Shown here piece by piece: positions 1-64,000 of a stretch of DNA of 64,000 bases. Source of the stretch: Cladosporium halotolerans. Its lineage: Eukaryota. A program made the translations under genes and the position numbers. The stretch is from positions 124,001-188,000 of the forward strand of contig NW_027191456.1 of assembly GCF_011745625.1 (NCBI RefSeq), read 5' to 3'. Under the pieces are notes generated by a model, which saw nothing but the letters and a program-made list of their open reading frames with translations, was not told where the DNA came from and searched no databases. Within the stretch, counting starts at the first letter, position 1; the number at the start of each line of letters is the position of its first letter.

Positions 1-1630
1 AACCTCATCCCGCGTCTCATCGCTCAGCTTCAAATCCTCCTCCAGGCTGACCGTGTCCTTGATCGTCATCAACATCACAGGAAGCGCGATGACCAGGCTG
101 CCCGCCAGCAGCGCCCAGCTGGAAGCGAACATGTTGATATAGGGGATGCCCAGGCCGTCGAGGCGCCAGATGATGGCCGCGCCGGCGGACTGGATGCCCT
201 TGTAGAAGCCGGAGTAGTTGGCGAGCTTGCGGCTGTTGTTGGTCATCGCGCCCATGAACCAGTACACGCTGCACTGCCAGGCGGCGTCGTAGAAGCCCTG
301 TTGGCGTGGGAGTTAGTTTGGGCTTCTTTGCGTCTTCTTTTCTTTTTTTTTTGGGGAGGGGATGGGTTGGGGGGAAATCTTACGTAGAAGATCATGAGGA
401 ACATGGGCCCGATGAAGCCGGAGGAAGTCCAGTCGAGCTTCTGGTAGTCGTCGGAAGGGTCGTCGGGCGTGTCGGCGCCGCGGTTGACCTCGGCGCGCGT
501 GTAGCCCTTCTGGAAAGCGTAGCCGCCGCCCCAGATGGCGAAGGTGAGGACGAACAGCGCGACCCAGCAGGCCTTCGCGCGCACGGTGCGGCGGACGCTC
601 TTGAGGTCGAGGAAGAAGCCGAAGATCATGGCGCCCCAGATCTGGGCGAGCCAGTACAGGACGGAGTTGAGGGAGCGGGTGCGGGTGTTGAACTCGGCCA
701 GGTTGACGCCGTTGAAGTGGTAGGTGTAGAACCAGTTGGAGGCGAAGAACATGGGGAAGAGCAGCACGATGTACGGCTCGCTCTTGATCGTCTCCCACAT
801 GCCGACGAACTCGGTCTTCCACGTCGGGTTCTTCATCAGGATCACGCGGCTGCCGTCGCTGCGGACGACGTTCTTGGCGTCGCAGAGGAACCAGGCGAGG
901 ATGCCGCCGAGCGCTGTGAGGACGATGAAGCCGATGTAGGTGCCGTCGGAGACGGCGCTGTTGCTGGTCTTGTTGATGTTCTGGCCAAGAGGGACAAGAC
1001 TGCCGATGACACCGCCCATGTTGAAGATCATCCAGAACACGGAGATGTAGCGGCCCTTGTTTTGCTCAGGTGGGTAGGCGAGCATGATTGCGCCCTGGGC
1101 GGCCCACAGCACACCTGCGCAGCAACCGAGCAGGAAGCCAGCGAAGACAATGAAGCCATAGTTCTGGGTGTGGTTGTAGCATAGGTAGGACGCGACGTAG
1201 ATGCAGTATCCGAGTCCACCGAACGACAAAGCCTTCTTGATCCCGAGCCAATTGGCAATGGAGCCGGCGAAGAAGCCGACGACCGAGAAGGTCGCATACA
1301 CGGCGGTGTTGGAGTCGGTGCTGGCTTTCGGATTAACCTGGCCGGCACCACCGAGGCCGTTGACGGCGTTGAACATGCCTGTGAATGGTGTAAGCGTCTG
1401 TCTCACATATCCATCGCGCACACTGTAAACATACCCGGACACAGGAAGCACACGAATGCAACCATGACAAGCTGCACCTGCGGACTGGCGTACCAGGGCA
1501 GCTTGAGAGGACCGATCTTCAATTGCTTGTACCGCCATCCCTTGGGGATCTCGAGAGTTTGTCCTTCCTGACTGGATTCCTCGGGCGATTGAACGCTGTG
1601 CTCGGTCGCGCTCTTCTCCGCGTCCGCCAT
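1..1630 (-). CDS. ngt1: UNC-93-like MFS transporter, probable GlcNAc permease (Ngt1-like); 3' end runs off the window start
   Basis: Exons 1630-1435, 1378-384 and 297-<1 joined by GT-AG introns (1379-1434, 298-383). The spliced product reads ...FVCFLCPGMFNAVNGLGGAGQV...WAAQGAIMLAYP...GFYDAAWQCSVYWFMGAMTNNSRKLANYSGFYKGIQSAGAA, typical of the UNC-93/Ngt1 family. Lies divergent from the GlcN-6-P deaminase; substrate inferred from context. Confidence 0.8.
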
Positions 1631-3035
1631 AGTGAGTGTCGCGTGACGTGGGACCAGGTGTATGAGAGGGTGTATCTGCGACGGCGCACTATGCGACGGC
1701 CGAGGTAGGGGATGCGAGATGCGGTGGGTCTATGGAGGAGAGTGATGATGAGAAGAGTCGCGTGCTAGAAGACTACGGCAGCAGTCGCAGTGATGATGTG
1801 GTGGAGGGGATGTGTCGACATATGCGTGCGGCTGAAGACATGGAGAGGAAGTGACAGACTATTTTAAAGGTCAGCCTCTCATTGACTAGCTCTATCTCCC
1901 CAAATAGGCGGCACCCCCTCACACCTCACACAAACGGACAACAGGGTCTGGAGGAGAAGTGTGGAGGAGGGCTCGGGGGGCGGTTGCGGGCAGCGGCCAG
2001 CCATTCACGCCGTCCGCGCGCGGGTGGCGCGCCGGGCACACGACCTCAGGCGCGGCGGGCGGAAGCTTACAGCGGGTTGCTGGCGGGCGCATGCATTGCC
2101 ATGTTGCACGGGGGGCCGAAGGGCGTAGGATGGAGGAGGTGGCAGGCTGCCGGTCTGGCTGAGCAGCGTGAGCAGTGCGCAAGCGAGGCGTTGCAACAGC
2201 GGTATCAGTATCACGGTATCACGGTATCAGCAGCGCGCGGGTCTTGCTGATACGGCTAGGCAGGTAGGGTAGATAGGGCGAGGGCCCCAGGCATTAATTC
2301 GATGCCTGAGATAGGCGATGCCACGCGGGACTCGCGCAGGCCGCTCAAGCCGCTCAAGCCTTGCAGGGATGCGCCGCCGCCCGCTGCAACCTCCACCGCC
2401 GTGCCGACGATGCCTCGAGTCAGCCGACACCAGCCTTGGGGGTTCTGTCGCTAGCGCCCGTCGTGACGGCTGCGACGCTGCCGCCGAAATCTGGAGAAAT
2501 GATGTCTTCGCCTGCAGTCTGCCGAGTGTGCGAGAGCCCTGGGCAGTAGGCATGTGCACTAGACAGTAGCTATACCGACCGATCTGTAACCTCGCAATCT
2601 GCACGCGCAGCTGTCCACCACCACCGCGACCTCCTCCCCACTCCGTCGCCGTCGTTATCTGCTGTCATCACCTGCCAAGTCATCCTGCTAGTGACGAGAC
2701 AGTCGCATCAGTCGCATCTCTGCCCTGCACGCTGCAACGGAGCTCGTGGAGCTCTTCGAAGCCTCGATGTCACGATGTACATCCCACCCAGCCAATGCCC
2801 TTTCCTACCCAGCTCCACGTTGCATCCAGGGAAGCCGTGACTTGTGACAGTCGCAGCTCCGGCAGGCGGTAGGCGGTAGGTCTCTCACTGTATGACGTCC
2901 GTCGCCGTGGACTGAGCCCAAGTGAATGAGGTGAAATTTTTGGGCCGGCTTCGGTCGGTCAGTGAATAGCTTTATGTCGTCGACAGGTCTTGCTCGTTTC
3001 CTTCCTTTGCTGTCAAGTGCTCCCACTAGACACCT

Positions 3036-3067
3036 GCGAAACCGCGAAACCGCGAAACCGCGAAACC
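3036..3067 (+). repeat. Perfect tandem 8-mer (GCGAAACC)x4 about 40 bp upstream of the deaminase start
   Basis: Read directly: gcgaaacc gcgaaacc gcgaaacc gcgaaacc. Confidence 0.9.
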
Positions 3068-3106
3068 TCTAATCTGCTTGTCACTTCCGATTAGACAACA
3101 GCAAGC

Positions 3107-4400
3107 ATGTCAGTTGTCATCCCGCCTACTCCCAGACCCTCGAGCTGTTGCTAACCGAGCCCGCAGGAGACTCATCATCCGTGATCACAAGGCCGAGGCC
3201 GCCCAGTACATCTCAGACTACATTGTCGGTTCGTCAAGCGGATCTACCACAGCTAAGGACCTCTCTGACATCCAATAGACCGCATCAAGACCTTCGCGCC
3301 AACGCCCCAGAAGCCCTTCGTCCTCGGCCTCCCGACCGGCTCATCGCCCGAAGGCATCTACAAGCGCCTGGTGCAAAGATACCGCGCCGGCGACATCTCG
3401 TTCAAGAATGTCGTGACCTTCAACATGGTATGCCTGCCTCACAACCCAATGCAACAAAATCACATCCTAACCAAATTCCCCCAGGACGAATACGTCGGCC
3501 TGCCGCGCGACCACCCCGAATCCTACCACTCCTTCATGTACAAGCACTTCTTCTCGCACGTCGACGTCGACCCGGCCAACATCAACATCCTCAACGGCAA
3601 CGCCCCCGACCTCGAAGCCGAGTGCATCGCGTACGAGGAGAAAATCAAGCACGTAGGCGGCATCGAGCTCTTCCTCGGCGGCATCGGGCCCGACGGACAC
3701 ATCGCGTTCAATGGTGAGCTCCAGCTTTTCTCTTCTTCCCCCCTCAGCCTCTCGCTAACCCGTCCCAAAAGAACCCGGCTCCTCCCTGACCTCCCGCACG
3801 CGCGTCAAAACCCTCGCCTACGACACCCTGCAAGCCAACAGCCGCTACTTCTCCAACGACCTCTCGCTCGTCCCGCGAATGGCGCTCACAGTCGGCGTGC
3901 AAACCGTCCTCGACGCCCGCGAAGTCGTCGTCATCATCACCGGCGCGCACAAAGCCCTCGCGCTCCGCAAGTGCATCGAAGACGGCGTCAACCACATGTG
4001 GACCCTGAGCTCCCTGCAACAGCACGCGCACGCCATGATCGTCGTCGACGAGGACGCCACGCTTGAGCTCCAAGTGAAGACCGTCAAATACTTCAAGTCC
4101 ATCGAGCAAGTCGCGACCAGCGAAGGGTTCGGGCAGGGCCTGCCGAGCGCGGCGTCGACGCGGCGGAAGCGCGACAGCGTGCTGCAGGAGCTGAACAGCC
4201 CCAAGAGCGCGAGCCCCACCGGGGGCAAGGGGTTCTTGTTCCCGCCTGTCGTCGAGGCGCCGCGCGCCGTGAGCCCGGAGCTCGTGCCGGACTCGATGCA
4301 CCAGCGCTTGCCGCCGACGCCGGGCCTGGAGGGGCTGGAGGCCAAGGAGCTGAAGCTGGATAGTATGCATGAGAGGGTTGATTCGCCGACGGAGGTCTGA
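3107..4400 (+). CDS. nag1: Glucosamine-6-phosphate deaminase (NagB/Nag1/Dam1)
   Basis: Spliced MRLIIRD...[13 protein letters not shown]...VVTFNMDEYVGL...[30 protein letters not shown]...[10 protein letters not shown]. Introns at 3109-3166, ~3229-3278, 3428-3484 and 3714-3771. Has a Ser/Pro-rich C-terminal tail. Confidence 0.95.
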
Positions 4401-4937
4401 GGGGTGGCCGGGGGTTTCGGGGGGTGGGGAGATTGATTGAGATTAATGAGCTTTTAACAAGGCGTCGGAGTTTTGAGTTCGCGGGACAGAAACACTGTTG
4501 CTTTTGGTGCCTATACCTATACCTATTTGTTGTTCTCGTCCGGAACGGGAGAATGCTTTTTGTCAGACGAGTGCGTGAGCGAGTGGGTACGTTGGTCGGT
4601 GTCGATTAGACCCACGAGGCGCTGGAATCAACGAGATTGAAAAAAAATACAATACAACGCCATACAAATTTTCCGTCTAATTTGGCCGTTTGCAACATCA
4701 GGCTCGTCGCGCTACGTACACAGGGTGCGCTGATACTTCCTCCCTCAAAATCTCGCGATGCTAACAAGTGCGGACTCGGTGCCTCATCAATCCAATCTCC
4801 AGCCATCCAGCCAGCCCGCGCCCAAACCTTCTGCTCACATCTTCCTCTTCTTCCCAAATCTTCAGCCCTCATTTTCCACAGAACAGCCCCATAGAAAAAG
4901 ACAGAAGCCACCAAAGAGAGGAGACAAAAAAGAATCT

Positions 4938-5018
4938 CGACGTTGGCAGGACTCGAACCTACGCCCCCGAAGGGAACTGATTTCTAGTCAATCGCATTAA
5001 CCACTTTGCTACAACGCC
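4938..5018 (-). tRNA. tRNA-Ser(AGA)
   Basis: Reverse complement GGCGTTG TAGCAAAGTGGTTAATGC G ATTGA-CT-AGA-AA-TCAGT, long variable arm CCC-TTCG-GGG, GTAGG-TTCGAGT-CCTGC, CAACGTC G. A T-run terminator follows at ~4926-4931. Confidence 0.93.
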
Positions 5019-5475
5019 CGTTTCGTCGCAAACCGCTAATTGGCTGCTGTGAGGTCATGCGGCTTTGTGCGGCTTATGTTCGCTCGCGCTGGAGAGCGCT
5101 GCTCCTCGGGATAAGCGGTGCGTTGGGTGCTGCGAATAGGGACGGCGCAGCGTTGGCTGGACTAGGTAAGGTAGTAACAATGGGGCTGTCGCGCGCGGAA
5201 TCATATATGCGTGCTTTTTTCTGTCGCGGGTCGTCGGATCCGTTTCGCGTCTTTCCAGTGCGATTTTGCATTGGAGAACACAGGCGGTGAGCGCTGGAGT
5301 CCAGCGGAAGCGATCGGGCCTCGACGCAAAGACTCGACCGAGCAAGCCAGCTCATCCGCCTCTTTCGGCAACCAAATGCCAGAAAAAATCCAGCTGGGGG
5401 AGCGTGCCGTGGCCGAGTCGCCGGCCAAACGCACTCCATCCCTTCCAACCAACCCCCAAGCATAAACCCCTCCCA

Positions 5476-7218
5476 TCACCCAACGACATCAGCACTATAC
5501 AGCCTCCGACTCCTCGCCGCCTTCCCGGCCCCCACCTCCCTCGGATCGCTCGGCAACTTGGTATGGTGCACCACGTGCGGGCGGTAAACCGCGTCGACGG
5601 GCGGCATCCAGTCGTCCAAACCCAGGGGGAAGTACTCGTACAGCAAATCCGCCGACTCGTCAGGGCTGTTGATGGTGTTGAGCGAGAACGAGGGCGGGCG
5701 GACGGGGATCTGCAGGTTTTTGACGTTGTGGGTGTTGACGGCGAGGGAGCTGGAGCGGTGCCGCGTGTCGGAGGGCGTGCTGTGGGGCGCGGGGGAGTCG
5801 TCTTCGAGGAGGGAGAGGTTGATGGGGGCTGTTGTTGTGGTTGTTGTTGGCTGGGAGGGGCGGGAGCGGTCGGGGGAGGAGGTGGGGTAGAGGGGTGGGT
5901 TGTTGCCGGCGGCGCTGGGGTGGGGCGCGGTTTGGGGTGGGAGGGCGGCCATGGAGCCTTCGAGTTGGTGTTGTTGTTGTTGGTGGTGGTGGGGGTCGTC
6001 GTGTGGGGCGGGCTTCCAGTTGAAGAAGTCGATTGAGGGTGGGTTGTCGGCTGTGGTATTGTTGTTGTTGTTGTTGTTTGCGAAAGCGACTTGGGCTGGA
6101 GGGGGGTTTGCGGCTGCGTCGATTTTTGGGGGCGCTGAGGTGGGAGCCTCGGTATGTAGTTTCTTGTGCGCGGATTCGCCGCTCATGGAGCGCGCGGGGG
6201 CGTGGGAGGTCTTGCGCGCGTGCCCGCCGGCATTCAAGGGCATGTCTTTCCGCGCCTGGAAGTTCCTCGGGCTGCGACCGCGCACGATGATGGCGCCCGA
6301 CTGGACTTCGCAGATGGAAATCTTGCCGCCCGTCGCCAGCGTCGCCATGATCTTGAGCCGCACGACGAAGTGCTGCTGCAACTCTTTCCGCCGTCCATTG
6401 TTCGCCGTGGCTATTCTGAACTGCAGCCTCTTCCACTGGAATGGCATCGTCAGGTACTCCGAGTCCATATCCTGCATGTTCATCACATCGATCGGTATCG
6501 CAGGCGGCTCGCGCTCCGCCTTATCTTCCGCGGTCGGCGCGGTTGGATTGGCGGGCGTCTTCCACGGCACCGAAATGATCTTCACCGGGTTTCCCTCCGT
6601 CGACTCGGTCGCGCTGACGACAAGCTCCTGCGCCATGATGGGAATCTGCTCGCCTTGGTCCGTCAAGATATACCTCATCGACCGCGGCAGCGTAATCTCT
6701 CCCGTGATCTGAAACAAATTCCGTCGATAGCAGGTCAACTCCGTCGGCGGCGGCTGAGCATCCCCGGCAGCAGCCCAGGGCGACTCGGCCAGGAAGAACA
6801 TGCCATGCAGCTGTGCGGCGAGCTGTATCGACATGCGCTGATAGTTGTACGTGAGCAGATTATAATCGAACCGCGGCAGCGAAAAGCCTAACAGCTTATT
6901 GTCGCGATCGATCGACGGCGTGTCCGCTTCGTTCTGGTCATTGTGCACGGGATGCTCGAAGGCGCTCACGACGTCCGAGAAGGGGTCCTCGAAAGTACTG
7001 TAGGCGCGCTTCAGCGACGGCGTCGCCTGCGGTTGCTGCTGCTGGTGCATGGACTGGAGGCCGAGCGAGTCGCCCGGAAACCCATAGCCCGAGTGTTGCT
7101 CCTCGAGCACCATCGGCGGCTGCATCAGCATGTCGGTGAAGGGGTCGGCGCTGCCCGGGTGCTGCAGCGCCGTCGCGACATAGTTCATGCTCGCCGGGTC
7201 GAAGCCAATGTGATCCAT
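5476..7218 (-). CDS. ron1: Ndt80/PhoG-like DNA-binding transcription factor (Ron1/Rep1-like GlcNAc regulator)
   Basis: Ndt80-domain motifs LHGMFFLAE, ELTCYRRNLFQI, WKRLQFRIATANNGRRKELQQHF and IIVRGRSPRNF; C-terminal LLYEYFPLGLDDWMPPVDAVYRPHVVHH; embedded in the GlcNAc cluster. Confidence 0.88.
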   Translation of the reverse strand: MDHIGFDPASMNYVATALQHPGSADPFTDMLMQPPMVLEEQHSGYGFPGDSLGLQSMHQQQQPQATPSLKRAYSTFEDPFSDVVSAFEHPVHNDQNEADTPSIDRDNKLLGFSLPRFDYNLLTYNYQRMSIQLAAQLHGMFFLAESPWAAAGDAQPPPTELTCYRRNLFQITGEITLPRSMRYILTDQGEQIPIMAQELVVSATESTEGNPVKIISVPWKTPANPTAPTAEDKAEREPPAIPIDVMNMQDMDSEYLTMPFQWKRLQFRIATANNGRRKELQQHFVVRLKIMATLATGGKISICEVQSGAIIVRGRSPRNFQARKDMPLNAGGHARKTSHAPARSMSGESAHKKLHTEAPTSAPPKIDAAANPPPAQVAFANNNNNNNTTADNPPSIDFFNWKPAPHDDPHHHQQQQHQLEGSMAALPPQTAPHPSAAGNNPPLYPTSSPDRSRPSQPTTTTTTAPINLSLLEDDSPAPHSTPSDTRHRSSSLAVNTHNVKNLQIPVRPPSFSLNTINSPDESADLLYEYFPLGLDDWMPPVDAVYRPHVVHHTKLPSDPREVGAGKAARSRRLYSADVVG

Positions 7219-8142
7219 TGCGGCGGCGTGCTGGGTCGCGGCGCCGGGCGCATTTCACCCCGCGCGTGGGCGGGCGGGAACTGGTGTTGAGTCGTTGGGC
7301 GTGGAGTCGCGGCGCGAGGACGACGGCATTCGCGAGGTGCGGTGGTGCCAGGGTGGTGCGCACAGTCTCTCGTCTGGAACCCTTCCAATTCGGTGCTTAA
7401 GCCGAGCCCGGATAAGAACTGCTGGTCCTGGCGTCACGCGAGAGGCGGTAAGGCTGTCCTCGGGGTGGGCAGAGGATACAGGGTCGTCGCTTGGTCCTGT
7501 CCAGTGCCGGGGCGTGTGTTCAGCGTTGCCGTGTCGTCTCAAGCAGAGTCCCGCGCATGTGCGCCCTCGAGTTCGGATGGTGTCGGCTCAACGTCCAATC
7601 AATCTATAGCCGAGCACGGCGGGCGTGTGCGACGGCGGTGGTAGTAAGCTGGCGTCGGCGGTGCGACACTCGCGCGCGATGTTGTCTGAACGGTGCGATT
7701 TCCACAAAAACGTCAAGAGTTGGAGAGGAGAGCGAAAAAGGTTCCAGCTGGAACGCTGGAGCCAAGGCAGGACAGGTGGTGGACGACTTGGTCCGGAAGC
7801 TTGGAGAGACCGCGTGGGGTCGATCCTGGCCCTGCGGAGGTCGGGCCCACACGCAATACCAAGGTAGTGGGGCCGTGATGATCCCTCGCTAAACGTCGGC
7901 GCCCTCCGACGCCCGACATACTGCATGAGGGAAAGGCGGGAGAGGTGCAAACGTTCTTATTATTAACACGATCCTCCCACGAGGGCCTCGGTGAGCATTT
8001 ATATGCCCGACGAAACTCTCCTCCAGCTACCTACTGCGAAAGCATCCGTCCCGAGGTCCACACAGGCAGGGAAATACCAGGGTATCATATCCATTTGTCA
8101 CGTACGCCAACCAACCGAGATACACGCATCCGCTGTTTCCAT

Positions 8143-11100
8143 TCATGATGGCGGCACCATCGTCCAGGTCGCAGCATCGCAGGAGACTTCCTCGAAGTTG
8201 TGCAGCGAGGTGAAGCCCATCGCGCTCAACCCGTCGGGGTTGCCATCGCCGTCCATCTGCGAAGTCGATTAGCAAAAGCTCAGGAATACATTGTCGCGAC
8301 GTGGAAAGGACTTACATAATCCAAGATACAGGCGTTGCATCCCTGCTTCTTGATCTGTCTCATCCCCAAAAGGATCAAGCCCTGCAACAGCGTGGAATAC
8401 TCTCCCACCGACGGGCTGATCACGGGCGACGAGATGCCACCGGTCAACTCACCAACGGCCTTCATCGCAGGCACAAATTCTGCCAGCTGCGATTGCATGT
8501 TGTACAAGACGACCGTTCCGACAATAGCGCCGTCCTCGGGCCTCTTAGCGCGAATAATGCCGCAAGCCGAAGGATCCATCAGGGCCAGCTTGTAGACCTC
8601 GGCAAGACCCTGGCGATTGTTCGTTTTGATGTGGTCGAGCACGCCCACTGCATAATCCCAACCGTACACGAGATCAAAGTCGACAGCGGCACTCTGCAGG
8701 CTCCTAGCCATGCCTTCCGGGGGAGTCCACGTCGAGAGATTTCGAGCAATCATGCTGCAGACGGTGCGTGAGAGGGCGGTGTTCCAGCCAAGCTTGGCGA
8801 ACCATGAGCGCAGCCTCTTACGCTCGCCGCCATGGCCTGTAGGACTGCCCAGGTAGATGCTGGGTAGTCGAGAACCGAGCTGGAATCGCTTGATGCCTTC
8901 GCGTTGGAGCAGGGTACGGATAGCGCGGTTGTGCAGAGAATGCCCGATGGAGAGCTTGCGACGTGCCGGATCGACGAAAATGGCGCCAATGACTCCAGTG
9001 CCAGTTGCCTGGAAGAAGTACGTTGCGCAAAAGCCGTATAGCGTTTGAGTGCTACTGTTGCGGACGACAAAATGTTGCTCGAGAACGTCTTGATTGCGGA
9101 GAAGCAATGAATTTGAGCTTGCGCCTGACAGCTCTGAGTGCATTCCAGGAGTGGCGCCTTCGACGACAGACCTGATCAGGGCATCTAAGCCTGTCGAGTC
9201 TCGCTCTTCGTTGAAGTTTTCGACCAGCCAGTGCTGTCGTGATTGCGACAACTTCTGGCTCTGGCTGATTGTACCCGGTAGGGCACCAGCGGCGGTGAAT
9301 TCTCCATACAGTACTTTCACGAGCGCAACCAGAGCGGTTTCGGTGAAGTCGTACGTGCACATGTAGGTACCGATGGACTGGTCCATAGCAAAGTCGTAAG
9401 GCGAGCTCACCGCGATGACAATGAGCGGCTTCTCACGTTTCTCGCCGCCGGATGTATACTGCATGTTGCAGATCATCGAGACGTGCTTTGTAAAGCCATT
9501 CTGGTATAAGTTGCGGTTGGCATCTGCTGTGACGATGATGACTGCCCCAGCACGATTGATCAGATTCTCATGCTGAGGCCGCACACCGTTCGCTGTGTAG
9601 GAGGTATGCAGAACGCGTCCGTTCCTTTGTCTAGCGAGTGAGCGTCCAAGCTCCCGAAATACTCGCTCTCCACTCATCACCGAGGAACTGCGTTCCCAGA
9701 CAGCAGGCTCGGGCGAGCCGTTGGTAGCTTGATCTGATAATTGCCGGGCAGCTGCGGATGCTGCTAGGGGCTTCACGAGAGGCGTGAGGAGCAAGAGCTC
9801 GTCTTCAGGCTCGAGAATGTTCGTAAGAGGTAGCACACGGTTCTTGTCGCGTACTATTGTAACGGAAGAATTGTAGGCCTTAGTTGACAGCATGGTGTGA
9901 GAGGGTTGCAGCTTCGACAGCAATTCGATACCTGGAGGATTGAGCGCTTTCTCCCAAGACGTGCATTTCGCCTTCATAGCAAGAATGCGTTTCAGAGATG
10001 TTCGGACTCGCTCTTTGGTGATGTTGAAGTTATCAAGACCCAATTTGAACCCCTCAATAGCCTCTTGCTGGTGGATGTAGGACCGGCAGAGCAAAACAAT
10101 GTCACAGCCTGCGTTGACAGCCATGACTGTGCCGCCTCCGACTCCGATGTTGTGGCTCAATGCCTCCATCTCCAAACAGTCAGATATGACGACGCCTTCG
10201 AAGTGAAGCTCATTCCGAAGCAAGTCGTTGACAACCTGCTCCGAAAGACATGCGTGCATGACGTTCAAGCCCGCTGAAGACATCGCACATCCGCCGACCA
10301 TCATCGCGTCGAGGCCTTCTCTGATGGCATTGCGAAATGGTACGAGAGCGTTCAGACTCAATTGCTCTAGACTTTCGGTGATAGTGGGGACATCGAGTGC
10401 GGATCCAAGGAACTCGAGGCTGCCGTAGCTAGGGAAGTGCTTGCCCATAGTCGCCAATCCTGCCTTCTTGTAGCCGTTCATAAAAGCTACGCCGAACGCG
10501 GACACTTCCTGCGGGTCATCGCCATGAGTCCGGACACCAAGAGGTTGATTGCGCGCGTTGGTCAGGACGTCGAGACAGGGACCCAGTATTAGATTGATCC
10601 CGCATGCTGCAACTTCCTCAGCGGTTGCTTTTGCGACTTCATACGCCAGATCCCTTGATCCAGTCGCGGCTAGACCCATCGCCGACGGATACTGGCGAAT
10701 GTAGATATCGTCAAACAAGCTGTTGACTCCGCCATTCTCCTGGTCAATACCAATGAGCAGGGGAACTGGATGGCCGGCATCATGTGCTATCTTCTGAAGT
10801 TCGTAGATGAGTGATGTTGTCTGTTCGGCAGCTAAATGTTGTAAGCCTTGGGGAGAAACAGCACACCTCCTATGCCATACTCACACTTGAGATTCGATGC
10901 CTTCAACAGAATCGAACCTATATGATGCTCGCTGATGAGCTTCCGGATCTGCGGCGTGACGACGGTGCCCTCAAAGCCCATCTAACGAACGAATAAGCGA
11001 CGCAATCAAACAGTCGTGCATGGTTTACTTGCCATAAACAGCTGGCCGAGGGTCCTGATGTAACAGTCAGCATCGAAAGCACCCGCTCCGAGCTAGGGGA

Positions 11101-11169
11101 GGCAAGGCGAGGTACCTACCGGTCGACGTCGTCCCATACCGGGTCAAGCTCTCCATTGCCGGCGGCCAT
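8143..11169 (-). CDS. ngs1: GH3 beta-N-acetylglucosaminidase-like domain fused to C-terminal GNAT acetyltransferase-like domains (Ngs1/Nag3-like)
   Basis: Spliced start MAAGNGELDPVWDDVDR-TLGQLFM-MGFEG, then IGIDQENGGV, GINLILGPCLDV, KHFPSYG, SDCLEM. C-terminal IGAIFVDPARRKLSIGHSL resembles GNAT acetyl-CoA motif A. The last exon ends ...TWTMVPPS* at 8143. Confidence 0.85.
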
Positions 11170-11979
11170 CTCGTCGGCCACTAGCCTGTCGACGCGACGG
11201 CGGGCTGGAAGACAGGAGCTTCAACCCACCCGTGTCGCAACGACGTCCGGACTCCGGCCTCGACGTCGCTTCAAGATAAGCGCGGCAACGTCTATCTGGT
11301 CGCGTATGCGGTAGAGCGGGACTGCCTCCGCATGGCGAGCCACCGCGCAGGCGCCACTGTGCCGAGAGGTCGACTGGTGTGAGGGCGGCGTGGGCGGGTG
11401 GATAGCACCGTTGCTCTTCGGCACAAGGCAAGCGAGTGCTTGGTTGCAACGGAGCACCTGGGCAGGGAAGATCACCGCTGTTGCGACGTAGAGCCCGGCC
11501 AGTCGAGGTTACATCCTGCGGGAGCTCCCGCCTGCCGAGGCCCGCCAGCCCTATCGGCGGGTCTGGCAGCCCCAGTTCTCTTACCTTATCTTTCACGCTT
11601 TGTAACATGGCTGTCCGCCGTCAGTGGAGTTCTAACGGCGAACATGTAACGGTGGCGGGGTGCTTTACCTGTGTCCGATGTAGGACGTAGGACCCGTGAA
11701 GCCCGGGCAGGCTGGCGTCGGTGAATGATGGCACGGGAGCTGGTAGGGCAATGACGCTCCGTGACAGCTCCTCGTGCGCCAAAGCAAAGGTGAGGTAAGG
11801 TAGGCAGGGTAGGATTGCACGCCCAATCTTTTCCTTCTCACGCGCACGTGTGGCGCCTCTGCCGATCTCTTGTCAAGTCTCATATTTTCATCAGCTTGAC
11901 GAGCAGCTGCCTATATGCACTCAGCGCTCGACCATACCTAATTTTCACAGCACCTGGAACGCCCTCGATCATCATAAAC

Positions 11980-13263
11980 ATGCCTATCGCCGTTTCTCCC
12001 GAGCGGCCTCGCACTGGCGTCATCAAGTTCACTGGCGGCTTAATAGTCAAAGGCGACGCTCTCGTCGAAGAAGATCTCTGGATCAGCTCCGTCACAGGCA
12101 AGATCCTCCATAGCCAGGAGGTATTCTACGACTACCATGTCATTCCAGATGAAGTCATCGACCTGCGCGGCAAGGTCCTCTCTCCCGGCTTCATCGATGT
12201 CCAGCTCAACGGCGCCTTTGGTTTCGATTTCTCCACCGTCCCTGAGGACATGACCACTTACCACAAAGGACTGAAACAACTCAACAAACAGCTCATCCAA
12301 ACGGGCGTCACATCCTACCTGCCGACATTACCCAGCCAACAAGCAGATGTCTACCACCAAACCCTCCCATACCTCGGCCCATCAGGCTCCTCACGCAACG
12401 CAGCAGACGGCTCCGAGTCCCTTGGCGCCCACTGCGAAGGCCCCTTCATCACCGAATCCAAATGCGGCATCCACAGCCCCTCCGTCCTCCTCACCGCACC
12501 CAACGGCTTCGCCGACTTCGAAACCTGCTACGGCGCCTCCAACCTCACCCCAACCACCCCGCACCAAAAATCCCCCATAGCCCTCATAACCGCCGCGCCC
12601 GAACTCCCGGGCATAGCCTCCGCCATCCCCGAGATAACCTCGCGCGGCATCCGCTTCGCCCTCGGACACACGGAGGCCACCTACGAAACCGCCACAGCCG
12701 CCCTGCAGTCCGGCGCGACGATGCTCACGCACCTCTTCAACGCCATGCGCCCCCTGCACCACCGCAACCCAGGCCCCTTCGGCACGCTGGGCAAAGCCGC
12801 GGGCGCGGACCGCCCGTACTTCGGCATCATCGCCGACGGCATCCACTTGCACCCGACGACGGTCAAGATCGCGTGGAACGCGCACCCGGCGGGCTTCATC
12901 CTCGTCACGGACGCGATGAAGACGCTCGGCTTGCCGGATGGGATGTACGACTGGACGAACGGGGATCGCTGGGAGAAGGTGGGCGCGAGGTTGACGAGGG
13001 AGGGGACGGATACGTTGGCGGGGAGCTGTGCGACGCTGGGGGAGTGCGTGGAGAACTTCTGGGAGTGGAGCGGGGCGAGTGTGCCGGAGGTGTTGCGCGC
13101 GGTGACGGCGACGCCGGCGGAGATGCTGGGGTTGGGTGGCGTGAAGGGGACGTTGGTCAAGGGCGCGGATGCGGACTTGGTGGTGCTGGACGCGAGGGAG
13201 GAGGGTGGCAGGAAAAAGGTGCGGGTGGAGCAGGTTTGGAAGTTCGGGTCGAGGGTGTCTTGA
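11980..13263 (+). CDS. dac1: N-acetylglucosamine-6-phosphate deacetylase (NagA/Dac1)
   Basis: Motifs PGFIDVQLNG, GVTSYLPT, GAHCEGPF, GHTEATY, THLFNAM, IADGIHLHP, LVTDAM, LAGS. ATG at 11980; the ORF-track start upstream is a TTG. Confidence 0.95.
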   Translation: MPIAVSPERPRTGVIKFTGGLIVKGDALVEEDLWISSVTGKILHSQEVFYDYHVIPDEVIDLRGKVLSPGFIDVQLNGAFGFDFSTVPEDMTTYHKGLKQLNKQLIQTGVTSYLPTLPSQQADVYHQTLPYLGPSGSSRNAADGSESLGAHCEGPFITESKCGIHSPSVLLTAPNGFADFETCYGASNLTPTTPHQKSPIALITAAPELPGIASAIPEITSRGIRFALGHTEATYETATAALQSGATMLTHLFNAMRPLHHRNPGPFGTLGKAAGADRPYFGIIADGIHLHPTTVKIAWNAHPAGFILVTDAMKTLGLPDGMYDWTNGDRWEKVGARLTREGTDTLAGSCATLGECVENFWEWSGASVPEVLRAVTATPAEMLGLGGVKGTLVKGADADLVVLDAREEGGRKKVRVEQVWKFGSRVS

Positions 13264-13334
13264 TGGGGAATGGCGGGAGTTGCTTCACATACGTCACGTG
13301 AGTTCGGCGCTAGCGGGAGGGTGCAAAAAGAATT

Positions 13335-13533
13335 TGACGCCGCGAGGGTTCGAACCCGCTGGCAAAAGAACCACTCTTCCTCATTCGGAAGGTGTGAAGA
13401 AACCACGGGGGATTTGCTTTCGTGGGGCGGCCAGTACATTCATCGCTCAACACCGGCGTGATAGTAATCCACCCGTGGTGGTAAGCCACCAGGTCTCTCA
13501 GCGTTTCCACTCCGCCACAAGACCACAAGCGCC
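13335..13533 (-). ncRNA. tRNA-like Pol III element with ~120-130-nt structured insert (unclassified; tRNA pseudogene or novel ncRNA)
   Basis: A-box TGGCGGAGTGG (13507-13517) with GCG/CGC D-stem, B-box GGTTCGAACCC (13346-13356), complementary ends GGCGCT.../...GGCGTCA, and a T5 terminator at 13325-13329. Confidence 0.6.
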
Positions 13534-13962
13534 TCCTCCTGTACTGAGTTACTTCATAGGCAACTTTTTAAATATATATATCTTAGAAGCGCTTTCGTAG
13601 TGGCCAGGCTGCAGTCACGTGAGACAAGGTCAACGGGTTCGAGCCGCTCCAGGTCCGCACTAAAATCGCGCGTGCATTGTTAGTTGCGAGGGTCTGAAAT
13701 CACTTGGTGGATTAGGATGTGGTGGTAGGGCAGCTACTTGCAAAGTTGTAATTCACTTACAAAATCTAAATATCAAATGTCCACCCAGGAGGTTCGCGCC
13801 TCGTCGCCGCATTCTTGCAATAATTCGAAAGCCATTGTCAGCACCATTGTCCCAGGGTATCTCAGTCCATCCATATTACGCCGTATTCGCCTCCATGCAA
13901 GCGCATAGCAACATCCTTTCCCCCAATCCGCCGACTCGCATCGTCAGAGCAAGCAAGCACCC

Positions 13963-14609
13963 CTAAGCCGCCGCATTGTACTTCTCGCCCGCGCTCTTGA
14001 ACAGCTCGTCCTGCATGCGCGCCAGTTCCTCGGCCGACATGCCGCTCTGCTCCATCTTGCTCTGCTTCTTCTCGCGCGAGACCTGGCTGGTCTTGAACTG
14101 GTCGGCGACGGCCATGAGCTCCGGCACGTACTCGCCGAAGTCGAGGTCCTGCAGGGCCTTGGTGATGTGCTCGCAAGCGATCGTCTTTTTGGCGTCCTTC
14201 TCTGCGATGTCGTTGGCCTCCGTCGAGATCATCGTGATGAACTCGACGCAGCACTCGATCAGCAGGTCGCGCGTCTCTTTGGCGAAGGACATGGGCTGCG
14301 CGGACTCGTCGGCGGCTTTCGAGGCGAGGACTTCGTTGATGATCTTTTGAACGGTCGCTGTTGGGACGGTTGTTAGTTTTGGGGGTTTGCCGTAGTTGCC
14401 GTAGTCTTCTGGGAAATCCATGGCTTGTAGGGATGAGGTGTTGTGTTTGGGTTGTTGTGTGTCGAGGTTTGTGTGGATTTCACGAGCGTACCTTTGGGAA
14501 GAGAGAGCTCATCGTTGCCTTAAGTGATTGAGTCAGCGATTCATTCATCGCATTCACTGTCTTGTGATCGCGTAGCGGGCTGTCACTAACCAATATCTTT
14601 GTCGGACAT
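13963..14609 (-). CDS. NCB2: Negative cofactor 2 beta subunit (NC2beta/Dr1), histone fold
   Basis: Spliced MSDKDIGNDELSLPKATVQKII...FAKETRDLLIECCVEFITMISTEANDIAEKDAKKTIACEHI; two introns, with a 27-nt exon at 14492-14518. Confidence 0.92.
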
Positions 14610-14963
14610 TTTCACTGATTTACTGCTCTTGAAGTGAAGCTTGAGGTCTCAAACTAGTAGATCGATTCGACGCACGTGTAAGATGAGTACCGGGCGCTCT
14701 CGAGCTCCGTTCACTCAACAAGTACCTCATTTATATACCTACATCGCACCCAGGCGACCATGTGAAGTCGCGCCTTGCTGCGGAGCTGGCTCGGCGGTGC
14801 CAAGCGCCCGCCCGTCTGCAAGCGTCCAAGCTTTGCGGGCTGGCGACCTTTTCTTTGCGCGTCTCGACTTGCGACGCTTCCTCCTTCTCTCCAATACACG
14901 CAAACTCGCAAGGTACGTTGACCATTTTCTTCTTTTCCCCCGCCGCAAGAGCAGCAGAACTCT

Positions 14964-15105
14964 GTGATGAACTTTGTTGTCGCCCCTATCACTACCCCTG
15001 CTCCTAATGAGAGATTTGGACATGGTGATCGACTTGTCGAGCCAAACGACCGACTGATATTCGATTATCTTTCTCGCTTCTTTATTGAGAAACCACGATG
15101 TCTGA
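14964..15105 (+). ncRNA. Box C/D snoRNA, snR67-like 5' guide
   Basis: C box GTGATGA at 14964-14970 followed by GTTGTCGCCCC. This matches my recollection of the yeast snR67 5' guide and is complementary (with a G-U pair) to LSU rRNA GGGGCGGCA. D box CTGA at 15102-15105. Confidence 0.7.
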
Positions 15106-15273
15106 ACATCACTGACAGACATTGCAGGAGAAAAAGCGCCTTGCGAAGATGTTGCCGGTAGCCGTGTCCGGGATCACTGGCTAGCTCACTCTGATGGAGA
15201 CTAGCAAGCATTATGCAGCCTCGTCTGTAGTTGAAAAGGTATGCAAGACCCTTTATTGCCCCTTCACACTACC

Positions 15274-15344
15274 CTGATGAGCAACATATAAGTACTATCA
15301 AATACCGATCTCTGTGACGATCAAAATATGGTTCGATTACCTGA
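15274..15344 (+). ncRNA. Box C/D snoRNA, double guide (18S 5' domain and 25S)
   Basis: C box CTGATGA; guide GTACTATCAAATA before D' CCGA (antisense to 18S UAUUUGAUAGUAC); C' GTGACGA; guide ATGGTTCGATTA before D box CTGA (antisense to 25S UAAUCGAACCAU). Confidence 0.85.
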
Positions 15345-15506
15345 AACCAAAAAACTTCAAGCATTGCTTCACATTTGTACTTTGTGCTCAAGCAAATTGC
15401 TGACTCGTAATCTAGGTAAGCCGTATAGACCTGTCTGAGATCTTGATCGCTCTTGCATACCCTGCCTCTGGTAAGCCATCACTTTTTCCTCGGACCCCAT
15501 TGCTTT

Positions 15507-15590
15507 GTGATGAACAAAAACATTCCATGCTAAGACTGAAGGCATTCGTGCCTATGTCGATCAAATGTATGCTTTTCATCTTTCGACTGA
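15507..15590 (+). ncRNA. Box C/D snoRNA, snR53-like D' guide plus a second 25S guide
   Basis: C box GTGATGA; ATTCCATGCTAA before D' CTGA (antisense to 18S UUAGCAUGGAAU, the snR53/Am796 region); GGCA-TTCG-TGCC stem; C'-like ATGTCGA; TGCTTTTCATCTTTCGA before D box CTGA (antisense to 25S UCGAAAGAUGAAAAGCA). Confidence 0.87.
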
Positions 15591-15715
15591 AAACATGCTC
15601 TCTATCGTTGTTCTTTCATGCTTCATTGCTTCGTAGAATGCCGGCTGACGAGAACCAGATCCCTATCCATCTAATGTCTATAACTCTTATAATCAAACCA
15701 TATTCTCTCAATCTC

Positions 15716-16468
15716 TCATTCCTGGAAAGCCTTCAGCTCTTCCGAGTTCCAGCTCAAAAACTTCCCACTCAGCTCCTTGGGCACCTCAATGACCAGCTTT
15801 GCCATGACGTGACCCGGCTGCTCCGGCTTCAGCAGTCCGCCGGTAGCCTTGAGCTCCGCGAAACGCGCAGCGTCCTGCTCGTCCATGGCCTTGTTGTGCT
15901 TCTCCCGAATGTCCCTCTGCATCTCTGTGTCCACTACTCCCGGCCTAATGCTGATAGATGTGATGTCCTTCTCTTCAGCCGCCAGTGTCATGGCAAGGTG
16001 GTTCATAGCGGCTTTCGAAGCGCCGTACGCGCCCCAAGTCGGGTACGCATTCGACGCCGCGCCGGACGAGGTGAATAGAATGCAGCCCTTGGTCTTCCGA
16101 AGCGACGGCAACGCCGCCTGCGACAGCGCAACGGCCGAGAAGAAGTTGACGTCGAAGGCCGACCGCCACTCGTCCGCGAGCGAGTTTGCGACGCGCTTGA
16201 CCGGGTCCAGCACGCCGTGGTTGACGATCAGGCCGTCGAGCTTCTGGAAGCGCTTCTCGGCGAGCGCGACAGCTTTGTCGCCGAGGGAGAAGTCGGAGAG
16301 ATCGCCGGTGAGGACGGCTACTTGGTCTTTGTATTGGCTCTCGAGGTCGCGGAGGGGCTGTTCGCTGCGGGCGACGAGGACGAGGTTGTGCGAGCGCTTG
16401 AGGAGGAATTGCGCGATGGCGAGGCCGATGCCGCGCGAGGCGCCGGTGAGGATAATGGTTTTTGACAT
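15716..16468 (-). CDS. Short-chain dehydrogenase/reductase (sepiapterin-reductase/YIR035C-like)
   Basis: TGASRGIG, SSGAA, YGASKAA (YxxxK), IRPGVVDT; intronless. Confidence 0.9.
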   Translation of the reverse strand: MSKTIILTGASRGIGLAIAQFLLKRSHNLVLVARSEQPLRDLESQYKDQVAVLTGDLSDFSLGDKAVALAEKRFQKLDGLIVNHGVLDPVKRVANSLADEWRSAFDVNFFSAVALSQAALPSLRKTKGCILFTSSGAASNAYPTWGAYGASKAAMNHLAMTLAAEEKDITSISIRPGVVDTEMQRDIREKHNKAMDEQDAARFAELKATGGLLKPEQPGHVMAKLVIEVPKELSGKFLSWNSEELKAFQE

Positions 16469-16932
16469 GTTGTGTAGGGTATTGCAGTTTGTTGTTTATC
16501 TGCAGGGTATCCGGAAGCAGTCTAGATACTCTAACAATGTGTCTGTAGAGGCGGCTGAAAAGACCAGCGTGCCCTGCGCGTGCCCCTCACCTGTTTCTCC
16601 GCAAAACATGAAGCTTCTCTCAACCAGTTACGTCAGCCTGCAGCAGCCACTTGGGCCAAAACAACGGTCGAATGGTCAAGTAGACGAGATCAGCAGAAAC
16701 GCTGCTCTGGCCATGGCGTTCCTTGTACAGTACCTTCCCCTCACGATGCCGTATGCTGCCGCGTGATGGGTGCCACAAGACCTGGGCAAGGAGTGATAGC
16801 TATCCCTATGAATGGTCTGCTCCTCCGCCACTCATTCCCTTCTAGATACTGTAGCATCTCAGGCAAGTTACTTAGCAGACCTACTGCAGCTCGCAGTGAA
16901 AGCTTCACCTCATCAATCACCAACTATACAAA

Positions 16933-18336
16933 ATGACTTCAGACGGCGACCTCACGCGCGCCTTCTCCGTCGCGACCGACGCCTCCGAGACGAGCTCCAC
17001 CGTCATCGTAGGAGCCGGCATCATCGGCTGCGCAACAGCCTACTACCTTTCGCACTCCGGCCACACGAAGCCGGACACGATCCACCTCGTCGAAGCTTCG
17101 CCGGAGCTCTTCGCTTCTGCGTCTGGCAAAGCCGGCGGCTTCCTAGCTGCAGACTGTATGATCCACATTCCCTGTCCTTAATTCCTGCATGCTTCTGACG
17201 ATGCTGTGGCTGACAGGGTTCGGGCCCGCGACTGCTTCGCTCGGCGCGCTTTCGTTTGATTTGCACAGACAGCTTGCTGAGAAGGAGGACGGGTTTGAGA
17301 AGTGGGGGTACAGCAAGAGCACTGGCACGACGTTTGCGGAAGGCGACAAACGTATCGACGAGCAGGGCGGAGATTGGCTTCGGAATGGAGGCAGCAGGTC
17401 AGAGGTTGCAGGTAGTCATGAATTCGTGGGCGGCGAAGAAGGGCCAGCTTGGTTGCTCAGGAAGGATGGAGGGAAAGTTGACGTCGTGAGCGAGGACGGG
17501 AGCGTGGCGCAGGTGTAAGTCGCACCAGAGACTATCACGAGCAAGAACTCACCTTTCACAGAGACCCCCTTCGACTGTCGAAACATCTCTTACGATCTGC
17601 CCTCCTGCGTGGAGTTCGCCTCCATCAGCCCTCACGTCCTCTCAAAGTCTCCCGTGACCCATCGAGCGGCTGCATCAGTGCCCTCCGCGTCCGCCACGCC
17701 ACCGGAGCCGACCACAAGATTCCTTGCACTCGACTCCTGATCGCCTGTGGTGCCTGGACGCCCAGCGTGTACGCAACGCTCTTCCCACACTCGCGCGTTG
17801 AGATTCCCGTCAGCCACCTGGCGGGCTACAGCCTGGTGGTGAAGAGCCCGCGATGGACGAAGGAGCACGAGGCGCAAGGCTGCCACGCGGTTTTCACGAC
17901 GTCGAGCGACGGTTTCAGCCCGGAGATCTTCTCGCGCGTCGGCGAAGAGATTTACATTGCTGGCTTGAACGACGAGCGCATGCCGCTGCCGGACCTGGCG
18001 ACGGAAGTGCGCAGTAAGCCGGAGAGTGTGGCGGCGCTGAAGCGGGTGGCTGAGAGGCTGTTGGGTAAGGATGGAAGCGATGTTTCCGATCTAGAGGTGG
18101 TGCGAGAGGGTGTTTGCTTCAGGCCGGTGACGAAGAGCGGCAATCCCATTCTGGCGAAAGTACCGGATGAGGACTTGGGAGGGATAGAGACGAAGGAAGG
18201 CGTCGAAGGTGGAGTCTATATTGCTGCGGGCCATGGGCCGTGGGGTATCAGTATGGCGCTCGGTACGGGGAAGGTCATGCAGGAGATGATGGAAGGAGAA
18301 GACATGAGTGCAGATGTGAGTCGCTTGGGCTTGTAG
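16933..18336 (+). CDS. FAD-dependent oxidoreductase (DAO family, Tda3-like)
   Basis: IVGAGIIG dinucleotide-binding motif, ASASGKAGGFLA, CFRP, AAGHGPWGISMALGTG; introns ~17156-17217 and ~17514-17561. Confidence 0.85.
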
Positions 18337-20280
18337 AAAGTTGAAAAATGCAACGACTGATATGACTGCGCCATTTCGGAGGTGTTGTGAAGGCCAGAGG
18401 AGCTTTATAAAGGCTCACTTGGGCTCCTAAGGAAGCAGAAGGAGTAACAGAAATACCGGGTCCTCACCATTTTGATCTTAAATGACAATACTGTGTTATG
18501 CAGACCCATTCGACAGCAGCAACACTGCGTATGGCCTGTGAGTCGACACCATTAGGATACTTGCGACTCGAAGTGCTGTGAGATGCAGTTGTATCTTGAT
18601 GCCCCATCTTCACCTGCAAGGTCTCGGACAATTTGAGCCGAAGGTGACACTACTTACCGTCAGGCTCACAATTCTGAGATGACGCATTGCCATTGAAGGA
18701 GGTAGAAACCCAGGAGGAGCATCTCATTGCGGTAAGCTGCGGATAGAGTACCATCCTAAGCATCACCTTATAATCATGTCAGGTACCAACAATATTATTA
18801 GGCCCGGTGATAGCCCAAGAGAGGAACGTGCCGAACCCACATAACGCAGGATCCTGGCTAGCATGAATGCTCCATGGGCGACCCTTGGCAGCGTCACGTA
18901 CGGCGAAGATCACACGGAGACAGCTCCTGTCATCCATACTTGCGGAAGTGTCGCCGACGCCGTGCCTGCTTTTCGATGCGCGTACCCATGTACGTACAAA
19001 CCCGTTTTGGGTGGGACTCAAATCGCGCGGCTTTTGAATTCGTCTGAAAGTGGCACCATGATGAGCGACTACTCTCACAAAGCATCACCGATGTCGCTTC
19101 GGTGGTGGCCATCGACAACGGGCGGAAACCCTGCCGCAGGACGGCAGCAGATCGAGATGTTTGCCCATACTGATTTGTATTGATGAATGCGCTCCAGAGG
19201 ACTGATTCAGGATTCAGGCGGCTGTGACGGGATCCCGACCATAGTCTGAAGTTTATGAACTGTAGTGTCGCAAGAGTATTGAAGGTAGCCACATCGGCAT
19301 GCAGATGCCGGGGCACGCGTGGCTGCGTGGATGCACACTCCAAGCCTGAGATACATCAGTGTAGCCGCACTGCCGGGATGAAGACTTTCATCTCGGTGCT
19401 TGATCGAACCATGTCGAGAGGACGTGCGCGGACGGCCGGAACTGGACGCGCAGGCGAAGCTCAAACAACCAGGTAATATTCAGACACGACGTCTCCGCGA
19501 ACGTTCGCGGAAGCACTGTAACCATTAGCATGTTGTGACCGTTGGTGTCGGCATCTACGTTGTGGACATGTCTTCGCAGACGGAGCAGCTCGGTTGTGTG
19601 CGTGCGAATGACGATGCGGTCTCACACCCGTTGCTAGTGCAGGTACGGTTAGGATATTGCCGTATTGGGCAAACTCAAGTCAATGACGCGGTACCCACAT
19701 CACCATCCGCAACGCTTCCATCTGCCGTCGAAAAATCTCCTAGGACATGATCTGCTTGCAAGGATAGATTACTCTTTACGGCGAGCGAGCAGCGAGAAGC
19801 ACGGTGATGAGCCCACCGTGACACGCCGTTCACTCTTTGTCCCCTGCTGAAAAGCCTTGAAGCAACGGTGAGGCCGAGGTGGGCTTCGACAGCATCGAAG
19901 TGCTCGTTCGACTGACGGAAGGATTGAAAGCATATCGATCGCGGCGGATTCATGCGATTCCTGCGGTTCGAACGGATAGTAAATCGTGGGGCCTCCGCGC
20001 AGTGCCGTCAAGCACTGAACCCAGTGGCAATAGTGGAGCCTGACATGCCGCTCCATCTCCGAATCCGCTACGCCTGTACCTTGAGATTCGATTCCCGATG
20101 AGATCACGGTGTCGACACTCACCAATATTTGGGTCTGGGGTTCGGACTTTGTCCCGTGTGCGATTAGATCATTCGTAATCGATACCCTTCAGGCGGAGGC
20201 GACTGGAGTACATATTCAAGTGCTTCCTCTCATGGTAGGGTTTGTTCCTCATCCATCCCAATCCTCCATCTTTATTCAGG

Positions 20281-21904
20281 ATGTACTCCAAGACAGTCCT
20301 GACCTCCGCGGTGTTGTACGGCCTTGCTGCCGCTGCGCCTCAGGGTAGCCCTTCCCAGTACGCCTCTGAGGACAGCACCTTCGCGGCCAACAATCAGGAC
20401 GGTGTTGTCCCTGGCTACACCAACGCCGCCGCTACCTGGGTTGATGAGACTCCTGCCGCCATCACTCCTCTCGCATCGGAGTTCGACAGCGCGTCTGATG
20501 TGTCTGCTACGTTCACTACCCCGGTGACCACCGGCACGGCTGCTGCTGGCCCCCAGCGTAGCTCTATGCCGACCGGCGCGACCTCCCATGGTCCGTACAG
20601 CGGCGAGCCCACCACTACCGGCGCTGTTTCCACCACAGCTCTGGACACTACTATTCCCATGCTGGGCCCGAACCCGACTGCCACTTACTACAACACTGAT
20701 GGCAAGCTCACCGAGCCCCAGCCCATCCCTTACGTCCCGGCTGGCGGTCTTGGTACCAACGGTACCACGCCGCGTTACATGGTTGAGAGCGACTTCGACT
20801 ACGAGTCTATTACTCTTGGCCTTTACCAGGAGTGGATTGAGCTCGATCTCTTCAACAATGGCCTTGCCATCTTCTCTGAGGAGGACTTCATCGCCGCTGG
20901 TCTCACTGCTGAGGACCGCGCTTTGATCTCTTTCATGGCTCAGCAAGAGCAGGGTCACGCTACTCTCCTTTCCAACATGCTCGGAGAGACTGCGCCGCCG
21001 CAGTGCACTTACAATTACCCGTTCACCAACGTCCGCGAGTTCGTCGACTTCAACCAGATTCTTACCCGTTGGGGTGAGTCCGGTGTGTGGGGCTTCATCA
21101 ACCACCTCGACTCTCGCGAGGTCGGCCAGCTCCTCGCTCAGTCTATTGCTACTGAGGCTCGCCAGGAGATGATCTTCCGTCAAATGAGCGGTCTTCACCC
21201 GATGCCGGTCTGGTTTGAGGCCGGTATCCCCCAATCTTGGGCCTGGACTTTCCTCGCACCGTACATTAGCTCATGCCCCGAGAACACTACTCGTCTTTCT
21301 TGGCAAAATATGCCAGCGCTACACAATGTTAATGCCGCCAATATCAACCGTATTCACCCCAACAACACTGCGGACTGGGAGCGCACCGGCAACCGGACAT
21401 CCGACCCGGCTACCACCGATATCCCAGCCGACGAGTCTTGCGTTAACCTTAACGTCACTGGCTACGGCTGTGGCCCTGCTATTTCTCGTAACCGCTCTGA
21501 GCCGCTTTCTTTTGCTGGTAAGGAGGTCCGTTTTGTGTGGGACAGCCCGGGTCTTCCCGTTGGCCCCAACAACAGCTACGTTACCGACACGCTTGCCGGC
21601 GAGCCTCAGTTTGTTGCCTGGGTTAACCAGCTCAACATGACCTACACTCCTTTGACAAAGACTGGATCCAACGAGGGTTACACTTACCAGCCCGCTGGTG
21701 AGGTCTACGAGGGCGGCGCCAGCATTGTCAACGACACCATGTTCGTTGCTCTGACTGACTCCAACCCTTACCTCACCCCCTTCAACCTGAGCATGCTCAA
21801 CCCTCACATTGTAAGTTCCATTCGATCCATCGACCGTGCCTCGCATAAGTTACATATCGCTAACCAACTCTCAGGTCGCTCTCGGTGTTTACCAGGCTGG
21901 TTAA
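20281..21904 (+). CDS. Secreted ferritin-like-domain stress protein (Rds1-like)
   Basis: Signal peptide MYSKTVLTSAVLYGLAAAAP, Thr/Ser-rich linker, LGLYQEWIELDLF, QEQGHA, LTRWGESGV, IATEARQ (diiron-type Glu/His pattern); final intron 21811-21874. Confidence 0.8.
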
Positions 21905-23533
21905 ATCAAGGTCTATAACCTTTTGACAACCTCATCATCAAAAAAGTCTGGATAGTTTCCAGGCTAACTTTCAGTCAAGCGAGATTATCTTCGCTTGCAC
22001 ATTTCGTATTGTATGACTATGACGTTGTATGCCAAAAGCAACGATTACCTAGATCTAGATCTAATGCTACAATTGTAATAACGATTTCATCCCGTAAATG
22101 CATGCTTTTTAATCAAGTCTCTCAAGCAATTTCATAGTATTCCAATCGTTTGTTGCACTGCTACGCCATATGTTCGCAAGGCGTACCTCACTTCAGTAGC
22201 GCTGACGTTGTGGCGGCCTCAGGCTGCAACCCGACTTTGGCTCGCTATGTCCACGCCCTGCGTCTCCCACGTCTTCGCGCTGCTGCCAATGTTGTCATGC
22301 ACGACCTATCATGCCCGACCTTTGTGTCACCCCCGCAGAGATAACAAACCTTCATGGTAACATTCGGACATTCAATCGGTGTGAAAATGTAACGTGATGC
22401 ATAGCCGTCAGGCGAGAGCGACAATGTAGTCTGCTTTAGCATACGACGTGCAGCCCTCAGTAGAATTATTCACAAGCTGACGTAGGATCACAAGAGAATA
22501 GCGACAAGTTATTAAATAGAAGCTTGATTCCATTCGCACCTTGAACTGATTTGCACTTCCGGCACAATCATCTCAGCTGTTTCCGTGCATCTTGTGCTAC
22601 GATGCTCTTCAATCGAGGCGCCAATGTCAGAAGACATGAACCACTCGTAGCAATCACTGCAGGACGCGATCGCAATAAGAGCCGAGTATTCAGTGGTCGA
22701 ATCAATCAATTGAACTATGAAACATGTTTCTGCAAGCGCGCGACAATGTGCTGTTGACACTGAGCAGGTATGTTGAGGGTTATCAGGGTTAGGGTTGGGG
22801 TATCGCTCTGAGCTTATCGGGTCGCATATTGTCTGATTTTTCCCTCGGTGGTTGCGACATACACTAACCGATCATTTTGTTGTAGTATCAGGCTTTGCTG
22901 ATGCCATGTTCAGATATTACAGAGTATGCTCTGCGTAGGAGCAGTTATGTCAAACTGAATTCAGCCGCTCACTATTCACGCCAGAGCTGTCTCGCTCCAT
23001 CGCTTACCCGCAAATTTGAGGTCTACAAGGTTCTGTCATGAAGTAAACTTCCTTCGGGCACTCTATTCTCTGAAAGAAAAAGGACCTATATCTTATTGCC
23101 TTTTCATCTAGCTATCGAGACCCAATTTTTGGCACTGCGAATTGAGAATCTTCGCTATACCAGAACGCGTTACAGTCTTCTAACGCCCACAAACTTTCGC
23201 ATGCGCGATGGATACCCCACCTCGCTTTCTCCTCTCTTGAACTCTATTATCCGAGAAAATGTCCGAACACTGGCATCAACAACCCTTGCTGGTAAGCTTT
23301 GGCGTCGGAGGAATTATGCTGTTCCTGCAGAAAGTTACATTCTTAGTGGTGCACTCTCCCCGGCACCCCACCGTCATCTCTTAGGTCGATGCGGAGCTGA
23401 CTTGCCTGTCCCGATCACGAGGCACCTGAGTGGGTAAGATTGATTCCTTCATATTCTTCCTCATGCCTGCCGTGCCTGCTTTCCTTTCTCATGGTGGCCT
23501 CACCTGTCAATCTGTACAGCATTAGCCTTCTCC

Positions 23534-25682
23534 ATGTATTCACAGGTTTTGTTCGCCCTGATGGGCGCGGTAGCATCTCAAACAACTTCTGGGACCCCAA
23601 CAAACCAGTCCATCACAGCCTCTGCTGCATACAACGGGTCAACTACTCCGAGTCCGACAAGTCCTATCCTGCAGCTGAATCTCAACTTGGAAGATGTGTG
23701 GGATCTGCTCATTGGGCCGGTAGCCGTGGCTAACACGACGACCACATATTCGCCAACTCCAGTCCCATCTAGTTCGCTCATTCCACCGCCTCCGCTCTAC
23801 TATAGTCCATTTCCCACAGGGCAGCAGGTGCCATTGACACCGAAGAACGAATCGTGGTCATTTCCCTCGGACTTCTGGTAAGTAGTGCAGTTGTGGGCGT
23901 GGATGGTACCGGCCTGACCGCGACAATGTACAGGTGGGGTGTTGCTGGAGCCGCGTTTCAAATCGAAGGTGCAGCGAAAGACGAAGGTCGTGGACCAAGT
24001 GTCTGGGACGCTCTCACTCGGGTGACAAACCACATCGTCGACAACTCGACGGCCGACGTGGCAGACAACGTAAGCTACATTACCCACCGAAGATATCTCT
24101 AGACAGACTCCTTACATACTCTAGAACTACTACATGTACAAAGAGGATATCTCTCGCCTCGCTGCTCAAGGCGTCAAGATTTACAGCTTTTCACTATCCT
24201 GGTCTCGCATTCTACCCTTCGGAAGAGGACCTGTGAATCAGCAAGCCATTGACCACTACAACGATCTCATCAATACCTGCATCGAGTACGGTGTTGAGCC
24301 TTCAGTCACGCTTTATCACTGGGACACGCCGCTAGTGCTTCAGGACACGTACGGTGGCTGGTTGAGTGAAGACATCGTGCCGGACTTTGTAGAGTACGCT
24401 CGCATCGCGTTCGAAGCATTCGGTGATAGGGTCAGCAAATGGTATACAGTAAGTCCTGCGAATGATCTGGTTCTCGAACGTAGATCCACCGACTGACATG
24501 CATCGCAGGTGAACGAACGTACGTCTCTTTCCAATCCATGACGTTTATCCTTTACTCAACCTATTCAAAGCCACATGCATTTGCCAGAGAGATGCTAATA
24601 TCCAGCAGCTATTGTCTTTTGTAACCAATACCCACTGCCAGCCCAATACTTCAAGAACTTCACAATCCCCAACAAACAGCAGCCCTTCCACTGCGGCCAA
24701 TCCGTCCTCCTCGCACACTCCCAAGCCTATCACGTCGGCAAGTCCATTCTCGGAGACCACTCATCCATCACCTACAAGAACAACGGCGGCTACAAAATCC
24801 CGCTCACGAACTCATCAGCCGACGCTCAAGCTGTTCAGCGCGCGTGGGATTTCAACGAAGGATGGTTCTCCGATCCAGTGTACTTGACAGGCGACTATCC
24901 CGAAAGCGTCAAAGAGTACGTCTCGGGCTTCCTCCGTGACTTCACCGACGAAGAGAAGCAGCAGATTCTCGGCTCGAGTGACTTCTATGCCCACGATGCA
25001 TACACAGCTCAATTCTACATGGCGCCGGACTCGGGCCTTGACTCCTGCATTGGCAACGTGACCCACCCTCTCTACCCATCCTGTGCCAACACCACATACA
25101 CATACTCCGCCGAAGACGGCGGCTGGGTCATCGGACCTGCCGCTGATCCCGGCTCGCCATGGCTGCACAAGGCTACAGACTGGGTGCCTGCGTTCCTCAA
25201 GTACATGCAAGACACCTGGGTGACGCCCTCTCCAGGCCCTGTCAAGGGCGTAGCCGTGACCGAATTCGGGTTCGCAGAACCATTCGAGGGATCGAAGACG
25301 CTGCTGCAGGATATTCTCTACGACGCCGTGAGGACGAGCTACTACCACGACTACATGGAGGCGATCCTCATGGCGATTGCCGAGGGCACTGATGTGGTGG
25401 GATGTCTTGCTTGGTCGTTCGTGGACAACTTTGTGAGGCTCCCCCAAGATCATGGATTGTAGACCCGGCTGACCACTTTGATGCGCAGGAATGGCAACAG
25501 GGATATGCCTCCAGATTCGGTATGCAATATGTCAACTTCTCCGACCCGGCTGTACGTTCACCTATCCATGTTCTATGACATGCAACCCACTTACGATGTT
25601 CTAGTTGCCTCGCTACTACAAAGCAAGTTTCTTTGAGTACATCAATGCGTTCAAGATCTATGGGAGTGAGGGGGGTGATTAG
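23534..25682 (+). CDS. Secreted glycoside hydrolase family 1 beta-glucosidase
   Basis: Signal peptide; FPSDFW/WGVAGAAFQIEG, YSFSLSWSRI, TLYHWD, TVNEP (acid/base, on a micro-exon), VTEFG (nucleophile), WSFVDNFEW; about six introns. Confidence 0.9.
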
Positions 25683-25859
25683 CCGGGCTCACTAGATAGC
25701 AACGATCTGATCTGTGAAGAGTTGTGGAAAGTGTCCTCCATGAGTTTATGTTGCAGGTAGCCCACGGCAAATAGATCCCACTCCGGTTCAGTCTTTTTGG
25801 ATACCACAGCATGTTAGAGCTTGTCGTGCAGAGTCGCGATGTAAGGGGATGTCACTCAC

Positions 25860-26400
25860 GATGCCACTGACGGGCTTTCTCTTGCCACGGGCACGAGGCG
25901 GAGAGGGGTCTCTGCTGGCTCCGATTTTGCCCTTGGGGCGAAGTGTGGTGATGGCAGCTTGTGGACCTCCGGCCTTTTTGCCACCGGCGCTGACCTTGGT
26001 CTGCGTTGTCTTTTTGTGACTTCATTGGGTAGTCAAGGTTGAAACTTTACGTGCCTGGGGTTCGTAAACGCCGTCTGACTCTTCGTCTGACTGGTCGCTT
26101 GTGTTGATAGGAGCTGCCTTGACGCCAGCCGTTTGGCTCCTGGTTGTCGGACCCGAACCGGGAGGCCTCGCGTTCCCGTCGTCGGAAGCAGCTTGTTCTT
26201 CTTGTTCACGGCCTTTGCTTTCTTGTGGATCGATGAACTCCGCGTCCGCCGCCTCGACGGCTTTCAGGGCACGCTCGCGCCGTGGGTTATACAGTCCGTG
26301 GACCAATCGGCCGTACGGCGAACCCATCGCTTGTGTTGATAGGAATACCAACGTCTCTCCGGAAGTAGGGTTTTCAACAGGCACGCCATTGATGGTATTA
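25860..26400 (-). CDS. Hypothetical protein (fragmentary model, boundaries uncertain)
   Basis: ORF 26022-26384 has protein-like composition (acidic/basic low complexity) and possible flanking splice sites; no recognisable family. Confidence 0.3.
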
Positions 26401-26704
26401 GCGCACAGATGACTGGTTCCCCTTGAGGTGTGTCCATCGCCGCGGCATGTCTCCGACAGTAGTGATTGACCAGCGGATCATGGATGACGGTACTGACACG
26501 AGGAAGCACTCGCGTCGTGTTCAAAATCATTTCCCCAACCGGGTGGAAGAGGATGTTAATCCTACAATCGTTGGTCTGAGCTCGGCGAAACACCCTGTAA
26601 GTTCAGTGTACCTACGAAATAACAAATGAAATGACTTTTGACATTGTTGCATAGTATTCATTTTCATTGCCCTAATCTATAATTCATCTTTTATTCGTCG
26701 CCTC

Positions 26705-29700
26705 TTATGAAGAAGCACCACCGCGGCCTCCAACCTTGTTCAGCGCCTCGACTTGCTCCTTGCTAAGCTCGATCTTCGGCAGCTCGCCCTGCGGCGGCTT
26801 CTGCATGAAACCCCTAGCAACAAGGAACGCCAAGTACGAGCCAACCGCCTCAGCGGTAACGCCAGGAGGACCACTGCCGACCGAAAGCTCCTTGTCGGCT
26901 TCGAGCGCGGCCTGAGCGTTCTGGTCCTCGAGCATCGGCGCCTTGGAAGCCTCGGGCAGGTTCGAGGTTACCATATGGTACAGGCCGAGCAGAGCCAGCT
27001 CCTCCTTGTCGTCGCCGGCTTCAACGTACGCCTCGACGCTCTTGCGCCACGCATCGTAGCTGACCTGCGGCACGCTGTAGCCGTACTGCTCGAGCGTGGC
27101 GAGGTACTCGTTCATAGTGAGCCTGGGGTGGGCCTCGACGTGGGCAGTGCTGCCGCCCTTGCCGCGCAGCGACATGGAGAGCACGAGCTTGGCGACGTGC
27201 GGGACGGGGACCATGTTGATAGTGTTGGCGACGTCCGGGCGCGAGCCGACCTGCACGCAGCCCTTGAGCATGCGCACGAGGAAGTCGTCGAGGTTGCTGA
27301 CGCCGGACTTGGCGTCGCCCATCACGTAGCCGGAGCGCAGGATGACGGCGTCGAGGCCGCGCTTGCAGGCTTCGCGGATGACGTGCTCGGACACCCACTT
27401 GCTCTGCCCGTAGCCGGTGCCGAGGCCCTGGCGGGAGGACTCGAGGTCGTCGGACTCGGAGATGGGCGTGCCGGACTCGGATTGCTCGATGAAAGCGTCG
27501 GAGTCGAGGGCGCTGGTGGAGCTGATGAAGGAGAGGCGCTTGGGGCGGCCTTGGGAGCAGAGCTTGATGGCCTCGACGGTGCTCTGGACGTTGGCGGCCT
27601 TCAGGTTCTCGTACGGCATGAGCCAGTGGACGCGAGCGCCGTTGTGGATGATGAGGTCGACGCCGTCGACGATGGTCTTGTAATCGGCGTCGCTCATGCC
27701 CAGGTTGGGCTTCTCCAGGTCGCCTACCACGACCTCAAGAATGCCTTCACTGACCCACCAGTCTTGCCAGAGGCCGTAAGCAGTGCATGTCTGCTTGATG
27801 CGAGCCAAACCGTCTTGTTGCGACTTGGCGCGGACGTGTGCGTAGACGTGGTTGGGCGACTTGCGCATCATAGCCTCGTAGAGGAGGTAGGCACCCAGGA
27901 AACCTGTGGCGCCTGTAAGGAGGATGTTGAGGCCATTCTGGAAGTTTCCAAGCTTGGCGGTAGGGTAGGAGTCGCTGAGCTGTTCGATCTGTACAAGTGC
28001 ATCGTTGGCGTAGTGCTCAGGCTGGTCTTCTTCACCAGCAGCTGCATCAAGTCTCAGACCGACAGGGTCAAGCGAGCGGTCGATGTACTTAGCAACGCTC
28101 TGGAGAGTAGGATCCCTTGTCATGATGTGCATGGGAATGTTGGCACCGGCCCATCTCTTGTTGATCTTCGGGACAATCTGCACGGTCATGATGCTGTTGC
28201 CACCCATGTCGAAAAAGCTAGTGTCGCGAGGCAGAGCATTCGCAGGCTTGCGGAGGAGACCCGCCCAGATGTCGGCCAAAGCCTTCTCGGTTTCAGTTCG
28301 TGATTCAAGATCGGTGGCGGTGGTAACGCTTCCTAAGAGGTCGGCCTCCTCGGGGAACGGTAGTACTCGCTTGTCGACCTTGCCGTTCGGATTCAGTGGC
28401 AGCCTCAACATAGGGATGAAAAGGGTGGGGACGGCATAGACAGGCAGCTTCGCCTTGAGGGTCTCACGAATGTCATCGGTGAGTTTGCCAAAGATCTGGA
28501 AGCGTTGCTTGATCGAAGGGTTGCCTTCAGTGCTAGGTGTCGAAGCTCCGTTGGCACTCTGCTCGTGCCAGTCGCGCCACATGTTGAGATCAGGAACGTA
28601 GTAGGAAACGAGAATATGTTCCTCGTTGTGGTCGCGCTTGACGAGAGTGACGTTCTCACGGATCAGAGGGTGCTTGCTCAAGTGAGTGTCAATCTCACCC
28701 AGCTCGATACGGAAGCCTCTAATCTTAACTTGATCGTCCGCGCGGCCGCAGCACTCCACATTGCCGTCAGGCATGTAGCGACCAAGGTCACCGGATCTGT
28801 ACATGCGATCACGGGGGCCGTGGAAGAATTCTCTCCAGGGTTCCGCCTGGCTAGCAGCTCGCTTCTTGTCTTCGTCAACCCAGCGCTGCTCGTTAGTGAA
28901 CCAGTTGCGGACGAACTTCTCCCTGTTCTTGTCCTCGTCGCCAAGGTAGCCCTCCGCGAGACCACCAGCTCTGACGTAAATCTCTCCAATTTCGCCAATC
29001 TCACACTGGCGCTCTTTCTTTTCGCGATCAACCACAAGAAGCTGAACATCCTGCATACCCATACCAGCGGGAATAACGTCGCTCATCTGCCCGAGATAAG
29101 TTGCATCCTCGTTGAGACTAGGAATCTCGTAGTATGAAACGGCACGCTGAGTCTCAGTGGTGCCGTACATGTTCTTGATCCTGCAGTTGGGTGCGAGCTG
29201 TTGCAGTCTGCGGCAGTCACGCTTGAGGAGGATGTCACCTACGAAGAACGCGTTCTTCAGGCTAGGGATCTTTGGCTCGGTCGAGCCGAGCAAGATCTGA
29301 CCCATAGCGGGTGTGAGATGGGTCACAGAGATCTTGTTGGTAGAGACCCAGCTGGCCAAACGATCGAAAGTAATGTCCTCGGCGGGAGGCACGACCAGCG
29401 TTGCGCCCAAGAACAGCGGAGTGAATATGTCTCTTTGAATTGGATCGTGGGCAATACCAGAAAGCATGCTGAATCGCTCGGTCTCGTTCATGTTGAAACG
29501 CTTGGCCATGAAGGGGAAGTAGTAAGCCAGAGAAAAGTGACGGCCGCGGACACCCTTTGGTCTACCCTCAGATCCAGAAGTGAAGGATAGCGTCGGGATG
29601 CTGTCGGGTCCCACAGTTACACCAGGAAGGTCTGCCTTCTTGGAAAGCTGTGCGTCGAAGATGTCCTTGCCGTTGACATTGCCACCGACGACAGAACCAT

Positions 29701-30205
29701 CGTTCTGCAGCTTGAGGGCAGGAACCTCAGTACGGATCTCCAGAGACGAGCCAATGTAGTCACGGACTGACTGACTCAGAGGTCCGGCCTCTTGAGTTGC
29801 TTTGTCGATTACAACCAACGCCCTAGGCTTCGCTACGTCGAGGTAGATGATCTGCCTGTCCGAGGGGTATGCTGGGTCGATGACGGAGAAAGTGGCACCG
29901 GCCTTCAGGGTACCCATTACCGCCACGACAAGGTCAACGCCACGATGCGAGTACAGCATGACGACCTCTCCCCGTTGGACGCCATTGGAGACGAGGTGGT
30001 GGGCGAGAACGTTACTCGCCTCGTTGATCTGCTGGTAGGAGAAGACACGCTCTGGGGCGGTCGAGCACGCTGTCTCGACGACGCATTCTCTCTCTGGGTG
30101 CGCCTTTGCGTTTTTAGAAAAGATCTCGTGGATGGCGCCGTAGTAACCAGACCAGTTCAGATCGGAGGTCGGATCCGGACGAACGTCGCCCGCTGAGAGA
30201 GCCAT
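26705..30205 (-). CDS. LYS2: L-2-aminoadipate reductase (A-T-R NRPS-like)
   Basis: PDPTSDLNW start; A-domain SFTSGSEGRPKG, SGIAHDPIQRDIFTPLFLG, YGTTETQR, YRSGDLG; T-domain FFDMGGNS; reductase LTGATGFLG and GYGQSKW. Confidence 0.95.
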   Translation of the reverse strand: MALSAGDVRPDPTSDLNWSGYYGAIHEIFSKNAKAHPERECVVETACSTAPERVFSYQQINEASNVLAHHLVSNGVQRGEVVMLYSHRGVDLVVAVMGTLKAGATFSVIDPAYPSDRQIIYLDVAKPRALVVIDKATQEAGPLSQSVRDYIGSSLEIRTEVPALKLQNDGSVVGGNVNGKDIFDAQLSKKADLPGVTVGPDSIPTLSFTSGSEGRPKGVRGRHFSLAYYFPFMAKRFNMNETERFSMLSGIAHDPIQRDIFTPLFLGATLVVPPAEDITFDRLASWVSTNKISVTHLTPAMGQILLGSTEPKIPSLKNAFFVGDILLKRDCRRLQQLAPNCRIKNMYGTTETQRAVSYYEIPSLNEDATYLGQMSDVIPAGMGMQDVQLLVVDREKKERQCEIGEIGEIYVRAGGLAEGYLGDEDKNREKFVRNWFTNEQRWVDEDKKRAASQAEPWREFFHGPRDRMYRSGDLGRYMPDGNVECCGRADDQVKIRGFRIELGEIDTHLSKHPLIRENVTLVKRDHNEEHILVSYYVPDLNMWRDWHEQSANGASTPSTEGNPSIKQRFQIFGKLTDDIRETLKAKLPVYAVPTLFIPMLRLPLNPNGKVDKRVLPFPEEADLLGSVTTATDLESRTETEKALADIWAGLLRKPANALPRDTSFFDMGGNSIMTVQIVPKINKRWAGANIPMHIMTRDPTLQSVAKYIDRSLDPVGLRLDAAAGEEDQPEHYANDALVQIEQLSDSYPTAKLGNFQNGLNILLTGATGFLGAYLLYEAMMRKSPNHVYAHVRAKSQQDGLARIKQTCTAYGLWQDWWVSEGILEVVVGDLEKPNLGMSDADYKTIVDGVDLIIHNGARVHWLMPYENLKAANVQSTVEAIKLCSQGRPKRLSFISSTSALDSDAFIEQSESGTPISESDDLESSRQGLGTGYGQSKWVSEHVIREACKRGLDAVILRSGYVMGDAKSGVSNLDDFLVRMLKGCVQVGSRPDVANTINMVPVPHVAKLVLSMSLRGKGGSTAHVEAHPRLTMNEYLATLEQYGYSVPQVSYDAWRKSVEAYVEAGDDKEELALLGLYHMVTSNLPEASKAPMLEDQNAQAALEADKELSVGSGPPGVTAEAVGSYLAFLVARGFMQKPPQGELPKIELSKEQVEALNKVGGRGGASS

Positions 30206-30478
30206 GTTGGGTATGGGTGCAGATGATGATAGGCGATCGATGTCTTGTGACTAGATGCCAATTCTGCAGTGCTAGTGCCGATGTCGGTTGCCCGATGGGG
30301 GCGATCGAGTGGTCAGCAGCACTTGGTTGTGTCTCTGGAGCGTGTATACGTAGCTCCTGAAAGGGCCAGTCTTTCGGTAGTCTGGCTATTGCTGTTCAGC
30401 CTGTTGCTGTATAGGTAAGACCGCAATGCTCAGTTTGCGTGGATCGAACTCGTCCTCCAGCCAATGCGTCATCTGCCG

Positions 30479-30484
30479 TGACTC
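30479..30484. promoter_or_regulatory. Candidate Gcn4/CpcA (cross-pathway control) site TGACTC upstream of LYS2
   Basis: TGACTC about 275 bp upstream of the LYS2 ATG; short motif, function inferred. Confidence 0.35.
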
Positions 30485-30778
30485 TCGCACGTCTCGGCTC
30501 GGCGGGCTGCACCAAAATTCTTCTGCCAGCCCTCCCCACACAACACAGCCGGACCCTCCCCAGGGCAGCTAAGCAACGGCTAGCCCCAGGCACCAATCGC
30601 GGGCGGCGGCGCGTAGCGCAGGGTGCGCTGGCTCGCCTGGTTAGGGCCCTAACACGCCTAGGGGCTGGTCCGCGCGGTACCCTGCCATCATCTCACAGAT
30701 GTCTCACGCCTACGCCAGCCTGCGTGTCCCGATCTCCACGCCGCGGTCGCCCTTTAAGACAGCGCCTGTCTGCCCGCC

Positions 30779-32710
30779 ATGGCACAGGTCAGCTTTTTCG
30801 GTGGCCGCAGCAGCCACGGCCACAGGACAGCACGCTCCCAGCGGTCTGCAAGCTCTGTTAAGAAGAGCACCGAGGATCTCAAGGCGAAGAGGGCCGACCT
30901 CGAGGAGCTCCGCCACCGCAGAGACGCATACTCCGGACGACCCGTTACCGAGAGGAAGAGGGTGCATTCCTCCAGTTCTAAACATTCGAAGCCCAGGAAA
31001 ATGGACGATTCCACCACCCGGACCGTGACGGTGACTGAGTACCCCAGCAGCAAACGGAGACCAAGCAACGCCTCGGCAGCCTCATCCCGAAGATCTCACC
31101 GCTCAGGAAAGAGCGAAGACCGCAGAACCGAATACGTCTATGGCACCCAATTTCCTCAGGAAGACCCTTTGGTCCCAACGCACATCGCAGCCAGGAACCT
31201 TGACGATGAACGCGGCTCTGTTCGAAGCGGCCGATCGAGGCGGTCAGCGGCGCCTTCTTTGGCCGACAGCCTCCCAGGACTAAGTGACAAAGAGGTCACA
31301 CCGGACGACAGTATCTCTCAAGTGGCCACACGGGCCCATGCGCCGCGGCCTCGCACAATCATACGCGAGAAGACGCCACCCAGAAGCCACACCCTTCCAG
31401 CAGTTGCGGAGGAGGAAGTCAAGGCTCCATCTCCCGAACTGATCTCTCCCGTCAGGCCTCAGAGGAAGAGGCGCGAATCGTTTCTGGATTCCTTCTTTCG
31501 CAAAAAGCCCTCTTCCGACCTCTCAACTAAACGAGTAGAATGCCTCACGTGCTCCGATGAACTCCCGTCGTCGAAGACCGCTAAACTCTCATGTGGCCAC
31601 CGAATGTGCCATTCATGCCTGAAGCGCCTTTTCCGCATGGCCGTCAACGACCCCGCCCACATGCCTCCCCGCTGTTGCACTTCGGATCACATCCCACTGT
31701 CACACGTCGAAGACCTGTTCGACTTGAAGTTCAAAGTCAACTTCAACAAGAAATACGACGAGTACCACTCACGTAACCGCATATACTGCCCCAACGCTAA
31801 ATGCGGCATCTGGATCCGACCCTCGAACTTCCACACAGAGAAAGGCCGCAAGTGCGCCACCTGCCCGAAATGCAAGACCAAAGCCTGCACTATGTGTGGC
31901 GGCAAATTCCACAAATCCGCCGATTGCCCCAAGGATCCTGAGATTGCTCGCCTGGTCCAACAGGCTGAGAAGGAAGGCTGGAAGCGCTGCTATCAGTGCA
32001 ACGCTATGGTCGAGCTCCGCGAGGGCTGCAATCATATGAAGTGCCGCTGCACGGCTGAGTTCTGCATGGTGTGCGGTGATAAGTGGAAGACGTGCGATTG
32101 CCCTTGGTTCAACTACCGAGATGTGCCGGACACTGATCGGTTGAATGGGATGCGCATTGCCGAGCCAATGCGTGTGATCTATCGGAGGGTCTTCGATGGA
32201 GGCGCGCCCAGACCGGCGGATGCACCTGGTGGTCCGCCTGGAGAACCCGTGGGTGCCGTGTCTGCTGGCAGACGTGGCCAAGGGTTGCAAATACGCTCTT
32301 ACACCGAAGAGATGGAGCAGCGACGACGACAAGAGCGCGATGATGCTGATCTCGCAAGGAGGATGCAGATACACAGCATCATCGGCGATCCAGCGGCAGA
32401 TCAATCTCGCAGGAGTCGCCGAAACGTTCACCCCGAGGAACAGAATGTGGTCAACTTGGGCAACTCAGCTGAGCACTTCATGAACGACGACTTCAGACGT
32501 GTCGGCAGGGGGCCCGGAGAAGGCACCATGGTCAACTTTGGTGACGCAGCTATGGGTATGCGCGGAGAGAGGGCGAGCGGAAGGAGGAAGAGGACTTCGA
32601 GAGCCAGCCGCCCGCCGCCCGCTATGGATGGAGGTCTCGTGGGAGACTTCTTGGGCAGTGAAAGTATTCTTGGCATGGGCCCGAGTAGACCAAGGCGATC
32701 ATATGCATAG
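30779..32710 (+). CDS. RBR (RING-IBR-RING) E3 ubiquitin ligase
   Basis: CLTC...CGHRMCHSC, YCPNAKC...CPKCKTKACTMC...H...C, KRCYQC...EGCNHMKCRCTAEFCMVC. Confidence 0.9.
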   Translation: MAQVSFFGGRSSHGHRTARSQRSASSVKKSTEDLKAKRADLEELRHRRDAYSGRPVTERKRVHSSSSKHSKPRKMDDSTTRTVTVTEYPSSKRRPSNASAASSRRSHRSGKSEDRRTEYVYGTQFPQEDPLVPTHIAARNLDDERGSVRSGRSRRSAAPSLADSLPGLSDKEVTPDDSISQVATRAHAPRPRTIIREKTPPRSHTLPAVAEEEVKAPSPELISPVRPQRKRRESFLDSFFRKKPSSDLSTKRVECLTCSDELPSSKTAKLSCGHRMCHSCLKRLFRMAVNDPAHMPPRCCTSDHIPLSHVEDLFDLKFKVNFNKKYDEYHSRNRIYCPNAKCGIWIRPSNFHTEKGRKCATCPKCKTKACTMCGGKFHKSADCPKDPEIARLVQQAEKEGWKRCYQCNAMVELREGCNHMKCRCTAEFCMVCGDKWKTCDCPWFNYRDVPDTDRLNGMRIAEPMRVIYRRVFDGGAPRPADAPGGPPGEPVGAVSAGRRGQGLQIRSYTEEMEQRRRQERDDADLARRMQIHSIIGDPAADQSRRSRRNVHPEEQNVVNLGNSAEHFMNDDFRRVGRGPGEGTMVNFGDAAMGMRGERASGRRKRTSRASRPPPAMDGGLVGDFLGSESILGMGPSRPRRSYA

Positions 32711-33205
32711 CGTCTGATCTGGGAGGAGTACGGTGAAGGCATAATTAATTCATACATCTAAGTGGCACATATCGTGGTCTAGCCTTATTTTACATAGCGA
32801 GATACCAATTTGCATGTTCTTCGATTCTGACGTCCATTTGTAGACTCAAGATTGAATGTCGCAATACTCTAGACGGAGGGAAACAATGCGTTTGCCAAAA
32901 CAGACCAAGCGGATGTAGGTTCTGATGGTAAAAAGGACTCTAGAAGCATGAAGTAAAGGTAAAATACCCGCCTGCATTTATAGCAACAGTAGCCCCAGCT
33001 TCGTGGCGCAGTCGTGCCTCAGGCAGATCGTCACGTTGCGGGTTGCGGGATGGACGGCCGTGCATTGGAGCTTGCTGGTAGCAACCGACGACACGAACCT
33101 CCCGCTTACGAACTATACCAATGCAGCCTGCTCGGACTGGCGCGCAACGGTAACAGAAACATCGCTGGACTCGGATAAAGATCATAACAACCACGCCATT
33201 CCGCC

Positions 33206-35966
33206 ATGACGACCACTCCTCCGCCGGTCGAGGACCAGGCGCGGCTGCTGGAGGATGCCTTGGCCGTTGTGAGACAGCAGACGGTGATGATGCGCCGCTG
33301 CCTGGAGACTCCTGGGAAGTTGATGGATGCGCTCAAGTGCAGGTAGGAGGGACAAGCCGTGCTCGACATGACACGCGACAATGCCAGCTGACCCGTAGCG
33401 AAGCTCAACCCTAGTGTCCGAACTGCGAACGAGCAACCTGGGGCCGAAGCAGTACTATGAGCTGTACATGTCCGTCTTCGATGCGCTACGACACCTCTCG
33501 GTCTATCTGCGCGATTCGCATCCCGACAACCACCTCGCCGATCTCTACGAGCTGGTCCAGTATGCCGGCAACATCGTTCCTCGGCTTTATCTCATGATCA
33601 CGGTCGGGACGGTCTACATGGGCATCGAGGGCGCGCCGGTGAAAGAGATCATGAAGGACATGATGGAGATGAGCAGAGGTGTGCAGCATCCTGTACGCGG
33701 ACTGTTTCTGAGGTACTACCTCAGCGGCCAAGCGAGAGACTACCTCCCAACCGGCGCTGGAGACGGGCCCGAGGGCAACATGCAAGACAGCATTTCGTTC
33801 GTCCTGACGAACTTTGTCGAGATGAACAAGCTGTGGGTGCGGTTACAGCACCAGGGTCACTCTCGGGAACGAGAGCAGAGGACAAGGGAGAGACAAGAGC
33901 TGCAGCTGCTGGTAGGCAGCAACCTCGTCAGGCTGAGCCAATTGGTGGACTTGGAGAGCTACAGGAACGTCATATTGCACCCACTCCTGGAGCAGGTTGT
34001 ACAGTGTCGGGATGTGCTAGCACAAGAATATCTCCTCGAGGTGGTCACGCAGGTATTCCCGGACGAGTTCCACCTACACACGCTTGACCAGTTCCTATCC
34101 GCCACCGCCCGGTTGAACCCGCACGTCAATGTCAAGGGAATTGTCATTGGCCTGATGGACCGACTTTCAGCATACGCTGCGCGTGAGGCAGAAACCGAGG
34201 CCCCAGGCAACAAACAGGCAAACGAGCAAGAGGCTGTGACCGCCCTTCTCGAAAAGCTTAAGGTCTCCAAATCGGAGGCTGAGGCAGCGGATGCAAAGGT
34301 GCAAGAACCTTCAGAACCTTCGGAACCTACGAACGGTGAGAACGGTGGAGAAGCAGATGCGGCAGGGTCGTCCGGGGCGCCTGCGGAACCTACTACTAAG
34401 GACGAGACGGCGCCATCGACCAACGGCGAGACGAAGAAGTCAAGAGGAATCCCCGATAACATCAAACTTTTCGAGATCTTCCACGAGCAGGTCATTCACT
34501 TGGTCAGCATGCAACGGCTACCTATACAGGATATCACGGCGCTGCTTGTTTCTCTGGCGAACCTGGCCTTGAACATCTACCCTGAGCGACTCGACTATGT
34601 CGACCAGGTGTTACAGTACGCCACCAAGGAGGTCGCTCGCTTTACCAACTCTGCGGATCTGCACTCTCAGGCATCGCAGTCAAACCTCCTCAGCCTGCTC
34701 ATGGCTCCTGTGCGAGCTTACTTTTCGCTCTTCACCGCCTTGGCTCTGCCGAACTTTGTTCCCTTGTTCCACCAACAGTCGTATCCCACACGTCGTGCGG
34801 TCGCAGGCGAGCTTGCGAGGAGTTTGTTGCGCAATGAAACCAAGATTGCAACGCCGGAGAACCTGGACGGCGTGCTTTCCATTTTGTCTGTTCTCATCAA
34901 GGAAGGAATGCAGCCGCCGTCTGGATACCCCGGTGGACCTATGCGCAGAGGAGCGGTAGAAACAGAAGAGACCGTCGAAGAGCAAGGCTGGCTTGCGAGA
35001 ATTGTTCACCTAATCAGGGCGTCCGACAACACAACGCAATTCCAACTCCTCCAGAAGACCCGAACAGCTTTCGCCGAGGGCAACGAGCGCACAAAATACA
35101 CCACCCCAGCACTTGTCACGCAATCACTCAAGCTTGCACGCAACTTCAAGCGACGCGAACACCTTTCTAACGACGACTACGCCACGCAATCCTCCGCCTT
35201 GTACAAATTCATTCACACGTCCCTTAATTCCCTCTACACGCGCGTTTCGACATCTGGCGTACCCGACCTCGTTCTCCGACTATTCGTTGCAGCAGGCCAG
35301 GTTGCAGCTCAATGCGACAACGAAGACATCGCGTACGAGTTCTTCGCTTCGTCTTTCACCACCTATGAAGAAGCTATCAGCGACTCCCGGAGCCAATTCC
35401 AGGCCATCTGTATTATCGGTGGTGCGCTCTCATGCTGCAGCGAGAAGTTCAGCCGCGAGAACTACGATACACTTATCACGAAGGCGGCATTGCACGGCAG
35501 CAAGCTGTTGAAGAAACCCGATCAGTGCCGCGCAGTGTACCTGGCAAGCCACTTGTGGTGGGCGGTCGAGAAGGGCGAGCGGCAAGAGGACCAGAAGGAG
35601 GTAAGAAAGATGGATTCCCGATCACCCACGACTGTAATGCTAATATGTCATCAGCTCTACCGCGACGGCAAGCGCGTGCTCGAATGCCTCCAGCGCGCCC
35701 TCCGCGTTGCCGACGCCTGCATGGACACAGCCGTGAGCGTCGAGCTCTTCGTCGAGATCCTCAACCGCTACGTCTACTACTTCGACCAAGAGAACGACGC
35801 CGTGACCACCAAGTACATCAACGGCCTGATTGAGCTGATCCAGAGCAATCTCAACACCACGGAAAACGTCAGTGGTCTCGAGAGCCCGAGGAAGCATTTC
35901 GAGAGAACGCTGCAGTACATCGAGGCTAGGGAATACGAGGGTGTTGATGTCAGGCCGAAAGGTTAG
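33206..35966 (+). CDS. VPS35: Retromer subunit Vps35
   Basis: EDQARLLEDAL...LMDALKC/STLVSELRT, ELVQYAGNIVPRLYLM, RGVQHPVRGLFLRYYL, KLLKKPDQCRAV; introns ~33343-33398 and 35601-35654. Confidence 0.96.
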
Positions 35967-36155
35967 GGATAATGCGAGGCGAGGCGAGACGTGTGAGAAC
36001 GATGTGAAGGCAGGTACCTTTCTGTATACAGCAATATTGACAACCAAATTGTTCAGCGTCCTAGCACTTCATGGGGTGGTACCACCAGCGGCTGCGCTCT
36101 CAAAGGTCGTGAATCGCAACGCGGAGACCATGATGTTTTATACTGATGCACCCAA

Positions 36156-37929
36156 TCATTTCGTTGCCTGCTCGATGTGCACCGAGCAATCATCATCTGC
36201 TTTCTCCAGGTCCAGCCTGCCTTTGGCCATTGGGTTCTCATCTTCGAACAGGCGTCCGAGTTCTTCGAGCGTGGGACCTTTAGTCTCCGGATACAAGAAC
36301 CAGATGATGGTCGTCTCGACGGCCAGCCAGACGACGTAGACGATGTAGAATCTGTCGCCGATTAATATCGCTACAATGCAAAGCGAGATAGATTGGCCAC
36401 TTACTTCCATCCGATATCCTGGATACCGATCGGATTGACAAACTTTCAAAGCGTCAGCTGATGGCGTGGGAAAGAGTCTACAGACTGATGGCCTACCTGG
36501 TTGAACGCGCTCCCGCCGCGGGAGAAAGTCTGCGTCAAAGCGACGCCTTTCGCGCGATGAACGAACGGGAAGACCTCCGTGATGAAGACGTAGGTCAGCG
36601 GGTGCATGATCGTGTAAAACAGGTAGTACACGAAGATCATCCCGACGACTGCGCCTGCCGCTTGCTGGTTCTGAGTCTTAGCGTAGTCCGCACTCGCTCC
36701 GGTCCAACAAGCGAAGACGACTGTCATGCCGATGAAGGCGATGAGGTACTGAGTTCGACGGTTGAGCTTTTTGGTGAGGAATGCGGCTGTGACGCCGGTG
36801 ATGAGGTTCCAGCAGGTCAGTCCGAGATTGATCTGGTTCTGTTTTCTTCGGTCTGTGATGCCGACTGTGGCGAGGACTTTGGCGAGGTAGTATCTGTGTG
36901 AAGTCAGAATTGCTTCTTTCCTATGACCTGATAATCTCTGCAGCTTACGAAACAAGGCCATTGCCTGACCACTGAGAGAACATTCCCACGCAAGCCGCGA
37001 TGAGAGTGCGTCGGCGGTTGCCTGGTGTCTGCACCAACTCGACCCAGCGTCTCTTCGAGTTTTCCATCTCACCACGAACAGTGGCTTGGATCTCCGCGAA
37101 CTCGGCGGCCACGAGCGCACTGTCTCTGTCACCCTCGCCATGATACTTGACGAGAATCTCAAAGGCTTCTTCGCTGCGGTCCCGGGAGACGAGCCACCTT
37201 GGCGATTCTGGTATGAACCAGATGAAGACAACTTGCAGAATGGACGGGACAATCTGCAAGAGGGATGGAATCCTCCATGACCAATCGTTTGGCATCGAGA
37301 ATGTGCCTAGCGTAACACCAGCAGCGATGATTGCTCCAACGTACCAGCTCTCGTTGAACAAGCCGTTGAGAACAGCAGTGTGCCGCGGGTAAGTCAGCTC
37401 GGCAATCAATTGAGAGGCGCCGGAGATGCAGAACGGAATGCCCATTCCCAGCAGGATTCGCGCCACAAGAAACATGGCGACGTTGATCGAAGCTGTCTGG
37501 ATGATCACGCCAACGAGAAGTATGGCCGAGCCGATGGTGATACTGTGCTTTCGGCCGAAGCGGTCGTTGACGTACGGTACGACGGGAAGAGCAATCACCG
37601 CGCCAATGCTGAAGGCTGCACTGATGAGACCGAGAAGAGCACCGTTTGGGTTACCGAAGTCTAGCAAATCGTCCGTTAGCAGCATGAAACGCAGTCATGG
37701 AAGTCAATTCCGTACAATCCAGCCATGGCTTAACGGCTTGCAACCCGTTCATAATCGAGCCATCGTATCCAGAAGTCATCTCTACTCCAAGCACAGCCGG
37801 CACAAGGGCGAAATAAAGCCGTCTGAGGTTTGGTCGTTGGTACCATGGTGTCGTATCAAGATCGATCAGTCGCCGCACTTCTGACTCCGAAGCCACAGCG
37901 GCGACGTCTGTTCGGACAGCAGGCGCCAT
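36156..37929 (-). CDS. Sugar porter family MFS transporter (lactose permease/cellodextrin-transporter-like)
   Basis: GYDGSIMNGLQ, DRFGRK, IAELTYP, SWRIPSLLQ, PESPRWL, QWSGNGLVS, TEVFPF, PETKGPTLEE; about four introns. Confidence 0.9.
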
Positions 37930-38467
37930 CGTTAAGCTATCTGTCGAAAAAGGAACGTTGACTACATTTGACTACTAAGAAGCCGGCTGACATGCGGCTT
38001 TTATACGCATAGCTTGGTGCGGCAAAAGCACGGCATTGTGACTTTGATGCTCGGTCACTATCCAAGGGATCATGGCGCTTGTGGCTTACGGTAAGCATCC
38101 ACAACTATCTGACAAGACTTGCTAAGGATGGAAAGGGACAGGCTAAATCGCCGGGTAAAACTTTGCTAATGTTACAGAAGACGATCTCCCCATGGCACCG
38201 TACCTGTGCACCTGCGGAGAACCTGGGGTAACGGTAGGACAAATGTCACACCGGGGCGGTAACCCTGCAGCTATACCAGCATCAGGCGTTATGTGAAATC
38301 CCAACAGATGGCAGTTTATCCGGACAAGGTAGCTATGGCGACTCTACCTCGCCAAATGCCAAAAGTTACACTCTGCAACATCGTCTTATCATTTCATGTC
38401 GCAGTAGACGAGAATCCAAATCCGAGAGTCGAAGGTCATCCGCTATACGGACTCAGTTAGATTGAGG

Positions 38468-40113
38468 ATGACTTCCAATAACAGCTTCCTAAGAGTAAGC
38501 GGTACCGACGTGGTAAATGGTGGTGGCAAGCAGGTCATTCTGAAAGGAGTAAGTGAACAACATTTACAAAGCTTTACCATTAACATAGCTGACCTTCATA
38601 GTGTGCTACAGGCGGCCACCTGAAGTCAGTACTTACACTACTATCATCTAATTGCATTACCCTGGCTGACCCGTTTTGATAGCATGGAGAACTTCATCAC
38701 CGGATACCCAGGCCACGAACACGAAATGCGCTCAGCAATGCTAGAAGTCCTCGGTCAGGAAGGGTACGACTACTTTTTCGATAAGTTTCTCGACTACTTC
38801 TTCACTAGAGAAGACGCCAAATTCCTCGCATCGCTCGGTCTAAACTGCGTCCGGATTCCAATCAACCATCGCCACTTCATGGACGACGAGAAAGATTTTG
38901 AGATCAAAGAGGCCGGGTTCAAGCTCGTAGATCGATGCGTCGAGGCATGCGCTGCCGAGGGTATCTACACGATTCTCGACATGCACACCTTTCCTGGTGG
39001 TCAGAACCAGGGTTGGCATTCGGATTCTGGGCTTCATCGAGCACTCTTCTGGGAGAACAAAGACCTGCAAGATCGGGGGATCAAGATGTGGGTTGAGATT
39101 GCCAAGCGTTACAAGGATAATCGCTGGGTATGTATCCTTCCATTGATTGCATCGACGAAGTTGGTAGGGTTGTCTCTGACAGGTCGTTCAGGTTGCGGGA
39201 TACAATCCGATGAACGAGCCCGCCGACCCTGAGCACACCCGACTCCAGACCTGGTACAAGCGAATCGAACGGGCCATTCGAGAAGTCGATCCGTATCACA
39301 TTCTCTTCCTCGACGGCAATACCTACTCAATGGACTTCACAGCCTTCGAAGAAGTGCTGCCCAACTGTGTCTATTCGATCCACGACTACTCCAACATGGG
39401 GTTTCCGGCGGGCCAGCCTTACGTAGGGACGGCCGAGCAGGATGAGACTCTTCGACGGCAGTACGAACGCAAGGTGGCATTCATGCGAGAGCGAAAAGTA
39501 CCTGTGAGTTTGAGAAGCCCTAGACTGGCATGAGCCAATCGCTGACATCGAATCACAGATATGGAATGGCGAATTCGGTCCGGTGTACGCAAGTCCCAAC
39601 GAGGAGAACCACGAGAAGATCAACCAACAACGCTACAATCTCCTTGGGAAACAGCTTTCGATTTACAAAGAGGATCGAATACACTGGAGCATCTGGCTGT
39701 ACAAAGACATCGGTTTCCAAGGCATGGTGTACACCAATCCCGACTCTGCGTACATGCGACTCCTCAAACCCTTCTTGGACAAGAAGAAAAGGATTGGGCT
39801 TGACCCTTGGGGCAGAGACGACACTCATGTCAAGCACATCTGGGAGCCTGTCATTCAGCACATGAAGGACGAGATCCCTGAGCGCATTCGGAACAAACGA
39901 TACCCGCACCATTGGGGAATGGAGAAGCACGTCTCCCGAGTCGTGCGCGACATGTTGATGTCGGAGCTGTTGACGTATGAGTACGCGAGCTACTTCGAAG
40001 GAAAGACGTTCGAAGAGCTTGACGCGTTGGCTGCTAGTTTCAAGCTCGAGAACTGCATGAGAAGAAATGGTCTCAACAAGATCTTGCAAGACGATGCCGA
40101 AGTAACGAATTAA
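38468..40113 (+). CDS. Intracellular glycoside hydrolase family 5 (GH5_22-like beta-xylosidase/glucosidase)
   Basis: No signal peptide; FLRVSGTDVV...ILKG, NMENFITGYPG, LNCVRIP, ILDMH, GGQNQGWHSD, PMNEP (acid/base), SIHDY, WNGEFG (nucleophile); four introns. Confidence 0.85.
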
Positions 40114-41200
40114 TCAAGGGGATCGGTGACGTCTACGTTATTTCGGTGTGGCTCATCCAGAGGTATTTGTGTTGATCATGAGGCATCAATCGCACGGCCA
40201 CTATCTATCAAAACAATCGATCATATCCTAGGTCAGTCGAATGAAACTTGCTTGTCATACATCGATCGCAGAGGATAGCGCATAGCGTTTACCTGTTAGC
40301 TAAGTCATGTGGAAGGAGCTTCTGGGAATGCAAATGTCTCGTGAACGTCCGCGAGCGAGCGCTCATCTCAGCAGCGGACAGAATAGACTCTTGCGACCTT
40401 GCACTGGGCCTGCGGGGAGGCGGTGGGGAGGGTGGCCAGCGCTGTGAGGTGAGGTTAACGCGAGGCGCAAGCTGCGCTGAGGCGCATGAAACGCTGCGAC
40501 GAGGGCCGCGACCACTCACAATGGCGCAAAGACGGCCGTGCCCCGCGACGACAATGGTCACGATCGCATTGGGACGAGAGTTCTACATGTCAGATAGTTC
40601 TTGTGTCCTAGTTGCCCTCGATCACCCACTCTCCTCATTGCTTTCTTGTTGCATTTATCGTTGACCTTGTTACTCACGCATTGGGCTGGACCCGTACATC
40701 TATCGCATTTTCCGTTAATCAACTCAACTAATATCGATCCGATGCATCCATCCACGCTGGCCGTGGATCAACCATATCGCGTCAATGACCCAGACGGCAT
40801 GGACTGGCTCCTGCCACTGGATGACAAGATCGGCCGGCGTCGCAAGCGGCGGGCGTCAAGCGTGCCGGAACGCGAACCCGAGGCGGAACGCGACCTGAGC
40901 TCGAGCGTCAAAATCCCCAGGCTTTACTGGCCCTGCGATGCCCTGAACGACTTCTGGTCACGCTCCAAACACCTTGGCTGGGTCGGCAAATCAGTCTGGG
41001 ATCTCTGGCTTTGGGGCAGGCAGAAACTACGCTTGGAGACAAAAGAGGAGCGCAGACGACTCCAATTGCTGCAGGAGCTCCGCGAGCTCGGCTACAATTC
41101 ACAATCCAGGAACTCGAGTGAAGCACCCAAACGTTTGCGCCTGGGCAATTTGACACCACCACACCACCAGGAGCGGTTCAACCATCACGAAGTCGACGAA

Positions 41201-44200
41201 ATGTTTGGCAGTACCGGTGGCTCGAGCCTGTTCGGCGGCGCGCCAGCCAACAACACGCAAAATCAAAACGCCGGCAGCAGCCTCTTCGGTCAAAACAAAC
41301 CTGCTGCGGCACCCGCTGGAGGCAGTCTCTTTGGCGCCCCGGCAGCTTCAAGTGCGGGCCAGAGCAACTCACTGTTTGGCGCTCCATTGGGCGGCGCGTC
41401 TCAACCTGCCGCCTCTGGCACAGGCGGAGGTCTCTTTGGCGGTGCCGCCGCAAAGCCTGCTACTCCCAGCTTGTTTGGCGGAGGCCAGGCCGCGACTACA
41501 CAGCCAGCAGCACCCACGGGTGGCAGCAGCCTGTTTGGAAACACTGCGACCGCTAAGCCTGCGACCGGTGGCCTTTTCGGCGCGTCTACTACACAACCCG
41601 CGACTCAGAACCAGACACAGGGCCAAGATGCTGGAAAGAGCTTGTTTGGATCATTGAGCACAGCGAACAACAACAACAACGCAAACCAACCACAAAATCA
41701 GAACCAGCAGGCAGTGGCGGAAGCTGCGCCCGCAAACCCGGCATACTTTGATCAGCTGCTGGAGCGTGGCAGAAAGAGGCAGACCGAGGAGCGTATCACA
41801 CCGTTTGGCGAGCTTCCAGCTCTTGAACTCGGCTTGGCGGACATTTCACGCAAGGTTCGCAATCTGGGCCAAGGTGGACCATCTGTTGGACTTTCGCGCG
41901 GCGGCGATGCCAGAGCCCACTACCTGCTCTCCGCTTCCGGCGTAAACACTGGCCAGGCCTTGCGCGATCTTGAAAGGCTTGCTGAAGAGTCTATTCCTCA
42001 AGGCTCGGCTCCAGAGAAGGCTGCCAGCGCGGTGACGGGTGTCAAGTATGACCTTGCGCGCAGGCACCATGACGATTTCCAGGCTATGGTCGACAGCCGT
42101 GTGCAGAAGGCGCAAGACGACTTCAACAGAATGATCGATGACAAGCTTGCTGGCGTTGACTGGACCGCGCAGCACCAACGCATCTACGAGCATTTCGGAC
42201 TGAAGAAACCCCAGGGACTTGACACCAGCGTTCGCGATTCCTTTGGTCCTGCAGAGACTGGTGCTTTCGGTCGGACCAGCAGGAAGAGCAGACTTGGCGC
42301 GTCCACGGCCGGCAAGTCTTTCGGCATGCCTGGGCTCTCACGTTCCGTCATCGGAACGCCCGGTCTGAAGAATGCCCGCCAGAGTCAGTTCGCCGACGTT
42401 CAGGAGAAGCTACCGGCTGATGGCATGCGTGTCGTGCCCGAAGACCGCGTCTTGCGCGTCAAGCAGACCAAGTACGCTGAGCGCGTGAAGGACTTGAACA
42501 TTGCACGCCTGCAAGAGCGCGCCTACCCAATCTTCAACAAATTCGCTGAGGTTGAATCTGAGCCGTCTGGCGAAGATAACACCATGTTCATCAACGCTTA
42601 CAAGGCGCTCGCGGAGATCACAGGAGAGGATCCATCCAAGGACAGCCTGGCTGATCCTGGCGCTGTCAGGCCGCGCCAGTACGCTGGCGATTATCTTGAC
42701 GAGGCGCCCAATGCTAAGGGCCCCAGCGCCATCCGTCAACGCATCATATCTGGCTCTCGCACTTTCCTGGAGAAGTCTTACTTCAACCAAGTCGAGACCA
42801 CCGTTCTTCGGAATCCGCGGGAGGCTAATGTCGGCGGCGTTCCAACATCTCTTGCAAAAGTCAAGGGTTACGCACGCGTGAGGGCTGCTCGCCGCGAGCT
42901 CGGCCCAGATCTTGAGATTCTGCAGAAGGTCAACGACGACTACTGCTGGGTCCTGATTTTCTATCTGCTGCGCTGTGGTCTTGTGGACGATGCTGTGGCT
43001 TACATCGAAGACAACGTCTCTGCTTTCCGCATTATCGACCGCAGGTTCATCGGTTACATCCGCGCATATTCCTCGAGCCCCGATCGTCGTCTGCCACCAC
43101 CGCTGCAGAATGAGATCAACAACGACTACGCACAGAGAGTGCGCATGGCCCCCGAAGACACCATTGACCCGTACCGCATGATGGTCTATAAGATTGTAGG
43201 TCGATGCGATCTGAACAGGCGTAACTTCGAGGGAGTCAGCAGCGACATGATGGACTGGCTGTGGTTGCAGTTCGCTCTTGCGCGCGAGTACAACCGCGTT
43301 GATGAATATGCACACGAGGCGTACGGCCTGGACGAGCTTCGTTCCTCCATCAAGGACATCGGCGACCGGTACTTTGGCCCTAACAGTGACTTGCCGAATG
43401 CGCCGACGACGTTCTTTTTCATGCAGACACTGGCTGGTCTATTCGAGAAGGCTGTCGCCGACCTTTACCCGAACAACTACATGTCCGCTGTACACTTCGC
43501 CATCGCTCTCGACTATTACGGCCTGCTGAGAGTGAGCGATATCAACACCAGCGACGATCTCCTCTCATACACCACACGCCAGCAGCCGCAGATTGCATTC
43601 GGCAGCATGACTGGCCTCTACACGCGCGACTTCCGTACCGCGGATCCCGCTGCCGCGGTCGACTACCTTTCGCTCATCTGCCTCAACGCTGACCTGGACG
43701 GCGCACTTGGGAAGGCTCAGCGCGAGCTGTGTCACCAAGCTCTCACTGAGCTCGTCCTGGAGACTCGCGAGTTCGCTGCCTTGCTTGGCGATATCCGCGC
43801 CGACGGTCAGCGTATCAAGGGTACCATCGAGCAACGCCTCAAACTCATTGGTATTGAGAACGAGATCGACTTCTTGCGTCACATCACTCTTGTCGCCGCT
43901 CGCACCGCTGAGGACCAGAGCCGTACGACTGACGCTGCTCTTCTCTACCATCTCGCCGAAGACTACGACAAGGTGGTCCAGATCGTCAACGAAGCCGTGT
44001 CTCTGGCACTGACAGTAGAGCTCGGCGAGGAACCTCAACGCTTGATGCCTCTCAAGCCTCGCCAACACGAAGGTGACCAGGTCCCTCGTGAGCTGCAGGG
44101 CAGCCTCAGCTTGACTGCCGTTGACGACCCCGTCGAACTCTCCCGCAACTTCCGCAACCTCTACAACTCCGGCGCCATGTACTATGCCAAGATCAACGAG

Positions 44201-44671
44201 ACCACCGTTGCAAACCGCGAGATCCTTCTGCACCTCGCCGACGCCCGCCGTGCTCTTGACGCTGGCCAATGGCCCGTTGCCGTTGACGTAAGCTCCACCC
44301 TACCTCCTCCCCTTTCCTCGCAACCACTCACTAACTTCATCCAGTGCATCGAGCAAGCCAAGGTCCTTCCGACCGAGACATCCGGCAACATGACCGCCAT
44401 CCGCGCGAAGGCACAGGCTTTCAACGGCATGCAGCCCGTCGTGGCCCGCACGATCGGCCACATCATGATCTGGGCCGTCATCGCTCTGGCCAACGAACAC
44501 GCCCGCCTGAAGGGCGCCGAATTCGACACGCCTGCCCAGCAGAATGTCATTGTGCAGTGCAAGAGTGCTGCCAAGGATATCATGGTTTTCGCGGGTCTGA
44601 TCAGGTACAAGTTGCCTGGAAGGGTTTGGGAGACGTTGGCCCAGGCCGGGCAGGAGTTGGGTAGCCTGTAA
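41201..44671 (+). CDS. NIC96: Nucleoporin Nic96 (Nup93) with N-terminal FG repeats
   Basis: SLFG/GLFG repeats, LPALELGLADI, AHYLLSASGV, FLEKSY, WVLIFYLLRCG, DPYRMMVYKIVGRC, ETREFAALLGDI, FAGLIRYKLP; intron 44288-44344. The frame is open further upstream (see findings). Confidence 0.93.
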   Translation: MFGSTGGSSLFGGAPANNTQNQNAGSSLFGQNKPAAAPAGGSLFGAPAASSAGQSNSLFGAPLGGASQPAASGTGGGLFGGAAAKPATPSLFGGGQAATTQPAAPTGGSSLFGNTATAKPATGGLFGASTTQPATQNQTQGQDAGKSLFGSLSTANNNNNANQPQNQNQQAVAEAAPANPAYFDQLLERGRKRQTEERITPFGELPALELGLADISRKVRNLGQGGPSVGLSRGGDARAHYLLSASGVNTGQALRDLERLAEESIPQGSAPEKAASAVTGVKYDLARRHHDDFQAMVDSRVQKAQDDFNRMIDDKLAGVDWTAQHQRIYEHFGLKKPQGLDTSVRDSFGPAETGAFGRTSRKSRLGASTAGKSFGMPGLSRSVIGTPGLKNARQSQFADVQEKLPADGMRVVPEDRVLRVKQTKYAERVKDLNIARLQERAYPIFNKFAEVESEPSGEDNTMFINAYKALAEITGEDPSKDSLADPGAVRPRQYAGDYLDEAPNAKGPSAIRQRIISGSRTFLEKSYFNQVETTVLRNPREANVGGVPTSLAKVKGYARVRAARRELGPDLEILQKVNDDYCWVLIFYLLRCGLVDDAVAYIEDNVSAFRIIDRRFIGYIRAYSSSPDRRLPPPLQNEINNDYAQRVRMAPEDTIDPYRMMVYKIVGRCDLNRRNFEGVSSDMMDWLWLQFALAREYNRVDEYAHEAYGLDELRSSIKDIGDRYFGPNSDLPNAPTTFFFMQTLAGLFEKAVADLYPNNYMSAVHFAIALDYYGLLRVSDINTSDDLLSYTTRQQPQIAFGSMTGLYTRDFRTADPAAAVDYLSLICLNADLDGALGKAQRELCHQALTELVLETREFAALLGDIRADGQRIKGTIEQRLKLIGIENEIDFLRHITLVAARTAEDQSRTTDAALLYHLAEDYDKVVQIVNEAVSLALTVELGEEPQRLMPLKPRQHEGDQVPRELQGSLSLTAVDDPVELSRNFRNLYNSGAMYYAKINETTVANREILLHLADARRALDAGQWPVAVDVSSTLPPPLSSQPLTNFIQCIEQAKVLPTETSGNMTAIRAKAQAFNGMQPVVARTIGHIMIWAVIALANEHARLKGAEFDTPAQQNVIVQCKSAAKDIMVFAGLIRYKLPGRVWETLAQAGQELGSL

Positions 44672-44915
44672 GGGGGTCCGAGGGAGAGTCATTGTAGGAT
44701 ACCTGGCACGTAATTGTGCCATGCGGCGTGAATATCTGCGATTGTGTCATGCAGTCGTAACATAGCAGCACCGCTCTGATGCTGAGAGCGAAAATTCGAA
44801 TGAAGTGTTCAGCTTTTGAAACTCGACTATGTTCCATTACCTCCCATAAATCATAACTTGGGGCCAATTATCTCACGTAAGAGAGGATTGTCGATTAATA
44901 CTGCCAGGGACAAAC

Positions 44916-46252
44916 TCATTCCTTGAAGCTGCCCCTTCCTCTGCGCTTCCTCACACTGCTAGGCCTGCTCCCACTGGTACTTTCCATGCTCGTTCCTATG
45001 CCTGAATCCAGGAAATAGTCACCGTCCTCATCTTCGTCATCTGCCTCAATACCAAGCGGAGGCACGTCCTCAAGCCGAACTTCAGTCGTGCCGTCCTCTT
45101 TCTGCTCCTCTTTGACCTCCGGCGAACGATACCGCAACGGCTGCTGCGTCGAAAGCGTAGGGAACGTCCGCTCTGTATCCGACAAGAAAGCATTCGCCTC
45201 CTCCTCAGAATCAACCTCCGTCTCCTCATCCTTAATCCGCACAGGCGCAGCCTCCGACTTAAACGCCGGCCCAAAGTACGCCGCCAACACAGCCCACGCG
45301 ACCCCAGCGCACACCATCTCCACGCTCCAGAACACACCAACGAACACCACAGCGCTGATAATCCGGTGATTGTACATCAGCCAGCGCAAGCCCCGGAAGC
45401 GCGCGCGGAAGACGGCTCGCGCGGAGTAAATCTGCATGCGGCCGGAGCTCTGCACCTCGAGCTTCAGCGCCGCGGGCACGGAGTCCGCGCCTCGCGCGAA
45501 ATTGGCGCCTTCGAAGACGCTGACGGTGAGTTTCTCGCTCTCGTGCCGGAAGCCCAGGAGGTACCAGGGGAGTTGCGTGGCGCGGTGCGCGAGCTCGACC
45601 ATGGTGGAGCGGTAGTGCAGGATCGCGGGGCGGCGCGATCTGGCGAGGACGGGGGCGGTTTCGGAGAGGAGCGTGGGCGCGAGGCCATCTTTGACGGTTT
45701 CCAGCAGTCCGGCGGAGCCTGCTTTCTTCTTGTCTCCTTTCACGGGCGCCAGCAGCGCGACGTCTAGCATGAAGTTCCCGACCGCTCTGTTCTCCCGAGT
45801 GCGCGGCAGCTCCAGTTCCAGCTTTACATCGTAGGCTTGCGCGCTGACGAGGTCGCCCTGCAAGCTGACCGTGCCGTGCGGGAAGGGATTGATGTTCCTA
45901 GCCAAATCCAGCTCTTGCGACGGGTGTTGGTACAAAGCGTCCCATTGGAGGTGGATGTCTTTCGCGAAGCCGATGCGCGGCACGTAGCTCCAGTAGAAAA
46001 GCGTGTAGGCCGTCGCCGCGGTCGCAAGTAGGAAGAGGGCTGTTGTGAACACGAGCGCGGTGGTCAGGTAGGCGCGCAGGGCGGGTTTCGAGAAGACGAG
46101 GCGGAAGGGCTTGAGCACGATGTTCTGGTGGGACGGTTAGCTGTGGTGTGCTGATGGAACGCTCGGGTTCGCTTGTAGTGTACCTTCAGCAGGCCAAAGA
46201 GACCCACTCTCCTAGGATCAGATTCATCGTCGTATCGGTGTTTGGAAGCCAT
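44916..46252 (-). CDS. Seipin (Fld1/BSCL2 family)
   Basis: Two TM segments flanking a lumenal domain with YDVKLELELPRTRENRAVGNFM, IYSARAVF and GLRWLMYNH; one 5' intron ~46125-46183. Confidence 0.88.
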
Positions 46253-47093
46253 GCTCCTCACTCTGTGTTGTGAGCATGGTGAATGTTAAGTTGTTTACCC
46301 TGCAACATGCGCGCTCGCTGAGAAAGCTGGAGTGACGTCGCTCGAGACACAGCCAGGCCATGGGACAGTCGCGGTCACGTTACCCTCGTACAATGCCACA
46401 AACATGTACCGTACTTACTCGAATATGACCAAATGCGTGATTGATTTCAGCGCAGTTGCACATGGGGTCTTGATACGATATTATTGGGGCGATAAGCAGT
46501 CGGGCATGCGGACGAACCTTTCGGGAGCGGAGGCAGACCTCGAAACAATCCATTACCAGGGGATACCAGACCGGGCTCAACTGCCGAAGGACGACCTCAT
46601 ATACATAATCCCGGTCCGTACCATACCAGTTTTTCGGCCTGAAACTGGCATTCCTTGCGTAAAAAAACTCAAGGACCCACTGCACAAGGCCGTCCGGTTT
46701 TCGCTGGACAAGGCTATATCAACGACCGCTGCCCCGGCACCTCGTCCACCTTATTTTCTTGGACTTCAAAAGCTGACTAAAATATTCTCATGCACGGTAT
46801 TACTATTACGCATTCTTAATCACGATGCTGGGGGGCCGGCCTTTTTTTTGCTATGTATTTTACAACGTACAAGTCATGAGCTGACCAAAGAAAGTGAGGA
46901 AGGAAAACAAACTAAGAGTACACGAAAACAGTCTGCCAGTCCTCCGAGGTGAATGAAAAAGGTGTCTGGCGAGCCTCGCCGCACGCCTCCAAGGCGAGCA
47001 AGATCTCGACGATGAAGCAAATGGAGCCTTCGGTCGACAAGCTCGGTAACCATGCTCTCATCTGACTATGCCGCATCATTATCCAATCCAGGA

Positions 47094-47710
47094 TCAGCAT
47101 ATGATCTCTATCTTCAGATTCACAGGAACACGGATTGTAGAGTGCATATCCTTCAGCAGGTTAGCCCACTCGGATCCGGTCATTTCTGGCAACATATCCA
47201 CAGGGTGGTACTCGCGCCTCATGTGGTCTGGCACATCCTCTTGGTCTTGGATGTGGATTCGAAGTTTTGTAAAACCATCGGGGCGGAAATTGCTTTTCAG
47301 AACCCGCCGTACCTCCTTCAGCAGCCTTGCCCTCGTTCTCAGCTTGTACAGGCGGGTGGGGTTGATCAAAGTGCCGGTGTCGCCGAGAACACAATCCACG
47401 TTTGTCCAGTGCATGAATTCGTTGGCGTTGACTTCCCTCCCCAGGATCTCGGCGGATCCGTACCAAGGGCGGACAATCCTGCTGTTGCTTGGGCTGCCTG
47501 GACCTGTGTCAACAAGCTCCTCCCTTGAGCGATGTCAGATCATACCATTGCTTCGATTAGGCCTCTCTCTGCTGTCTGCTGCTGACAGCAGCACTGGGTC
47601 GTTGACGAGGACAGGACCAACTCGGTTCGATCTCCGTGTCTTGGGCAAGCCTGCACGGGTGCTAATAGGCGAACGGGTCGCCATGGCAGGGTGGACTCTA
47701 GCCGCCATGG
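47094..47710 (-). CDS. Hypothetical lineage-specific protein (model uncertain)
   Basis: Protein-like C-terminal ORF 47094-47414, extendable upstream; no family recognised. Confidence 0.3.
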
Positions 47711-48703
47711 GCGATTCTCGAGCGGGTCGAAGAGACAATGGTTCGAGTGAAAAGTAAGACAAACTCTGTTCAATGCGCAGACAGAGGACCTTGTTATAAG
47801 GACCATTGCGAGGACTTTCAGAAGATGCAGCCCCTAATTGTCTGCAGCGTCTCTGCCTGAGGTCACCAACAGCGTTTTTGAAACCTTCGAGCTGGATGAC
47901 CATAACAGGTCGCTTGAAACGTCGCACAGGCAGAGCAAAATCATGCGCTCCGGTGCGCTTCCCGTCACCACATTTGCCCAAGAAAGCTGGATAGCGGTGC
48001 AGAAGATTCTCGAATGACTATTCCTTGGTATGATCCTTCTTAATCTAACCTGCCGCGACCGCACAATCTCTGGAGCGGGTGTGTCCTTCCGATGCAGGAG
48101 TTGCACACGAAACACCCTCTGGCAGACTCGAGGTACAATCACGGACTCCAACAGGATGACTCGGAAGCGGGTAGGGAAGTCGCTAACCAATTGGACACAA
48201 GCGTCGCATTCTTTAAGGTCGCGGCATAGAATATCTGACAGGTTTCATGTGGCCGCCTGCTGCGGCGCATGAGGGTGGCAGTCCTTGTCTCGCGAAATCA
48301 GCGCTGCAGCAGGCTGTGCTGCGCCTAGATCAATTGATACTTCTCGGCGCATTTTGCCGAAGTGGACCGGTGAAGACGTCTGACCAGGGTCAGTGGCACG
48401 CTGCACACGTGCGTTGAGGAGCGCAGCATCTGTGCAGATTGAATCGACGACAGGGCTTCGTTAGCATTCACTGGTGATTCCATTTCGTGTTAATGGACAG
48501 CCATAGTACCACCACTGTGAAAGACCTTCGGTGTCACGAGGTCGGGTCTGTTCAATTGAATAAGGACGAAGAAGCAAGTAACGAGTCTTACTAGTCGTTC
48601 ACGTTACACGGTTCTGGGTACAGCAATTTGATTTCCAAGTCTCCAAGCCATTCTTCCACAAAACACAGCTCGCGGCCAAAAGACTGGGGAAAAATTGACC
48701 GCC

Positions 48704-50824
48704 TCAATTACCCTTTGCATCGCCTGCTTTCTTCACCCGAACGAGTCCCGTCAGACCTCCCTCACCTGCACCATTTTTCGCAATGAAAGTAACCAGCGCT
48801 TCCCAAATGCTGGGGTCTCCATTTTTCTTGATAGGAATCTTTTGTTTCTTGGTTCCCTCGATAGGCCCTTCATCTTCCCTCGAAATGAAGACCGCAACAA
48901 TGGTGTCACTGTCATCGATTTCGTCCGCGATAGTGTTTTTGATCGATACGAACAGCTTCTCGTGAGTCTTTGCCTTCACCAGATCGACGACGCCGACCGA
49001 CTCCTCCTGCCCCTGGAGGTACAGGTGAAGCATCCTCTTTGTCAGGAACTCGTTTACCTCTGAGGATTCTCCCATAGTGGTTGCTGCATCGCTTGTAGCT
49101 TCTTCTTTATGCTGGGCTGGCATGTTATCAGGGCCCCTATCATCAGCGTTGTCAATTCGCGCATTGCGTGTATCCATCGACAGTGGACGTGCTACGTCCT
49201 GAACACTCTAAGTTGGTTTACTGGAGTTTGAGGCAGCAGTGTCGCCCTCGTTGATTCCTTGGGCTGCGTTCGAGTTGCGAGGCGGGATAGATTCGTGAGT
49301 GAAGGGAGCAGAGTGCTGTGGGTCTGGTGGTCCACCTTCGGCTAAACTTGTTTTGGGGGACTCGTTCGCTGATGCCTGGCGCCTGGCTTCGGTCAGCCAC
49401 TCCAGACCATGCAAGCTATTCAGATTATCTCGAGGAGTCGTCTTTGCTGCACTGGATGGTGTTGGAGCAGGAGTCTCATCGACTGTTGAATGGGGCACGG
49501 GAATTTGAGTTTGACTCGGGTTTTTTGACCGCTGCGGTAGAGAAGCAGGGCTGCTGGCCATGTGAATTGCCGAGGCCTCTGTGGAACCGGGGTTGCGCAT
49601 AATTTGTTGAGTTTCCTGTCGTGTGCTGGGTGTAGAGCCGCATTGGGTCCGACTCATCAGATTCTTCGGACCTCCACGGACGACTTTGGAGGGATCCGGT
49701 GCCGCAGTTGCCGAGTGCGAAGAACCGTGAAGAGCCTTTCCCCCTGAAAGGGCCTTCCGCTGGGAGTCGCAGGCATCGTTTGTGGATTTCGCAAGCTTGC
49801 CTGGCGTCAGTTTGAGGCAGACGAGGAGACTCGGCTTCGGGGCGGTTACCTCATTGTTGAGCTTTGGTTTCTTAGCACCGACGTTCTCCTGAGCCGCAGG
49901 ACGCTTACCAAGGTTGGTCGCACCCTTTAAAGGGCTCGCGCCCGGTTCCTCAAGTGAGTTGCCTGATGAGGCATTGACTGCAACTTCCGAGGGAAGAGGA
50001 GTGTTGTCACCATGATTAGATTGGCCATGGGACGGTGACATCTCGGGCTTTTTGCGATTTTCAGCTCTTAGGCCATCCAACTTTGTCTGTGTGTTGCCCA
50101 TTGATGGATTTTCAGGGCGCATAGGTGCTGTTGGAGCGGTAAATTGTGTCATGACATTCCCACCGCTCGACTGCGGATTGTTGTCACGGGTTTGTTTACG
50201 CCTTGGAGTTGTTGCTACGTAGTCTGGGTCCTTGTCGATTTCCTTCTCGTATTCGGTAAGCCAGTCAATGTCGTCGCTATCTCCAGGGCCTTCAGACTCT
50301 TGCGAGTTCGGGAGGCAGTCTGAGTCTGAAGGTTCCCAAGCTTGAGGAAGGTTCTTCGTGTGGTTCCAGTGGTAGCGCAGGATCTTGCCGCGAACAAGAT
50401 TGTAGAAATGTTGCCACAGGCTAACCGAACGTCAGTAATAGCAGCAGATTTTGTCATTCACTACTCACAGGTCACGGTCGTCGGAGTTAGAGTAATACAA
50501 GTTCCTTGGGTAAAGGCGATGGGTAGCGGTTTCGTGTTCGTTGTCGGGAGAATCAAACAGCCAGTAGGGACGTGGCTCGCTGGGACCAGGCCACAATGAT
50601 GGTCCTAGCTGTTGAAAAAGCGCTTGTGCCTCGCGCTTGATACCTTCCGAAGTGCGAATACGCTTTGTGCTATAACTCACAAAGCGAGAATTGATCGTAT
50701 CGAGACCGGACAAGAGACGAGAGAGCACAGGATGATCCCGGACACCCTTCGCTCTTGATAAGCCTCTGCTGAAGTTGAAGCCGAGTCGGATTTCGAGTTC
50801 AAGAACACCTAATGTACCATCCAT
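48704..50824 (-). CDS. Hypothetical multi-exon protein with a disordered middle and NLS-like KRPAA...AKKPK
   Basis: Three consecutive minus-strand ORFs with plausible introns (~50422-50468 and ~50172-50219; junction near 49.2 kb unresolved); no family recognised. Confidence 0.5.
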
Positions 50825-51752
50825 GATGCATCGGTAAGAGGGTGTAGCTGAAGGTGTAGGAGGGAGTTGGTCTAAGCGTGTACGAAAGCGCGGCGCCGGC
50901 CTCCACTGACAGTAGAAGTCAAACGCAGACAGAAAATTCACCTGCAGGTAGGTGGCGTAGCGAGCAAACGGTCCACCTGCAGAAGTGAAGGCTGAGAGCG
51001 GCGGCGTGCAGCTGCTGCCTGGATATCCAATTCCAGGACTTCTAGACATCATTCTCAGCCTAGCCCATACCAAAGGCAAGAAAAGGGATTGCGGAAGCGC
51101 CTGAATCTGTGCCAGCTCCAATTGCATGGACAGCTGCATGTCAAAGGGGCTCTGACTCGGTAAGCGCTAGAACAATGAAACAGAACTGCTCGCTAGCCCT
51201 TGCTACCATTTTCTCTTGGGCACTGCGAGTTTCCCCCTAGCCTTGTCGGCCTGTGTGTCTTCCATTACATGTCAATTTAAGGGTTATAGATAGATGGAGA
51301 CAGCTGTGAAGTCATATTCACTTCTGACGTGCGATCACGATTTTGCGAAGGCCCTTGCAGTCAGTCACGGCATGAAAATTGCGAATCTCCTAGGATTCAT
51401 GCCAGTGACGATACCTATCACAATCTGCAGGCTGAAGGCCACAGCTTTTCGCTCGGGACGCCCTTCCACTCTCCCCGCGCCTGCCAAGGCGGCATCGACT
51501 AGGATTGAGATCCTATGTGCAGGCGCCGCATCGGATGTGACAGGCACAGGTGTAGTGGGCATGGAAGACAGAACATCTCGCTAGCGCTTGCTGAAGAAAC
51601 GCCGCATAGACCGGCTTCAGCTGCCAAGTTCCTGCGCCCCTTTCCCGAGTTTCAAGTCTCGATATCTTGGAAAAATGGCTAGATGACTTTGGGTTATATC
51701 TGTGTCAACGTATACTGTACAAGCTGTATTCATACCTGAGGCCCTTGGTAGC

Positions 51753-52937
51753 CTAGTTCTCGCCAAACATGAAGATGCCCTTCCCGCTCCTATATCCCTC
51801 CAAGGTACCCTGGACGGCGTCCACCAGCTCCTGTTGCTTGGTCCCAACATTCCAGTGCACGGGAGCCATAGGGGTATCCTGGAACTTTCCCTGCCTCGTG
51901 AGATCCAGCACCTCGTCGACGCACTTCTTCTTCTCCTCGGGGTTGTTCTTGCTCCACTTGCTGACCCAGAAGCCATCAAAGCTAATGTTCTTGAAAATCA
52001 GGAGTGGCGTAGGAAGTGTCACGGGCTGCTTGGACATGGCGCCGTATGTGACGATGTGTGCGCCTTCGGAAAGGTGCTTGGCCATGTTGGTGACGAGTTT
52101 GCCACCAACACAGTTCAACCCTAGCTTTACTTGCTCGCGACCACCATTCGTGAGCTCCTTAATCCGATCTTTGAATCCCCTATCCGCAACTTCTTCGTCG
52201 GTGACAACAATGTCAGCACCCAGGGATTCGAGGTCCTTCTTCATTTCCTCAAAACCAGTATCACGTTTTCGCACAATGTTGATGCTCTTGTAGCCCCAAA
52301 GCTTGCCCAGCTGAATCGCAGCGCGACCGACACCAGAGTTCGCACCGTTCTGCATGAACCAGTCGCCAGGCTCCAATGTCGCGAAGTCCTTGAGCATGCG
52401 GTATGCGGTGCACGGGTTGATGCTGACTGTGCCGACTTGTTCGGGTTTGAGGCCCTCCTTGTTCTCGATTTTGAGAAGCGGATCCGCGGTGGTCTGCGCA
52501 TGTGTCCTCCATGTTCCGAAGCCAGGTGCTTTTTGAATGACCCAATCGCCCTTCTGCAGACCCTTCACACCCGATCCCACGGCCATGACTTCTGCGACGC
52601 CTTCATTTCCGCCGACTGCCAGAGCTTCGGCGCTGCCCAACTCCGTGGTGAATGTTGGTTTTGAAGGGTAGACACCTTGAATCTGGTTGATATCCGCCGG
52701 GTTGATTGGAGAAGCCAGGAACCGTAGGTTTACAAGGTTGCCATGAGGCTGGCTGATGGAATGGCCGTGGAATCGCAAAACATCTTTCGGCTCGCCATAG
52801 TCCTGAAATGTGAGGCACTTTGCTTGCTCGTAACCGTAGACGGAGACCGAGCGGGATTGCTGGGCATTGATGGGCGCAGGTCGAGTCTGGCGCAGGGCCG
52901 TCGCGGCTGCGCGAAAAGCTGCCCTTTTTGCGAACAT
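51753..52937 (-). CDS. ETR1: Mitochondrial 2-enoyl thioester reductase (MDR family)
   Basis: Arg/Ala-rich presequence from the ATG at 52937; ASPINPADINQIQGVYP, GGNEGV, GTWRTH, INPCTAYRML, QNGANSGVG, VTYGAMSK. Confidence 0.92.
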   Translation of the reverse strand: MFAKRAAFRAAATALRQTRPAPINAQQSRSVSVYGYEQAKCLTFQDYGEPKDVLRFHGHSISQPHGNLVNLRFLASPINPADINQIQGVYPSKPTFTTELGSAEALAVGGNEGVAEVMAVGSGVKGLQKGDWVIQKAPGFGTWRTHAQTTADPLLKIENKEGLKPEQVGTVSINPCTAYRMLKDFATLEPGDWFMQNGANSGVGRAAIQLGKLWGYKSINIVRKRDTGFEEMKKDLESLGADIVVTDEEVADRGFKDRIKELTNGGREQVKLGLNCVGGKLVTNMAKHLSEGAHIVTYGAMSKQPVTLPTPLLIFKNISFDGFWVSKWSKNNPEEKKKCVDEVLDLTRQGKFQDTPMAPVHWNVGTKQQELVDAVQGTLEGYRSGKGIFMFGEN

Positions 52938-53498
52938 TTTGCTGGCAATGGACAAAAAGAAGGTGGTATCTGTCGTTCACTTAGGCTTATGGAATGTCCG
53001 TGAGCATAAGTAGCTTGAGCTTTGATGCGCGATGACGTCGGGATAACCGTCGGCTTAGCGGAACTCTAATTTATCTACCTACCATACATGTACCCTATAC
53101 CTACACCTTATCGCGCAAATTGTCGCGATTTTACTCTTATGAGTGTACGAACGGATAGAGTGTTAGCTTTGCTTTACTCATACAAGCGACGGGACAACTG
53201 TCCACAATAGTGATCAATAGCCATACACACGGCCTCGAGGCCGCCGTAAGTTCGATACGTCGATGAAACGCGAGTAGCGCATGCCTTTTGCCAAATTACG
53301 TACGGCCGTGTGGTCATTGAATGACTATTAAATTTCCCGGAAACTCTTCTGCCTTGGTAAATTTTATGTTCTGCAATTGATTCATATCTTCCGTACCAAA
53401 CTACGCTCCGGTCCACAGCGTATTTGTTGCTTGTAGGCAAGAGTTTTGATATGCCGCTGTTTCGGTGTGCGTCAGTAGAGGCTGACCATCGTACCCAA

Positions 53499-53600
53499 CA
53501 CGGCATCTAACCACGGTTTCTGACCATGAATATCGATGAATCGTCGGCCATGGTTTTCGACTACGATTCCAAGCAACGGTATCTGACCACGGTATCTGAC
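53499..53600 (+). repeat. Degenerate 13-bp minisatellite, consensus CACGGTATCTGAC
   Basis: Units cacggcatctaac, cacggtttctgac, (degenerate stretch), catggttttcgac, tacgattccaagc, aacggtatctgac, cacggtatctgac. Confidence 0.7.
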
Positions 53601-53908
53601 CAGACTCGGCAAGTGAAAGCCAGCTAGGTACCGCTTTCCCTACCGTCTTGCTCAATCACGCCGGTCAACAGCATTACGAGAAATTGAATGCGCCATCTTG
53701 CGCATTACCTGCCAGCTTCCATACTCATCTACAATTAATCCGTGAATGTCATCCACAACAAATGTCAGAATCAAAAGAACCGTTGTCGCCTTGTTGAACA
53801 TGCACTTCCTGCACTATCCTAGCACCATTCGGCGTTCCTATGCGTGCTGTCCGCATACCGACCCAGCTCTCTTGCCAGTGCTCGGTATCATCTCTAGCGA
53901 TTCAGGAG

Positions 53909-54136
53909 ATGTGTCTCCCCTTCAAGCCCTACTTAGAACGTCGCCATACGGCATCCGCGGCCCGAAAGGCGGAGAAGCTAGAGAAACACGACCATCAAAG
54001 GTGGAACGAGGACCTTCTGCGGATCGCGCTGAAAAAGGTCAGCTCGGTGAACAGTCTTACGCACAAGGACCCCGCTGCTGCTGTGCAAAAGCGTAGGGAG
54101 ATGCGCGAGGTTGGGTCGAAGGGAGGGCTTGGGTAA
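53909..54136 (+). CDS. Possible small basic hypothetical protein (75 aa)
   Basis: ATG-initiated MCLPFKPYLERRH...GGLG* with helical charged composition; no other support. Confidence 0.25.
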   Translation: MCLPFKPYLERRHTASAARKAEKLEKHDHQRWNEDLLRIALKKVSSVNSLTHKDPAAAVQKRREMREVGSKGGLG

Positions 54137-54693
54137 GGTCGAGGGTGTAAAGATGGTTGCAGGGAAGCCGAATGCCAAGACCTCGTAGTTTGGGTTGCCG
54201 TAGGTGGATGGTTAGAGGTTGGAAGCAAGTGTGTCACGTCATTCAACCGAGCCTTTTCACGAAGCTTGGGAGCAGAGCGATTGGAAATGCGAGTGTGAGA
54301 TTTTGCGACAGGACTTTTTCTCTCCAAATGGGCGACAATCAATTCGTCGCTGTGTTCATGTGTAGTTTGTCGTACACATATGTTTCAAAGTACAGGTCTC
54401 GATAAACAGTCGTACCAACGCAGAAGGGGTATGCCGCTCAACTCCTGGTGCAGAAAAAAAGCAACCTAGACCAAAGAGAACACAGAAAACAGGGAATGCA
54501 CATAAGAAACCCTTCCTCGGGAAGGTACCGTCGGATAGCGCCCGCGCGAGGAAAGACCATCCAGTGGCCGTTCGATGCCATACAGTCGTCGCTTCTCATC
54601 GTCTTTCAATACCACGCCATTCTTGCCCTATGCATGCATGCAGGTCCTGACGACTTGGCTGATGAATGTGGGTCCATGTCTCAGAGGCCAGGC

Positions 54694-55446
54694 TCACCTT
54701 ATGAACATGTTTTCATCCCAGCCCAGGTCTCCGCCGTTGGCAGCGCCGTTACCAAGAGTCTTGATCTCTGGCAGCAGCGGTGCTGGTTTATAGTCCACCT
54801 CCACTTTCTTTTCGCTTTCTCTTGTCGCCGGCCGATCCTCAACTACGGCGTCTAGGTCGGCGCCTCCGTTCAGCATGAACATGCCGCTCTTGCGCTTGAA
54901 CCAACTTCCGGACTTGCTGCGCTGGCGCATCTGCGGCTGAATGGTCTGAGCCGAGGCCGGGCGGCTGAAGGACTCTGGCTGTGCTTGTTTGGGCGATGTC
55001 TCGACGGATGAAGCGCGGTTACCGTGGAGAGAGGTGCGGGAAGAGCTGAACGAGTTGCGGAGATTGTTGAGCGAGAAAAGCTTGCGAACCGACTGTCCCT
55101 GCTTCTGCTCGGGTATTTTGGAGGGCGTACGGGTTTTGCTGGCCGGCGACGCCGGCGTTTGGAAGCTGTCGGCGCGGTCCAAGTTGCGGTCAGAAGATGT
55201 CGAGGACGACATTTTGGCGAGTCCCTCGTTCTCAGGCTCAGGCGTGGGCGGAAACGTGCCAGCGATGTCCTCGGCAGATGTAGGGTGCGACGAGAGAGGT
55301 CCTCCGCCTGCGGTGGGTGGACGAGCAGCGTAAGCGGGCGACTTGGGAGGAGTATCTAGCGGGGCGGGAATGTTGGTGCCGGCCGTGAGTGAAAAGTCGA
55401 TGGGTGTGAGCGTGAGGAACGACTTGCGGCTCATGTCCGTGGCCAT
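54694..55446 (-). CDS. Hypothetical disordered Ser/Pro-rich protein
   Basis: ATG at 55446 in good context (aaaATGG); short motif-like segments (LTLTPIDFSLTAGTNIPAP, VRKLFSL, WFKRKS, LGWDENMF). Confidence 0.7.
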   Translation of the reverse strand: MATDMSRKSFLTLTPIDFSLTAGTNIPAPLDTPPKSPAYAARPPTAGGGPLSSHPTSAEDIAGTFPPTPEPENEGLAKMSSSTSSDRNLDRADSFQTPASPASKTRTPSKIPEQKQGQSVRKLFSLNNLRNSFSSSRTSLHGNRASSVETSPKQAQPESFSRPASAQTIQPQMRQRSKSGSWFKRKSGMFMLNGGADLDAVVEDRPATRESEKKVEVDYKPAPLLPEIKTLGNGAANGGDLGWDENMFIR

Positions 55447-56453
55447 TTTCACTTTGGCTGGGTGCAGGGATGGGCGCAAATGAGGTACTGTACGACCGTG
55501 CAAGGGTCTCGCGCTGGGGAAACCTAGGCGTGTTCGTACAACGAGGACGATGAAACGGCACAGGACGAGGCGTACGAGGACCAATGCTTTCACGGCGGGC
55601 TCGGCGGCACTAGGCTGACGCAAAACGGGTGCACACGATGATCGCGGCGACGGACATGCAGAGGATTAAATAGGAGACGCGGTGTTAAGAGCGATTCATG
55701 CCCTACATGTGAACTCAGGGCGAGATGCAGGCCATGACAGCCGACCTGCCAAATCAACCAATCGGGCGCTTCTCGAACACGAATTCAGCCGCGGCAAGCG
55801 GCTTCAGACTAGTCACGAGCACGGAGGAGTGCCGCCATACAAGCGCCTGTCCCTTAGACTGCGACCTTGCGAATCATGCAAAAGTGTAGCCGATCATAAC
55901 GATGGAAGCTTCCATTTTTCGGTCCCTACAAAAAAATCCAGGGTTCCTAGGGCCAAAGGTTCGCGAGCTCACAGCTCTCCACATCCGGTTTCAGTCCTAA
56001 ACCTTGAAACTGCGCGGTTCGCACTCGCGTGGCTCGGGACCGGTTTGCCGCCCCGCCGGCTCGTCCACCGTTGTGTAGGCGAGGCACCAAGACGAGGCCA
56101 GCGGCAGCATACGGCGTGTGTTCGCAATGCATATTTTACCTTCGTCCTCCTCGTGTGAAGTCCAAGCTGTTATGGAAGAGTAATGTAGCCAATGATGGTC
56201 GCAGCCTTGCAAGGCTCGCTAATCGTTTCACATCCATCTGAGTTCGAGACATCCCCGTGGTACACGGGTCGCGCTAGGCAGAATCAGGCACGCCTGCCGG
56301 GCTGCCTCGACCGCCTCCAAACCTCACTTCGTCCGCACGACGAGCCATCACACACACACGTGCGACGGCCGTCATATGTGTCGTCGCCTCCGTACAGATA
56401 TCACACGTATCCGAACTTGCCCTATTTTCCCACACAAACAGGCGACAACCATT

Positions 56454-56848
56454 ATGGCCGACACCGCGGAGAGTTACGAGAAAGCGCTCGAGCATCTTGA
56501 ACACCTTCAAACTCAGGTAAGCCGAGTGTTTCGCCCCTGAAGTAATCGCAAGCAACATCTTCTCACGATTCTCGAAAGCTCGATGCCCTACGCTCAACCC
56601 TCCCAAACTTGGTCTCGCCACTCATCAAGCCGCAAACCAGCAAAGCACAACTGTTTGCGGACATCAAGAAATCCGCCACCACATCCACCAACCAGCTCGC
56701 ATCGTTCCGTAATGACTGGAACTCCGAGCAAACACAGCAACTACTCTCCAAGTCTCGCGAAAGCGAGCAAAAAGACCCAGATATGAGCAAAGGCCAGGAA
56801 GTGGCGGCATTCGGGTGGAGTGAGAAAGAAGAGAAGCAGAGTTCATGA
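56454..56848 (+). CDS. Small helical protein, Mediator subunit Med27-like
   Basis: Exon 56454-56516, intron 56517-56578, exon 2: ALEHLEHLQTQ/LDALRSTLPNLVSPL...LLSKSRES. Resembles the fungal Med27 family from memory. Confidence 0.6.
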
Positions 56849-56954
56849 GCATCCCACTTATCACGACATTGATGTTGTCCTCGTAAAGACAGCATTTCGC
56901 CACTAATGATCTACGACAAATAATACCACCCAGTCCGCCGACTCCAGCAATCTC

Positions 56955-57638
56955 TCAAACTCGCAACGGCCTCCCGCCCGGCCACAGCCCAGCGCTCAAA
57001 GGCACCCGACTAAACCACGTCCCACCCGCCCTCTGATAGCTCAATGGATTCGTATCGCTCCTCTTCGCTCCCGGCTTCCACTGCGCATCCATCCACTTGC
57101 TCTCCGGATTTGCACCCCACCACAGACTCGGGTGCTCGTACTTGCGCGTTCGGAAATTGTACTGCGCGCCGCTGCGCCAACTGCCCTTCGTCCAGCTCGC
57201 ATCCCAGGAATCGACACTTTCTGCGCGGATTGCATCCGGATCCAGATATTGCTGCCTTATACGCTCCGGGTCTTTCGGCCACCGACTCCACTGCCATTTC
57301 TGCGGGCGGTCGCGCATCAGCGTGCGCTTGCCGCTATTGATCGTGACGAAGACATCAGGACCCTCGTTTGTTAAGGCATCTTTCAGTCGGCCCCATGTGC
57401 CGCAGCGCTTGCCGTCGTTTGGGCGAGTCCAGTAGTACTTTGGCTTGAACTTGCGGATTTTGAGGTCGCCTTTGTACCAGCCGGCGCCGGGGAAGTGTTG
57501 GACGAAAGGCTCTTCTCTGGGGTAACGGCGGCGTGGACCAACGTCGGCCCATGGGCTGTAGCCACGGACATTGTTCCAATGGTTTTGTTGAAGGTTATTC
57601 GCCTGTGGGTTTGGGGCCCATTGGTGGGGAAGTGCCAT
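56955..57638 (-). CDS. Hypothetical Trp/Arg-rich protein
   Basis: Intronless ORF from the ATG at 57638 (MALPHQW...), GC3-rich codon usage. Confidence 0.6.
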   Translation of the reverse strand: MALPHQWAPNPQANNLQQNHWNNVRGYSPWADVGPRRRYPREEPFVQHFPGAGWYKGDLKIRKFKPKYYWTRPNDGKRCGTWGRLKDALTNEGPDVFVTINSGKRTLMRDRPQKWQWSRWPKDPERIRQQYLDPDAIRAESVDSWDASWTKGSWRSGAQYNFRTRKYEHPSLWWGANPESKWMDAQWKPGAKRSDTNPLSYQRAGGTWFSRVPLSAGLWPGGRPLRV

Positions 57639-58163
57639 GGCTGAAAAACTATCGTTGGGGATGAAATCGTAACGCATATGCGAACGATATTGAGAGTGTG
57701 CTTTAGTCAGATTTATGTTGCGAGCTGTACCGATATTTGCCCACTTCCCTCTAAAGGTTAGGTCCGGTGTTTGCAGAGTCACATAGCCATCAAACCAAAC
57801 CCTTTCGCAAGCGCGGATCATCTCAACCAAAAGAGGACAGCGCTTTAAGGCTTCGGTTGCCACTATAGTTTGCCCGCACACTCTCGCTCACACGCATGTA
57901 TGTGTCAAAGAAAAATGCGTATACCCGTAACTAGGGTTCAGTCCTGTCAAAAGCCTCCGGTTTAGTCCCGATGGACTTGAACCCGCCTCAACCGCCGCTG
58001 TTCAGCATATTAACGACAAAGGAAATTTTCTGCTATGATGCTGTAGAATGGTATCTGCTCCCCGCACTTGCCCCCAAGTTCATCCCTTAATGCAAAGCCC
58101 AAACCAAACAACAAAACGCCTCGTACGCCTCGCTCCATCCCGCAAACGATCTCCCAAGCCCTC

Positions 58164-59072
<909 letters not shown>

Positions 59073-59284
59073 TTAGCTGTCCACTCCAACCCACTCTGGC
59101 CAATGATGCTGCAGCTTGCACTGGAGAGGGCGCTTCACGGTTAGATCCGAGCTCCCATCTCCGCAATCTTGAGACCGCGCGCCCGCATCGCATCGCATGC
59201 CGGGCTTCGGAAGACCCTCCATGCGCTGGATCGCAGCTACACCTGCACCGGCCATCGGAGTGCAACCACAACTGACGGCTCAGA

Positions 59285-60912
59285 ATGGCCGACCAATCGG
59301 ACGTCAGGCAGTTCCCTGACGTCAAGGATAAGCTCGCTGCACCCAAGAAGCTCTCACAATTCGAACGCGACCGACAATATGCTGAAGCTAAGAGGATACG
59401 CGAGGAAGAGGAAAATGCTGCGGCATTGAAGGAATTCGAGGAATCTTTCGCCAACGAAGACGATGACGATCAGGATGATGCTCTTTCGCAAAGAATGGGC
59501 GGTCGGGGCAGCAGGGGAGGCCCTAGCGGGCCGAGAGGAAATGGTTTCGGCGGTGGAGGGCGATATCCGACAGGACCAAGGAGTGGGCCAGGGAGTCTAC
59601 CTGGACCAGGGATGGGCATGCCTCCTAGTTTGAAGCGTAAACGAGAGCTAGAAGTAGCGCGTGAGGCAGCTGAAGACCTCAGAATGGAGGGCGACTTCGG
59701 CTTCGACAAAAGAGACGGCTCTCGAGAAAGTCATTCGCCCGCAGTCGTACAGGAGGTAGAAAGAGAAGATACCACTCCGAAGCCCACCCTGCAACTTTCA
59801 TCAATACCACCTGGCACAAGCATAGAAGAAATCAAGGCACTGCTTGCCAGCTTTGTCAAGGTACACTCCGTTCGATTCAACCCACCTGGTGGACCTGGTT
59901 CCGCGAGAAAGGCGCTCACGGCAATTGCTACCCTGGACTCGAGCGCCTCTGCCGGCCAGATCGACACAGCAGTCAGCAGTCTCCGCGATCGGTACATGGG
60001 ATGCGGCTTTCGACTCTACGTGTCCCGCCACCTTTCCTCCGCCGCGCAGTACCAAGGGATAGGAGCAACAGGCAATTCAGCGTCTGCCGAGCCTTTCGGC
60101 GCGCAGAGGAGCCGCAACTCGAACCCAAGACATTCCATGCGAAACGCCCCTCCGCCCCGCGACCAAAGAGGGTTTGCGCCACCAGAATACTACGATCAGC
60201 AAGGACCGGCAGTGAGGTCAGCAGCGGCGCAGGTCGAAGTACACCCGCCCCTAGACATTTCCACCATCCGCGCAATACACACCATCTCGGGCAAGATCCT
60301 CGCACAGAAAGACGCAAACCGGGCCCTTGAAATGGAAGCACTGTTGATGACTCTGCCCGAGGTGCAGAAAGACGAACGCTTCTCCTTCCTCTACGACAGC
60401 AAATCTCCCGCTGGCTTGTACTACCGCTTCTGTCTATGGGGTCCAGACAAACTGGAGGATCAAAAGCGCAACGCCAAAGGACCCGAACGCATCTTCAAGG
60501 ACCTGGACATGGACTGGCTCCCCCCATACAAAGAAACCCCATTCCTCGACCTCACCAGCCTCGCCGACGCCGCAGACCACATAGACTACGATACGAGCGA
60601 CGACGAAGCCGACGACGACGGCGACGAGCGCAAACTCAACAGCGGCCCCGGCGGCGACACCGACACGCGACGCACCGAGCGATCCCGCCTCACGCCCCTC
60701 CAAAGAGCGCGCTTCGTCCGCCTCCTCTCCCGCCTGCCCACGAGCATCGCCCGGCTCCGCCAGGGCGATATCGCGCGCATCTCCAACTACGTCGTCAACC
60801 ACGCCGCCGGCGGCGCGGAAGAATTCGTCGACCTGCTCCTGCTCAACGTCGAGAAGCCCTTCTCCTGCTCCCAGGCGGCCAAATACGACCCGCCGGGCTC
60901 CGACTCCGAACC

Positions 60913-60988
<76 letters not shown>

Positions 60989-61711
60989 AACGAAGATGAC
61001 GACGACGACGACGACGACGACTACGAACCCACCGACTCCCTCCCCAACCCCACCCAACAACCGGCCGAAGACCCCTCCAACCCCAAGCTCATCGCCCTCT
61101 ACACCATCTCCGACATCCTCTCCGCCAGCTCGACGGCCGGCGCGCGCAACGCCTGGAAATACCGCACGCTCTTCGAAGCCGGCCTGACGCAGCAGAAAAC
61201 CTTCCAGCGCCTCGGCCGGCTGGACAAAGAGCTCGGCTGGGGCCGGCTGAAAGCCGAGCAGTGGAAGCGCAAGGTCGGCGTCGTGCTGGGCGTGTGGGAG
61301 GGGTGGAGCGTGTTCTCTGCGGCGGTGCTGGAGGCGCTGCGGAGGGATCTCTTCGAGATGCCGGCGGCTGGGGAGGACGAGGAGCGGGAGAGGGAGGAGA
61401 GGGTTAAGAAAGCGGAGGAGGGGGGCGGTGGTTGGATGAGTAAGTTTAAGAAGGTCGAGGCGCAGGCGCCGGCGCCGGTTAAGCAGGAGGTTGGGAGGAG
61501 TGAGGAGCGCGGTCGGCCTGCTCCTGACGCTAACAAGACTTCGGGTGGTCGGAATGGGGCGGGCGATGAGCCTGGCTCTAAAGCCCAGGAGCCCGCAGCA
61601 GCGGCCGCGTCGAAAGGCGGTATTGCGCTGAAAGCCGCGTCAAAAGGGCCCGTTGCGCCTAAAAGGCGAATGAGGGCGGAAGACATGTTTGGCGACAGTG
61701 ATGGGGAGTAA
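59285..61711 (+). CDS. U2 snRNP-associated SURP-motif protein (SR140/U2SURP-like; RRM, SURP, CID)
   Basis: KLAAPKKLSQFER, RRM-like segment, SURP-like EALLM...FSFLYD...YYRF, KLIALYTISDILS, WGRLKAEQWKRKVGVVLGVWEGW. Confidence 0.8.
60914..61021 (+). repeat. Coding microsatellite (AACGGC)x12 (Asn-Gly) followed by a GAC run (poly-Asp)
   Basis: Read directly in the sequence; protein reads PNGNG...NNEDDDDDDDDDY. Confidence 0.95.
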
Positions 61712-61968
61712 CGTAGCTACGACACGAATTGAAGAGAAATCATTCACATACACTTTCACAGTGGAGCACAAGGCACTGCCTGAGCTTGGGGAAAAGACCG
61801 TGTATATTCAAGATACGAACGAGAATGATCCAATAATCCCTGATGTGCTAACCAAATGAACGTGCACATCACCCTTTCTTTCCGATTCGTTGCTCCGCTC
61901 CTTCCCTCCGCCACCTTCTGGCCACTTCAAAATAGCCTCGTCGTTCGCCTCCGAAGGTCTTGATCCAA

Positions 61969-64000
61969 TCAAGCTCCACCACCGATGAGACTCTGCGAGT
62001 CCTCATCAGGGTAATAGAAAGCGCCCACAGCGATAATGACATACGCCGCGATGAGCAGACTGCCCTCGAGGTAATTACTCCTGCCATCAAGCACCAGGAA
62101 GTTAACGACGAAAGCCGTCGCGAACAAACTGATAGTCTCGAAAAGGTTGAAGTACAGACTCATATCCGTGCCCAGGATCCAGCCGAGCAAGACGACGACT
62201 GGCGTGACGAACAGCGCGATCTGGATGCTGGAGCCGACGGCGACGCCGATGGCCAGGTCCATCTTGTTCTTGGCGGCGACAGTGACGGCCGTGACGTGCT
62301 CGGCGGCGTTGCCGACGATGGGCAGGATGATGAGACCGATGAAGGCCTGGCTGACGGGCGAGTCGTCGATCATCTCGGGGATGGCGTCGACGAGGAACTC
62401 GGCGCAGACGGCGACGAGGGCGGTGGAAAGGAGGAGCATGACGACAGCGGCGGTGCGGGACATCTCGAGCTTGCCGGTTTCAGGGTCGACGTCGCCTTCT
62501 TCGTTCTCGGACTTGACGCGCTGGTGCTGGAATGGCGGCAGAGGGTCGGTTCTGACTTGAGTAGGCACAGCGGAAGTTCCAGCCGGCGTTTGCTGGCGGT
62601 TGAGACGGTCGGGCAGAGAGTTCGTGCGACGGATCGTGGGACGGCCACGGAAGGTGGGCACAGGAGTCTGCGAAGACGAGGCTGGTGGCTGTGGCGTAGC
62701 AAAGACATTGTTCGAGAGCATCTTGGTCAAGCCAGGACGGAATGCCGGTGCACGTGTTGAGAAGCCACGCATATTAAACGGGCGCCTCGCAGCAGATGAA
62801 TCTGCAACCGGCTGGCTTTCAGCGTCGTCAATGTTCTCAGCAAAACCAACTCGAGGGCCGCTGTGGCTTCTCACAGATTCGACTTGCTGCATTGGAGGTT
62901 TCTCGCTAGCGCTAGCGACGTCTTCACCTGAACGATAACGACGCTTCTTTTGGTGCTTCTTGTGATGTCTCTTGGACTTCTTACGCTCCAAAGACTTGGT
63001 AACGTCTCCTCCATTGGCATCACCGAAATCGCGGACACGGGTTGTGTTGTTGTTACCAGCCTCGATGTCCGCGTCCAGATTGTCATCGTCGTGTCTGACG
63101 GGGCTGAGCACTGACTGGCGACGGGAAGGTTCATGACTGGCAATGGCATGCTCCCAGGAGCTGCCTTGACGCTCCATAGTGGTAGCCGCAGAGCTCAAGA
63201 CCGACGCAGATGGCGAAGTGGTGCTGTTGGTGCTGGCGCTAGACTTGCGGTGACGGCGATGCTTGATCATACGCTTGATACGCCTCTTCGCGGTCCGCAC
63301 AGAACCAGAAGCATCAGAGCTGTCAGAATCCGAGCTTGAGCTGCTGCTTGAAGATTCGGATGACGAGGATGAGTCCAGCATATCAGCCAGAACACCGGGG
63401 TGAGATTCTTCATCGATGATTTCCTGAGGCGTGCTTTCGTACAGGTAGGCGTGAGACTTGAGCTGGAAAAGCAGATAGAGACCGTAGACCAGGAGAAGCA
63501 CCACACTGGTGCCACGACTGACAGCCAAAACTGCGGTCTGAGCCTCAGCTCCCTTTTCTTCCTTGAAAGAGGCGTGGAAGGCAGTCTGTGCAGAACAGTT
63601 AGTAAACGAACAGCTTAATGAGTAGGTAAGGTAGAGATGACCACTCACCGGAAGCAAGAGAGACATGACACTCAGACTGAGCAAGCAAGCACTCATCTGA
63701 GTGACAGTGCTGTTGTAGATCTGCTCTCTGTACCTGAGGCCACCAAGAAGGAAAGCCATGCCAAGGATGAGAAGCAAGTTGGCCAAGATGGAGCCAAGCA
63801 AAGAAGCTTGTACGATGCGGATCTCGTTCTTGACCAGAGCGATGATGAAGATGATCAATTCCACAGCGTTTCCGAATGTGACATTGAGCAGCGCGCCGAG
63901 ACTGTCGCCGAGACGGCTAGCCACGCTCTCAGTAGCGTGACTGAGCAGACCTGCCAGCGGAACGATGGCAACTGCGTTCAATGCGAAGATGATCGTGGGA
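61969..64000 (-). CDS. Ca2+/H+ antiporter (CaCA, Vcx1-like) with a long cytosolic loop; 5' end beyond the window
   Basis: alpha-1 repeat NVTFGNAVELII and alpha-2 repeat PIVGNAAEH, IGVAVGSSIQIAL, DGRSNYLEG; intron ~63586-63648. Confidence 0.9.
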   Translation of the reverse strand, partial: PTIIFALNAVAIVPLAGLLSHATESVASRLGDSLGALLNVTFGNAVELIIFIIALVKNEIRIVQASLLGSILANLLLILGMAFLLGGLRYREQIYNSTVTQMSACLLSLSVMSLLLPVSGHLYLTYSLSCSFTNCSAQTAFHASFKEEKGAEAQTAVLAVSRGTSVVLLLVYGLYLLFQLKSHAYLYESTPQEIIDEESHPGVLADMLDSSSSSESSSSSSSSDSDSSDASGSVRTAKRRIKRMIKHRRHRKSSASTNSTTSPSASVLSSAATTMERQGSSWEHAIASHEPSRRQSVLSPVRHDDDNLDADIEAGNNNTTRVRDFGDANGGDVTKSLERKKSKRHHKKHQKKRRYRSGEDVASASEKPPMQQVESVRSHSGPRVGFAENIDDAESQPVADSSAARRPFNMRGFSTRAPAFRPGLTKMLSNNVFATPQPPASSSQTPVPTFRGRPTIRRTNSLPDRLNRQQTPAGTSAVPTQVRTDPLPPFQHQRVKSENEEGDVDPETGKLEMSRTAAVVMLLLSTALVAVCAEFLVDAIPEMIDDSPVSQAFIGLIILPIVGNAAEHVTAVTVAAKNKMDLAIGVAVGSSIQIALFVTPVVVLLGWILGTDMSLYFNLFETISLFATAFVVNFLVLDGRSNYLEGSLLIAAYVIIAVGAFYYPDEDSQSLIGGGA

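Follow-up and report, generated by a model that had tools for sequence, protein, structure and literature searches.

Introduction

Degenerate tRNA-like Pol III loci are represented in Saccharomyces by ZOD1, RNA170 and the ETC sites, whose A- and/or B-boxes still recruit TFIIIC or Pol III. These loci produce a small transcript or none at all, and they possibly serve as boundaries. TFIIIC tolerates long spacing between the A- and B-boxes, and termination by Pol III is subject to requirements on the length of the T-run. Vault RNAs are panhandle Pol III RNAs that likewise carry internal A- and B-boxes.

The element described here is located in the window, that is, in the whole 64,000-nt (64-kb) stretch of DNA that was analyzed. 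It has the kept boxes in common with ZOD1, RNA170 and the ETC sites, but it is unrelated to them in sequence, its product is apparently longer and its occupancy is a predicted one. With the vault RNAs it shares paired ends, an A-box near the 5′ end and a B-box near the 3′ end ahead of the T-run; the likeness is one of layout only, and Rfam gives no match. tRNA-related SINEs, such as AfuSINE2, have been described in a filamentous fungus (PMC5063351). As far as the available text of that report goes, these SINEs resemble the element in having a tRNA-related head with Pol III boxes and in being expressed, while the element is present in a single copy in the window, its boxes are located at either end of the whole unit and do not form a compact head, and it has its own T5 terminator, no tail and no clean target-site duplication. 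In the accessible portions of the literature on Pol III non-coding RNAs of filamentous fungi, on tRNA-like loci of Pezizomycotina (including PMC10275265) and on fungal SINEs, no such locus is described, and a literature search with two 22-mers of the element, as DNA or RNA, returned neither of them.

Genomic Context and Promoter Elements

The element is located between the 3′ ends of two convergent genes, one GlcNAc-6-P deacetylase-like and the other NCB2-like (Table 1). An 812-amino-acid ORF near the deacetylase-like gene (8280–10718, minus strand) fuses a glycoside hydrolase family 3 domain with a GNAT acetyltransferase domain, and its position beside that gene is consistent with a GlcNAc catabolism cluster. 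Two long ORFs (12681–13439 on the minus strand and 13169–13600 on the plus strand) overlap the element and the antisense strand of the deacetylase gene. No Pfam family was found in the ORFs overlapping the element, and the 92 near-length and 2 shorter candidates in the protein collection included no relatives of the antisense 143-amino-acid plus-strand ORF. Both overlapping ORFs are probably not genes.

Table 1. Coordinates of the element, its predicted parts and neighboring features (positions refer to the window)
Feature	Position	Strand	Description and basis
tRNA-gene-derived Pol III-type unit (predicted)	13325..13533	-	Paired ends to T5 run; as delimited in the preliminary description, sequence read
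A-box TGGCGGAGTGG	13507..13517	-	Exact match to TRGCNNAGTGG
B-box GGTTCGAACCC	13346..13356	-	Exact match to GGTTCGANNCC
T5 run	13325..13329	-	Candidate Pol III terminator, 17 nt past the B-box; sequence read
Next downstream T5 run	13213..13217	-	Possible read-through stop (putative role); sequence read
Terminal stem, 3′ strand GCGUC	13336..13340	-	Pairs with GGCGC 13533–13529; pair probability 0.99; 4 Watson-Crick pairs and 1 G-U
H1	13492..13524	-	GGUCUU/GAGACC outer stem, GGCG/CGCU inner stem, 9-nt loop with A-box; probability 0.94
H2	13476..13491	-	UGGUGG-CUUA-CCACCA; probability 0.53
H3	13403..13478	-	Long interrupted hairpin, CCACGGG(U)GGAUU / AAUCCCCCGUGG, apical GCCGGUG/UACUGGC; probabilities 0.51–0.59
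H4	13376..13391	-	CUUCC-GAAUGA-GGAAG; probability 0.89
Block covered by RNA-library contigs	13238..13569	.	Five well-matching contigs, 4/4 runs
Segment 5′ of the paired ends	13534..13569	-	36 nt, also contig-covered (X16 to 13569, X15 to 13559); possible 5′ leader or real 5′ extension
AT-rich TATATATATTTAAAAA	13565..13580	.	Palindrome; sequence read
Deacetylase-like gene (GlcNAc-6-P)	stop codon ends 13263	+	Amidohydrolase-family ORF
NCB2-like gene	13963-14421	-	Histone-fold
tRNA-Ser(AGA) gene	4938-5018	-	56.8 bits, T6 terminator; ARAGORN and Rfam

Read on the minus strand from 13533 to 13325, the element comprises GGCGC, two copies of CTTGTGG (13529–13523 and 13521–13515), the A-box, about 150 nt, the B-box, GCGTC-A, ATTC and the T5 run. 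The two boxes, the T5 run and the pairable ends named in the preliminary description were thus all recovered on the minus strand by sequence inspection and pattern scans, as was the local duplication of CTTGTGG. The arrangement of A-box, B-box and downstream T-run on one strand corresponds to the type 2 Pol III layout. Since the B-box is palindromic, it can also be read on the plus strand (13347–13357).

The boxes were scored against the consensus sequences TRGCNNAGTGG (A-box) and GGTTCGANNCC (B-box) on both strands of the 64-kb window. The A-box pattern has three matches, with 0.85 expected: the element, the tRNA-Ser gene and position 63211. The latter was rejected as a chance match, with no B-box nearby. 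The B-box pattern also has three matches, with 0.65 expected, one in the tRNA-Ser gene and two in the element, one on each strand. Both consensus boxes co-occur at only two loci of the window, the element and the true tRNA-Ser gene. Given this rarity, the arrangement is not a product of chance and has a tRNA gene as its ancestor.

The tRNA-Ser(AGA) gene of the window resembles the element in its A-box, B-box, paired ends (GGCG…/…CGUC) and trailer ATTCTTTTT followed by a T-run. The element differs from it in lacking an anticodon arm, in having its boxes 150 nt apart, in the mismatches of its T-stem and acceptor stem and in remaining unrecognized by ARAGORN and Rfam. The T-arm, 3′ acceptor strand and trailer of the element (…CGTC-A-ATTCTTTTT) can be aligned to the tRNA-Ser gene together with its trailer, at a score reached by only 1 of 500 shuffles; for the 5′ part the similarity is not significant, its score being reached by 212 of 500. 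Unlike the element, the tRNA-Ser gene has no AT-rich or TATA-like sequence upstream. The one found here, TATATATATTTAAAAA, could be a TATA-like element, the poly(A) signal of a neighboring gene or the plus-strand T5 run at 13565–13569. The earlier proposal of tRNA-type Pol III signals without a normal tRNA is borne out by the exact boxes and T5 run and by the null results of ARAGORN and Rfam at this position.

With moderate confidence, the element can be regarded as a tRNA-gene-derived Pol III unit with a tRNA-Ser-like 3′ end, in which about 130 nt have taken the place of the anticodon region and whose transcript is an unspliced RNA other than a tRNA. This reading is supported by the exact A-box, exact B-box and T5 run on one strand, the boxes being found together otherwise only at the tRNA-Ser gene, and further by the tRNA-Ser-like 3′ end, the terminal stem, the G-U pairs that exist on the minus strand only and the RNA-library contigs confined to one block. 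Which polymerase makes the RNA, from which strand, where exactly it ends and what it might do are inferences. The element would be a tRNA-gene relic, most similar to tRNA-Ser in its 3′ part, that has kept the internal Pol III promoter and the terminator and lost the tRNA body. About 130 nt would now occupy the place of the anticodon and variable arms, and the 7-nt duplication would disrupt the 5′ acceptor strand. TFIIIC would occupy the intact B-box together with the A-box lying 150 bp farther upstream. TFIIIB and Pol III would begin transcription on the 5′ side of the A-box, and termination at the T5 run would be incomplete. The predicted product is an unspliced minus-strand RNA of about 210–240 nt, to which the paired ends and a few local hairpins would lend some stability. 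The RNA may be incidental to the occupancy of the site by TFIIIC and Pol III between the convergent genes.

If this minus-strand Pol III reading is true, the locus provides a clear case, in a filamentous fungus, of a unit that has lost decoding and kept its transcription signals. Such loci are the origin of new small RNAs, SINE heads and TFIIIC-bound chromatin boundaries. A Pol III complex bound at this position could separate the transcription of the deacetylase-like gene from that of the NCB2-like gene.

Representation in RNA Libraries

Parts of the region 13100–13800 occur in 20 entries from public runs, six of which are RNA libraries with small shares. Contigs of four RNA libraries, from four studies, were compared with positions 12500–14500 (2,001 bases), and matching contigs were found in all four. 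Five contigs (13238–13388, 13409–13559, 13332–13569, 13278–13428 and 13291–13441) match at about 97–99% identity and together cover a single block. The deepest is the 238-nt contig 13332–13569 of run X16, with a depth of 17.6. The sole other piece within 12500–14500 is a poor 36-nt match from run X18 (12928–12963). Apart from this piece, the four libraries contain no contigs on the deacetylase coding region (12500–13237), and they contain none on the spacer 13570–13962 or on the NCB2-like gene. The runs were picked for containing words of 13100–13800, so that coverage in that span is by selection; had contigs been placed uniformly over these 701 bases, the probability of finding all five within one 332-nt block would be 0.0024. 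Contamination by DNA would not yield such coverage, given the bare flanks. No joints were reported in the contigs, which indicates that the insert is present unspliced. The contigs carry no strand and have only rough ends.

A product of about 200 nt, delimited by positions 13533 and 13325, was expected in the preliminary description. This was not confirmed, since the contigs extend to 13569 and 13238, and the covered block exceeds the predicted unit by 36 nt upstream and by about 90 nt downstream. The X16 contig breaks off at 13332, 3 nt short of the T5 run, and nothing beyond was found in this library; among the single observations, this abrupt stop is the one that hints most strongly at Pol III termination. 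Three contigs (13238–13388, 13278–13428 and 13291–13441) overrun the T5 run by 34–87 nt, and read-through to the T-run at 13217–13213 could be the source of this overshoot. On the other side, a start of tRNA-type Pol III transcription is expected nearer to the A-box than 42–52 nt, the distance at which the contig ends at 13559 and 13569 are located, 26–36 nt upstream of the paired 5′ end. The end at 13569 coincides with the last T of the plus-strand T5 run.

It is possible, though not probable, that the element is an inert tRNA-gene fragment crossed by Pol II transcripts. These could be the 3′ UTR of the deacetylase-like gene on the plus strand, with its end near 13569, or a minus-strand transcript that is antisense or downstream. 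The strandless contigs count against the Pol III reading here, since the block could be that 3′ UTR. The block begins at 13238, where the deacetylase ORF still has 26 nt to run, and is sharply delimited on one side, at 13569 beside the AT-rich TATATA element, a pattern like that of 3′-biased mRNA coverage. Also counted against the Pol III reading, and in part directly in favor of Pol II transcription, are the three contigs that cross the T5 run, the two that reach 13559 and 13569, the latter at the end of a plus-strand T5 run, and the unexceptional fold, which is within the range of shuffled sequences; the 5′ part unlike tRNA-Ser and a difference in variable sites with p = 0.077 add to this side. 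Several observations, however, are difficult to reconcile with a UTR. The deacetylase coding region 12500–13237 is free of contigs in all four runs, except for the poor X18 piece. In X16 the depth drops from 17.6 to nothing at 13332, which would be an odd start for a 3′ UTR, and the contig of this run passes through the genomic TTTTT to 13569, with no loose poly(A) end reported. The sole piece of the locus represented in plant and other metatranscriptomes would, moreover, not be expected to come from an inducible catabolic gene. Were the block just a UTR running across a dead tRNA fragment, the locus would be an ordinary one.

Predicted Secondary Structure and RNA Families

The 209-nt minus strand has a minimum free energy of −74.9 kcal/mol, corresponding to a z-score of −1.32, and 21 of 200 shuffled sequences fold as well. 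The z-score is −1.28 for the plus strand, and −1.00 and −0.95 for the 238-nt versions. The fold is thus no better than that of shuffles on either strand, and the argument that this much pairing is unexpected in a decaying pseudogene, made in the preliminary description, is left without support. Every helix that it listed does exist (Table 1), but the proposed nesting holds only in part. Helices H2 and H3 both use the 3 nt at 13478–13476 and therefore cannot both be of full length. The closing helix CGCUG/CAGCG excludes H1, and because of this competition its pair probability is 0.00. The helices contain at least five G-U pairs, which exist on the minus strand only and would weakly favor this strand as the folded one.

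The near-identical RNA contigs reveal a few variable sites. Position 13484, in the loop of H2, varies in X16, and position 13463, in an internal loop of H3, varies in X15 and X16. There are two variable sites in the 204-nt body and four in the 92-nt 3′ flank, a difference that is not significant (p = 0.077).

Four Rfam scans, comprising 4227 families and extending down to E = 10, gave no credible match to any of these families at E ≤ 10, even with 266 nt searched, and no known family at the element by gathering score. Only chance-level matches were obtained: a glycine riboswitch on the plus strand (15.8 bits against a threshold of 110 bits) and the nematode snoRNA ceN63 (14.2 bits against 65). 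Inspection by eye for SRP helix 8, the P4 helix of RNase P/MRP, C/D and H/ACA boxes and Sm sites revealed none that fits. These null results agree with the earlier statement that the element has no signature of SRP RNA, RNase P/MRP RNA or U6.

A more far-reaching version of the tRNA-derived unit can be envisaged, in which a tRNA-Ser-type gene was exapted as a lineage-specific Pol III non-coding RNA. A domain of about 130 nt, with three or four hairpins, would have replaced the anticodon and variable arms, whereas the tRNA-like ends would be kept because Pol III transcription and end-processing depend on them. The unspliced RNA, about 210–240 nt long, would accumulate to a level detectable in metatranscriptomes that lack the neighboring mRNAs, and it would represent a new fungal small RNA family with its own function, as an RNP scaffold or regulator. 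We consider this version unlikely.

It is unlikely, too, that the element encodes a very divergent SRP RNA, RNase P/MRP RNA or U6, or an undescribed lineage-specific structured RNA with its own function. About 240 nt with paired ends are present in the RNA libraries, and they are detected there without the neighboring genes, as such an RNA would be; both variants of the body are located in loops of the proposed helices, although two loop variants carry no statistical weight. This explanation is opposed by the absence of an Rfam family at E ≤ 10, by the lack of SRP helix 8 and RNase P/MRP P4 on inspection and by a folding energy that is not in excess.

Search for Relatives and Dispersed Repeats

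A metagenome scan for an A-box and a B-box separated by 135–165 nt (A-box, N{135,165}, B-box) yielded 65 loci. None of them is similar to the element (BLASTN, E ≤ 1e-3), and at E ≤ 10 the motifs alone match, over up to 16 nt. The loci shown in the ARAGORN output are mostly tandem tRNA genes (Val-Asp, Leu-Leu and similar pairs). The 22-mers of the element have no matches in the prokaryote-genome collection and none in the viral contig collection. Shares of 0.39–0.47 were found in runs of six other organisms (X8–X13) and in one air metagenome (X14), and were not counted as conservation.

In the 64-kb window there is no second copy of the element, and this is one of several features that make it quite unlikely to be a copy of a tRNA-derived SINE or other dispersed repeat, with contigs derived from several genomic copies and contig ends marking the repeat boundaries. 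A head with A- and B-boxes and the few sites at which the RNA contigs differ from the window are what such a repeat would show, and SINEs of this kind are known in a filamentous fungus, at least from the available text of PMC5063351. The 10-mer GTCACGTGAG, which occurs as a direct repeat on either side of the element (13293–13302 and 13614–13623, 321 nt apart), could be added to these points. This repeat, however, includes a palindromic E-box (CACGTG) and does not enclose either the unit or the block seen in RNA libraries; it could be a transcription-factor site or a chance occurrence. The boxes are, in addition, 150 nt apart and not spaced as in a tRNA, the element ends in its own T5 run with no A-rich or simple-repeat tail, and three contigs run into unique flanking sequence at 97–99% identity. 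When the flanking repeats were checked, a target-site duplication with a 3′ tail was not found at the ends of the element.

Comparison with tRNA Gene Models

ARAGORN run without introns finds only the tRNA-Ser gene and no tRNA at the element. With introns of up to 3000 nt allowed, it finds nothing there at the default, 95% or 90% thresholds; at 80% it makes three mutually overlapping calls on both strands, one of them with an intron at 30/31. The Rfam tRNA model (RF00005), which recognizes the tRNA-Ser gene with the score listed in Table 1, did not match the element when gathering scores were applied, nor did it reach E ≤ 10 when stretches of 701, 266 and 531 nt were searched.

By eye, no cloverleaf with an anticodon arm could be constructed. 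The T-stem has two mismatches and the acceptor stem is also mismatched, any anticodon loop would have C at position 33, and the best 5′ acceptor strand is kept from the D-arm by the duplication, with 9–10 extra nt between them. The lack of a normal anticodon arm and the mismatched T-stem, both noted before, were thereby verified. An mRNA-type GU…AG intron was also considered and rejected: a pyrimidine tract and CAG precede the B-box, but there is no acceptable 5′ splice site, and excision of such an intron leaves no cloverleaf by eye.

It is highly improbable that the element is a functional tRNA gene interrupted by an exceptionally long intron (about 100–130 nt), an option raised in the preliminary description: the D-arm-like GCG-GAGUGGAAA-CGC, the B-box T-loop, the pairable ends and a potential anticodon stem formed by GAGAG (13499–13495) and CUUUU (13369–13365), as judged by eye, would be compatible with it, whereas the missing cloverleaf, the ARAGORN results at all four thresholds, a tRNA-model score short of E = 10, the mismatched T- and acceptor stems, C33, the 9–10 extra nt before the D-arm and the absence of any joint in the contigs of four RNA libraries, which may miss rare spliced forms and, being standard libraries, capture mature tRNAs poorly, all disfavor it.

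Additional Sequence Features

Several minor features were observed around the tRNA-gene-derived unit. The sequence GTAACTCAGTACAGG, located at 13538–13552 on the minus strand just 5′ of the paired end, has by eye a loose likeness to a tRNA D-arm/A-box. If it served as a promoter element, the start would fall near 13569, where the RNA contigs end.

On the plus strand, the B-box-like CAACGGGTTCGAGCC (13631–13645) forms a 15-nt inverted repeat (87%) with CAGCGGGTTCGAACC of the element (13361–13347), and an A-box-like sequence, TTTCGTAGTGG, precedes it by about 40 nt. The motif at 13631–13645 is covered by no RNA-library contig and matched no Rfam family. Judged by these motifs, the pair may be a second relic of a tRNA gene, more decayed and divergently oriented.

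Another inverted repeat, of 11 nt (91%), comprises GUUUCUUCACA in the body of the element (13393–13403) and UGUGAAGCAAC downstream of the T5 run (13279–13289). The two sequences could pair in read-through transcripts.
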